Below are positions 1 through 64,000 of a stretch of 64,000 nucleotides of DNA, piece by piece (position 1 is the first letter of the stretch; the number at the start of each line of letters is the position of its first letter). Source of the DNA: Octopus vulgaris (Eukaryota); the NCBI GenBank assembly GCA_951406725.2, contig OX597827.1, positions 24,490,001 to 24,554,000 of the forward strand, in the 5' to 3' direction. The translations under genes were made by a program, and so were the position numbers. The notes under the pieces were generated by a model, which made no database searches, had not been told where the DNA came from, and saw only the letters and a program-made list of their open reading frames with translations.

Positions 1-254
1 TTTATCAATCTATCTATCTATCTGTATATATATATACACACACACATACATACAACTCATGCCAGCATGGAAAGCATATGGTAAATAATGATGATGTATG
101 TATGGGCGTATGGTTTGGATTTCCTAAGAATATGCTCAGGGCTGACCTGAATGTAAACAATAATCACAACAGAGCAGTAATACAATTGATAAGTAAACAA
201 AATATAGTGACAAGTAAACAAAACAACAAAAGCTACACAAAGATAGACAGAGAC

Positions 255-257
<3 letters not shown>

Positions 258-299
<42 letters not shown>

Positions 300-339
300 A
301 TTATTATTATATATATATATATATATATATATGTGTATG

Positions 340-395
<56 letters not shown>
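258..395. repeat. (TA)n microsatellite, insertion site of the adjacent Helitron
   Basis: Near-pure TA run directly abutting the Helitron CTAG terminus at 396. Confidence 0.95.
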
Positions 396-396
<1 letters not shown>

Positions 397-1190
397 TAGC
401 AGCATAGCCCGGCGTTGCCCGGGTATGTAAGAGCCCCTAGTAGGCAACGACTAATCCCAATCTAGTCCTTTCCCTAGAGTTGACCGTGGGCGAAGCTCTG
501 TTCGCCCAACTGTAACCCAGCGACTTGTAGCGTTTGGCCTTGGGATTTATTGATGGACATTGTGAAGCAGAGTTTAACAGGAAACTGAGAACGCCTGAAG
601 TGGATTGGTAGGTCAGCGCCCGACGGTTGAAGGTGCATGTGTGGAATGAAGACGTCCTCTCCCTTCCCACAACCGGTAAGTATTGTGGCTGTTATTAAAT
701 GTGGTGGCAAATGTTTCACAACCAGACGTGTGCCGTTGTACTGTTTAGGTGGAACCAAATTCCTGATGAGCATAATGGGCGCACCGACTTTAAACTTCAG
801 GATGTGTGGAGGCAGGCCTGGCGGTTCAAGTGAATTCTGGAATTCAACAGGATAATCGGCAAGCTCGGCGGGGTCTGCTGTCCTATCAATAGATTTGTAT
901 ACGTGGACATCACCAGGAATAGCTTCAAGTAGCTGGATATTGATGGAGTTGAGAGTTAAAAGGGTCGAGTTGCATCCCCTAGACAGTCTGTGGTTTGTGT
1001 TTCTGATTCTCAACCCCATGTCAAATTTATCCATTTTTTCCAGAATTGGGGGAACTTTTCAAAATTTTTGCTGCGTTAGTTTTGAATTATGACATTGGGC
1101 TATGTGTGTGTCAAGTTTCATCAGAATCAGTTGAAAGCTGTGGTCAGGGTGAGGGTACAACCCGACAGACACACAGACAGACAAACTGCC

Positions 1191-1200
<10 letters not shown>
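396..1200 (-). mobile_element. Internally deleted Helitron
   Basis: Minus-strand 3' end CCCGGGCAACGCCGGG hairpin + CTATGCTG + CTAG|T (396-423). The 5' part has TATATAAATGGCAG followed by a (TGTC)n tract typical of non-autonomous Helitrons. It carries a Pif1-helicase fragment and is flanked by (TA)n on both sides. Confidence 0.88.
474..1034 (-). pseudogene. Helitron RepHel C-terminal Pif1-family helicase fragment
   Basis: Motifs YPVEFQNSLEPPGLPPHILKFKVGAPIMLIRNL, NGTRL, RSQFPVKLCFTMSINKSQGQTL and FAHGQL, then a premature stop; N-terminus missing. Confidence 0.92.
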
Positions 1201-1235
<35 letters not shown>

Positions 1236-1274
1236 CACACACACACACATATACACATATACATATATGTCAAG

Positions 1275-1503
1275 CAGCATGTGGTCAATGCCACTGCTGC
1301 CTGACTGGCTTCCATGCCAGTGGTATGTAGAAAGCACCCACTACACTCTCAGAGTGGTTGGCATTAGGGAGGGCATCCAGCTGTAGAAACACTGCCAGAT
1401 CAGATTGGAGCCTGGTACAGCCTTCTGGCTTGCCAGTCCTCAAACCGTCCAACTCATGCCAGCATGGAAAGCGGAGGTTAAAGGATGGCAACGACAATGA
1501 TGA
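1275..1503 (+). mobile_element. Short retroposon: RTE-LINE 3'-tail family (family B)
   Basis: GCACCCACTACACTCTCAGAGTGGTTGGCATTAGG..GGGCATCCAGCTGTAGAAAC...CATGCCAGCATGGAAAGCGG plus a GAT-rich tail; many copies in the window. Confidence 0.8.
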
Positions 1504-1824
1504 TATACATATATACATATGTATATATATATATATATATATGTAAATGGATGAATGAATTATCCTTTGTTTACCGTTAACATGGAAAATTCAATAAACA
1601 GTTCATGCAAGTAACAAGGATGTAGCGGCCTATTCAAAGGTAGAAACTCCGGTTAATGTACAGTAATTTGTGTAGTATAAATAAATATTCAGATGCTATT
1701 CAAATTCTTTTACTTTCGACATATGTTTCGAAGACAACATTGGTTTTATTCTAAAGGAATAAACGGTGTAAAATGCAATCTTCTCATCAGGATAGAAAGA
1801 GAGCCTATCTCAACAACAAGACAT

Positions 1825-1886
1825 TATAACACTTACGATGACTGCATTATCAGTTTATCATTTATGCAGTCATCGAAATTGTTATA
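1825..1886 (+). ncRNA. Candidate pre-miRNA-like hairpin
   Basis: 23-bp stem with 2 mismatches (1825-1847 vs 1864-1886), 16-nt loop, apparently unique sequence; CNNC at 1901-1904. Strand not established. Confidence 0.3.
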
Positions 1887-1928
1887 GCATCTGCGTTCAA
1901 CTCCATTTATTTACTTATATATATATAA

Positions 1929-2335
1929 GGCGCAGGAGTGGCTGTATGGTAAGTAGCTTGCTAACCAACCACATGGTTTCGAGTTCAGTCCCATTGCGTG
2001 GCATCTTGGGCAAGTGTCTTCGGCTATAGCCCCGGGCCGACCAATGCCTTGTGAATGAATTTGGTAGACAGAAACTGAAAGAAGCCTGTCGTATATATGT
2101 ATATATATATATGTGTGTATGTGTGTGTGTTTGTGTGTTTGTCCCCCTGGCATTGCTTGACAACTGATGCTGGTGTGTTTACGTCCCCGTCACTTAGCAG
2201 TTCGGCAAAAAGAGACCGATAGAATAAGTACTGGGCTTACAAAGAATAAGTCCCGGGGTCGAGTTGCTCGACTAAAGGCAGTGCTCCAGCATGGCCGCAG
2301 TCAACTGACTGAAACAAGTAAAAGAGAGAAAAGAG
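1929..2335 (+). mobile_element. tRNA-derived SINE (family A), full length
   Basis: Head GGCGCAGGAGTGGCTGTATGGTAAG (A box) and GTTCAGTCCC (B box), internal microsatellite, tail GGCCGCAGTC..TGACTGAAACAAGTAAAAGAG; about 20 related pieces in the window. Confidence 0.88.
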
Positions 2336-2668
2336 TATATATAATATATATGCTTATATTAATGTATGTATGTATGTATGCATAAATATATATATATACA
2401 TATACGTACATATATAATACATATATATATATATATAAACACACACACACATATATATATATAATATATATGCTTATATTAATGTATGTATGTATGTATG
2501 CATAAATATATATATATACATATACGTACATATATAATACATATATATATATATATAAACACACACACACATATATATATATAATATATATGCTTATATT
2601 AATGTATGTATGTATGCATAAATATATATATATACATATACATACATATATAATACATATATATAAAT

Positions 2669-2690
<22 letters not shown>
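2336..2690. repeat. 120-bp tandem triplication of microsatellite-rich sequence
   Basis: Sequence starting at 2341, 2461 and 2581 is (near-)identical, giving a period of 120. Confidence 0.9.
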
Positions 2691-2753
<63 letters not shown>

Positions 2754-3771
2754 ATGAGGGAGAGAGAGAGACTTGATTAATGTTTTTTGTAGATAAAAGT
2801 AATTTAAGAGCGAGTGTCAATATTAACAACAGATATTAATGAGTGAGAGAATAAATGGGGGCTGGGAAACAGACTGAACAAACCTCGTTAAGTTATGATG
2901 ATTCATTAATCCATCAATGTCGAGCTAAGAGAGTTCAGTTTCTATGTTATGATACAAAGATACCTTTAAGATGCGTGTACACAGGAATATATGTCAATGT
3001 ATACATATACATATGCATACACACACACATACACGTAAACATGTACACATATATACACATACATGTATGTATGTATCTTTATGCCAATATGTATGTAAGT
3101 GTATGTGTATATGTATACATGTGTGTGTGTGTGTGCATATGTGTGTGTGCGTATATACTAGTGTATGTGCCTATATGAACATATGAGCGTGTGAGGTGTG
3201 TGTGGGTGTATGAGTGTGTGTAGTATACAAGAAAGAGTGTGTGTGTGTGTATGTATATATGAGTGTATGTGCCTATACAAGTGTATGTGTGTGTGTACGA
3301 GTGTGTGTGTGTGTATATATATTCGAGTGTATGTGCCTATATGAATGTGAGTGTATGTGTGGATGTGTGTGTGTGTATGTATATATACATACAAGAAAGA
3401 GTGTGTGTGAGTGTGTGTGGGCGTACGCAAGTGGTTACACTGTTATGAGCGCGTATCATTAACACTCGAGTAAACGTTATGACACGCAAGACAAACAATC
3501 TCTTCCCAACCAGGCAAAATGTCCATATTAAGTGTCTGTATCACTGCACTGGTGCAGTTACGTCAATGCATTATGGTTGCAACAGAATCCACAAAATGTT
3601 TAGTTTTCACTTAAATACCAGCTTTGATTACAAAATGAAAAAACATCAAATCTACCATTCTTCATTTTCAAAACATTTTCTGCTTAAATGGAAATCCTCA
3701 ACGAGAATCATTCAGAAACAAATGAGTCTTTTTGTTTCTTTTTTTTTTACTGTAAAACCTGACCAGCACAA

Positions 3772-4285
3772 TTTTGATTTCTGATAATCGCATAAGCCTG
3801 TATATTTTGACTTCTGATAATCGCATAAGCCTGTATATTTTGATTTCTGATAATCGCATAAGCCTGTATATTTTGATTTCTGATAATCGCATAAGCCTGT
3901 ATATTTTGATTTCTGATAATCGCATAAGCCTGTATATTTTGATTTCTGATAATCGCATAAGCCTGTATATTTTGATTTCTGATAATTGCATAAGCCTGTA
4001 TATTTTGATTTCTGATAATCGCATAAGCCTGTATATTTTGATTTCTGATAATCGCATAAGCCTGTATATTTTGATTTCTGATAAATAGCATAAGCCTGTA
4101 TATTTTGATTTCTGATAATCACATAAGCCTGTATATTTTGATTTCTGATAATTGCATAAGCCTGTATATTTTGATTTCTGATAATCGCATAAGCCTGTAT
4201 ATTTTGATTTCTGATAATCGCATAAGCCTGTATATATTGATTTCTGATAATCGCATAAGCCTGTATATTTTGATTTCTGATAATC
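3772..4285. repeat. 33-bp minisatellite array, left part (~15 units)
   Basis: Unit TTTTGATTTCTGATAATCGCATAAGCCTGTATA, head-to-tail, no spacers. Confidence 0.95.
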
Positions 4286-4523
4286 TAACACCATCCGAGC
4301 GTGGCCGTCTGCCAGCCTCGCCTGGCACCTGTGTTGGTGGCACATAAAATCACCCACTACACTCTCAGAGTGGTTGGCGTTAGGAAGGGCATCCAGCTGT
4401 AGAAACACTGCCAGATCTGACTGGCCTGGTGCAGCCTTCGGGCTTGCCAGACCCCAGTTGAACCGTCCAACCCATGCTAGCATTGAAAGCGGACATTAAA
4501 CGATGATGATGATGATGATGATG
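4286..4523 (+). mobile_element. Family B retroposon inserted in the minisatellite
   Basis: Same consensus as 1275-1503, ending in (GAT)n; interrupts a unit between ATAATC and CATAAG. Confidence 0.85.
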
Positions 4524-4775
4524 ACATAAGCCTGTATATTTTGATTTCTGATAATCACATAAGCCTGTATATTTTGATTTCTGATAAATAGCATAAGCCT
4601 GTATATTTTGATTTCTGATAATTGCATAAGCCTGTATATTTTGATTTCTGATAATCGCATAAGCCTGTATATATTGATTTCTGATAATAGTGTAAAGCCA
4701 AATATTTTGATTTCTGATAATCGCATAAGCCTGTATATTTTGATTTCTGATAATAGTGTAAAGCCAAATATTTTG
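4524..4775. repeat. 33-bp minisatellite array, right part (~7 units)
   Basis: Same unit; terminal units grade into ATAGTGTAAAGCCAAATATTTTG flank sequence. Confidence 0.92.
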
Positions 4776-5474
4776 GATGATAGCAGTTGGTGGTTGTAGT
4801 GGTGTAACGGATTTGAAATTGGATTCTTGGATACATGATCAAACATTACAACAAACCACCATAGTTTCGTGTGGTTGGTCTGTTAACTGACAAATCAATG
4901 TGAAGTGATGGCATGCACATGTTTTCTCAAATATTCTATAATTTGACTTTTGGTTCCTTATAAAAACCATTTGAAGCATACTTTTACCAGTCAGACAACC
5001 CAGGAAGGTGGTTCAGACAAATGGCACAAATAGATGACAAGAATCTCTGTTATCAAGCATATAGCACAATTGTTTCTAGTTATGTTGGGGGGCTGCTGCA
5101 AGTTGCAAGTAGTATTTCTATCCAAGTATGTAATTATTGCTGTTATCTGTAAAGGGCCAATGCAGTTTGTCTTTATGTGTGTTAATAAAATCTTCTGTTA
5201 AATGTTTGCAGGTGTTGTTCAGTTACTTATTCATTTAGCCCAAGAAACCTATTGTCATTCATCAACTCAATTAGTCACCACCACAGACCAGCCAACAGCT
5301 TACAGACTGTCACAGGATTATATTGCCCTCAATACATAACAGGTATTTTATTTTATCAATTTTGGAACAACGAAAAGCAATGTTGCCTGGAAGTCATAAT
5401 TTGAACTCAAAACCTAAATGGTTATGAATAAATCTCAAAGATTCAAGATAATGCATGATTCATTCAAAACAATT

Positions 5475-6006
5475 TCTTTTATTCTTTCATTTGTTTCAAT
5501 CATTTGACTGTGGCCATGCTGGAGCACCACCTTTAGTTGAACAAATCGACCCCAGGACAAACATATACATAAATACATACATACACATATATATATATAC
5601 ACACACATACAGGGTGTGCATATATATACCTCCCACATTTGAAAGGTTGACAAAAGGAAATAGAAACAACATTTATGAAAAATTAATTATACTGTCGTTT
5701 AAACACAGGGTTAGAATTTTTGTTCATTATATAAATGAAAACATCGTTAGCACTTGCATAAGTTCATTAGCAACACATAGGTTAAAGTTTAAAATGTGGG
5801 AGGTATTTCTGTGTATATCTATATATATATATATATATATATATGAAGAGCTTCTTTCAGTCTCCGTCTACCAAATCCACTCACAAGGCTTTGGTTCGCC
5901 TGAGGCTGTAGTAGAAGACACTTGCTCAAGGTGCCACACAGTGGGATTGAACTTGGAACTATGTTGGCTGGTAAGCAAGCTACTTACCACACAGCTACTC
6001 CTGCAC
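5475..6006 (-). mobile_element. Family A SINE, head (5845-6006) and tail (5475-5557) separated by AT-rich sequence
   Basis: Reverse complement of the family A head and tail. Confidence 0.75.
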
Positions 6007-6097
6007 CAATGTGAATGAATAAGCATTACATTTAACAAAATAATCTGAATGCTAAAGAGTGAAACTTTAAATGATTATAAGATAGAAACCAACTTAC

Positions 6098-6415
6098 CTG
6101 CATAGCCCTCGGCACTTAGTAGGTCACCGATTTCCTTGCGCCAGTTATAATAATCCCAATAAGCATCTCCAATTTTCTTTTGAAGCTTCATAGCTTCTCC
6201 GTGGTGATAGTCCTCTAATTTCTCAAGTTCATGTACGAGTTCACGTATTGAATCTAAGACTTGATCCAACGTGTAACCTTTCGCAGATAACTTGCCATTA
6301 CTGTATTGGTTTTTGGGTTGAGTCTTTGCTTTGTTTACGCCGTCTTTATTGGTAGATGTCAAACTCTCCATCTCATTTGTGACACTAGATGTGTCATTTA
6401 AACTCACTGGTTCAT
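6098..6415 (-). CDS. Putative internal coding exon (318 nt, phase 1-1) of an unidentified gene
   Basis: Acceptor CTCTTTCTATTTTTTTCAG| and donor GCAG|GTAAGT bound an open, non-repetitive frame (DEPVSLNDTSS...YTLDQVLDSIRELVHELEKLEDYHHGEAMKLQKKIGDAYWDYYNWRKEIGDLLSAEGYA) with an amphipathic helical pattern. Confidence 0.65.
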
Positions 6416-6746
6416 CTGAAAAAAATAGAAAGAGCCATAAAGAATCGACAAATCTCACAGTTAACCTCCTCCTTCTGTCATTCCTTTCTCTTAATTCCAT
6501 CTCCCTCCCTCCCTCTATTTTCTTTGATTTTATTCTGTAAATGATTGACTAGCAGAAGAAATCAAATAACTGAATTAGCTTAGAGTTCAAAATGTGTCAT
6601 GAGACAATTAATTCTTCTGCAGTGGAGGAATCTCTGTTCTTCTTTGGGTTTCACTATTTTATGGCAAGTGGAAAATATTCCAATATAGGCCAGCAAAGAC
6701 TCAGGATAAGTTTCCAATTATTATGAATGGCAAGCGATTCCATTTA

Positions 6747-6834
<88 letters not shown>

Positions 6835-7929
6835 GTATGTATTTATATATATATGTGTGTGAATATATATATATATATATATTTGAAATCTAAAAGTCTT
6901 CTATTGAAGAATAAAGCTGATGTTCCAAAGAAGAGATGCTCTTAAGCAGAATTGAAGTAACAATGTGAGATGATGTCTCCTTAATCGTCAGTGGATGGAA
7001 TTCCGTAATTCTCTGGTTTGGTTTTTCTCCGATAAAACGGGACAAGAGCATCTGTAGTCGAAGTGAAGAAATGAAGTACGGATTTCCCAACAATGCAAAC
7101 GGTGGGACAATAATAAATGCAGTGGTGGTCATGTCTGTGAGTCCTGTTTCGAAAATAAAAAACAATATCTGGACTGCAGTCAGTCTGATTTAACTAGCAG
7201 AAGACAAAAACCTAGAACGTTCAGATGTAAGTTGCTTTAAAATAAATCAGTGGAAATATTTTCTATTTTTGGCAAAAATGACATGGAATGAGTTTAGAAC
7301 TGGATCTATGATATTCCTTTTGGTCATTTTCTGTTATTTCTTATTGTGTTATTGACCAGTAATTGCAGAAGAAAAGAGAGAATGGTTCACAGGTAAGACA
7401 CAGACATTTAAATGAAAATTCCAAGGTGAGGATGAAAAGAAAATAGTGTTCTTAGCTCAGAGTGAAAATAAGATGATTGCAGCGCAGTCAGGATGTGCAT
7501 ACATGCATGCACATATGTGTGTGAGTGGCTGTGTGTGTAACTGATTTGTTAAGATGTGTGCATAATGGTGGTGCAAGGCAATTATGGCAAGGAGAGAAAT
7601 GAAAAGTTGCATACGTTGTTACAGACCAAATTCTATCCAAACACTTTGGTTTCAAAAATATTTTTCAAAGCAAGGAACAATATTCTTGTGCTGAGAGAAG
7701 AAGGAGATGCTAAAACGGTCTTCAGTCAACGAGTGCTACAAAGAATGTCTTGAAGCATAAACCGTATGTAAATGTCATTAGGTAAATATTTTTGTAACTG
7801 AAAGCTGGAGTAAAAGTTCTTGGAATAAGACTCTGCAGGTGATTCCTTTACCGAAGTTTAATCTTTCACTTACAACAACCTCAATTTCTGCTCTATTTAA
7901 ATATGGTAAAAACAGACTGTTTCACTGTG

Positions 7930-8445
7930 TCACACACACACACATGTACTCACAAACATACACATATACCTATACGCAAACATATACACACTCAGATACA
8001 CATACACACACATTTACTAGCACATGTTCACGCATACATACACATGTACACACACACATACACTCACACACACACACATGTATAATCACAGATACAGACA
8101 TACACATCTACATACTCACATGTAAACATATACATACACGTACTCACATACACCTACACACACATACCTACACAATACACATACCCACCTCATATACACA
8201 CCTACATACACACACACGTATACACACACATACACTTACAATCATACCTACAAACATACTCATACACACACACCCATATATACATTTCTATACACACCTA
8301 AACGCACATACACATGTACAGACAGGCATCCCCACACATACACACACCTACACGCATGCACACACACACACACCTACATACATGCACACACCTACATACA
8401 CAGACACACGCACACTCACACCCACAACTTCCTTACATACAAACA
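7930..8445. repeat. Degenerate (CA)n/(CATA)n low-complexity tract
   Basis: CA-rich imperfect repeat; explains the His/Thr-rich ORF 7839-8612. Confidence 0.9.
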
Positions 8446-8805
8446 AACAACCTTTTTACATAATTCATTCCTCTTTAACAAAAATAATGGAAAAAAAGTT
8501 CCAACAACAACAACAAAAACCAAACAGTCGTAACATGTTTGAAAGTTCAGCTTTATTAACATACACGAAGAGTAAACAGAGATATTCCACTAACCTGTTG
8601 AGTTTTGTGTAGAAATGTAGAACTGGCACCAGGTAATTGATTAAAAGCGTTAAGTTGTGGGATTTAAAGCCACACACACATTAACTTTCTCACACACTCT
8701 CATTAACACTCACCTTCACATACATTTACATACACATAGATATATATAAACGTCATCTAACCCATGCAAGCATGGAAAAGCAAATGATAGAATTAAGATG
8801 ATATA

Positions 8806-10790
8806 TATATATAAATTAGAAAAAAACACTTTTTATCAATTCAAAATGAACAATTAAATTACACCATCTAGAAAATTACATATAATAGAAATATTGAAAT
8901 TAAAATATTAAAATTAAAATATTGGGATTAATATTTAGCTGTTGGTAATATTATTGAATTATTAATAGGAGTCTGTTAGTTGTAGTTGGGTGTCTTCATG
9001 GCAGTTTCTCCATAAGTTGTGGTTTTTTTTCTCATCTTTCTTTAGTTCATGAGGCTTAAATGTTATTTTGTTTTTTTCATATTTTTCATTGATAAAAAGA
9101 TTTGCCATTTTCATTGAGAATTTATTCTATTTCTTTGCACTATGTCTTCACGCGTTAATTTTTATAAACGCTATTAACTATTTTTACGTTTAAAATTCAG
9201 TTAAAATTTTCCTTCGCCAAGTTAAGTTACATTTTACATTTTATTGTTTATCTATTTCATTTGGATTTGGAATCATTTTGGGTTTGAAATTATTATTATT
9301 ATTGTTGTTGAAATATTATTATTTATTTATAGTTTGTTGATAGTTATTTTTATGATCGTTATTAGTTATGATATCTATTAATTTTTATAAAGGGATTTAA
9401 TGTATTACATATAATTTAATTTGAGAATTAGTTTCATTAGACTATACATTTTTTAATAATTAGGTAATATTTTTATTAAGTAATATTACATTTAAGTAAA
9501 TTAGCTTTTATTTTAATTAATATTATGTTTAACTTTATTATCGTGTGAAATATTAAATCTATAGATATTACGCATAGATATTAATAATATAGTTAGTTTA
9601 TATAATGGATTTGTGTATATTTGAACTATTTCCTATTTTTGATTGTATTATTCATGACAAGTAATATTTTTATACATTTAAAATCCAGATAGATTAATTT
9701 AATCGTTGAATTTTATTATATAGTTTGTTTATCAATATTATTTGGATTTTGTATTATTTTGAGTTTGATCGTTGTTATTACTATAATTGTAATTGACTGG
9801 ATTTGTAGAGGACTGTCGGTTGTAGTTGAATATCTTCATAGTGTATTGTTCATTTGTTCTAATATTTTTGCACCTTTCTTTAATTTATGGGGCTTAAATG
9901 TTTCTTACTTTCCATTAGTAAATAATTTTCACCATTTTTATATATATAGATAGTTATAAGTTACGATAGATATTAATTATTATATCTATTTATTTAGATT
10001 TTTTTTATAAAGGGATCTAACGTATTACATTTAATTTAATTTGAGAATTAATTGTGTTAGACAATATATGATTTAATTATTAGGTGGTATATTTATTAAG
10101 TAGTATTAAATTTAAGATAATTAGGTATTATATTAATCGATATTTAGTCAACTATATTATAGAGTGATATATTAAATCTATAGATACTACACATATATAT
10201 TAATTATATATTTCGCTTATTTAATGAGTTTGTCTATATTTGAACCATTTCTTATTTTGATTACAATATTAATGGTTTGTACTAGCATTGTGTATATTAA
10301 TTTATTTTAAAGTATTGAATAATTTAAGTATTGTTTTTAGTTTTCACTTAATGTATATTTAGTATCTTATATATATATATTAAAGTATATTTATTAATTA
10401 ATTATTTTATTATTCTAGTTTATTTTTAACCTGATGAGTGGCTATATTTATATTGAAGTGATTTTACTACTACTATTAATTTTGTTAATATAATCATTTC
10501 TTAAATATAGCCACGAAACACGTGTCATTATTCTACCAAATATATACGTTTTTATTATTATTTTGCAATTTACTTAATCATCGGTATATTATTGTTATTT
10601 TAATTTTAATATTTCTATTATATGTAATTTTTTAGATGGTTTAATTTAATTGTTAATTTTGAATTGATAAAAGGTGTTTTTTTTCTAATTTTTATATATA
10701 TATATTATATTTTGTGAAATTTGATTTAGTATTTCTAAATTGAACTTTTCCCTGTAAGTTAGGAATAATATTCCCTCAAATAATGATTAT
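8806..10790. mobile_element. Very AT-rich element with ~100-bp inverted repeats near its ends, internal ~280-bp direct repeat and hammerhead-like core; probable Penelope-like remnant
   Basis: 8812-8910 is the reverse complement of ~10595-10695; 9375-9650 resembles 9995-10265; CTGATGA...GAAAC core at 10431-10526; flanked by (TA)n. Confidence 0.55.
10431..10526 (+). ncRNA. Hammerhead ribozyme-like motif (type I, long stem II)
   Basis: CTGATGA + 13-bp perfect stem GTGGCTATATTTA/TAAATATAGCCAC + GAAA + CACGTG + TC (GUC cleavage triplet); stem I pairing is weak. Confidence 0.6.
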
Positions 10791-10928
10791 ATATATATAT
10801 ATATATATATGTGTTAAATTAAATATGCAACCAAAAGAGCTATGAATAGTTTCATGCTATCAGGATACTTGAACAGGCATATTTATAGAATATGCCATGT
10901 AGCTTAAAACAATCTTTCAAACTCTGTT

Positions 10929-11555
10929 TATGCTGAACGGCTGCTGTCACATGTGAGACGAATTTGGTTGTCAGCTGAGTCTATTGTGAAAATTGCTCTG
11001 TTACCTTCCCTCAACCGGGAAGGCAAAGCAGTCTTCGTCATACTGGTGGCCATGGTGAAAGAATGTGTGTGGTGGACTTGAGTGAAAGGATTAGAGACAA
11101 ACACCTTCCTCTCTGGCCAATTGCTCATCAACTTTTTCAAGTACCACTTGAAAAGGAAGGTGAGAATAGAGAGGCAGGTTTTGTCACGTGAAAGTTTCAA
11201 TAAAAGGTGGGTAAATGGAGCAAAGAGTGATGAAACCACTTTGAGCACGATCCTGTAAATCGAAAAGAGAGAGAGAACATTTTGCTCTCATGTGTTTATT
11301 CCCTCCCTGCCTGATGATACCATGGTCTTTTCCGTAGGCTTTTCTTTCTATGGATAAACCTAATCTTGCTTTTTATACTTAAAAATTTTTTCTGTGATAC
11401 ATGATCCCTTTTGATCACCTTCTATTTTTTTCTCCTGATCCCTTTTGATCGAAATTTTATTTTCCTCCTTTTTTTTTTTTTTACCAAAAGAAAAGCTTTA
11501 CATTGTATTTTGTCCCCTCTGTGTTCGGCCCCGTGTGGCTAATACAAAAAAAAAC
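10929..11555 (+). mobile_element. L1/Tx1-clade LINE 3' fragment (ORF2 C-terminus, 3'UTR, poly-A)
   Basis: Plus-strand frame YAERLLSHV...VFVILVAMVKECVWWT*VKGLETNTFLSGQLLINFFKYHLKRKVRIERQVLSRESFNKRW resembles a Tx1/L1 ORF2 end, followed by a T-rich UTR and an A-run at ~11546-11555. Confidence 0.7.
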
Positions 11556-11574
11556 TTATCTATTTATCTGTTTG

Positions 11575-11607
<33 letters not shown>

Positions 11608-11619
11608 ATATATATATGT

Positions 11620-12462
11620 TGTTACACTGCACGTGGCCTCCCGAAACCGTCTACAATACAACAGTCTGTGTCCAATAGCTCAGAAGACCATATAAGCGAA
11701 GCTCAGCAAACCAACTTGCTTAGAGTGGAAGAAGCCGTAGTCAAAGAAGCCAGGAGAGTTTGAAAATAACAAGCAAAACCGTTGAATATAACCAAAATAC
11801 AAGAACTTTAATTAAGAGGCCAACAGTATTTATGGAATAAATAAAGAGTTCTTTATAGAGTTTTTAGAGAGTTCTTTCATTTACCTCAGAAATGTGTACT
11901 TTTATTGGTGAGCTCTTCTTTTATTCACCAGTCGAATGATTTATTTTCTATCGCTTTTTTCCTGACTGGACTCTGTCGTTACTTCCAAATTCACAGTACC
12001 ATTCTGCATTCTTTAAGTTGCCAAGTTCACACTATTTTTGCAGCAAGTTCAAAACCCTCAACCTTCACACTCTATACCAAATACTGTGTCATCTGTTCCA
12101 TACGAAATTGCCTGGCACCATCACTCATATCGACCTCATGGCACTGACTACTATATAAAACCGTTCACAGTGGCTTTCAGCACATTACACATCAAAGTCG
12201 TACATTGTCTTCCAGTCCGAACTTCGAACCACCTGTTCACATTGGCTTCCAGTACAAACTAACTTGCCACATGGGCAAATAGCTTTTATACTTTGCGTTC
12301 ACTTTAAAAGTACACCAAAATCACACCACCTACGCTTTAAATATTCACATGACCACAAAAAATTACATTTTTTGTCTTTGTTTGCAAAACCAGAAAGCGG
12401 TGTTCTAATTCGCGTTGTACGAATGAGAAATTATCTGAATGTAATTTTCTTCATTCGTAACA
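11620..12462 (-). mobile_element. Probable solo LTR
   Basis: TGTTAC...GTAACA termini; on the minus strand GTATAAAAG (~12283-12291) lies upstream of AATAAA signals (~11900-11925); target-site duplication not clean. Confidence 0.5.
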
Positions 12463-12469
12463 GTATATA

Positions 12470-12700
12470 TCATCATCATCATCGTTCAACGTTCATTTTC
12501 TGTGCTAGCACGGGTTGGACAGTTCGACCGGGGCCTGGGAAGCCAGGAGGCTGCACCAGGCTCCAGTCTGATCTGGTAGTGATTCTACAGCTTGGATGCC
12601 CTTCCTAATGCCAACCACTCCGTGAGTGTAGTGGGTGCTTTTTACGTGCCACTGGCATAGATGCCAGGGGAGGCTGGCAGCAGCCTGCAGAGGCTGGCAT
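12470..12700 (-). mobile_element. Family B retroposon
   Basis: (CAT)n followed by the reverse complement of the family B consensus. Confidence 0.8.
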
Positions 12701-13643
12701 ACATATATATACGTACACACACATATGTACATACATGCATATATATTAGGTGCATGCTATTCTAAAAACAAAGCAGGCAACTGAATGAGGGCGCATACAT
12801 CATGTAGGTACCCTCTTTCCACCTGTCTCCCATAAATACGACAAATTTATATTAAATCTAATTTGTTATTTGCATTCATTTCTCTATGTTATGCATACAC
12901 TACATGCTTGACATTCGGGTAGGAAACACTGCACACACACACACACACACATACAAGCACATGTGTGTGTGTGTATGAATGTGTCTGTGTGTGTACTATA
13001 TATGTTTGCAGTTGTATTGACGGCAAATCATTAACTCAGAGAATTCTGTTAAATAATGGGAATTCTTCTGTAGAAATGGTTGTCATTTTATATGTTTCCT
13101 AAGCTTAGTAATTATGAACGAAAGAGAAAAAGAAAAAAATTGTTTTTGTTTCAGAACGTATTACAGGTAACATATGAGTACGGCATCAAATTACGGTTTA
13201 ATTCTTGGTGAAATATGCTTGAATGCAATCAAGTAACTCGAAGGAGGTTTAACATTTGTATGCTAAAATATTTGTAGGAGGTAAGAGGAGACAGAACACA
13301 CACACACACACACACACACATACAAAAAAATGAAACAAAAAACAATTAAAATATATAAATTAACTTTGTTAATTAGAAATATCTCTCTGATACTTCTTAG
13401 TTTTTATGTTTATATCAAAATACATATAGAAAAATGATAATTATTTTGAAAAACGCTGTTTATATGGATATGTGTGTATATATGTATGTATGTATGTTAA
13501 TTCCTTTTATTTCAAGATTTCTTGTCAATAGAGAAAGAGCTGGTTTCTAACCTAGATCCAAGGCTCCTTCATTTGAATTTCAACATCAACAGCAGGGTAT
13601 TTTTGTTTGTTTGTATGTATGTATGTATGTATGTATGTATGTA

Positions 13644-13684
<41 letters not shown>

Positions 13685-14149
13685 AGATTTATATGTTTTA
13701 TGTATATACTCTCATGCATATAGTTGCATATCTAGACATGCTCATATATACTTAAATGATAAACTACTGGAAAGTTTTACAGATTTTTACAGTTCCAGCG
13801 ATGGATTGGATCCATAGTCTTCAAATTAGCTTTGTATGTATGTATGTATGTATGTACAAATGCATGTGTATATATGTATGTGTGTGTATGTATGTATGTA
13901 TTCATGCATGCATGTGTGTATGTATGTACAAATGTATGTGTGTATGTATGTACAAATGTATGTGTGTATATATGTATGTAAGTGTGTGTGTATGTATGTA
14001 TGTATTCATGCATGTATGTATGTATGTATGTGCGCATGTGTGTACGTGTATGTATGCTCCCTCATTGATGAAATATCCAACTTAAAAAAGACCCCAGATG
14101 ACCTTTCCTGCTTTTCAACAAAGTGTGATGTCTCAGAGAGGCCTGAAAA

Positions 14150-14870
14150 AGGAAGCAAAGTGAGGTGTCTATAATGCTGCATTCTTACAGGCCTTCTTTC
14201 CTCCTGTGAGACCCAAGTGATTTACAGGAAGCATTTAAAACTACTAGAGCACTTCCACCTGCATTGACTGAGACCACTCTTGGACATACACTGCCTTTGC
14301 TGGGCAGGTCTCCTGCTGGATGGTAGTCGTATCCCTTAGGTGATGCTCTATGGAAAGATGGCTGAAAGAAAAAGGTGTCTGCAAAATCCTAAAAGGCATT
14401 TCAAGGACTCACTGTTGCACTTCAGTCTTGACCTTCACAACTGGGAAGTACAGGATGCTGACAGAAACAAAGGGAGCAAGCAAATATACGAAGGATGTCA
14501 CATGTTCCATGCAAAGTCAATAAGTTGGGCAAAGGCCCAAAAAGCTGCCCGTAAGGAAAAGGGTCTGGGATTAGCAATTCTTCAGTTTGTTTGTTGTGAG
14601 TGCAGCTGAATATTCTTGGCAAACACAGAAATCCAAAGCCATCTCAGGAGCCACAAGGAACCAAAGACAACTTGCCAACAGATTATGCTCAATTTGGTAT
14701 TGCAGACCTGTTTATCTGTGATGTATGTGGCAAAGTCTGCGGAGGTACTCTGGACTCCTGAGATATTTGAGAACCCAGAATGGTCCTTCACCTGAGAGGC
14801 GTAACCATCAGGCTCACAACATGGATTTCGTTTGCTGTCTTTGTGGCAAACTCAAGTAAGTCTCTTGTTG
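14150..14870 (+). pseudogene. Degenerate RTE (BovB-like) LINE ORF C-terminus with C2H2-like fingers
   Basis: Fragments CETQVIYRKHLKLLEHFH, RIP*VMLYGKM, KRHFKDSL, FVCCECS..SHLRSH, VICDVCGKVC; stops and frameshifts. Confidence 0.65.
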
Positions 14871-14967
14871 AATCAGTTTTAAGTCAACAGCATCAGCAAT
14901 GGTTATTCTTGTCAAATGAGCAGACAGCCATCATGCAGGTATGTATCTATGTATGTATATGTATAAA

Positions 14968-15195
14968 GGCGGCGAGCTGGCAGACACGTTAGCGTGCCAG
15001 ACGAAATGCTTAGCGGTATTTCGTCTGTCGTTACGTTCTGAGTTCAAATTCCGCCAAGGTCGACTTTGCCTTTCATCCTTTTGTGGTCGATAAATAAAGT
15101 ACCAGTTTCGCACTGGGGTTGATGTAATCGACTTAATCCCTTTGTCTGTCCTTGTTTGTCCCCTCTATGTTTAGCTCCTTGTGGGTAGTAAAGAA
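14968..15195 (+). mobile_element. tRNA-derived SINE (family C)
   Basis: GGCGGCGAGCTGGCAG head, GAGTTCAAATTCC B box, central GTCGACTTTGCCTTTCATCCTTT..GGTCGATAAATAAAGTACC domain. Confidence 0.85.
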
Positions 15196-15559
15196 ATATA
15201 TATGTATATACATACATAGTTACATACATGTATGTATGTCTGTGTCTATGGACATATGTATATATGTATATGTGTATGTATGTAAGTGTATGTATGTGTG
15301 TGTGTATATATGTACTGTCCTACCCATGTCAGCATGGAAGGCAGACGTTAAACGACAGTAATGATGGTGATGATGATGATATATAATGCATGTATGTATA
15401 TACGTAAATGTATGTGTGTGTGAGTGTGTGAGTGTTTATATGCCTGGATCAGCTACTTATTGTGAGCAATTACTATTATTAGTCAACAAACATTATCAAA
15501 GCAAATTGTCAACAAGGAAAAGTCTTATCACCGAGAAAAGAACAAATATTGACAAATGG

Positions 15560-16200
15560 ATTATGTACATATGTGTGTATGGGTGTGAGTGCATGTATGT
15601 ATGTATGTATGTATGTATGTATGTATGTATGTACATATGTGTGTATGTGTGTGAGTGCATGTATGTATGTATGTATGTATGTATGTGTGTGTGTATGTAT
15701 GTATGTATGTACATATGTGTGTATGTGTGTGAGTGCATGTATGTATGTATGTATGTATGTATTTATGTGCATGTGTATGTATGTATGTATGTACATATGT
15801 GTGTATGAGTGTGAGTGCATGTATGTATGTATGTGCGTGTGCATGAATGTATGTATGTATGTATGTATGTATGTGCGTGTGTATATATGCATTATGTACA
15901 TATGTGTGTATGAGTGTGAGTGCATGTATGTATGTATGTGCATGTGCATGTATGTATGTACGTATGTGTGTATGGGTGTGAGTGCATGTATGTATGTATG
16001 TATGTATGTGCGTGTGTATGTATGCATTATGTACATATGTGTGTATGGGTGTGAGTGCATGTATGTATGTATGTACATATGTGTGTATGGGCGTGAGTGC
16101 ATGTATGTATGTATGTGCGTGTGTATGTATGTATTTATGTATGAATGAATGTATGTATGTATATATGAATGAATGTATGTATGTATTTATCTATTTATAT
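15560..16200. repeat. Compound (TATG)n array with ~50-70 bp higher-order unit
   Basis: Recurrent ATGTACATATGTGTGTATGGGTGTGAGTGCATG separated by (TATG)n. Confidence 0.85.
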
Positions 16201-16524
16201 GTATGTGTGTGTGTATATATACACAGGAATGCACACACATGCACACACCAATATATATAAACATCACTGATGATCACTATACATCCCAGTGAACACTATA
16301 CACACACATGTTTGTGTGTGTATGCATGTATATATATATATATTTATATGTATATATTTATATATAAAAACTTATATTTATATACATGCATAAACATGCA
16401 TACGTACATATACAAATATATATGGATAACTGTCACTATATATATGTGTGTGTGTGTGTATGTATATACATACATGCATGTATATATAAATTTACATGGA
16501 AAACTGTCACTATACTCTCTTTTA

Positions 16525-16870
16525 CTCTTTACTCTTTTACTTGTTTCAGTCATTTGACTGTGGCCATGCTGGAGGACCGCCTTTAGTTGAGCAAATCGAC
16601 CCCAGGACTTATTCTTTGTAAGCCTAGTACTTATTCTATTGGTCTCTTTTTTGCTGAACCGCTAAGTTATGGGGATGTAAACACACACACGCACACACAC
16701 ACATATATAAGACGGGCTTCTTTCAATTTCCGTCTACCAAATCCACTCTCATGGCTTTGGTCAGCCCGAGGCTATAGTAGAAGACACTTGCCGAAGGTGC
16801 CACACAGTGGGACTGAACCCAGAACCATGTGGTTGGTAAGCAAGCTACTTACCACAGACACTCCTGCGCC

Positions 16871-16871
<1 letters not shown>
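16525..16871 (-). mobile_element. Family A SINE, near full length
   Basis: Reverse complement of 1929-2335. Confidence 0.85.
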
Positions 16872-16902
<31 letters not shown>

Positions 16903-17034
16903 TTGTCTGTTTAATTAAAAAATTCTATATGTGGCTGAAGATTGCTCGACATTTTAAAACTTTAAAACTGATGTAGTATGAAACAATTGCACTACACTAC
17001 CTTGGATATCCTTGTTGCTTATTTTGCTTATATA

Positions 17035-17151
17035 TCATCATCATCATCGTTTAACGTCCGTTCTCCATGCTAGCATGGGTTGGACGGTTCGACCGGGGAT
17101 CTGGGAAGCCAGAAGGCTGCACCAGGCTCCAGTCTTATCTGGCAATGTTTC

Positions 17152-17155
<4 letters not shown>
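17035..17155 (-). mobile_element. Family B retroposon 3' end
   Basis: (CAT)n CGTTTAACGTCCGTTCTCCATGCTAGCATGGG... Confidence 0.75.
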
Positions 17156-17248
<93 letters not shown>

Positions 17249-17480
17249 GTATATATACATATATATGTATCTAACTTAATGAATGAAACAACTATTGTGT
17301 GTGGTGTATCTACTTTCGTATGTAAAGAAAAGCGTTTAAACAAACACGTCCATAAAGATATTTGCACTGTTTCTGTTACTCATTGTATGCAGACATAAGT
17401 TTGCCCACTTATCAACTCAAGTGCTTTAGGTGACAATCGTTGTAAACACAGCTCTTCTACAGTGTTATCTAGTTTTGTGG

Positions 17481-17768
17481 ACCACCACCACCACCACCAC
17501 CGCCATCATCATCACCACTGCGCTGCCACCACCACTGCCACTGCTGCCGTTGCCACCACAGCCACCACCAATACCGCTGTCACCACCACACCACTGCCAC
17601 CACCACCACCACCACCAGCACCACCACCACCACCACCATTGCCGCTGCTACCACCACTGCCGCTGCCGTCGCTACCGCCACAACTGCTGCCATGGCTGCT
17701 ACCAATGCTGCCACCACCACCAACACTGCCGTCACTACTGCCATCACCACCACCACCACTATTACCAT
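17481..17768. repeat. (CCA/CCG/CTG)n trinucleotide low-complexity tract
   Basis: Imperfect trinucleotide repeat giving poly-Pro/His/Thr ORFs in all frames. Confidence 0.85.
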
Positions 17769-17769
17769 T

Positions 17770-18660
17770 ATTTAACATCCATCTTCCATGCTGGCATGGG
17801 TTGGACTGTTTGAGGAGATCTGATTGGTCGGAGCAGAGAACTTGTTATGCCGCAATGTCCTGCCTTGGCATGGTTTCTATGAGTGTAGTGGGTGCTTTTT
17901 ATGTGCCAGGAGAGGCTGGCAGCGGCCACGATCAGTTGGTACTTTTTACGTGCCACTGGCACGGAAGCCAGTCAAGGTGGTGCTGGCATCAGCCACGTTC
18001 GGATGGTGCTTTTTATGTGCCACCAGCACAGGTATCACAACTACAATTTCCATTTGATTTTTATTTTGATGCTGATGTACTTGACTCAATAGGTCACCTC
18101 AAGTACAGCAGGTCGCCCTATGATCCAAGGTAAGCACAGCAGGCTGTTCTGAGATCCAAGGTACTTTGGATGGGCTGGGGCTTCTATGTGAAGCTGGTGC
18201 AGGAAACAGCCATGAACTCACGTTATTTGTCGGGTCTTCACAGTCACAGCATATCTCCAGAGATCTCAGTCTTTCGTCATTGCCTCTGTAAGGCCCAACG
18301 TTTGATGGTCATGCTTGACCACCTCATCCCATGTCTTCCTGGATCTACCTCTATCCCAGATTCCTTCAACTGTTTGGGAGTGGCACTTCTTCACATATCT
18401 CTCATCATCCATCCGTAGTACATGACCATACCAGCGCAAACGTCTCTCTTGCATGCCACATAAGATGCTTCTTATGTCCAGCATTTCTCTCAGGGCACTT
18501 ACACTCTGTCGTGTGTGCACACTGACATTACACATCATGCGGATCATGCTAGCTTCTTTTCTTTCAAGCCTACACATGTCCTCTGCAATCACAGCCCATG
18601 TTTCACTACTGCGAAGCATGGTAGTTCGCACACATGCATCGTACAATCTACCTTTCACCC
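17770..18660 (-). mobile_element. 5'-truncated RTE-clade LINE (RT C-terminus plus 3'UTR)
   Basis: ORF 18266-18658: KGRLYDACVRTTMLRSSETW...RRLRWYGHVLRM...GRSRKTWDEVVKHD, continuing into the family B tail. Confidence 0.88.
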
Positions 18661-19499
18661 TTTGTCACCAGCAGAAGTAGAAGCTTTCTATATATATAAA
18701 TATATCCAGCCATAGAAAATCCACCTCAGCAAATACTGTCCAACCCATGCTGGCATGGAAAAGCGAATGTTAAAACAATGGCAATGATGATGGCGACATT
18801 GTAAACAAAACACGACTTCATTATTGGAACTCAATAAAACTGAAAGGTTTTGGTTGCACAGAGAAAGAAAAAAAAAATCTTTCAATTTATTGACATAGTT
18901 TCCATAATTGAATGGCTTTGTTTGACCAGTTGAAGCTTGTTAATAAAATTGGTAATCAGATAACAACAGTAACCTAATTTTTGTTGTTATTATAGAAATT
19001 TCATCTACTTGAGAGCCAGTGTTTTACTTTCAAGATCTATCAGCCTACGAGTAATGCCAACAAAAAAAAATGAAAGAAAAAAAGAAAAATGAATGAAACA
19101 ATAAAAAAAAAGCACAAAATATTTCTGGCAATGAAAATTAACCCTTTGATGTGTCACGTGAAGATATTATGTAACTGATATTTCTATATCTGTTGGCACC
19201 ATTTAGGAAAACCAGAATGTACGTAAGACAAATGGTGTCTGTCAGCTAATGAATTGATTCAGTGCAGGTTAATTGGGTTTAGTTTCCTGGAAACTATCTT
19301 CCACTTTGCCATGGTTGAGGTTACAAGAACACTTCTTCAGTGGCAAATGCTGTGTATGATCAGACATGATGTTTGATTCACAACCATGAGTTGAGTCCCA
19401 GGGTGTGGCACAATGTGTAAGCATCTTCTCTTATAGTCTCAGGCTGACCTCAACCTTGTAAATGGATCCAAGACTTCCAATCCTGACTCTTAGCCTTTA

Positions 19500-19732
19500 C
19501 TTATTTCTTTATTGCCCACAAGGGGCTAAACATAGAGGGGACAAACAGGACAGGCAAAGGGATTAAGTCGATTACATCGACCCCAGTGTGTAACTGGTAC
19601 TTAATTTATTGACCCTGGAAGGATAAACGGCAAAGTTGACCTCGGTGGAACTTGAACTCAGAACGCAGCGGCGGATGAAATACCACAAAGCATTTCACCC
19701 GGTGTGCTAACGTTTCTGCTAGATCGCCGCCT
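19500..19732 (-). mobile_element. Family C SINE
   Basis: Reverse complement of 14968-15195. Confidence 0.82.
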
Positions 19733-19838
19733 TAACTGACCCTTGGCTTTTACTGCCCTATCAACTGCTTCAATCCAGCACAATATTTTCATTGGTTTGG
19801 TTGGGGTTTTGCCTCAGCCATTTGTATGGTTACTTGCC

Positions 19839-20321
19839 TTAAGCCTTTTGCTACCATATTTCTGTTGAGATGTTCCGTGTTTATTTCAATTAATTCTAAA
19901 TATAAGTAAGTATTTAGTAAAATAACTTAGTATTCATTCAGCTAGTGGTAGGAGCATAAATTATGACTAAGGTTTCGTGGAAGATTTTTAATTCAGAACT
20001 TTTGAAAACAAGACATTTGTACTACAGAGCCAAAGGTAGTTTTAGCCAGGTTGATATCAAAACAGTTAAGAATAGTTTCTCTATTACATATTTTAACCCT
20101 TTCGTCACCAAATTCTGTTGAGACACTCTGTGTCTCTTTCAATTAATTTTAAATATAACAAAGAATTTAGTAAAATAACTTAGTTATCATTAAGCTAGTG
20201 TTAGGGACATAAATTGTGACTAAGGTTTGGTGGAAGATTTTAATTCAGAACCTTGGAAAACAAGACATTTGTACAACAGAGTCAGAAGCAGTTTCAGCCA
20301 GGTTGGTATCAAAAGGGTTAA
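19839..20321. mobile_element. Tandem pair of piggyBac-type MITEs (~220 bp each)
   Basis: TTAA|CCCTTTCGTCACC...GGTATCAAAAGGG|TTAA (20093-20321) and a diverged copy at 19839-20069. Confidence 0.78.
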
Positions 20322-20635
20322 TGTTACACTTATCTAAACTCTTTTCCAAATTAAAAGAAGCCTCTTGCTATGCCTTAAGCCCCTTGATTAGCTCAAAGCC
20401 ACACCTGCTTCAATACTGCTCCTCTCTCCCAGTTGAGGTTTTTTGCCTTGCAAGAAACTTGGTGATCCCGTTGCTGCTGTTGACATGTAAAAAGCATACA
20501 ATGGTATCTGGTGCAGCTCTCCAGCCTTGCCAGTCCCTGCTCAAACCATCCAACCTTTGCCAGCATGGAAAATGGACACTAAAGGATGATGATGATGATG
20601 GGGCAATGATGATGATGATAATAATGGTGATGATG

Positions 20636-20685
<50 letters not shown>

Positions 20686-20959
20686 CACGCATGCACATTA
20701 GATTGTTTGGGAAAACTTTCAACAAGATTGTCAAAGAGGCAGTTTTCCAGTTAGCAATTAACCTAGTTGCCAATTAACCCAGTTCAATTAACAAACCAAC
20801 TATTTACAGTCTCCACACAATAACAGAGATGGTGTTTACTTAATTTATTACATCATTTGTTTGCTTGTTCTTTTTTTTTTTTTGCTCTGAATTTCAAAAT
20901 ATTTTCATAGAAATTCTCTCTACATTTTTTTTTTGCTTCTAAAATAAGTTAATATCATG

Positions 20960-21142
20960 TATCCTCCTCCTCCTCCTTTCTCTCCTCTTCCGCCTTGTCA
21001 ACATTGTCATCACTGCCGTCGTTGCTGTTGCCATTGCTGTTGCCATTGCTGTCGGTGCTGTTGTTGTCGTGGTCATCATCATCGTCGTTATCGCCGCTGC
21101 CACTACCACCACCACCACCACCATCACCATCTCCACCACTGC
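20960..21142. repeat. Mixed trinucleotide low-complexity tract
   Basis: (CCT), (TTG/CTG), (CAT) and (CCA) runs. Confidence 0.8.
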
Positions 21143-21989
21143 TTCTGAATTAAGGAGTAAATGGTTGAGCTTTCCACAGACACATGAATCCTGAACACTG
21201 TTCTCAGCGAGACTCAGCGTATGACAAGGTTGTTCCTTTTCAAGTACAAGTACAATCCAGTCAAGAGGCTTCTGTACAGTTTCCATCTTCCCAAATTCTC
21301 TGAGAAGCTAAGAGTTAATCTCAGCCTATTGAAAATGTGACATTTACCAAAGAATCCCTGTAATGGGATTGTGTCTAAGACCCCAAATCTGAGAGTGATT
21401 CATAATCAAAACTCAGAGTCACAGGTTTAGTGTAGTGTTACTCGTCAAATAATAATTGGCTAATATCTCATTAGGGATAGATTGGAGTAATGGTGATTTG
21501 GTCTGATAACATGAAATGTTTGTGCAATTTGGCTGTTTCACAACCATCGGAGCTTGAAGCGCTTCTCATGTACGCAGGTTTGTGAGATGGTTGTGATCTA
21601 TAAACAGTTTTGAGTAGGAACCAGAAAGAGAAGTATGAACATGCAAGGCACATTGAATTCGTAAAACAGAAGAGAAGAATAAAAACGTAATGCATATGTC
21701 AAGATAAAATGGAAGAGAGGAGGAATAAAATGAGTTATATGATGGTCTGTATGGCACTCTCAACACCACTATCATATGGTTTTGCTGCAGTTTGTCTGTT
21801 GTTTAAAAGTCCAGGACAGACTGGAGGTCTGGTGTCTGCATGACGAAGTTAATGTCGAGAGTGCAGCAGGAGAAAGTATGCAACACTAGAGGAGAGTTCA
21901 TTTCAAGAATGGATGATTTCAGCTGGTTTGCCATTTCACTAGATTTCTCTTCCCTGGAATTCTTTCTTTAAAGAACTGCATTGATATGT

Positions 21990-22380
21990 AGGCACAAGCA
22001 TAGCTGTATGGTAAAAATTTGCATCCCAACCATATAGTTCTGGGTTCATTCCCACAACATGAAACCTTGGGCAAGTTTCTCTACTATAAACCCTGGTTGA
22101 CCAAAGCCTTGTGAATGGATTCGGCAGAAGGAAACTGAAAGAAGCCTGTCATATGTGTATATGTTTATATGTGTGTGTGTGTGTATGTCTGTGTATGTTA
22201 ATGTCTCATTCCTTGACATGCATAATGGTTGTAAGCAAGTGTCGCTGCACTCATGGTATCCTTCACATCCAGTCTTCCATGAAAACATGTCTGGTTGTAG
22301 GGAAATGTCAACTTGCTTTAGAGAATCTGTCTCAATAAGTTCTGTCTGACCCATGTCAACATGGAAAAGGGGACGTTAAT
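21990..22380 (+). mobile_element. Family A SINE head with an alternative tail
   Basis: Family A head at 21990-22150, then CAGTCTTCCATGAAAACATGTCTGG...CATGGAAAAGGGGACGTTAA tail. Confidence 0.65.
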
Positions 22381-22892
22381 ACAGTACTATTAGTAAGTCC
22401 TGAAAGGTGTAACAGCCAAAGGAAAACACATGAAATGAAATTCATAGAGAAAAATCAGACATGAGGAAATGCCCTGGAAAGAGCAGTCAGTTGTGGGACG
22501 TGAAAAGGAGATCTTTAAGTGACATCATCTTCCATAATTAGACCAAAAAATATTTTCCCAAATGTTATAATCTCATATTTATAAGCATTATTTCCTTTAA
22601 CAAATAAATAACATATTCAGTTTTTAAATGGTGACACTTCATGACAACTACAGGGTTAGGCCAAAAGTCACCCGGCAGTAAATCAAAATTCCATAAAGAC
22701 TGTGTAATCCTGAATTGACTCGAATGGAAAAATGTGTCCCTCAAGGACTTCAGTTTGAACAATTTCCATGATTAGAAAATTACTATTTGTAAATCTCACA
22801 GCATGAGATATTCAGCAACAGTACTTTGGAGTAAAGATTGTTTGCTAACATAACATGGTAGTCCTGGTTTAGGACTTTTAGCCAACCCTGTA

Positions 22893-23291
22893 TCTCTATA
22901 TATAAAGATGAGAATGTGTGTCTGTGTGTGTGCGTGTGTGTGTGTAAGTCTGTCTTTCTGTGTGTCTGTGTGAATCCCTAAAACTTGAGAATTACACAAC
23001 CAATTTCCTTTCAAATTTTACACATGCCTTACTTAGGGTCCATGTAGTGTCATAGGCCAAAAAAATTTTTAACTTCTTGCCTAGTGCGAGCCCAGAGTAA
23101 TATCATATCTCTGCCACTATTTCAGTATTATGTGTCAAAACTGAAACAATAACATCTCTCTATTGTAATGTCAGATGCCTTCACTTTAATAGTTTCACTT
23201 TAATACTGAAACTATTATCTCACATATATACAGGCATGCATACATATATACATACATACATATATATATAGTATATATATATATATATATC

Positions 23292-23328
<37 letters not shown>

Positions 23329-25157
23329 ACATCTTCACAAATGTATATATAGAGATGTATATATATGCATGTATATAGATATAGATGTATATGTATACAT
23401 GTATATGTATAGCTGTATATGTATATATATAATATAGCTGTATATATATATATAATACACACACATATATACATGTATGTATATGTGCATATTCATTATA
23501 TAAAAGTCAATGACTTTATGTGTGTTCATGTGTTACTTAAACATTCGACAACTACTGCTCCGATCCTAATGAAATTTGGAATACAAAATTGAAGCCTAGG
23601 GAGAAGGGTAATGCTGTATGTTTCATACAATTTCATGGACCAAAATTACTGAATGGATCCTTATGATATTTGGAACTTAGATTCAATGCATAAGGGTGGG
23701 TATAATGCAATATATTTGGTTTGAATTTGAGATGGCTTAAAGGGGGCAGAACCCCCATGAAAATTCATAAATTTTTGATGTTGATGAAATGTCAACCATG
23801 GGTAATTGACACACATCAAGAGGTATTCTCAAAGTTTCCACTTCTCATGAGGATTCTAAGACACCCTAATGGGGGTCCCAAATTTTAGTCATTTTTTTAT
23901 GATCTAAAACTAGGTCAAAAGTACTGAATGGATCTTTATGAAATTATATTCTATGCATAAGGGCCACAACCTCCATGAAAATTCATATATTTTTGCTGTT
24001 GATAAAATTTTAACCATAGTTATTAGACACAATTGAAGTAATATTTATAAAATTTCATCTTCTTACAAGTTAGAAAGACCCCTTCATGAGGACTTAACAT
24101 CTACAATTTTGTCATTTTATCTAAGCAAAGACGAATACTTGTACTCTTTGAGCTGTAGGGTCACCCGAGCATAAAAGATGAGTGTTATTTGTAATTCAGT
24201 GGTACAACAGTGTAAGAGTTTGCTTTGACATACACTTACATTGTGATTTCTGCAATGTGGTGCATAAATTGTCAAGTAAATGAGAGACATCTTTGCCTCC
24301 ACTGATTCAGTTGCAAAGTGTTGAGTAAAGTTACTTGGTTGCAGACCTCCTTTCAGTATTTTTATTATCACTGGGTCACGCATAGTTCCAAGATGGTAAA
24401 ATTGATTTCAAGGCCTTCCCAGTTGAGTGACTGGTTATTCAAAGACATTTATAGATTGTAAATTTATTCTGTAAATTACATATCAGTATAGTGGTCATTT
24501 GCAAACTCCAGAGGTGACACTTTCATTCCTCCTTAGCCCTCACGTCACACAGTTGTTAATGTTTATTTCAGTTGGGTCATGCCCTTCCAATTGCTATAGA
24601 TTTGTAATGCATCTTACAGCTGTGCCTGTCATCTGGATGGTGAGGAATCCTACATCGGGGAGTGGTAACGACTAGGGTACGGTAGCTGACTGCTTATTGT
24701 GATCATTCATCTTTTGGTTTCCTGTAGCTTTGCTCTCTTTTACAAACCTAGTGAAAATATATTTCCTATTTCAAAGAAATTCAAACAATAGATATAAGAC
24801 CCAAGTTAAAAAGATTCTCAACAATTCAACTTCTCTGGTTGACATTAAGATGCCCACCCCCAATAGGGACGTTAACTCTCACATTTTAGAGCTCCATGAC
24901 CTCCATTTTTCAGGAGCAAAATCCTTTTAACAGGTTCCATAAGACTGGAATTTTGGAATCTGCATATAAAATCAGTAGTATGGGATACATGTGGCATGAT
25001 TACAATTTTTTAGGGTGTGTAAAGAGGGAAATAACCCTCATCTGTTATTTTGATGAAATTCGAAACATAGATATTCCAGTTCATTACAGAAAATATAACA
25101 GAAAAGTCTAATTCTTCAATTGCATGTAACTCGGGCAATGCTGGGTATCTCTGCTAG
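22893..25157 (+). mobile_element. Non-autonomous Helitron, composite or nested, with internal cargo
   Basis: A|TCTCTATATATAAAG+(TGTC) 5' end at 22893; second Helitron-like start at ~23493; ~220-270-bp internal subrepeats (23640-24110); 3' end TCGGGCAATGCTGGG TATCTCTG CTAG|T matching the 396-423 terminus. Confidence 0.72.
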
Positions 25158-25546
25158 TATATATATATATATATATATATATGAATGTATATGCCACAAA
25201 ACCTCCTAAAACTGGACACCAATATCTAAGAATTGTCTATTCTTAATTAGATTACCTATGAAGAAGACCAAAGAATACCAGAGTAATCCCTAACATTTTC
25301 CACTTTAAAAGAATAAAAGACAACCTTCCACCATCTAATATGGAATGAAAACCTCTTATAATAATATATTCATTAACTTGTTAGACATGATTAGCACAAA
25401 CAAAGCCTCTTGACTATGTTAACATTATATTTCATAAAAGTATATATATTTTATTCAGCATTTCTCTTCTTTTCATATTTTCCTCTACAATTCCCTACGT
25501 GGAGGAAAAAATATTTTCCTTCAAGCTCCCCCCCCCCCACATACAC

Positions 25547-25945
25547 AATGCTAATTATCAGTTGTGAGAGTCTGTTAAGGTCATATTGACATGGCGAGCT
25601 GTAACACAATGACCAATTAAGACACTTACAGTTTCCCTGTTACCATAAAAAAAACACACATTTTGACCTGGAAAACACAGCTAATAACATAAATGCTTTC
25701 ATTTCCCTGAGGCGTTGAAAATGAAGACATGCAAACACTTGAAGAAACATGTTTCTTCATTCCCAGGGCCTCATGGATCCGAAAGCATTGACCTCGTCAA
25801 CTGTGTTTTCCAGATGGAAATAGGTTTCTATCATAAATGGAAAGTGAAAGTGTTTCAATTGGTTCTTATGTTACGTGCCTCACCCCAACTTAACACACTC
25901 ATTACTATTTGACCTTAATGACTCTCACAATAGACAATTAGCATT
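25547..25945. mobile_element. MITE (~400 bp) with ~37-bp imperfect TIRs
   Basis: AATGCTAATTATCAGTTGTGAGAGTCTGTTAAGGTCA ... TGACCTTAATGACTCTCACAATAGACAATTAGCATT. Confidence 0.7.
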
Positions 25946-26102
25946 AACAAAAACTCGTTCACAGCAGCACAGCATTTCAAAACCATTTTTTTTTTCATCT
26001 ATGGCTCCCTTTCATTCCTATCTAGTTAGGATGGACCCTTGTAGCTACTCCATGGTTAAAAAATCCTATTATATGTTTTTATAATTAAATATTATTAAGA
26101 AC

Positions 26103-26545
26103 AGGTGGTGAGCTAGTCGAATTGTTAGCATTCCAGATGAAATGCTTAGTGGTATTTCGTCTGTCTTTATGTTCTGAGATTGAATTCCGCCAAGGTCGAC
26201 TTTGTCTTTCATCCTTTCGGGGGTTAATAAATTAAGGCGCAATTGTGTACTGGGGTAAATCTAATTAACTGGCCACCTCCCCCAAAATTTCGGGGCTTGT
26301 GCCAAGAGTAGAAAAGATACATGTTAGAGGCAGGCGGCGAGCTGGCAGAAACGTTAGCACGCCGTGCGAAATGCTTAGCAGTATTTTGTCTGTCTTTACA
26401 TTCTGAGTTCAAATTCCACTGAGGTTGACTTTGTCTTTCATCCTTTCAGGGTTGATAAATTAAGTACCAGTTGTGTACTGGGTCGATCTAATCGACTAGT
26501 TCCCTCCCCTCATATTTCAGGCCTTGTGCCTATAATAGAAAGGAT
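26103..26545 (+). mobile_element. Two tandem family C SINEs
   Basis: Heads at ~26103 and ~26333, both ending GGCTTGTGCC..TAGAAA. Confidence 0.82.
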
Positions 26546-26599
26546 TTTTAAGAAAGAAATTGTAAAAATATTTGATGTAGAAAATATAAGCAATTTTTA

Positions 26600-27267
26600 T
26601 TTTATTCTTTACTTGTTTCAGTCATTAGATTGTGGCCATACTGGAGCACCACCTTGAAGTGTCAAACCAATCAACCCAGGACTTATTATCTTTTTTTTAA
26701 GCCTGGCATTTATTCTTTCAATCGCTTTTGCCAAACTGCTAAGTTATGTGTATATGGTATGTTTGTGTGTTGAGTATGGACGTGCAGCCCTTGGGGTGGG
26801 GTTCATACCATTTAGGGATTATTTATATAACAATAACTTTATGGAATCCCGGTTAATCAGAAAACATCGTTTATCTTTTATTTTTCATTTGTTTCAGTCA
26901 TTAGAGTCATGCTGGGACACTGCCTTGAAGAATTTTTATTCAAATGAATCGACCCTTGTACTTATTTTATGGTACCTGGTACTTATCTTTTGCCAAACTG
27001 CTAAGTTACTGGGATGTAAACACACCAACACTAGTTGTCAAGCCATGGTAATGGACAAACACAAACAGAAAGATATGCACTCATAGATATACAGATATAT
27101 ACAACGGGCTTCTTTCAGTTTCCTTCTACCAAATCCACTCACAAGGCTTTTGGTTGGTCCACGGCTATAGTAGAAGACGCTTGTCCAAGGTGCCACATAG
27201 TGGGACTGAAACCAGAACCATGTGGTTGGGAAACAAACTTCTGGCCACACAGCTATGCCTGCACCTA
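26600..27267 (-). mobile_element. Family A SINE (26880-27267) plus an extra tail fragment (26600-26745)
   Basis: Reverse-complement family A motifs. Confidence 0.75.
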
Positions 27268-27869
27268 TTGGAGATAAATTTTAACAACAAAATCATATAT
27301 GCCCCCCCCACCGCCAAGGGCCAAATGGACCATGGCCGAGAACCCAGGCATTAGATTCCTGCTACAACCTCTTTGGTGAATCTCCATAGGAATCCGTCTG
27401 CAGTGGATCTTCACAGAGCTTTATATCAACACCAACCATACCTTGGCCCTGGTCAAAGTCACATGTTATGAAAAAGACCAGGAAATTAGTTGTGTCTCCT
27501 GTTTTTGCTGATATATATATAGGTGTTAAAATAATAAAATAAGAACAGTAATAAATGAGAAAAGAAAAAAAATATAGTGCTTGCGCTTATTTGGCAAAAA
27601 AATAAATATAATGACCATCCCAAAATGCCACAATATATAAGTGTATATAGCTGGAATTTACAAAAAGCAAAACAAAACAAAAGACAAAGACAGGTGTGTA
27701 AACAACAAACAGATGTATTAGTTTAACGCTCTGGAAGTGAGAAAGTCTTTAATGTTTCAACAGAAAGGAACAGAGAAATAAACAGGGAGAGAAAAAAGTT
27801 TTAGTGGCTAGTGATCAACCATGGCGAATGCCAGACAGTGGTGGTCAGACATGTGTATATATATATATA

Positions 27870-27954
<85 letters not shown>

Positions 27955-27987
27955 AATCTCTGGGCGAGATATAAGCAGTAACTGCTC

Positions 27988-28156
27988 TATAACATAAGAG
28001 GGATCAGCCATCTGAATGTGGGTAGGGTCAGGGCGGGGTCGTAGGGTGTCAGCTCTTCTGGTGATGTCGATGTTCGCCTGGGGCTAAATGCATCAGTAAC
28101 ACCCCCACCACCCCGCCCTGACCCTAGCCACATTCAGATGGCTGATCCCTCTTATG

Positions 28157-28161
<5 letters not shown>
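27988..28161. repeat. Palindromic element: 52-bp near-perfect inverted arms, 70-nt spacer
   Basis: TATAACATAAGAGGGATCAGCCATCTGAATGTGGGTAGGGTCAGGGCGGGGT and its reverse complement at 28110-28161; lies between (TA)n tracts. Confidence 0.9.
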
Positions 28162-28205
<44 letters not shown>

Positions 28206-28423
28206 TATACTTATATTAAGGGAGAAAGGGCGAAAACGACCTATGTTCAACATGCTTGAACATTCTGAGATGCTCAAATACTACTAAAAACACCAAATTA
28301 TATATACACGCATATACATACATATATATAATTATTAATTTAATGTATAAATTACCTGTAAGCTTTTATAGCATGCTGACAAAATCATTAACATGATTTT
28401 ATCCTTATATTATATATATATAA

Positions 28424-28477
<54 letters not shown>

Positions 28478-28534
28478 TATATATACACCGTCTAACCCAT
28501 GGTAGCATGGAAAACAGACATTAAATGATGATGA

Positions 28535-28587
<53 letters not shown>

Positions 28588-28599
28588 AATATATATACA

Positions 28600-28860
28600 T
28601 GTCAGTTGTGAGAGTCATTAAGGTCAAATAGTAATAAGTGTGTTAAGTTGGGGTGAGGCACGTAACATAAGAACCAATTGAAACACTTTCACTTTCCATT
28701 TTATGATAGAAACCTATTTCCATCTGGAAAACACAGTCGACGAGGTCAATGCTTTCGGATCCATGAGGCCCTGGGAATGATGAAACATGTTTCTTCAAGT
28801 GTTTGCATGTCTTCATTTCTGAGGCCTCAGGAAATGAAAGCATGTTTTCCAGGTCAAAAT
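28600..28860 (-). mobile_element. Partial inverted copy of the 25547-25945 MITE
   Basis: Near-identical sequence; the same pseudo-peptide KTCKHLKKHVSSFPGPHGSESIDLV appears in both ORFs. Confidence 0.85.
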
Positions 28861-28883
28861 ACGTATAAGTTTCTATGTATGTG

Positions 28884-28948
<65 letters not shown>

Positions 28949-29278
28949 TTATATATATATGTATGTATAACTATATAAGTTGCGTCTGTGTATATATGTA
29001 TTCAGTTTTACTTCTAGGTTTCCTCGCCTATGGACAAAGGTTAAATACACACACACACACAAATTTAGTAGTCACACAACCTAGTGAAAATAGCGGCCAA
29101 AACTCTCATAAACAATCTCTTTAAATAAGAGCTACATTGAACAATAAAGTTCCTGGTAACCGAATGACAGAACTGCTGCAACACTTTAAGTTATACTAAG
29201 CCATATATGGGACTATGCTATCCTGTGTGGACTTTCTGTTTGCTGAGTGATTCACTGCCCTTGTTGACCCAGTTACTG

Positions 29279-29321
<43 letters not shown>

Positions 29322-30626
29322 TACATACATATATATATTTTTCCTAAGTATTACCACTTAAAAACTGAAATAGTTTAGGAAATAAATACAATGCTGATGT
29401 AGACACAAAAATACTGTCAAAATGCTGTCATTTGATCTCCCCCTCTCCCCCCTCTCTCTCTCTCTTTCGAGTTCGTGGAATGTTTGGATTAATGTAATCT
29501 AATCTTAAACACAATCCTTTCACTCAAAACTGACTTCCACTTCGTTTCTGGGTCTTGGAATATTGAAATCCCCAAATTAGAAAAGGATGTTCATTACTTT
29601 ATCAATAGTGAAAAGTAATTTTTGGCCATTCATGAAATAGGCACACATTGTGTATGCTGTCAACACACAAACACACAGAGTGAAAGAGAGAGAGAGAGAG
29701 AGAGAGAGGGAGGAAGAAAGAGATTATATATATATATATTACGTTATTCATATTAATTCATATTAATTCAGACCATTTACTGTTCCAACCAGGAATGAAA
29801 TAAATTTGCAGTTCCCATCTGAGCAACATTCATTCTATGCATTTGGTCTCTTTCCTCCTCCTTGCTTTGTTTTGCAAACATATAGATAGGAGAGGATATC
29901 TTGATGTCTCTCTTTTTTTTAATGTTTTCACATTATAGGGAAATAGATTTTTCCATTAGTTTTAATTAATTAACATAATAACAGCAGATAGAGATGACTT
30001 GCTCGTTATTTTTTTTTTCTTTTTCATCTTCCTCTCTTGTTTCCTTCTAATAAGGAACACCAGACAAATAAACAACAGTGTTTGAAATGATAATGATGCT
30101 AACGGCTTTTAGTAGGTCACATGGTGAGTCAAATTTGGTAACGTTTGTCTTTTTTATTTTTATGCCAAATGGAATCTACACATTATACTAATATCTACCC
30201 CCTCTCCACTAATTCATTAATGAAATTTTACTGTTTCCAGGTAACTATTTCTTACAAATTTCCACAATTTAATTAACAAAACTCATATTTATTCAAACAG
30301 ATTTCACAGGAAAAAAAATTAAAATAATTAATATATTGAGACTTTTACACGAATAGTTCTGGGTTTAGCTTTAATCTGCATTAGGTCCTTGGCCATGGTT
30401 TGGGAGTTCCAAGGTTTTGATGAAAGTGGAACCACTGCTTAGCCATTATTGTTCCCAGGTCTAGTTTGAGTCAGAGGAGTAGCACTTGCCAAAATTCCAG
30501 TTATTGGTTAAAAAGCATGGAACCACCCTGAAGCCAGGTCATGTTGAAATCATGCGATGCAGCTTGGTGGATGTAAACTGTTTTGACAGATAAACTTATT
30601 GAGTCAATGGTGAACATCACTAGAGG

Positions 30627-30885
30627 TGGAGGTGTGTGGCTTAGTGGTTGGACTCATGATTGTAAGATTGTGGTTTCGATTCCTGGACTGGGCGACGTGT
30701 TGTGTTCTTGAGCGAAACACTTCATTTCACATTACTCCAGTCCACTCAACTGGCAAAAATGAGTTAATCCTGCAATGGACTGATGGACTAGCATCATGTC
30801 CAGGTGGCGAATATATATATACCACGTAACCAGGAAACTGACCTTTATGGGTTGATATGACTCGAGAAGTGGACTTTTACTTTAG
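30627..30885 (+). mobile_element. tRNA-derived SINE (family D-like)
   Basis: GTGGAGGTGTGTGGCTTAGTGGTT head and GTTTCGATTCC B box; flanked by ACATCACTAGA/ACATCACCAGA target-site duplication. Confidence 0.75.
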
Positions 30886-31351
30886 ACATCACCAGATGCT
30901 GAACGGATGAACAGGCAACAAACTGCTAATGGCCAGGGTCAACCAGTTCAATGGTCAGCTGTAATCATGATGTGTGCAAATGAGGTATTTCAGCCAGCAA
31001 CAGACCAATATGATGAAAACCCAGTCTAAATATTCATGCTTCATCGCTCAGTTGGGACTTTTGGCATGGAAGGGTTACATTGGTCTGGGCAAGTTGCCCA
31101 ACCGGGTTGAAGATGATTTACAAAAATATTATCATTCTTAGAATCATTACATTTCTTAGAGTTTTTCACATCTTAGTTGGAACACTGTATTTCATTATGA
31201 AAGGCTCCCAAATGGTGTGCTGAGGACCCTGGGGTGCCGTGAGATCAAATGAGAAGTGCTGCAAGATCAACCAAAGGGTACCGTGAAATATACATACATA
31301 TGTGGTACCATGCTTGATCATTTAGAATCAAAAATACATATTGATATTATT

Positions 31352-31713
31352 TTAACCCTTTTGTTACTGTATTTATTTTGAGATGCTCTTTATTTCTTTC
31401 AATTACTTTTAATACAACAAAGAATTTAGTAAAATAACTTAGTTATCATTCAGCTAGTGTTAAGAACATAAATTGTGACTAAGGTTTGGTGGAAGATTTT
31501 AATTCAAAACTTATGAAAACAAGACTTTTGTACTCAGAGCCAGAGCCGGTTTCAGCCGGGTTGGTATCAAAGGGGTTGAGAATTGTTTCTCTATTATATA
31601 TTTTGACCCTTTTGTTACCATATTTCTGTTGAGATGATCTGTGTTTCTTCCAATTAATTTTAAATACAACTGAGCCAGAGGTGGTTTCAGCTGGGTTAGT
31701 ATCAAAAGGTTAA
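31352..31713. mobile_element. Second piggyBac-type MITE pair (second unit internally deleted)
   Basis: TTAACCCTTTTGTTAC...GGTATCAAAGGGG, spacer, TGACCCTTTTGTTACC...TATCAAAAGGTTAA. Confidence 0.75.
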
Positions 31714-32336
31714 GCTTTATATATCATCAGTTCAGATGGTGTATATCAGACATTTAGGTATTAAAATGGAAGAACCATTGGAGCTTCGTTGGTTGGAGTT
31801 GTGTTTATTATAGGGTGGGCCAGGAACCCCAGGGTGGGAATTGCAAAAGGGCTGATGAATTGTCATATTTAATAAAAAAGAAAATTTTTTAAATGTGTCA
31901 AACATCAAGGGAAGCTGGATTATATCATCATTATTGTTGTCATCATCACCATCATTTGACATACACTTTTCCATGCTTGCATGGGTCAGACGGAATTTGT
32001 AGTGGCAGATTTTCTACAGCTGGATGCCCTTCCTGTTGTCACCTATCACCTACTTCCAGGTTAGGTAATATATCTCCAGGAAACAAACAATATTGCTTGT
32101 ATAATAAAAGTGCTCATTTACAATCATTACAGGATGGGAAGACAAGGAGAGACATACACATGCACACACATACATATATGTGTATATGTGTGTGTGAGTA
32201 TGTATATATATTTATATATGTATACATATATATTTATACATATACAGTCTTGGTCAAAAGTATTAGGCCACCCCAATGTGTGTGTGAGTATGTATATATA
32301 TATTTATATATGTATACATATATATTTATACATATA

Positions 32337-33767
32337 CAGTCTTGGTCAAAAGTATTAGGCCACCCCAATGTTTTGGGGTTCTGCTATCTCAATATGAATG
32401 AAACTCTTGCATGTGGTAAATTATGGTATATTTCACAATATACATTAGTTTTAATATCTGGTTGACTCTCTTTTAGCATCAATTACTGCTTTTATACTGT
32501 ACTTATACAACCAATTATGAGTTAGACCAACGTCCAAAATTAACTTATGTTTCCTTGATTATTTCAAAGTTTTATACTAAAATACACTGTGGATACAGTT
32601 AATAAGCAGTAAAAAGCCTCAAACAAGGGTGTTGAGTGAGTGTGAGTGAGGTCAGATCGTAGCTCATCATGAAGATGGAATGTCTCAAAGGCAAATTACT
32701 CAGAAGATGAAATGTTCTTGATTCATGGTGCAAACGATTTTCAAGCACTTCAGAGAGACAAAAGATATGAAGACAATACAAAGAACAGGCAGAAAATAGG
32801 TTTCATCACCTCGTGATGACAAATCAATCATCCGTCAATCACTCAGAAACAGAAGAAAAACATTGTCGGAGCTCTGTGCAGAACTGTTAGAAAAAGGCTT
32901 GTAAAGTACAGTATGAAAGGCTGTGAAGCTAGGAAGAAGCCATGGATTTCTGAAGCAAATATGGAAAAATGTCTTCAGTGAGCCAAAGACCACTCAAATT
33001 GGACCAGTGAGCAATGGTTGAAAGTCATATGGTCTGATGAAAGTAACTATGAGGTAAAATAGTACATGTATTCAATAAACATATAAACTTAATGTAACTG
33101 GTTTGTTGCCCAAAATATATAAAAAGGTATCCAACATAAAGCTAATATTATTTTTCATGTTTTTACTCAGGTTTTCAGTACATATGGTGCAACTTTCGTG
33201 CATTACAGAGTTGGGGAAGCATTTAAGGCTGAATGTCTGGTACCAACCGTGAAACATGGGGGTGGTTCTATCATGGTTCTATCACAGGACCCAGAGAATG
33301 TAGAGCCATCAATTACTAAATTGCATCCAGGAGTGTCAGAAAACAGTGTTATCTTTCAACAGGACAACATTCCATGTCATACAGCAATGAATACTCATCA
33401 ATGGTTTGAGACACAAATTATTCCCATGGACTGGCCAGCTCAATGTCCTGATCTAAATCTGATTGAACACCTATGGAGAACTCTTGATGAAGCTCTCAGG
33501 AACAAAACAATAAAAAATAAAGAGCATTTGTATCAATAGTTGAGAGAAAAATGGAGTAAAATTGCACCTAGCACTTGCAACAAACTAGTTGATTCAATGC
33601 CTAACTGTATAAAAGCAGTAATTGATGCTAAAGTAGCGTGAACCAGATATTGAAACTAATGTATATTGTGAAATATACCATAATCTACCATGTGTACAAG
33701 TTTCATTAACATTGAGATAGCAGAACTCCAAAACATTGGAGTGGCCTAATACTTTTGGCCAAGGCTG
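32337..33767 (+). mobile_element. Tc1/mariner DNA transposon (defective), ~127-bp TIRs, TA target-site duplication
   Basis: TA|CAGTCTTGGTCAAAAGTATTAGGCCAC...GTGGCCTAATACTTTTGGCCAAGGCTG|TA; the left end is also duplicated at 32246-32279. Confidence 0.93.
32780..33640 (+). pseudogene. Tc1-family transposase pseudogene with a 117-nt intron (33054-33170)
   Basis: ARKKPWIS, WTSEQWLKVIWSDESNYE | VF...PTVKHGGGSIMV, FQQDNIPCH...WPAQCPDLNLIEHLW, LVDSMP; stops and an internal deletion. Confidence 0.9.
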
Positions 33768-33799
33768 TATATGTATATACATACATACATATGTATATA

Positions 33800-34120
33800 C
33801 ATCATCATCATCATCATCATTTAATGTCCATTGTCCATGCTGGCATGGGTTGGATGGTTTGACCAGAGCTGGCAAGCTGGAGAGCTGCACCAGACTCCAG
33901 TCTGATTTGGCATAGTTTCTATGGCTGGATGCTCTTCCTAACGCCAACCACCCCAAGAGTGTAACAAGCGCTTTTATGTGCCACCGGCATGGGTGCCATT
34001 TGGGTGGCACCAGTATCTGCCACGACTGTGATTTTACTTGGCTTGACGGGTTTTCTTCTCAAGTACGACATCATGCCAAGGTCTCGGTCATTTGTCATTG
34101 CTTCCGTGAGACCCAACATT
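33800..34120 (-). mobile_element. RTE LINE 3' end with family B tail
   Basis: LGLTEAMTNDRDL peptide continuous with the family B tail and (GAT)n. Confidence 0.8.
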
Positions 34121-34404
34121 CATAGGGTTGGTCCAAGGCTATAATAGAAGACACTTTCCCAAGGTGCCATGCAGTGGGGCTGAAACCAGAACTATGTGGT
34201 TGGGAAGCAAACTTCTTACTACACAGCCACACCTGCGACTATTCATATGCGAAAGACTTCTTCCAGTTTGTGCCACCAATTCTACTCACTAGGCTTTGGT
34301 CAGTCAGTCGGCCCGGAGTAGAAAATATTTGCTTGAGGTGCTGAATAGAGGAACTGAAACTAAGATGACATGGTTGAAATGCAAACTTCTTAACCACACA
34401 GTTT

Positions 34405-34760
34405 GAGTGTTGTTGATGCCAGTGCTGCCTGTCTGGCCCCTGTGCTGGTGGCATGTAAAAAGCACCATTCAAGCGTGGTCGATGCCAGTGCCATCTGACT
34501 GGCTCCCGTGCTGGTGGCACGTAAAGCACACCATTCGAGCATGGTTGATACTAGTCCCACCTGACTGGCCTCCGTGCTGGTGGCATGTAAAATGCACTTG
34601 CTACACTCTCAGAGTGGTTGGCATTAGGAAGGCCATCCAGCAGTAGAAACCCTGCCAGATCAGATTGGAGCCTGGTGTAGCCTCCTGGCTTGCCAGTCCT
34701 CAGTCAAACCGTCCAGCCCATGCCAGTATAGAAAGTGGATGTTAAACAATGATGATGATA
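34405..34760 (+). mobile_element. Family B retroposon with internal GGTGGCACGTAAAAGCACC subrepeats
   Basis: Three ~60-bp subrepeats, then the consensus tail. Confidence 0.8.
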
Positions 34761-34845
34761 ATGACAAAAAAAAATGTTTTCACTAATTTTTGAGGAGGGG
34801 TAGGGATTGGTTTTTGTCAGTTTGAGGACAACTTAGCTTGAATAG

Positions 34846-35180
34846 ATGAAGGTATTCAAAATGGTTCTGTATACTCTGGTTGAAATCCTGCTTAAATCAA
34901 CTTTGCTCACTGAACATTTGAAATATATAGGATGTGTCTGAAACATACTAAATTAATGGGTGTAAGTATGGCTGTGTGGTAAGAAGCTTCCTTCCCAACC
35001 ACATAGTTTCGGGTTCAGTCCCACTGCATGGTACCTTGTGCTTTGACCATAGACTCGGGCTCAACCAAAGCTTTGTGAGTGAATATGGCAGACAGAAATC
35101 TAAAGAAGTCTGTTGTGTCTGTCTGTCTGTAGGCATGTGTGTGTGTGTGTGTGTGTGTGTCTCACCACTGCTTAACAACC
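34846..35180 (+). repeat. Local direct duplication with 36722-37050 (unique flank plus SINE head)
   Basis: GATGAAGG.ATTCAAAATGGTTCTGTATACTCTGG...CTCACCACTGCTTAACA is present twice. Confidence 0.88.
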
Positions 35181-35459
35181 GGTGATGGTATGTTTATGTC
35201 CTCACAGTGGACATAAATACCAGGCTTTAAAAAAAAGAAGTACAGGTGGTCAGCTTATTCAAATAAAAATTCTTCATGGGCACAGACTTGTCACTGAAAC
35301 AAGTAATAGGTGAAAGATAATAAAAGTCTAGCTCTGTGGTTCCCACCCAGGGTCCACATGGCTCCAAGGATCCTTATAAGATTTCTGGGGGGTCCACACA
35401 TGTAAAATAGTAAATTGGAGATCCTCGGCAGTCTTTTAGGGGTTCAGGAAAATAATTCT

Positions 35460-36041
35460 ACTTTATTCTTTTACTCGGTTCAGTCATTTAACTGTGCCCA
35501 TGCTGGAGCACCACCTTTAGTTGAACAAATCGACCCCAGGACTTATTCTTTGTAAGCCTGCTGAACTGCTAAATCATGGGGATGTAAACACACCAACATC
35601 AGTTGTCAAGCGGTTGTGGGTGGACAAACAGACACAAATAACAAACACATGCATACATATACACGACGGGCTTCTTTCACAGTTCTATATTTAATAGATG
35701 AGGAATTATGTACCTTATTTACATTTGATGGATATTCGTCCTCATCTTGCTTGTTGTTAACACAACATTTCGGCTGATATATCCTCCCAAGACACCTGAT
35801 GAAGGCTGGAGGGTATATCAGCCGAAACATTGTGTTAACAACAAACAAGATGAGGACAAATATCCATCAAATATAAATAATGGGCTTCTTTCAGTTTCCG
35901 TCTACCAAATCCACTCACAAAGTTTGGTCAGCCCAAGGCTATAGTGGAAGACACTTGCCCAAGGTGCCACATAGTGGGACTGAACCCGGAACCATGTGGT
36001 TGGTAAGCAAGCTTCTTACCACACAGCCACTCCTGTGCCTA
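35460..36041 (-). mobile_element. Family A SINE interrupted by a palindromic insert
   Basis: Tail at 35460-35680, head at 35881-36041; GGGCTTCTTTCA occurs on both sides of the insert. Confidence 0.8.
35715..35880. repeat. ~72-bp inverted repeat with a hammerhead-like core at its centre
   Basis: Arms 35715-35786 and 35808-35880; CTGATGAA-GGCTG...CAGCC-GAAAC at 35796-35828. Confidence 0.85.
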
Positions 36042-37094
36042 TTGCAACAAACAGCTGGGTTTCTTCCTCTAATATTTTACGTATTTCAACCTACACAAGT
36101 TAATGAGTGAAAACTAAAACAGGAATTTTGAAAGAAGTTTCTATGGGGTTCCAGCAGAATAAAATAGTAACCAAAGTGGTCCATAGATAAAAGAATGATT
36201 GGTAAGCTGGTAATCACTACTGCTAAAGTATTTCCATAAGAACACTTCAGCAGGAACACAGAACAAATCCTTCTTTCTTCTTTCTATCATATTTCCTTTC
36301 CATTGAAATCTGATGACCTCAAAGTGCTTTCTTGTCTTTTGAATTCGAAACTAAATCAAAATCCGTTAAAGGGTAAATGTTTCACTCACATGGTACCTTC
36401 AAACAAGGAACAAATGTTATTTATAAACCTCAAATATCTCAATGTTTGATGACAACACTTAAAATCACTTATAATGGGGGATGTAGTTTATCAATGGATA
36501 AGCACGAAATTTATTTAGGAAAATCCCTCTGAGACAGTTTAAGTGGATCATTCTCAGATATCAATTGCATGAGGTAAAAAGGAAAAAAAAAGTGACAAAA
36601 CGTAAAGTACACTGGTTTGTGTGTTGGGTTGAGAAAGGACATCTGGCAATTTGGGCAGAATTTTATTTTGTTGGAAATTAATGTAATATTCTCTTTTATA
36701 ATGCAGGATCTCCGTATTTCTGATGAAGGCATTCAAAATGGTTCTGTATACTCTGGTTGAAATCCTGCTTAAATCAACTTTGCTCACTGAATGTTTGAAA
36801 TATATAGGATGTGTCTGAAACATACTAAATTAATGGGTGTAAGCATGGCTGTGTGGTAAGAAGCTTGCTTCCCAACCACATGGCTCTTGGTTCAGTCCCA
36901 CTGCGTGGTACCTTGTGCTTTGACTATAGCCTCGGGCTCAATCAAAACTTTGTGAGTGAATTTGACGGACAGAAATCTAAAGAAGTCCGTTGTGTCTGTC
37001 TGTCTGTAGGCATGTGTGTGTGTGTGTGTGTCTCTCACCACTGCTTAACATGCACCTGGAAAGTTCATCTTGAATATGTGTTTGTGTGTCTTAT

Positions 37095-38440
37095 TTTACT
37101 TTTTCTTTGGCCATGCTGTGGCACTGCCCTGAAGAGTTTTGCTTAAACAAATTGATCCGAGAACTTATTTTTTTTAAAACCTAGTACTCATTCTGTTGGT
37201 CTCTTTGCTAAAACGCTAAGTTAGAGGGACATAAACACACCAACACTGGTTGTCAAGTGCTGATGGAGGACAAACACAGACACAAAGACACACACACACA
37301 CATGACAGGCTTCTTTCAGTTTCTGTCTACTAAATCTGCTCACAAGGCTTTGGACGGCCCAAGGTACCACGCAGTGGGACTGAACCCAGAACCATAGTGA
37401 TGATGATGATGATAATTGTAACTGGAAATCTTTAATTGAGATTATGTCTCAAAGATTATAAAAACAAATCAAAAGATTTTGTTTTCGATATTTGAAATAG
37501 GAAGATGACATTGCAAAAAAAACAAAAAAAAAAAAACAAAAACAAAAAAAAAACCAGAATTATTTTTATCAACCTAAAAGTCATATTCTCATGATCATGA
37601 CTGTGTAGTTAGAAGTTTGCTTCCAAACCACATGGTCCTGGGTTCAGTCCCACAGTGTGGCACTTAGGGCAAATGTCTGTTACTGTAGCCTCAGCATGAG
37701 TGGATTTGGTAGATGGAAACTGAAAGAAGCCCTTCATATATATATATAGGCACAGGAGTGGCTGTGTGGTAAGTGTCTTGCTTACCAACCACATGGTTCT
37801 GGGTTCAGTCCCACTGCGTGGCACCTTGGGCAAGCAAGTTTTCTACTATAGCCTCGGGCTGACCAAAGACTTGTGAGTAGATTTGGTACTTGGAAACTAA
37901 AAGAAGCCCGTTGTATATACATATATATAAGTGTGTGTGTGTGTTTGTCCCCCCCACCATCGCTTGACAACAGATGTTGGTGTGTTTACATCCCCGTAAC
38001 TTAGCAGTTCGGTAAAAGAGACTGATAGAATAAGTACTAGGTTTACAAAGAATAAGTCCTGCAGTCAATTTACTCGACTAAAGGCAAAACAAAAAGACTG
38101 AAACAAATAAAAGAATAAAAGAATATATATATATATATATATACACACACACTTATTCAGTCTGTGTGTATTTGTATTTATGCATTTGAGTTTGTCCCCC
38201 ACCACTGCTTGACAACCAGTGTTGGTGTGTTTATGTCCCCATGACTTAGCGATCCAGAATAAGTCCCAGACTTAAAGAAAATTGTTAAGGACTTTGGTTG
38301 ATTCATTTTATTCTTTTGCTTGTTTCAGTCATTTTGACTGTGGCTATGCTGGAGCAACACCTTGACTAAAAATTCTTCAAGAAGGTGCACCAGCATGGCC
38401 ACAGTCTAATGACTGAAACAAATAAAAAATATAAAAATAA
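37095..38440. mobile_element. Cluster of family A SINEs (minus 37095-37395; plus 37598-37735, 37748-38125, 38180-38440)
   Basis: Repeated family A head and tail motifs. Confidence 0.8.
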
Positions 38441-39319
38441 AACTTAGATTAAATATAGAAAGATGACAGTCACAAGTGCATCACCCTAGCCCCCAAGCCA
38501 TGCTCGTGCATGCTGAAATACTATCTTCTTCTAAATAAAAGTGTGAATTGAAGAACCTTTCTCTTTTATATTTAGCACAGAAAATACCAGCTAAAAATAA
38601 AATCCCCAAACCAGTTCCTTATTGTCATGAAATCTCGTTACATAATCATTTATTAAGGTGATTATGGACGAGGTAATGATTATTTGCAACTCAAATTGGT
38701 GTACATTTTAGATGAGAGCTCCAAGCAGTGATGGAAGACGGATATAGATAAATATTAGAGAAGAAATTAGCTAATTTAATATGAATGTCTATTTTGACAT
38801 CTGACATCACGTAGATGGTTCTAATTACATATTTGCGGATTAAGAATGCAAAATAAGCTTAACGGTTAAATGAACTATGGAATGAGGTGTGGGCCTATAA
38901 ATCATATGTTGGGTAACTTTCTGAAAGTAAATCTGTAAGTCTTACCTTTGAAATAAGTAATCAGTCATTCACTCCTGTAAGGAGTACATTGCTTGAAATG
39001 TTAAGCATTTAAACTGGCTTTATGTGTTCTATCTTCAAACTGGCCAGATCCAGCCTCTCACACCTACCCTACAATGTCATTCTAAAAATAAACAATCACA
39101 TCATCATCATCATCAACACCATTATCATCATCATTGTTGTTATCATCATTGTCTCAGTTATTAATATCATGATTGTCCTTGTCATCATTTTCCTCCTCCT
39201 CCTCCCCTCTTCCTCTTTCCTGCTTAGAATGGTACTTTACTTTGAGCCAAATATTTCTCATATGATGGCAACTGTGTCCATGGTACCACTTCCTGCTACA
39301 AAGTCAAGCTGCACCTCAC

Positions 39320-39630
39320 CTATGTAGGTCCGACCCTCTTAGGAAATGACACTCCACTGGTTACAATGATGAAGGTTCCAGTTGAACCAATTAATGGAAC
39401 AGGCTGCTCGTGAAATTAACAGGCAACTGATGAAGCACACCACAGACATGCGCAGCCATCACATGGTCCTCAAGGAGATTCAGCCATGGCAGAGAATGTA
39501 ACAAGGCTGTCCCCTTTTGAATTACGGGTACAATACATTTTTGCCAGTTGAGTGGACTGGAGCAATGAGAAATGGAGTGTCTTGCTCAAGGACACAATGC
39601 ACCCCCCAGGCATTGAACTCAGGACCTTAC
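39320..39630 (-). mobile_element. Diverged SINE related to 59441-59820
   Basis: GTTCCAGTTGAACCAATTAATGGAACAGGCTGCTCGTGAAATTAA matches the reverse complement of the 59740-59800 tail. Confidence 0.6.
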
Positions 39631-39789
39631 GACATAATTTGAATACCCTTTTTCAACCTTTTTACCCTTGTGTAACCCTTAAAAATATATCACATGTCTC
39701 AAGGAACCCTGCACAAAAAACTTATATACCATATCTTTCTCATATGTTTTTCATCGTAGTTCATGTGGTAAATAACAGATATATATAAG

Positions 39790-39839
<50 letters not shown>

Positions 39840-40207
39840 TAACTGGTTTAAGAAAAAAATGAATACTTCTTTGATAACCTAATAGGTTAGATAAGATGAT
39901 GTCTATATTACAATATTACAATAACCAATAATATGTTGTGCATGTATAGTAATATTATGATCATGAAATCAGTAGTCAGCTTATCTCACTCTTTGATAAG
40001 GATCTCATTCAGCAGTTACAAAAGATCATCACTCAAAACAGTTTGTCTTACAGAAACAAATTTATCACAGACATCACCATTTTTAAAAGGAAACCACAGC
40101 CAACATCTGAATGACTTCACTGCATAAAGATATACTCCACAAATGCTTTACATTTCATAAACAACGGTGAATACGTTGCATTTTAAAGTCTTTACTATAT
40201 TTTTTGA

Positions 40208-40610
40208 CATGCAGGAGTGGATGTGTGGTAAGTAGCTTGCTTACCAACCACATGGTTCTGGGTTCAATCCCACTGTGTGGCACCTTGGCAAGTGTCTTCT
40301 ACTATAGCCTTGGGCTGACCAAAGCCTTGTGAGTGGATTTGGTAGATGGAAACTGAAAGAAGCCCATCATATAAATATATGTATTTATATATGTGTGTGT
40401 GAGTATGTTTGTGTGTCTGTGTTTGTCCCCCCAGCATCGCTTGACAACCAATGCTGGTGTGTTTACGTCCCCATAACTTACTGGTTTGGTTAAAGAGACT
40501 GATAGAATAAGTACTAAGCTTACAAAGAATAAGTCCTGGGTCGATTTGCTTGACTAAAGGTGGTGCTCCAGCATGGCCACAGTCAAATGACTGAAACAGG
40601 TAAAAGAGTA
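40208..40610 (+). mobile_element. Family A SINE, full length
   Basis: Head-to-tail match with 1929-2335. Confidence 0.85.
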
Positions 40611-41919
40611 TACAAGCCAACATTGTATACAGAGTAAACATTTTGTGCAAACATTCAGGCCTTGGTCACCATCGTTTCCAATTCCTGTTGTATTTCACTT
40701 GGAAAGTTGTCTTTAATTCTACAACCATAGATACCAAATTTAAATATGGACAACAGGAAGTTCAATACAGGGAGTTTAGAAGAGAGTAGTAGAAATGGGA
40801 CCAGGAGTGAAATTTTCTGTGAGTTGCAATCAAGAGGGTTAACACAACATGATCTTTGCAATTTTCTAAGCCATGTGGTGTTTCTGTGGTTAAAGTTTAT
40901 TGATGTTAGGAAAGGAATTCTTAGTAGCACTAGTGCGTGAGTGTGTCAATGTATGTGTGTATTTGTACGTGTGTAAATGCATTCACATAGACACACATGC
41001 ACACGCATACAGCGAGGTATGTACATGAAAAGACAAATATGTGAAAGACAAGAAAAATAAAATGACAAAGTCTTAAGATAAATATGAAAGATAGAACTCA
41101 TGGAATGAAAGACAGATAAGATTTAAGAGAACAATGGCAAACACAGACTGAATAAAGAAACATCGGGTATGGAGGACAGCAACATTACAGACATAAGTAA
41201 CCAACGGAAATTGAGGTTACTGTTGTTAATTTTGTTGTAGAAAGATGAGAGACGTAGACTTGGTGGGAAGATTGTATTTGCTCAAATATTATATTTCCTT
41301 AAGCTGTCATTTTATATTACATAGCTGTAAGTTTTATGTCTTTGCTCTTCAGGCAAAACAGAGAAAGAGTGACAAGGAATTTGTTATTTTGAATATGTAG
41401 TAAAACTAGAAAATAACATGGTTTTTGAATAAGTGAAAAGAAAGCAGAAAGGAATTAGGAAAGAGGGAGCAATGTAAAAATAGTTATGAGATTGGCCACA
41501 TGTAGTCCTTGAAGCCTTCTCCACAAGACACACAGCCTAATATCTATTTAAAGTGCTGTCTCCATTATAGGTTCAGGAACAAGGGGGTGAAGGCGGTGCA
41601 AGCATACCCACAGAAATTTTTTGAAGGGAGCAATAAAAATGCTTTGAGTGTCCCTCTGAGAAAAAAAAAAGCCAGGAACATTTTTATGAACTGGTTTGAA
41701 ACATTGCTTTTCCAATATTGGATTGATCTGATTTGGTCGACCCACCACCGCCACCATCACAGGCACAGCAGCAGATATTTCGCTACTGCCCCAGCCACTT
41801 GCCTCCTTAAGCTTTCAGTCATACTGTAACATCTCTTATCCTTCATTTAGACTCTAGGTGTGTCTCGGCAAGTGATTGTAACAAACATACAGATTAAAAG
41901 TAAATAATAATAATAATAA

Positions 41920-42115
41920 TTATGGAGATGTACTTGCATAGCAAGTGTCCTGATCTGAGATCGTGTGCTGGAACAAAAACAATTGCAGTGTGGAGGGTGT
42001 TTATAAGCCATTTAAGAAACACACAAAATCCGTTAGATTCACTTCAACATTTAAATTTAATTTGTCAAAATATTTTTGTCACTTTGAGACCACGACCTTT
42101 TCACTGACAAAATTC
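41920..42115 (+). repeat. Unclassified ~190-bp repeat (also 47395-47545 minus, 48163-48345 plus)
   Basis: ATGGAGATGTACTTGCATAGCAAGTG..CTGATCTGAGATCGTGTGCTGGAA...GATTCACTTCAACATTTAAAT is present three times. Confidence 0.8.
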
Positions 42116-42123
42116 TGTGCTGC

Positions 42124-42175
<52 letters not shown>

Positions 42176-42191
42176 CAATAATAATAATAAT

Positions 42192-43762
42192 GATAACCTT
42201 CTCTTTATGGATGATTTAAAACTGTTTGGAAAAATAGATCCTGAAATGGAGAGGCAGGTTGAGACTGCAAATGTGCAGCAAGGACATAGGGATGGAATTT
42301 GGTATCTTGAAGTGTGCTGTGCTTACTTTGGAGCAGGAGAAAAGAGTAAATTGCAGGAGCATAGAATAGCCAAACAGAGAGAGAATGGCAGACCCGGATG
42401 ATGATGGGTAAAAGTACCTTGGGATCCTGGAGCTGGACGATATTTTGCACAGAGAAATGAAAGACAAGGTCATCACTGCATATTTGAAGCGCCTCAAACT
42501 TCTTTTGAAATCAAAGCTCAACTCAAGGAACCTTGAGACTACCATCAACATATGGGCTGTTGCTGTAGTCCGCTACAGTGCACTGATCCTGAGATGGACA
42601 CAAGCAGAGATTGACCAACTTGATTGCACTACTCGAGAGTCAATGACAATGCATGGTGCCCTCCACCCTAAGGCAGATGTACATAGGCTCTACATGAAGA
42701 GAGGTAAAGGTGGATGTGGGCTGATTAGTGTATGGGAGTGCATCAACAGTGAAAGAAGAAACATGGCAGAATATTTGGTAAACAGCAAAGAAGACCAGCT
42801 ACAGTATGCTGCTAGTGCAGAAGGATTTACCAAAAATGGACTTGAGAGTGCTCATGAATTCCGATCAAGGACAGCCAACGAGAGAGAGAGAAGAAACTCT
42901 ACTCCATATGGAATTACATGGTCAGTTCCATTGTGAAACTAACAAGTTAAAAGAACAGGAAGCATCATGGAGGTGGCTCAACAAGGGTGACCTAAAAAAG
43001 AATACTGAAAGCCTAATCATCGCGGCCCAGGACCAGGCATTGAATACCAACTCAGTGAAAATGAATATATACCACACAAGTGCAACAGACCTCTGCAGAA
43101 TGTGTGGGAAGAGGGTCGAAAGTGTGACTCACATTGTTAGTGCTTGTGAAAGTCTTGCGCAGAAAGAGTACAAACGTAGACATGATAAAGTAGCCCAAAA
43201 CCTCCACTGGCTACAATGCTGTAAGTATAGATATGAGGTTATGGGTACTTGGTACCAATATACACCGGAAATGGTAATAGATAAAAAGGGGAAGGCAAAA
43301 ATCCTCTGGGACTTTGATTTCCAGACAGACAAGGTATTAGAACACTGAAGGCTGGATATAGTAACCTTTAGGAGGGACAAACAAGAGTGCTTAACAATCA
43401 ACATGGCAGTGCCAGGAGATCAACATATTATCATGAAAGAAAGAGAAAAGGGTGATAAATATGGAGACTTGAGAATTGAGATCGCTAAGATGTGACAGTT
43501 ATGAGAGTTGAACATAAAAGTTGTCCCAATTGTGATTGGAGCATTAGGTAGACCCAAGCTGAAAGAAACATCTGAAAACTTTAGAAGTACACTACAGTCT
43601 TGGTGTATTGCAAAAGTCGACATTACTTGGAACTGCAGGCATATTGCGTAAAGAACTGTCTGTCTGAGGGCCTTGTTGTGACTTGACAAACAGTACAAAC
43701 CCCCAGGAGACACAATATCTTCAATCAACAACCTCACGATATTTGATAGTCTGTGACGTCTA
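42192..43762 (+). mobile_element. 5'-truncated R4/Dong-clade non-LTR retrotransposon in an (AAT)n microsatellite
   Basis: LFMDDLKLF (RT), YLGI, HPKADVHRLY..GGCGL, AAQDQAL, CCHC knuckle CRMC..ESVTHIVSAC, RHD, ILWDF, VVPIVIGALG (restriction-like endonuclease); (AAT)n on both sides; frameshifts and stops. Confidence 0.88.
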
Positions 43763-43776
43763 CAATAATAATAATG

Positions 43777-43822
<46 letters not shown>

Positions 43823-44743
43823 CAACAATAACAACAACAACAACAACAATAATAACACCTGTGCTTGTTTTGATTTTAAGATTGAAAATATTGACCTGGT
43901 TTGTAAAATAATTAGGACTTGGGTTTGCACCCTCTAAATAAATTTTATTCCTGCACTTATGGCCTTCATTGAATACCATCTGGAGTGGAATACCTTCATA
44001 TCATTTTAGCTATGATAAAACATGGCTGGAACATCCTTGACCATAAGTCTGTGTGATCAGAGCTTACTTGGGGATTAGCAACAACAACAGTTACAACATT
44101 TGATGGCTCAGTCTACCAAGCTGTAAATGAGTATCATGAATAGGGGCACCTCAGTCTGAAGCAATCTGTGCATGGTTTATAACTCATGAGTATTTAATCA
44201 TTTGGGGAGATCGGGGCTTGAAACGTCCCTTCAGTGTTTAGGAAGGGGTGACGACATGCACCAGGTAAGTAAATGATGGTAAACAGATGTTGTTAGTGAA
44301 AGGGTATATGTGTTTATGTAATTATTGAAAGCAGATGTAATTAGATATCATTATTGGTGAAGTACAGAAGTGACCCCACCCCCCAATACTTAATTTCTTT
44401 TCATTAACATTTCTTGTTTACTTCGTTAAGTGAGCCAAAAATAGCAGAGAAATCATCGTTAAATCAAACTGCAACATCTTGGTTGTTTCTTTCACATAGG
44501 AAAACAACAAAAAAAAAATGATGGTGGATGGTTATGGTTGGAATGTCTTTGATCAAAGATCTGTTGAACTGGAGCTGTCCAAGGGATAAGCAACATCAAC
44601 AACAACATCAACAAAAACTACTACAACCATCACCACCACACCATCACCCCACCCCAACAACAATAACAACAGCAGCAGCAACAACAACAGTTGCAGCAGT
44701 AAGAGCAGTTGCAGTAAAAACAACAGCGACAGCAGCAACAACA

Positions 44744-45060
44744 GTGGAGGTGCATTGGCCCAATGATTAGGGCAGCGGACTCGCGGTCGGAGGATCGTAG
44801 TTTCAATTCCCAGACTGGGCTTTGTGTGTGTTTATTGAGTGAAAACACCTAAAGCTCCACGAGGCTCCCCAACTTTCTCTCACTCTTTCTTCCTGTTTCT
44901 TGTCCCTGACTTCCTACGCAGCCATTGAGCCTGGATGCGCATTCATCCATCCGTCGATGCTCTCGGTGTCGTGAGTTGACCTGCTTTCTCTTCTGTGGGT
45001 CTTACGAATAGCAAAGACCACGTTTCGGACTTCTCCCACTGGGACAAAGACCGCTTCACT
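44744..45060 (+). mobile_element. tRNA-derived SINE (family D)
   Basis: GTGGAGGTGCATTGGCCCAATGATTAGGGCAGCGGACTCGCGG head; reverse-complement match to 58180-58536; (CAA)-type tail. Confidence 0.82.
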
Positions 45061-45659
45061 CAACAAACAAACAAACAAACAGCAGTTGCAGTAAAAACAA
45101 CTGCTGCAGCAGCAACAACAGCAACTTGTTATGTTGTAACAGTTAGTTTCTCTTGTTTTTCAGTAAATTATTTCCAAGTTCTCACTGTTTAATTAGCAAA
45201 ATTAATTATATCTTGTATTTAATGATTTACTCAAATGTACTTTTAAAATGTATTGCTCTAAAGTGTCACCAGAGAGAGAGAGAGAGAGGGAGGGAGAGAG
45301 AGAGGGAGGGAGAGATAAAGAGGAGAGAAACAATAGTGGAAAGAAGAGGGATCAGGTAGACAGTGAAAGGGATTTGAAGGGAGATAAAGTGAGGCACAAC
45401 AACAGAGACAGACAATGTGGGGCCTTGCACAGGGAAGTAAGAAAATGGGCTTCTCGTTTTAAGGTTAGAGTACATCTGCAGATATATATGGGGATATTCA
45501 GGGTAAATGGACGGACGGACACACACACACTCTCGCACACACATGCACGTACTCATACATGCACACACACACACTCATGCATACACATACATAGACACTC
45601 ACACATACACACACAGACACTCACACACACTTACACACACACACACACACACGTATGTA

Positions 45660-46465
45660 TATGTTTATTTTATTTACCTTTTGACTTGTTTCAGTCATTA
45701 GACTGTGGCCATGCTGGGGCGCCGAATGAACGGGGGGTGCCAGTACTTAATTCTTTCAAGCCTGGTACTTATGCTATCAGCCCCTTTAACCGAACCATTA
45801 CAGTACTGGAACATAAATATACCAACACTGGTTGTCAAGCGATGGTGGTGGAGGTGAGGGGGGGAGGACAAACAGAAACACAGACACACATGCACGCACA
45901 CACACAAACCACCACCACCACCACCATTGTTCAATGTCTTGAAAAAATTACAAAAATTGATTCCAGGTGAGAATGCGATTGATAAAGCCGTTTTTGTCCT
46001 GCTTTTCGTCCGTCAAGCTGTACATAACTGCATCTTCCATGGCAAAGTCAATCTCTTGCAGGATTTGAACTCAGAAACATAAAAACCATTAGTAAATAGT
46101 CATCTTTTACCTGTTTCAGTCATTGGACTGTGGCATCTTGAAGAATTTCTTTAGTTAAATGGATCAAACCCTGTACTTATTCTTATTTTAGCCTGGTACA
46201 ATTCTATCGGTCTCTTTTGCTAATTGTTAAGTTAAGGGGGCATAAACACACCAAGGTCAATCATCAAGCAGTGCTGGGGGACAAATGCAGACACACACAC
46301 ACACATGATGGGCTTCTTTCAGTTTCCACCTACCAAATCCACTCACAAAGTTTTGGTTAGCTGAGGTCATAGTAGAAAACACTTGCCCAAGATACATCAG
46401 AGTGGGAGTGAACCCATAACCATGTAGTTGGGAAGTGAGCTTCTTATACTACACAGCTACATCTG
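45660..46465 (-). mobile_element. Family A SINE fragments (45660-45905, 46080-46465)
   Basis: Reverse-complement family A motifs. Confidence 0.7.
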
Positions 46466-47223
46466 TACTTTTGCCCCTTTACAAGTTCATCATTCAGGTT
46501 TCCACTGATATATGACGAGAGAGAGGTATCATCATCATCATCATCATCATCACCATTAACTTTTCCATGCTTGCATGGGTTAGATGGAATTCATTAAAAC
46601 ACATTCTCTATGGCTGTCGCCCTGTTCCTTCACAAGTTAATATTTCTCCGTAGCCAGACTCACATTTCATGGAATATCGGAAGGGAATCCTACAGCTTGT
46701 ATAACAGAAACATTTTGCTACAACAAATTACCAAATGTAAAAAACAAGCAAATCTGAACAACACCTATCCCCTACATGTATACATACATACTCTCTCTTC
46801 CCCACCACCACCTCTCTCTTCCCCACCACCACCTCTCTCTTCCTTCTATCATTTTATCCTGATCACTAGTTAACACACCTTCTCTTTCTTCACTTGGTTA
46901 TTGTCTCTCACCCTCTTTTTTTTTTCTCTCTTCCTGTTTTTGATTTGACCTTACAAACACATCTTCAACACCTTTAAGTCACTTCAAGAAAACCCTCAAT
47001 CAAATAACACACTTTACAAGACTCAATGCTTGGAACGACCAATTATAAACACACACACACACATACCTTGGTACAGGAAAATTATATATACACCATTCTG
47101 CTTAAATAATGGAACTGCAGATACAATATCTTTATGTATCTCGCATCTGGTTTCATCCCTCCACTTCACTCTGTATTTCATATCTTCTCTACAATAATTA
47201 TTACTTAAACATTTTCTCACACC

Positions 47224-47271
47224 GTCTCTGATGAAGGGATATATAAAATAACTCAGAAACAGCAGTAAGAC
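47224..47271 (+). ncRNA. Minimal type I hammerhead ribozyme-like motif
   Basis: Stem I GTCT/AGAC enclosing CTGATGA-(degenerate stem II)-GAAA-CAGCAG-TA (GUA cleavage triplet). Confidence 0.55.
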
Positions 47272-47842
47272 CTTCTCTTTATAAATGGTCTGAAAACTAT
47301 CCAGTCTTGGATATTTTTATCTCATTCTGTTAATAATAATAATAATAACAATAATAATAATAATGATAACCTTCTCTTTATGGATGATTTAAATTTTGGC
47401 AAATTAAATTTAAATGTTGAAGTGAATCTACCGTTTTTTGTGTGTTTCTTAAATGGCTTATAAACACCTTCCATGATGCAATTGCTTTCATTCCAGCACA
47501 CTATCTCAGATCAGGTCACTTGCCATGCAAGTACATCTCCGTAATATATATATGTATATATATCTTTTAAATTCATTTATGCTAATGTTAGTGTTATGCA
47601 AATAAAGCTCTTATTCCATTATGCCAGCTAGATTGGCCTTCATATTGCCAAGAACGGATAAGTATCGTTCTGTGATTCATCCACTAATGCAGAATCGCCT
47701 GATGAAATGAATCAATGATGATGATTAACCGGATGACCCAGGATAATATGGATTGTACTATACTTATTCCCAAGGGTTAGAAACATGCGTAAGCGATGTA
47801 TTAAATATCTATAAATTCCATCCTAGAATTATTGTTATTATG

Positions 47843-47887
<45 letters not shown>

Positions 47888-47938
47888 ATATATGTATGTG
47901 TGCGCGTGAGAGCATATGTATATATATGTATATATACA

Positions 47939-47992
<54 letters not shown>

Positions 47993-48082
47993 CATATATG
48001 TGAATACACACACACACATATTGTACCTAATTCAACTGAATCTTAATTTTTTTCTTAACTTGTCAACAATATATATATACAC

Positions 48083-48115
<33 letters not shown>

Positions 48116-48464
48116 CGCATATAGAATTTATATAATTATATATATATATACATACATACATTATGGGGATGTACTTGCATAGCAAGTGACCTGATCTGAG
48201 ATCGTGTGCTGGAATTGCAGTGTGGAAGATGTTTATAAACCATTTAAGAAACACACAGAAACCGTTAGATTCACTTCAACATTTAAATCTAAATTGCCAA
48301 AATATTTTTGCTGCTTTGAGACCGTGACCTGTTCACTGACAAAATTCTTCTTCTTTTTCTTCTTCCCTGCCAAGAATTCACAACAACCTCGAACCCACAA
48401 GAGTAAACAAGAGAAATAGAGACAGGCAGAAACAAGAAAAATACTCCTTGTATTTGAATACTCT

Positions 48465-48861
48465 CTTTTACTTGTTTCAGTAATTTGACTGTGGCCATGC
48501 TGGAGTGCCGCCTTTAGTCGAGTAAATTGACCCCAGGACTTATTCTTTGTAAACCTAGTACTTATTCTATCAGTCTCTTTTACCGAACTGCTAAGTTACA
48601 GGGACGTAAACACACCAGCATGTATTGTCAAGCAATGTTGGGGGGACAAACACAGACACTCAAATATATACATACATATATAAATATACATATATACGAC
48701 AGGCTTCTTTCAGTTTCCATCTATCAAATCCACTCACAAGGCTTTGGTCGGCATGAGCCAATAGTAGAAGATACTTGCCCAAGGTGCCATGCAGTGAGAC
48801 TGAACCCGAAACCATGTGGTTGGTAAGCAAGCTACTTACCATACAGCCACTTCTGCGCCTA
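48465..48861 (-). mobile_element. Family A SINE, full length
   Basis: Reverse complement of the consensus. Confidence 0.85.
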
Positions 48862-49034
48862 TACAAATATATGCGCCTACTATGCAAAAATTCTTTTTAA
48901 AAAGTCTATTCTTTTAATTTTTCCAAAATCTAATTGTTTTCCATACTTACAGTTGAAAAAGTCTCAATGACTGAAACCGGTTTTGAAATGTTTTTTATAA
49001 AATTATTTTAGCATTTTCTACCTTGACTTTTTTT

Positions 49035-49076
<42 letters not shown>

Positions 49077-49375
49077 ATATCTATCTATCTATATGTATGT
49101 ATGTATATATATTGAATTGAATCAAGGTATTTTCATATCAAGGACACCAAGCAAGGTTTGTGATCCGCACATTTGTATATACTGCCATATGCAAACACAC
49201 CTGTATGTACTGATGTATAAACGGATGCATTCATAAACTTACGTATACATGTACATGCATACATAAATATTCACATACATATATACATGTACATTAAATT
49301 ATGTAGCCATGCATTCGTGTGTATATATATATGTGGATGTGTGCATTTTTCCCTTGTTTACAATTAACATATATA

Positions 49376-49519
49376 GGCAAAGTGTGGCTGTGTGGTAAGA
49401 AGCTTAGTTCCCAACCACATGGTTCCAGGTTCAGTCCCACTACATGGCATCTTGGGCAAGTGTCTTCTAGTATAGCCTTGTGAGTGGATTTAGTACATGG
49501 AAACTGAAAGAAGCCTATC

Positions 49520-49565
<46 letters not shown>

Positions 49566-49864
49566 ATGTATGTATGCTTGTGTGTCTGTGTCGGAAACCA
49601 ATAAAAGAATATATATATATATTCTTTTATTTGTTTCAGCCATTTGACTGTGACCATGCTGGAGCACCACCTTTAGTCAAACAAATTGGCCCCTGGACTT
49701 ATTCTTTCAAAGCCTAGTACTTATTCTATCAGTCTCTTCTGCTGAACCACTAAGTTGCCAAGATGTAAACACACCAATATCGGTTGTCAAGCAATGGTGG
49801 GAGGACAAACACAGACACAAATACATAAATACAAACACATATATATACACATATACATATGTAC

Positions 49865-49901
<37 letters not shown>

Positions 49902-50740
49902 CGATGGGCTTCTTTCAGTTTCCATCTACTAAATCCACTCACAAGGCTTTGGTTGACCCGAGGCTATAGTAAAACACACTTGCTGAATGTGCCACGCAGT
50001 GGGACTGAACCTGGAACCATGTGGTTGGTAAGCAAGCTACTTTATTTTATAAAAATTGGCTATGGACTTACCACACAGCCACTCCTATGATATAAATGTC
50101 ATCATCAATCATAATATATATGATGGGCTTCTTTCTGTTTCCGTTTTACATATCCACTCACAAGGTTTTGATCTGCCTGGGATTATAATAAAAAAAAAAT
50201 TGCCCAAGGTGCCTGGCAGTGGGGTTGAACCTGAAGCTTCGTGGGTGGTAAGCAAACTTCTAAACTACACAACCATGCCAGTATACAATACAATTGATTG
50301 TACACCTTTAATGATTATGTCTTAATTTAATTAAATAAAACAGTCTTAAAGAAATGCATGAAAGGTGAAGGTGTGGCTGTGTGGTAAGTAGCTTGCTTCC
50401 CATCCACGTGATTCTGGGGTCAGTCCCACTGTGTGGCACCTTAGGCAAGTGTCTTCTTTAATAGCCTCGGGCTGACCAAAGCCTTGTGAGTGGATTTGGT
50501 AGACGGAAACTGAAAGAAGCCCTTGTAATATAAATATGTGTGTATGTGTGTGTGTGTGTGTCGCCCCCACTTGACAACCAATGTTGGTGTGTTTATGTCC
50601 CTGTAATTTAGTACTTCAGCTGAAGTGTCTGATAGAATATGTACCAGGTTTAAAAAAATCCAATGTACTGGGATTGAGTCATTTAACTAAGATGGTGCTC
50701 CAGCATGGCCACATTTTAATGACTGACGCAAATAAAATGC
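49376..50740. mobile_element. Cluster of family A SINEs in mixed orientation (+49376-49520, -49620-50090, -50120-50280, +50370-50740)
   Basis: Repeated family A motifs. Confidence 0.8.
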
Positions 50741-52699
50741 AATAAAAAAAAAAAGGATTAATGAAAAGAAATTTAGCAAAATTAGTCGGGGGTCTTTGTG
50801 AGAGCTTTTCAAACTAAAAATAATATCCTGCCTGGAATTCCCAAATTTTGTCATATTTTGGTAATTTGAAACAAGATGGGAAATTCCCCCGGTTAAAGAA
50901 TTGTTGAAATAAAAGCTAAAGACACATATAACTGCCTTTGTTGTTTTTCTGAATAGACAGATCTATAGTCCAAAGTGTTCCAACCATAACCACCCCACCT
51001 TTTTACTATTATCTAAGGATTGTCTTATACGTGTGGAAAATCCAATTCGTTGCAAAATTATTCAAATTTATGCAAAAGGCACATAGAGTTATTGTTGTTT
51101 ATCTCCTGGTTTGTTCTGATATCATCAGACAAGCCTACGACCCAAAGTGTTCCAACCATGAAATCCAATTCGGGTAAAATTTGAAGAAGTTCTGGCTGCT
51201 ATTTCTTATAAGTTGCATGACCACATACAGGGTCCCTCAGCTCATCATGCACATTTGTTGTTGGTGTTGTTTAGGGCCTGATCAGCAGAACTATGTTCAA
51301 AGTAGTTCCAACTATGATCACCCCAGAGAGTGAGGAGGCGTGTAGTGTAGTGGTTAGGATGTTAGGCTCACAGTTCTAAGATAGTGGTTTCAATTCCTGG
51401 ACTGGGGAGTGCTTTGTGTTCTTGAGCAAAATACTTTATTTCATGTTACTTTAGTTTACTCAGCTAGCAATATTGAGCAATACTGCAATGGACAGGCCAA
51501 GGAAGAATATATGTACCATGGAAAACAGCTGTCTGTTTGTCTATTTTATTTGGGAATGTAAACATACTGGCATTGGTTGTCAAGCAACGGTGAGGGTCAA
51601 ACACAGACACACAAACATATACACATGCATACAAACATATATATACATGAAGGTTCCCCCTCAGCCACTGTCTATCAAATCCACTCACAAGGCTTTGGTG
51701 CCATGCAGTGGGACTGAACCCAGAACTATGTGGTTGGTAAGCAAGCTACTTTCCACATATCTATATATGTTTCCATCTGTCTGTCTATCTATCTGTCTGT
51801 CTGTCTGTCTGTCTAAGGTTGGGTGAGGTGTGAATGTAGGGTATTTCTAGGGAAGCACTTGACCTGAATACTGGGCTATCAACACTGTTGGGTTCCATGC
51901 CAAAGCAAGAATTCTTCAGGTGCAGAAAATCCATGTTTCATGATGGTTATACTGTAAAATGGGTTTGGCAAAAAGTAAATAAAGAAGAAAACAAAAAAAA
52001 ATTCTTTAACACAACTTTAATTATAACTTATAATTAAAGATGTGTTAAAAAATGTTCTTTCTCTTCTTTTTCCTTCCATTGGATTATCTATCTGTCTGTG
52101 TGTCTGTCTGTCTGTCTTTCTTTCTGTCTTTTTTCTTTCTATCTGTCTGTCTGTCTATCTATACTCATATACGTAAGTAAGCATTTACACATATAAACAC
52201 ACACGTGCACAGATATATATATATATACATATACCTACATAAATAAATACATACATATATATGTGTGTGCGTGAGCACGCACACACACACACATATAGGT
52301 TAATCCATAAAGGTGACAAAAACACAAAATATAGATATTTTTCAAAAGAATTTTAAAAAAATGCAAAACACTTTGAATTCACATCAATTTCTTTTCAAAC
52401 TTTCATTTACATATTAACTAACTATAAACTTATGTTATATAATAGTTAACAAGTAGGTATTATGTCCTTTCAGTGATTTATAGCAGTGCAAGAAACTGAT
52501 ACTAGTTAAAGGATGAGATGGCAAAAATAATAATAATAATAATAAAAAAGTATCAAAAAATATAGAAAAAATACCAGTGTAGTGTAAGAGAACATATAGC
52601 ATGTCATCACATTATCATAATTAATGTGCATATATTAAAGTATACGGTATACAAATTAATATGTATAGATATATATTATGTATGGCTGTTTATATTAGC

Positions 52700-53100
52700 A
52701 ATGTTCAACAGTATATTGCTGTTAATGTAGCAAGGTCTAGTGAAATGTATCTGTTCATGTAGCAGTGCCTAAAATATACAGTTGTTCATGTAGCAATAGG
52801 TCTTTTTTTGTGTAGCAATATCTAAAATATGTAAGGATTTTTTGCTTTTGTTTTTCTTTACATGTAGCGCAAGCTAAGAGTACATAGGATTTCATGTAGC
52901 AGCACCTAAAGATATATGGTCGTTTATGTAGCAATATCTCATTGTCTAACAGCTTGTGCATGTGTGGATGTTCATGTAGTGATATTTAACAAGGTTTGTT
53001 TCTTCATGTAGCAATATCTATAGCTAGGTCTAAACATGAATTACTACTCATGTAGAAATACAATTGCTTAAATTTTGTTTTACATAAATGTTCATGTTGG
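52700..53100. repeat. Degenerate repeat of a TTCATGTAGCA core (~10 copies, variable 25-50 bp spacing)
   Basis: Core recurs at ~52725, 52754, 52785, 52810, 52860, 52891, 52925, 52970, 53003, 53048. Confidence 0.7.
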
Positions 53101-53183
53101 TAAAGTGTGACTATACACACACACATATATATATACATACATATATATATATATATATATATGTATATATGTGTGTGTGTATG

Positions 53184-53220
<37 letters not shown>

Positions 53221-53283
53221 ACATACATATATACATATATACATGTGTGTGTGTGTGTGAGTGTATACATACATATATACATT

Positions 53284-53355
<72 letters not shown>

Positions 53356-53487
53356 TATATACACACACACACACATATGTGTGTGTGAGTGCATGTGACA
53401 ATTCATACAGTGAAAGTTTTACTATTCATGTTGCAAGCCTTGGTCCACATGTGACAATACATGAAGGAATGTAAAATTCTATACAAT

Positions 53488-53544
<57 letters not shown>

Positions 53545-53575
53545 TTATGTATGTATATGTATATATATATGTGTC

Positions 53576-53610
<35 letters not shown>

Positions 53611-53618
53611 GAAAATTT

Positions 53619-53651
53619 AATTGTATACAATTATATCCTCTATTATATATA

Positions 53652-53683
<32 letters not shown>

Positions 53684-53827
53684 ATTAGGGAGTATAGCTC
53701 CAAACTTACAGGGAAAAAATAGATTTAGTATTAAATCAAATTTCACAGTATAAATATATAAAATATGAATTTGCCTAATAGCTGTTTTATCTCTAATTCA
53801 TATTATATATATAAATATATATGTATA

Positions 53828-53924
<97 letters not shown>

Positions 53925-53949
53925 ATAGAGGATATAATTGTATACAATT
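53619..53949. repeat. 31-bp inverted repeat enclosing a fragment related to the 8806-10790 element end
   Basis: AATTGTATACAATTATATCCTCTATTATATA and its reverse complement; internal AACTTACAGGGAAAA...AAATCAAATTTCACA matches the reverse complement of 10712-10770. Confidence 0.7.
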
Positions 53950-54485
53950 GTAAGCTATAAAATATACGATTGCTCCTCTGCAATATAATTTTTCTTTCTA
54001 GTGGAAATTTCTTTTATTTTCATGCTTTCTTTTATGAATAACTGTTGAAATTTTTAATAATGATGATGGGTTTAAAATTCATATAAAAATTTTCATTTCT
54101 CCTTGTTGTTGCAGAAGTTTATCAAACATTTCTTCCTCTAAATTATCATTATCATCATTATTGTTATCATTATAATTATCATTATCATTATCATTATTAT
54201 TACTATTGTTATTATTACTACTATTAACCAAAGATTGAAGGAAAATAAGATAGGTGAAGAAATTCATGTATTGGGGGGAAAAAGCAATTAATTAAATAAA
54301 GTGTATTTAAGTATGTTAGTTGCATTTAGCACAAAATAGTGTATGTATGTGGATGTATGTGGTTGGATGTATGTATGTATATGTATATATATGGATGTTT
54401 GCAGATTCTAGTAGCATGAAACAAAGATTGAATAAAAGATAGCTTAGCGTCTCCTTTCTAGAAAATATTTGGTTGGTAATGCAAG

Positions 54486-55472
54486 TTAGTTTTCGGTCTT
54501 GTTTAGAGAAGGGAGTGCAGCTTGTCGTATAATATCCAATTGTTCAGCTTCCAGACATTTCAAACGGTTGCTTGTAGATTCCCTTGAAGGATAACGATGA
54601 CACTGGAATTTACTAGGCCAGTTAACTCCGGTGATTTCATACAACTTAGCTTTACATGCTGAGAACACTTCCTCACACAATTCTTTGCATGGCACGCGGA
54701 ATCCATCGGTACCTTCATTGCCAGTGCAGAATGGTAAGTAAACGCCACAGACAAAGAAAGCAAGATTTGGTGAGCATTGTGATTTAACAAGTGCTTCAAA
54801 ATTATTCATTTCTATGAAAATCCTTCCTGGTGAATTCTGTAGAAACATGTTAGGTAGGACTCCAAACATATATTTCTTAACTGCAGTATGGTTTGAAGTA
54901 AGGTTTGCACACATTGGAAGGACATTGTGGATACATCTTGTTCCAGTGTCTACAACAGAAGTAACATGACTATCATCTGATGAAGTCATACAATTTTTGG
55001 TTGGGAAATTGGTGCATTTCAGCTCACTAGGCCAGTCTATTCTGTGTCTACTAAAAGTTCTGGAACATTCCTTTTTAGCATCTCTGCACAGAGACCTACA
55101 AGGCAGCATTGGCTTACCTGTTGTAGGGTGGCATTTTGGCAGATAATAACCACATGCCAGCTCCCGGAAATGTGGAGAGCATTCAGTATCCATGTATGCC
55201 CAGAGTGGTTCAACCAGAGCAGACAATTGGCCTTGGGTCATTAAAACTCCTTCTTTTTTCATCGTTAATTGAGTATGTGTATAAGGAATTAAATTCCGGC
55301 ACATTGGCAGCATTATCTCAGCACAGGTTGTCGTGTTGTAAGATTCCACTTGAGTGGGTCGTTTTCTTTTCCTTGACTTTTTCCTCTTTTTCTTAGCATT
55401 TCCTGGCTGGATAACAGCCATAATTAAGAGGGTTGCCAAAAGAAGGTAGATTAAATAATTCTTAGTCAGCAT
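54486..55472 (-). CDS. Secreted protein with two tandem Frizzled cysteine-rich (Fz/CRD) domains, 328 aa
   Basis: Uninterrupted ATG-to-stop ORF. Hydrophobic signal peptide (YLIYLLLATLLIMAVIQPGNA), polybasic KKKRKKSRKRKR, and two 10-Cys domains with CSP..(F/L)xCxxYLPxC, PCxxLC and WPxxxxCxxF/YP motifs. No transmembrane or netrin domain. Confidence 0.93.
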   Translation of the reverse strand: MLTKNYLIYLLLATLLIMAVIQPGNAKKKRKKSRKRKRPTQVESYNTTTCAEIMLPMCRNLIPYTHTQLTMKKEGVLMTQGQLSALVEPLWAYMDTECSPHFRELACGYYLPKCHPTTGKPMLPCRSLCRDAKKECSRTFSRHRIDWPSELKCTNFPTKNCMTSSDDSHVTSVVDTGTRCIHNVLPMCANLTSNHTAVKKYMFGVLPNMFLQNSPGRIFIEMNNFEALVKSQCSPNLAFFVCGVYLPFCTGNEGTDGFRVPCKELCEEVFSACKAKLYEITGVNWPSKFQCHRYPSRESTSNRLKCLEAEQLDIIRQAALPSLNKTEN

Positions 55473-55539
55473 CGTAAGGGCTTAAAGTATCCAAAGTGAT
55501 GAAGGAGTTTTTCAGAATATAGAAATAAATTTCTATGGT

Positions 55540-55692
55540 AGTCTGCAAAAAAGTGACAACTATAACCAGGGAAAGTTGTTCAAGCAAAATCCGTGTTTGT
55601 GGCCTTCAGCTTCAGTTGAAAAATCTGCTTCTGTCTGGGAGTGAAGCAGATAGAAGTAACTAGTGGACCGACTGAATTATTATAGCGTCAGA
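55540..55692 (-). promoter_or_regulatory. Possible core promoter or 5'UTR acceptor of the double-CRD gene
   Basis: Minus strand TGACGC-TATAATAAT (55676-55690), about 200 nt upstream of the ATG; alternatively the acceptor CACTTTTTTGCAG ending at 55543. Confidence 0.3.
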
Positions 55693-56687
55693 GAGACTGA
55701 CTTTAAGTCTTATCTTTGTCTTCCTCAGTGGGGTGAGGACGAGTGTGATAGAATAAATTTGGTTGTCATGCTTGTCATAGAAATATAGCAAGCACTTTTC
55801 TCAAGGAATTTAAAAGAAAAAAAAAATGAATGAATGAAAAAAATATGAATAATGACACCAACAACAACAATAATAATAATAATAATGATAATAAAAAAAA
55901 ATCACCTAAGCAGCATAAATAGGAAGAATAAACAAAGTGAGAAGAGAAAAGAACTAGAAAAAAACAAACATATGACAAAGCAAAAATAAGAATAAAAAAA
56001 AGCTAAAATATAAACTAAAAACCGAAAAAAAAAAAGGAAGCAAAATGCAGATTAAAGATGTTCCTCTCCTTCTCCTCAGAACACATGTGAAAATTGGAAC
56101 CCACTTTCACATTTTATCAGCTTTTTGTGTAAATAAATACTTTATTGTAAACTGTTTGAGTTGACCTGAAAGAAATCTTGTTAGAAATTTTGCTGACATT
56201 TCTGAGATGTGACCAGTCTTGAAGAACAGAGAGGAGAAGGGGAGTGGAGGGGGTGGGGTAATGGTGCAGGTGCTGATGGAAGAAGGCGGCAAAACAGAAA
56301 TGTCTGGAAGAGTAATAGGGGGCGATGGTAGTGGTAGAGTGGTGATGGTGGTGGTGGGTCATGACTCCTGTTCATTAAATAGGTTTATAACTGTTTGTTC
56401 TCTGCTTTGGTTAATAAAATATTGCTGCACATGAGTTGAAATGAAATAAAATGTTTTATGCTTTTATGAAAACTAATTAACAAAATTTGCATATTTTCTG
56501 TATGATTATTGAAAAAAAAACCATTCGTTAAAGACATGAGATTTTTATTTGCTATAGAATCTCGGTCAAAATAATATGACTGCAATTAAAAATTAATTTA
56601 ATATTTTAGTATTAATTTACATTCCTATTTAAATTATTAGGGAAAATATATTATTATTAATAATATTTCTCAAAAATAAATTTTTGG

Positions 56688-56844
56688 TATGGCTGTGTGG
56701 TAAGAAGTTTCCTTGCCAACCATATGGTTCCATGTTCACTCTCATTTCATGGTACCCAGAGCAAGTGTCTTCGACTATAGTTTTTGGCAGACCAAAGCCC
56801 TGTGCCTGGATTTGGTAGATGGAAACTGAAGGAAGCCCATCACG

Positions 56845-56845
<1 letters not shown>
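56688..56845 (+). mobile_element. Family A SINE head
   Basis: ATGGCTGTGTGGTAAG...GGAAACTGAAGGAAGCCC. Confidence 0.75.
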
Positions 56846-56888
<43 letters not shown>

Positions 56889-56889
56889 A

Positions 56890-57498
56890 AGTGCCTTGTG
56901 TGAAGAAGTGTCACTCCCAAACATTTGAAGGTATCAGGGGGAGAGGTAGACCCAGGAAGACATGGGATGAGGTAGTCAAGCATGACCTTCGAACTTTGGG
57001 CCTCACAGAGGCAATGACAAAAGACCGAGATCTCTGGAGATATGCCGTGACTGCAAAGACCTGGGCTGCTTCCTGCACCAGCTTCGCATAGCCCCAGCCC
57101 ATCCAGAGTACCTTGGATTGCAGAAGGACCTGCTGTGCTTATCTTGGATCGTAGGGTGACCTGCTGTGCTTGAGGAGACCTATTGAGTCAAGAACATCAA
57201 CATCAAAATAAATATCAAATGGAAATTGTAGTTGTGATACCTGTGCCGGTGGCACGTAAAAAGCACCATTCAAACATGGCCGATGCCAGCGCCGCCTTGA
57301 CTGGCTTCTGTGCCGGTGGCATGTAAAAAGCACCAACTACACTCATGGAGTGGCTGGCGTTAGGAAGGGCATCCAGCTGTAGAAACACTGCCAGATCAGA
57401 CTGGAGCCTGGTGCAGCCTCCTGGCTTCCCAAACCCCGGTTGAACCGTCCAACCCATGCTAGCAAGGAAAACAGACGTTAAACGATGATGATGATGAT
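56890..57498 (+). mobile_element. 5'-truncated RTE LINE: ORF end plus complete 3'UTR (family B tail)
   Basis: CVKKCHSQTFEGIRGRGRPRKTWDEVVKHDLRTLGLTEAMTKDRDLWRYAV, then contiguous family B sequence to (GAT)n. Confidence 0.88.
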
Positions 57499-57664
57499 GT
57501 GTGTGCATATGTACATGTGTCTTTGTGTCTGGATACCTACCCCTCATGCTGTTCAGCAAAAGAGACTGATAGAGGAAGTACCAGACTTTAAAAACAAAAA
57601 GTAAGGAAGTCAATTCAGTTGATGAAAGATTCTTCAAGGTGGTTCCCCAGTATGGCTGCAGTCT

Positions 57665-58823
57665 GTGATATTGGTAGTAAGTTACCACAGAAAAGTTCTT
57701 TTGTAGGGTGTTGTCTCCAGGAGATATCCAGAGCAGCACAAAGCATTTTTGTATAAGTTACGTCACTTTTCTTTCCAAGACATTTTGTAAGAACCAATGC
57801 TGTACATCCATAAAACAGAGCTGAATGTGCAACCAACAGAAAAAAATTCCACCTCAAATTTGATGAAAACTTAGATTTCCAGACCATCGATAATTTATTT
57901 AAAGTTTCCGCTGAGATTGACTTTGCCTTTCATTCTTTCAGGATTGATGAACTAAGTACTAATCGACTGGCCCCTGCCCCCCAAATTTCAGGCCTTGTGC
58001 CTAGAGTAGAAAAGAATTTATTTAAAGCTTTCCAGCCTTTGCTGAATCAGGCCATGAACATCACTTGTGGACAGATCTTCCTTTGTGATTTTACTTTCAA
58101 GGTATGTGAATTCATCAATGTTTTCCAGGGATTTTCCAAACATGGAGTTTATGTTGCTGCTGTTGCTGTTGCTGTTGAGTGAAGTAGTCTTCGTCCCAGA
58201 GTGGGAGAAGTCCGTAACGTGGTCCTTTGCTATTCGTAAGACCCGCAGAAGAGAAAGCAGGTCAACCCTCGACACTGAGAGCATCGACGGATGGATGAAT
58301 GCACATCCAGGCTGAGCGGTTGCGTAGGAAGTCGGGGACAAGAAACAGGAAGAAAGAGTGAGAGAAAGTTGGAGCGAAAGAGTACAACAGGGGTTGCACC
58401 ACCCCCTGCCGGAGCCTCGTGGAGCTTTAGGTATTTTCACTCAATAAACACACACAACGCCCGGTCTGGGAATCGAAACTGCGATCCTCCGACCGCGAGT
58501 CCACTGCCCTAACCATTGGGGCAATGTGCCTCCACTTATGTTGCTGCTCTGGTTGTACATCATTTATTTTGTCTTGCTTGAGTTGCCATAGAGACCAACA
58601 CCTTTAACAACACTTCCAAGGCTGTACAAGAGAGACTCTGCATCACAAACTGCATCTGTTAGTAGCACTAAGTCATCAGCATCGGTGATAGTCATGGTTG
58701 GAAGACATCTGTCTTTGGCTAGTTGAAGAGTGAATACTTTGTCCTTCATCTCATTTACAGAGGTTCATGTTGGTGCCCTCCGGGGCAACATCTTGCCACC
58801 CTATCTGTTCATTATATGTCCAG

Positions 58824-58828
<5 letters not shown>
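57665..58828 (-). mobile_element. Degenerate RTE-type LINE RT fragment, interrupted by two SINEs, with an inverted 5' tip
   Basis: Minus: TSVNEMKDKVFTL..TITDADDLVLL..VGLYGNSSKTK, LENIDEFTYLESKI, VWKS..LFYGC..YTKMLCAALDISWRQHPTKELF. Plus 58765-58828: GALRGNILPPYLFIICPDY. Confidence 0.78.
58180..58536 (-). mobile_element. Family D SINE nested in the LINE
   Basis: Reverse complement of 44744-45060. Confidence 0.82.
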
Positions 58829-58866
<38 letters not shown>

Positions 58867-59231
58867 TAATATATATCCTAATATAATAATGAGTGTAGTG
58901 TTTTTATATATTTGTATAAATATTTGCCCAGAATCACGCTGGACGTGGAGGAGGAGAGAAGATAGTAATTCAGTGAAGGAGAAGTAGTGAGAGTAATGGC
59001 CCAAGAGAAAGTAATAGCAATGAGAGAAAGGAAGGGGTAATAGATGAATAAGGGAGAAAGGGGTGAAAAAACATCAGCGTTTCAACTGAGTATATGTGTG
59101 TATGCATGTGGGTGTACAAGGGAAGTATGTGAATGTTTGTATGTGTGATTATTATGTACCTTATTTTGTACCTTATTTATGTATAAAATACTACAGTTAG
59201 CCATCATTATTGACAACATGGGGCCAGCTAG

Positions 59232-59272
<41 letters not shown>

Positions 59273-59440
59273 GAAAATTTCTATTTGTAAATTTCTCAAT
59301 GAGAGACATTCAATAAATATTATAGAGTAAAGATTGTTTGCCAACATAATGTGGCAAGCGAATGTTATTTAGCCTCAGAAAACATCATCTCCAGCTGGCT
59401 ATATGACACACTATCTGTGTCCTATATGTATAGATATATA

Positions 59441-59820
59441 TGTGGAAGCGCAATGGTCCAGTGGTTATGGCAGTGGACTTATGGTCATAGGATCGCGGTT
59501 TCAATTCCCAGACTGGGCATTGTAAGTGTTTATTGAGCAAAAACACCTAAAGCTCCATGAGGCTCCAGCAGGGTATGGTAGCAAACCCTGCTGTACTCTT
59601 TCACCCCAACTTTCTCTCACTCTTTTTTTCTGTTTCTGTTATACCTATATTTCAAAGGCCAGCCTTGTTACACTCTATGTCACACTGAATCTCCCCGAGA
59701 ATTACGTTAAGGGTACACGTGTCTGTGGAGTGCTCAGCCACTTGCACATTAATTTCGCGAGCAGGGTGTTCCATTGATCGGATCAACTGGAGCCCTCATT
59801 GTCATAACTGACTGAGCGCC
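59441..59820 (+). mobile_element. Family D-head SINE with a different tail
   Basis: GTGGAAGCGCAATGGTCCAGTGGTTA head, GTTTCAATTCCC B box, tail CCATTGATCGGATCAACTGG. Confidence 0.75.
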
Positions 59821-59867
59821 ACACACATATATATATATGTATATATATATGTATGTATATATGTGTG

Positions 59868-59914
<47 letters not shown>

Positions 59915-60412
59915 ATACGTGGCAGTTGCCAGTGCCGCCTGACTGGCATCCGTGTCGGTGACATGTAAAAGCACCAACCGATCGTGGCCATTTGCCAGCC
60001 TCATCTGGCTCCTGTGCCGGTGGCACGTAAAAAGCACCCACTACACTTACTGAGTGGTTGGTGTTAGGAAGGGCATCCAGCTGTAGAAACACTGCCAGAT
60101 CAGACTGGAGTCTGGTGCAGCCTCCTCCAGAACCCGGTCGTACTGTCCACCCCATGCTAGCATGGAAAACGGATGTTAAACGATGATGATGATATATATA
60201 TATATATTTGTGTGATTGTGTCTTTGTCCCTTCACTTGACAACTGATCTTTGTTTGTTTACGTCCCCCATAACTTAGTGATTCGGCAAAAGAGGCCCATA
60301 GAATAAGTACTGGACTTACAGAGAATAAGTCCAGGGGTCGATTTCTTTGACTAAAAGGTGGTGCTCTAGCATGGCCCCAGTCAAAATAACTGAAACAAGT
60401 AAAAGAATAAAT
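59915..60412 (+). mobile_element. Family B retroposon (59915-60192) followed by a family A tail (60220-60412)
   Basis: Consensus matches. Confidence 0.78.
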
Positions 60413-60709
60413 GAATATGTATATATGTATATATATATATGTGTGTGTGTAAAACAAATATATGTGTATATAAGAAATTAAATAAAGGGAAACCATAAGG
60501 TGATGCAGAAGCACTCAGCTATGAGTGCACTACATCTCATGGCAGAAACAACTGTAAGCTTATGATGTTCCTTAAATAATTTCTTGTTTCCTTATCATTT
60601 ATATAACCTCCTATTGCACTCTGTACTTGGGGCATGTGCATATGAAGTTCTATTATTTGGCTATTAGAATCATTAGGCCTAACTAGAGTATTTAATTAAC
60701 ATATTTAAA

Positions 60710-61087
60710 GCACCATCTGAGCATGATTGTTGCCAGGGCTGCTGACTGGCTCCCATGCCAGTGGCATGTAAAAAGCACCATTAGAGCATGATCATTGCTA
60801 GTGTCGCCTTACTGGCACATGTGCCAGTGGCATGCGAAAAACAACATTCGAGCATGGTTGTTGCCAGTGCCACCAGACTGGCTCCCATGCTGGTGACATG
60901 TAAAAAGTACCCACTACACTCGTGGAGTGGTTGGCGTTAGGAAGGGCATCCAGCTGTAGAAACTTTGCCAGATCAGATTGGAGCCTGGTGCAGCCTTCTG
61001 GCTTGCCAGTCCTCAGTCAAACCGTCCAACCCATGCCAGCATGGAAAGCGGATGTTAAGTGACGATGATGATGATGATGATGATGAT
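60710..61087 (+). mobile_element. Family B retroposon with ~62-bp internal subrepeats
   Basis: GAGCATG.TTGTTGCCAG..GGCATGTAAAAAGCACC three times, consensus tail, (GAT)n. Confidence 0.82.
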
Positions 61088-61606
61088 TCTGTTGTTATAT
61101 GTTTTCATATATGTTAGTTCATATCTATGTGTTCTATATGTATAAACCCATATGTGTATATGTAGTCATATATATTTCTGCATATATATTTGTGTATTTG
61201 AATGTGCATATGTCTCTATGTGTGGCTGCAAAATGCCCTCATACAGACAAACTCATTGTTTTTTTAAAACATTAAATAAAAGTCTTATTTAAAAACATTA
61301 CTTCAGTAGCAACACAGTTTCATGACTTTGCTCATGTCGAGTTTAAGATGTTTATAGTATTATCGCATGAAGCAGATATGAAATCAAAACACGAGCTTGA
61401 AGCAGCTGTTATTGCATGCGTTGTTCACAAAGGTCTTTAAACAGAAGAATATAAGGACAAGCATTTTCTTCAAAGTTTGATTTTATATTTCAGAAGATAT
61501 TCACTCAGTGGATATTTCCGAAGACAAACTGTCATGGTTTACCAAGTGATGATTAGAAGTGAGTGGCTCTGAGTACTAGAAATTGGAGCCTTTTAGTTAT
61601 AGAGAG

Positions 61607-61649
<43 letters not shown>

Positions 61650-62025
61650 GAAGCACACACACATACAGAATCCTACACACATGCACACACACAGGCATAC
61701 ATACAGGCACATAAACCCATGCACATAAGCACAAACACAGAGGCACCCACACACACAGAGGCACACACACACATGCACTTACATACACATAAACACGCAC
61801 ACAAATACACATACACATAAGCACACACAGATACACACACACATGCATGCATTCACACACTCGCACACAAACATACACACACACACACAGAGGCACACAC
61901 ACATACACACATGCACAAACACATATGCATATACAGTAGTGAAAAGATTTGATAAAAAAATTCATTCCATGTGGTGAATTAAAGGGAAAAATATAAAACG
62001 AAGCAAAATGGACAGAAATTTTATG

Positions 62026-62126
<101 letters not shown>

Positions 62127-62127
62127 T

Positions 62128-62530
62128 AAGATGATGGACACAGAGTACTACAAAAATTTAATACTCTCCATGCTGGAAAATAATATTTACTATGAGAAGA
62201 TAGTACAATACAACCCACAGAAGACACTTAAAAACTTATCCTCCTTACTTCAAACACATGGAAAGGGTCTCACTTAACATGAAATTGACTATTTATGCAA
62301 TTTTAAATACAGACCTAGTCTATTCTGTGGATTACCTAAAATACACAAAAATCTACATATTTGTAAATCTTGCAAAGATTCTCCAAGCCTGAGCATTAAT
62401 GTTCCTCCCCCTACTAACCTTAAACTGAGAGCCATCATTGCTGGCCCTGCTTGTGAAACCCACTGTTTGAGCAACTTCCTTGGCATCTTACTGTTTCTAA
62501 AATATGTGTAAAGCTTCATCAGGGATGTGC
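62128..62530 (+). pseudogene. Penelope-like element reverse transcriptase fragment
   Basis: [14 protein letters not shown]...LT*HEIDYL..PSLFCGLPKIHK...LKLRAIIAGPACETHCLSNFLGILL..SFIRD; FYGLPKIHK and RPII are PLE RT hallmarks; begins at a (TA)n tract. Confidence 0.85.
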
Positions 62531-62727
62531 ATTCAAAGCAATGATTAGTAAATTTACGAAACTGGTATGCTTTTGAATCTCTTTAACAATTCACAATAAT
62601 GACTTTTATTACTTTTATTCCTACCTCAGTTCATCTAATTGTATATATCTTTCGTTACTTTGCATAAAAAGCCTTTACTTTTTTTGATTTCCAATGAGCA
62701 TTTTCACTTATTTTCCTTCTTACTTTC

Positions 62728-62793
<66 letters not shown>

Positions 62794-62794
62794 T

Positions 62795-63642
62795 TATTTA
62801 TTCTTTTACTTGTTTCAGTTATTTGACTGCGGCCATGCTGGAGCACCGCCTTAATCGAGCAAATTGACCCCAGGAATGATTCTTTGTAAGCTAAGTTACA
62901 GGGAACGTAAACACACCAACATTGGTTGTCAAGCGATGGTGGTGGTGGTGGGGCAAACAGAGAGAGACACACACACACACAGCTCGGGTGCCAGTCAGGT
63001 GGCACTGGTATCAGCTATGTTTGGATGGTGTTTTTTATGTGCCTCTGGCATGGGTAGCCAGTCAGGCAGCACTGGCATTGATCCATACTTGAATGGTGCT
63101 TATTACATGCCACCAGCACAGGTGCCAGTTGGGTGGAACTGGCATCGATCCACACTTGAATGGTGCTTATTACGTGCCACCAGCACAGGTGCCAGTCAGG
63201 TGGCACTGGCATCGACCACAACTACAATTTCCATTTTGATTTCAATCTTGATTTGATTTTCAATTTGATTTTTGATTTTACTCGATTCTTTGGTTCTTCT
63301 CAAGCGCAGTGTATTGCCCAACAATTAAAGATTATTTTTAAATGGGTTGGTTATGCGATACTGGTATAGGCCACGACTGTGATCTCACTTTACTTGCTGG
63401 GTCATTGGTCACGATCTGATTTCACTTGACTCAACAGATCGTCTCAAGCACAGCATATCGCTTGATGATTCTAGGTTCCTTTTAAATGGGCTGGTTATGT
63501 GACACCGGTATAAGCTACAGCTGTCATCTCACTTTACTTGCCAGGTCTTCTCAGTCACAACATATCTCCAAGGATCTCGGTCACTTGTCATTACCTCTGT
63601 GAGGCCCAACGTTTGAAGGTCATGCTTCACCACTTCATCACA
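62795..63642 (-). mobile_element. Family A tail (62795-62980) plus RTE 3' end with family B subrepeats (62985-63642)
   Basis: Minus strand DEVVKHDLQTLGLTEVMTSDRDPWRY, followed by 3'UTR subrepeats. Confidence 0.75.
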
Positions 63643-63652
63643 TGTGTGTATC

Positions 63653-63705
<53 letters not shown>

Positions 63706-63708
63706 GTG

Positions 63709-63797
63709 CTGTTGTGTCTGGTGAGAATCATTCTCTTTTGGTGCCTTATAATTTAACACACTCACCAAAAGAGAATGATTCTCCCCAGACACAACAG
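63709..63797. repeat. 35-bp inverted repeat hairpin (1 mismatch, 19-nt loop)
   Basis: CTGTTGTGTCTGGTGAGAATCATTCTCTTTTGGTG / CACCAAAAGAGAATGATTCTCCCCAGACACAACAG. Confidence 0.88.
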
Positions 63798-63865
63798 AAT
63801 ATGCTTCAACACATGAACTCATATAAAGAATCTTGCAAACCAAATCCCAAAACGAAATATATGTG

Positions 63866-63907
<42 letters not shown>

Positions 63908-64000
63908 ATAAAATAAGTAATATATAAATATATGCATATATACATACACATACATACATACCAACATATATATGTATATAAACATGCATATATGGGTACA

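What the first reader, a model, noticed from the sequence alone, without database searches (positions are those of the whole stretch)
54486..55472. Intronless secreted 'double-CRD' Frizzled-domain protein: candidate novel Wnt sink or carrier
Seen: signal peptide, a 12-residue polybasic stretch, two complete 10-Cys Fz domains back to back, then a stop. Known: Frizzleds have one CRD plus 7TM, sFRPs one CRD plus NTR, and Corin has two CRDs separated by LDLa repeats plus a protease; a soluble CRD-CRD-only protein is not a standard family member. Inference: it may be a bivalent Wnt-binding antagonist or shuttle, tethered to heparan sulfate by the basic patch. An uninterrupted ORF in otherwise repeat-saturated DNA hints at retroposition or a lineage-specific origin.
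Basis: partly seen in the sequence, partly recalled or inferred. Interest (0 to 1): 0.75.

Follow-up and report, generated by a model that had tools for sequence, protein, structure and literature searches.

The report
Mollusc-wide secreted double-Frizzled-domain protein
This octopus gene encodes a protein made of a predicted secretion signal, a strongly basic patch and two Frizzled-type domains; the same design is found in snails, bivalves and a chiton, and it likely binds and tunes Wnt signals outside cells, which is untested.

Summary
Window 54486-55472 (-) is one 328-codon ORF: hydrophobic N-terminus, 11 K/R in residues 27-38, two 10-Cys Fz domains, stop. It is identical to XP_029644708.1, auto-named 'protein mom-5' of Octopus sinensis.

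It is not lineage-specific. Twenty full-length relatives, with named members in cephalopods, gastropods, bivalves and a chiton, share the two-CRD-only layout. Each domain forms its own clade. Contigs of runs guessed to be RNA, from three studies, cross the stop without a joint.

Lack of introns is weak evidence for retroposition: five octopus Frizzled-type receptors are also single long ORFs, and no parent copy was found.

Both domains fold like Frizzled/sFRP CRDs. Core lipid-groove positions stay nonpolar, but outer ones have turned polar, mostly in domain 2. Best reading: a polyanion-tethered Wnt modulator (about 0.5); no binding or functional test exists. Ten literature searches found no description. 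CRD-only and tandem-CRD proteins are known, so this is a new variant of a known kind.

The parts
54486..55472 (-). Single-exon ORF, 328 aa, identical to XP_029644708.1
55395..55472 (-). Predicted signal peptide, residues 1-26 (cleavage after A26 inferred from the small residues at -3 and -1)
   Evidence: hydropathy; modelled helix 4-20; conserved in 20 of 20 full-length relatives
55359..55394 (-). Polybasic patch, residues 27-38 (11 of 12 K/R); predicted polyanion (heparan sulfate) tether; also holds dibasic sites that a convertase might clip
   Evidence: function inferred
54990..55325 (-). Frizzled CRD 1, C50-C161, ten Cys; net basic in all 20 full-length members
54936..54989 (-). Short linker between the CRDs, residues 162-179
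54555..54935 (-). Frizzled CRD 2, C180-C306, ten Cys, with family motifs PNMFxQ and WPxKxQCHRYP
54486..54554 (-). 22-residue polar tail and stop codon; no membrane or GPI-type hydrophobic stretch
55473..55809 (-). Likely 5' untranslated region, on the same contigs as the ORF
   Evidence: runs are RNA by guess only
54401..54485 (-). Likely start of the 3' untranslated region; contigs read through the stop. Candidate poly(A) hexamers lie further on, near 54058 and 54018

Best explanation
It is a single-copy octopus gene of a mollusc-wide family encoding two Frizzled-type domains behind a predicted signal peptide and a basic patch, and it likely acts outside the cell as a heparan-sulfate-tethered binder of lipidated Wnt that tunes how much Wnt reaches Frizzled receptors. 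Shown: the ORF, the two domains, no membrane, netrin or protease part, the same layout in four mollusc classes, and a net positive charge across the family. Predicted: secretion; a Frizzled/sFRP-like fold for both domains; packing of the two domains into one rigid unit. Inferred and untested: the basic surface holds the protein on cell-surface or matrix polyanions; the Wnt acyl chain sits in a CRD groove (domain 1 keeps more of the outer groove, domain 2 more of the inner); the two domains, separate since before the mollusc classes split, do different jobs rather than act as two equal sites; the net effect is dose-dependent, a sink at high level and a shuttle at low level.
For: Fold: the AlphaFold model has pLDDT 88 and pTM 0.80. 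Both halves match groove-type Frizzled/sFRP/Sizzled CRDs at Z 14.2-16.0, rmsd 1.7-2.3, above MuSK, ROR and Smoothened CRDs at Z 8.8-10.6. The Littorina orthologue gives pLDDT 86, pTM 0.74. Such pTM over two domains suggests fixed packing (my reading; no PAE was given). Groove: positions equal to FZD2 F76, L79, M125 and F130 (named in PMC6333880) are nonpolar in 21, 20, 20 and 16 of 21 domain-1 rows and in 25, 25, 23 and 24 of 25 domain-2 rows (my nonpolar set included P, A, Y and W). Charge: median net +18, and +10 or more in 19 of 20 members, against a median of -4 and 9 of 56 for other 2-3-CRD proteins (rows are related, so no p-value is claimed). The patch moves: N-terminal in octopods and many snails, near the end of CRD1 or the linker in the bivalves and in Arion/Aplysia. 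Precedent: CRD-only secreted proteins are proposed Wnt modulators, and a CRD-only Fz4 splice form regulates Wnt both ways (PMC4669655 sections 15 and 27). HHIP pairs a CRD with a glycosaminoglycan-binding part (PMC8660895 abstract). The genome holds many Wnt genes (39 exon matches).
Against: No binding or functional data exist. Identity to the octopus Frizzled/sFRP CRDs is only 22-33%, with long stem branches. Outer groove and dimer-face positions have drifted: the L124 equivalent is nonpolar in 12 of 21 (domain 1) and 5 of 25 (domain 2), and the first Phe of the FGF motif in 14 of 21 and 5 of 25, against 7 of 7 in the genome's own Frizzled/sFRP CRDs; the V82 equivalent is nonpolar in 0 of 25 in domain 2. 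The kept hydrophobic residues could be kept for folding alone. A CRD need not bind the Wnt lipid: the ROR2 CRD has no groove (PMC11219042), and in Sfrp1 the netrin module bound Wnt8 while the CRD bound Frizzled (PMC2542364 abstract). Invariant family-only residues (Q80, D95, R103; Q212, E221, K288, H292, R293) could mark another ligand site. Tissue and stage of expression are unknown.
Confidence: 0.5

Rival explanations
1. A secreted CRD protein with a partner other than Wnt: it would bind Frizzled receptors CRD-to-CRD, a free lipid or sterol, or a protease (as Sizzled does with Tolloid, recalled).
For: The outer groove positions have drifted and family-only residues are invariant. The Sfrp1 CRD bound Frizzled rather than Wnt8. 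CRDs bind free fatty acids or cholesterol in other families. Sizzled matches at Z 14.2.
Against: The nearest folds are Frizzled/sFRP CRDs, not the Smoothened or pocket-type (NPC1) CRDs, which score Z 9.7 or less and 2.8 or less. No specific other partner is indicated by any search.
Confidence: 0.27
2. A matrix or mucus component: a disulfide-rigid, very basic secreted protein that would cross-link acidic polymers, with the CRDs as scaffold and no signalling role.
For: Strong net positive charge and low-complexity R/N/G-rich ends in several members. CRD arrays of 9-13 repeats with no other convincing domain occur in coral, shrimp and fish, which looks scaffold-like.
Against: Single copy here, always exactly two CRDs in 20 of 20 full-length members, and 27-28 positions per domain conserved at 85% or more. 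This fits a specific binding surface better than a bulk material.
Confidence: 0.15
3. An exon or fragment of a longer Corin-like or receptor gene, or a recent retrocopy without its own function.
For: Databases auto-name members 'atrial natriuretic peptide-converting enzyme-like', 'frizzled-5' or 'mom-5'. Fragments of relatives break at shared points that look like intron sites, while the octopus copy has none.
Against: Contigs cross the stop with no joint in 3 of 4 runs laid. Relatives in four classes stop 5-34 residues after CRD2. No long protein among the best 150 representatives has family-level domain scores. No parent copy. The ORF is intact and 69-75% identical in other named or close cephalopod relatives, 87% in O. 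bimaculoides.
Confidence: 0.04

Closest known systems
Secreted Frizzled-related proteins (sFRP1/2/5, sFRP3/4, Sizzled)
   Same: Predicted signal peptide, 10-Cys Frizzled CRD, no membrane anchor; fold matches sFRP3 (Z 14.8) and Sizzled (Z 14.2). A basic second element is present, as the netrin module is in sFRPs (recalled).
   Different: No netrin module; a second CRD instead. The octopus has its own sFRP-like genes elsewhere (L006, L007; label from sequence likeness). Grouping of domain 2 with them has support of only 80 in one tree and is absent in the other.
CRD-only secreted proteins (Platynereis fzCRD-1, -2, -3; an Aplysia CRD-only gene; the Fz4 CRD splice form)
   Same: Signal peptide plus Frizzled CRD and nothing else; proposed Wnt modulators (PMC4669655).
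   Different: fzCRD-1 is 208 aa with one CRD, and these genes were read as recent and lineage-specific. This family has two anciently distinct CRDs and spans four mollusc classes. The sequences of fzCRD-2 and -3 could not be seen.
Frizzled receptors (including C. elegans MOM-5, the source of the database name)
   Same: CRD fold and cysteine pattern; best solved-structure hits are FZD5, 8 and 7 CRDs.
   Different: No seven-helix domain or cytoplasmic tail; 24-33% CRD identity to the five octopus receptors.
Corin
   Same: Two Frizzled CRDs in one chain, the likely cause of the auto-names.
   Different: No membrane anchor, LDLa repeats, scavenger domain or protease (Corin layout recalled). The CRDs are adjacent. 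Corin CRDs were not in my trees.
Uncharacterised tandem-CRD proteins (Sycon, Montipora, Penaeus, Oryzias, Clupea, Littorina P0106; Branchiostoma)
   Same: Two or more CRDs in tandem, mostly with a hydrophobic N-terminus. Massive tandem CRD duplication in amphioxus is noted in PMC3516229.
   Different: In many of these the repeats within one protein are each other's nearest relatives, and most are not basic. In this family domain 1 and domain 2 are separate, deep clades.
HHIP N-terminal domain
   Same: A secreted CRD-fold module joined to a glycosaminoglycan-binding part, proposed to capture the lipid of a morphogen (PMC8660895 abstract): a working analogy.
   Different: Different CRD class and pathway (Hedgehog). 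No HHIP match was reported.

Membership tests
Frizzled receptor | 10-Cys CRD | tested here: met
   two copies
Frizzled receptor | Seven-helix membrane domain with KTxxxW tail | tested here: not met
   no hydrophobic segment after the N-terminus; stop 22 residues after C306; contigs cross the stop
sFRP | Signal peptide plus CRD, no membrane anchor | tested here: met
   hydropathy only, SignalP not run
sFRP | C-terminal netrin (NTR) module | tested here: not met
   no NTR match in this protein; Fz is the only family in 7 full-length relatives and 5 fragments
sFRP | CRD groups with sFRP CRDs in a tree | tested here: inconclusive
   domain 2 beside L006/L007 at SH-aLRT 80, not; 122 columns only
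sFRP | Binds Wnt and modulates signalling | not testable with these tools
   needs binding and reporter assays
Corin | Two Frizzled CRDs | tested here: met
Corin | Membrane anchor, LDLa repeats, scavenger domain and trypsin-like protease (recalled) | tested here: not met
Corin | CRDs orthologous to Corin Fz1/Fz2 | not tested
Lophotrochozoan fzCRD (CRD-only) genes | Signal peptide plus CRD only, no NTR or membrane part | tested here: met
Lophotrochozoan fzCRD (CRD-only) genes | A single CRD, as in fzCRD-1 | tested here: not met
   two CRDs in 20 of 20 full-length members
Lophotrochozoan fzCRD (CRD-only) genes | Orthology to Platynereis fzCRD-2/-3 or the Aplysia CRD-only gene | not testable with these tools
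   supplements 1 and 2 of PMC4669655 are pictures; supplements 3-6 not opened
Retrogene | Intronless coding region | tested here: met
   shared with five Frizzled-type receptors of this genome
Retrogene | Intron-bearing parent gene in the same genome | tested here: inconclusive
   none among 8 matches (next best 30-35% identity, known Frizzled-type loci); the search works exon by exon and can miss short exons
Retrogene | Genomic poly(A) scar after the gene | tested here: not met
   no tract of 8 or more A on the coding strand between 53000 and the stop; such scars decay, so this speaks only against a recent event

The most novel reading that the evidence does not exclude
Molluscs carry a third, overlooked class of secreted Frizzled-type Wnt regulator beside the two sFRPs: an ancient two-domain clamp in which unlike CRDs, packed as one rigid unit, capture an acylated Wnt (or two), while a movable basic patch parks the complex on heparan sulfate and shapes Wnt gradients. 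It is the fixed, conserved form of a CRD-array design that sponges, corals, shrimps and teleost fish seem to have reinvented separately.
Probability: 0.3. Interest if true: 0.7.

Novelty: new variant of a known kind. Interest (0 to 1): 0.47.

Why it matters
A survey of Frizzled-related genes in three molluscs lists four receptors, the sFRPs and one single-CRD gene in its main text (PMC4669655). An earlier survey set aside two thirds of 304 CRD-containing sequences (PMC3516229). A family kept in cephalopods, gastropods, bivalves and a chiton, and hidden under wrong automatic names (mom-5, frizzled-5, Corin-like), would be a missing part of the mollusc Wnt toolkit. It could be tested in cephalopod limb development, where secreted Wnt antagonists are expressed on one side of the limb bud (PMC6581508 passages). 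A natural covalent pair of CRDs would also bear on the proposed 1 Wnt: 2 CRD model (PMC6333880). If it does not bind Wnt, it is still a case of a Frizzled fold put to another use. The architecture alone is a modest surprise, because CRD-only and tandem-CRD proteins recur across animals.

Tried and rejected
The Wnt4 alignment made for it went unused.

Expression: no RNA holder was listed on record (20 of 24 rows hold half or more of the words, 9 studies; RNA is a guess for 14 of them). One of four runs laid gave no contig (X4). No cover was seen outside 54401-55809, which is no evidence by itself. The wider lay with a control run was not carried out, so a silent-stretch control and any upstream exon remain open.

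Longer forms: no hit among proteins of 672-2000 aa; weak evidence, and 575-671 aa was not covered by that tool.

Metagenome loci for intron structure: the alignment had no usable pattern, and a single snail-type protein gave 55 pattern matches and no relative.

ESM Atlas: best hit 0.89, generic Fz clusters, a lead only. Earlier findings of the scan: nothing.

Trees: the first is the quick tree, and the long Smoothened-like row fell inside domain 1, a likely artefact. I rebuilt without it on 49 of the 104 rows. The parent Frizzled subfamily is unresolved. Domain 1 plus domain 2 as one clade is neither shown nor rejected (the constrained tree was 5.3 lnL better, p-AU 0.63).

Papers not held. PMC6425005 'two CRDs' refers to Dickkopf, unrelated. 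Weak Pfam hits below cut-off (Folate_rec, UNC119_bdg, YqzE) were not taken further. Rejected: lineage-specific origin; recent retrocopy; Corin or Frizzled fragment; GPI anchor.

Full report
1. Observation. The window holds an ATG-to-TAA ORF of 328 codons at 54486-55472 on the minus strand. It has a hydrophobic N-terminus (best window 6-24), 11 K/R in residues 27-38 and two Pfam Fz matches (E 1.4e-40). Its twenty cysteines fall in two sets of ten (50-161, 180-306), followed by a 22-residue polar tail. There is no later hydrophobic segment.

2. Identity and range. The protein is identical to XP_029644708.1, auto-named 'protein mom-5 [Octopus sinensis]'. A word search gave 12 proteins of similar length. 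A profile search of 1.84 billion representatives gave 3219 hits, of which the best 150 were listed. I scored all 176 proteins then held with separate profiles for domain 1 and domain 2. The profiles came from 12 members, so their own scores are circular. Full-length members outside those clusters still score 123-161 bits for domain 1 and 113-167 for domain 2; proteins outside the family reach at most about 106 and 94. Named members are Octopus, Argonauta; Haliotis, Gigantopelta, Littorina, Aplysia, Biomphalaria, Lymnaea, Plakobranchus, Bradybaena, Candidula, Arion; Argopecten, Pinctada; and the chiton Liolophura. No named member is a non-mollusc, but many members are unnamed, so the outer range is open. 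All 20 full-length members examined have a hydrophobic N-terminus, exactly two CRDs, no membrane segment and a tail of 5-34 residues. Pfam finds only Fz in the 12 relatives scanned.

3. Is the ORF the whole gene? Contigs from 3 of 4 runs laid (three studies; RNA by guess, not on record) cover 54401 to 55798-55809 with no gap or joint. Two of them do so as single contigs that span start and stop. No long protein among the best 150 representatives carries family-level domains. The gene is single-copy in the genome search; the next matches are Frizzled-type loci at 30-35%. Of six letter differences in those contigs, four are synonymous; too few to test selection.

4. Introns. Five Frizzled-type receptors of this genome are single open frames of 580-612 aa, and the two sFRP-like and the Smoothened-like CRDs each lie in one frame with their N-terminus. 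An uninterrupted CRD gene is therefore ordinary here. No A-tract follows the gene. Against a simple dismissal: three unnamed fragments begin to align at or within one residue of the same point in domain 1, and two partial models end in 'VS', as when a frame runs into a splice donor. Relatives in other molluscs therefore likely have introns, and the octopus line may have lost them. This is inference from protein ends; no relative's DNA was seen.

5. Phylogeny of the domains. In a 49-row quick tree, domain 1 and domain 2 each form a clade with support 100 and long stems; in the 104-row tree domain 2 has 99. The octopus domains are 28% identical to each other and 22-33% to the genome's Frizzled/sFRP CRDs. 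The pair was thus already distinct before the mollusc classes split. An origin by internal duplication is allowed but not shown (p-AU 0.63). Other CRD-array proteins, with 2-13 repeats in Sycon, Montipora, Penaeus, Oryzias, Clupea, Brachyhypopomus and Littorina, fall outside both clades. In many of them the repeats are sisters within one protein, which points to repeated separate origins.

6. Structure. The model is confident (pLDDT 88, pTM 0.80), and the Littorina orthologue is similar (86, 0.74). I read these pTM values as a fixed arrangement of the two domains, without PAE or coordinates to check. Both halves match Frizzled, sFRP3 and Sizzled CRDs (Z 14.2-16.0; Foldseek TM 0.75-0.88 to isolated CRDs) better than MuSK, ROR or Smoothened (Z 8.8-10.6). 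Of the lipid-groove positions named in PMC6333880 (passages), those equal to FZD2 F76, L79, M125 and F130 stay nonpolar in nearly all rows. L124, V82 and the first Phe of the FGF motif are often polar, above all in domain 2 (counts under Best explanation). The groove is partly kept and partly remodelled.

7. Charge. Net charge after residue 22 is +10 or more in 19 of 20 members (median +18), against 9 of 56 other 2-3-CRD proteins (median -4; two of those nine are in fact family fragments). The basic cluster is N-terminal in octopods and many snails and internal in the bivalves and Arion/Aplysia. Charge seems to be kept while position is not, as expected for a polyanion tether. The dibasic sites could also be convertase targets (inference).

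8. Mechanism. Most likely (0.5): secreted, held on heparan sulfate, binding acylated Wnt through one or both unlike CRDs, and acting as sink or shuttle by dose. Rivals: a non-Wnt partner such as a Frizzled CRD, a free lipid or a protease (0.27); a basic matrix scaffold (0.15); a fragment or retrocopy (0.04). The ROR2 and Sfrp1 papers show that a CRD need not bind Wnt lipid (PMC11219042 passages; PMC2542364 abstract).

9. Literature. Ten full-text searches, one with six accession numbers of members (no paper), found no description of this family. The library lacks most subscription journals. What I saw: PMC4669655 abstract, passages and sections 13, 15, 27 (supplements 1-2 unreadable, 3-6 unopened, and they may list such genes); PMC3516229, PMC6333880, PMC11219042, PMC6581508, PMC6386478 and PMC6425005 passages; PMC8660895 and PMC2542364 abstracts and outlines. 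Yan et al. 2014 on CRD fusions was seen only as a reference. The layouts of Corin and of the sFRP netrin module, the Tolloid role of Sizzled, and the subfamily labels of L001-L010 are recalled or read from sequence likeness.

10. Verdict. A real, conserved, apparently undescribed mollusc family of secreted double-CRD proteins. It is not a member of the Frizzled, sFRP or Corin families by their defining features, but it likely works like an sFRP. New variant of a known kind; interest 0.47.

Noticed in passing
P0029, P0030, P0031, P0060, P0100, P0104, P0106: Uncharacterised proteins made almost only of tandem Frizzled CRDs: 13 in Penaeus, 10 in Oryzias, 9 in Montipora, 3 in Brachyhypopomus, 2 in Clupea, Sycon and Littorina. 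They seem to have arisen several times by duplication; the teleost ones may be a vertebrate family worth its own look.
   Followed up: partly
L013-L016, L019 (G000:C23:23471410-23492161): A tandem run of five divergent CRD-coding exons within about 20 kb, two of them near-identical; likely one multi-CRD gene or a local gene cluster in this genome.
   Followed up: no
L001 and L004; L006 and L007: Five intronless Frizzled-type receptors rather than the four ancestral ones, L004 being the most divergent, and two neighbouring sFRP-like genes about 47 kb apart on C24.
   Followed up: no
P0013, P0057, P0114, P0149, P0099 against P0008, P0010, P0011, P0012, P0023, P0049: Two subgroups of the family among snails and slugs, one without the N-terminal basic tract and one with an extra cysteine pair around the linker; possibly two paralogues.
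   Followed up: partly
window 474-1058 (-): A Pif1 helicase fragment (Pfam Pif1_2B_dom, E 5.8e-13), likely a Helitron remnant.
   Followed up: partly
window 42457-43348 (+), 18266-18664 (-), 56819-57088 (+): Broken frames that resemble the C-terminal parts of non-LTR retrotransposon proteins (recalled likeness; no Pfam match for the two scanned).
   Followed up: partly
window 3698-4880: A tandem array with a unit of about 28 bases that gives repetitive open frames in several phases.
   Followed up: no
window 6075-6548 (-): A 141-157 aa open frame of ordinary composition with no Pfam match; unexplained.
   Followed up: partly
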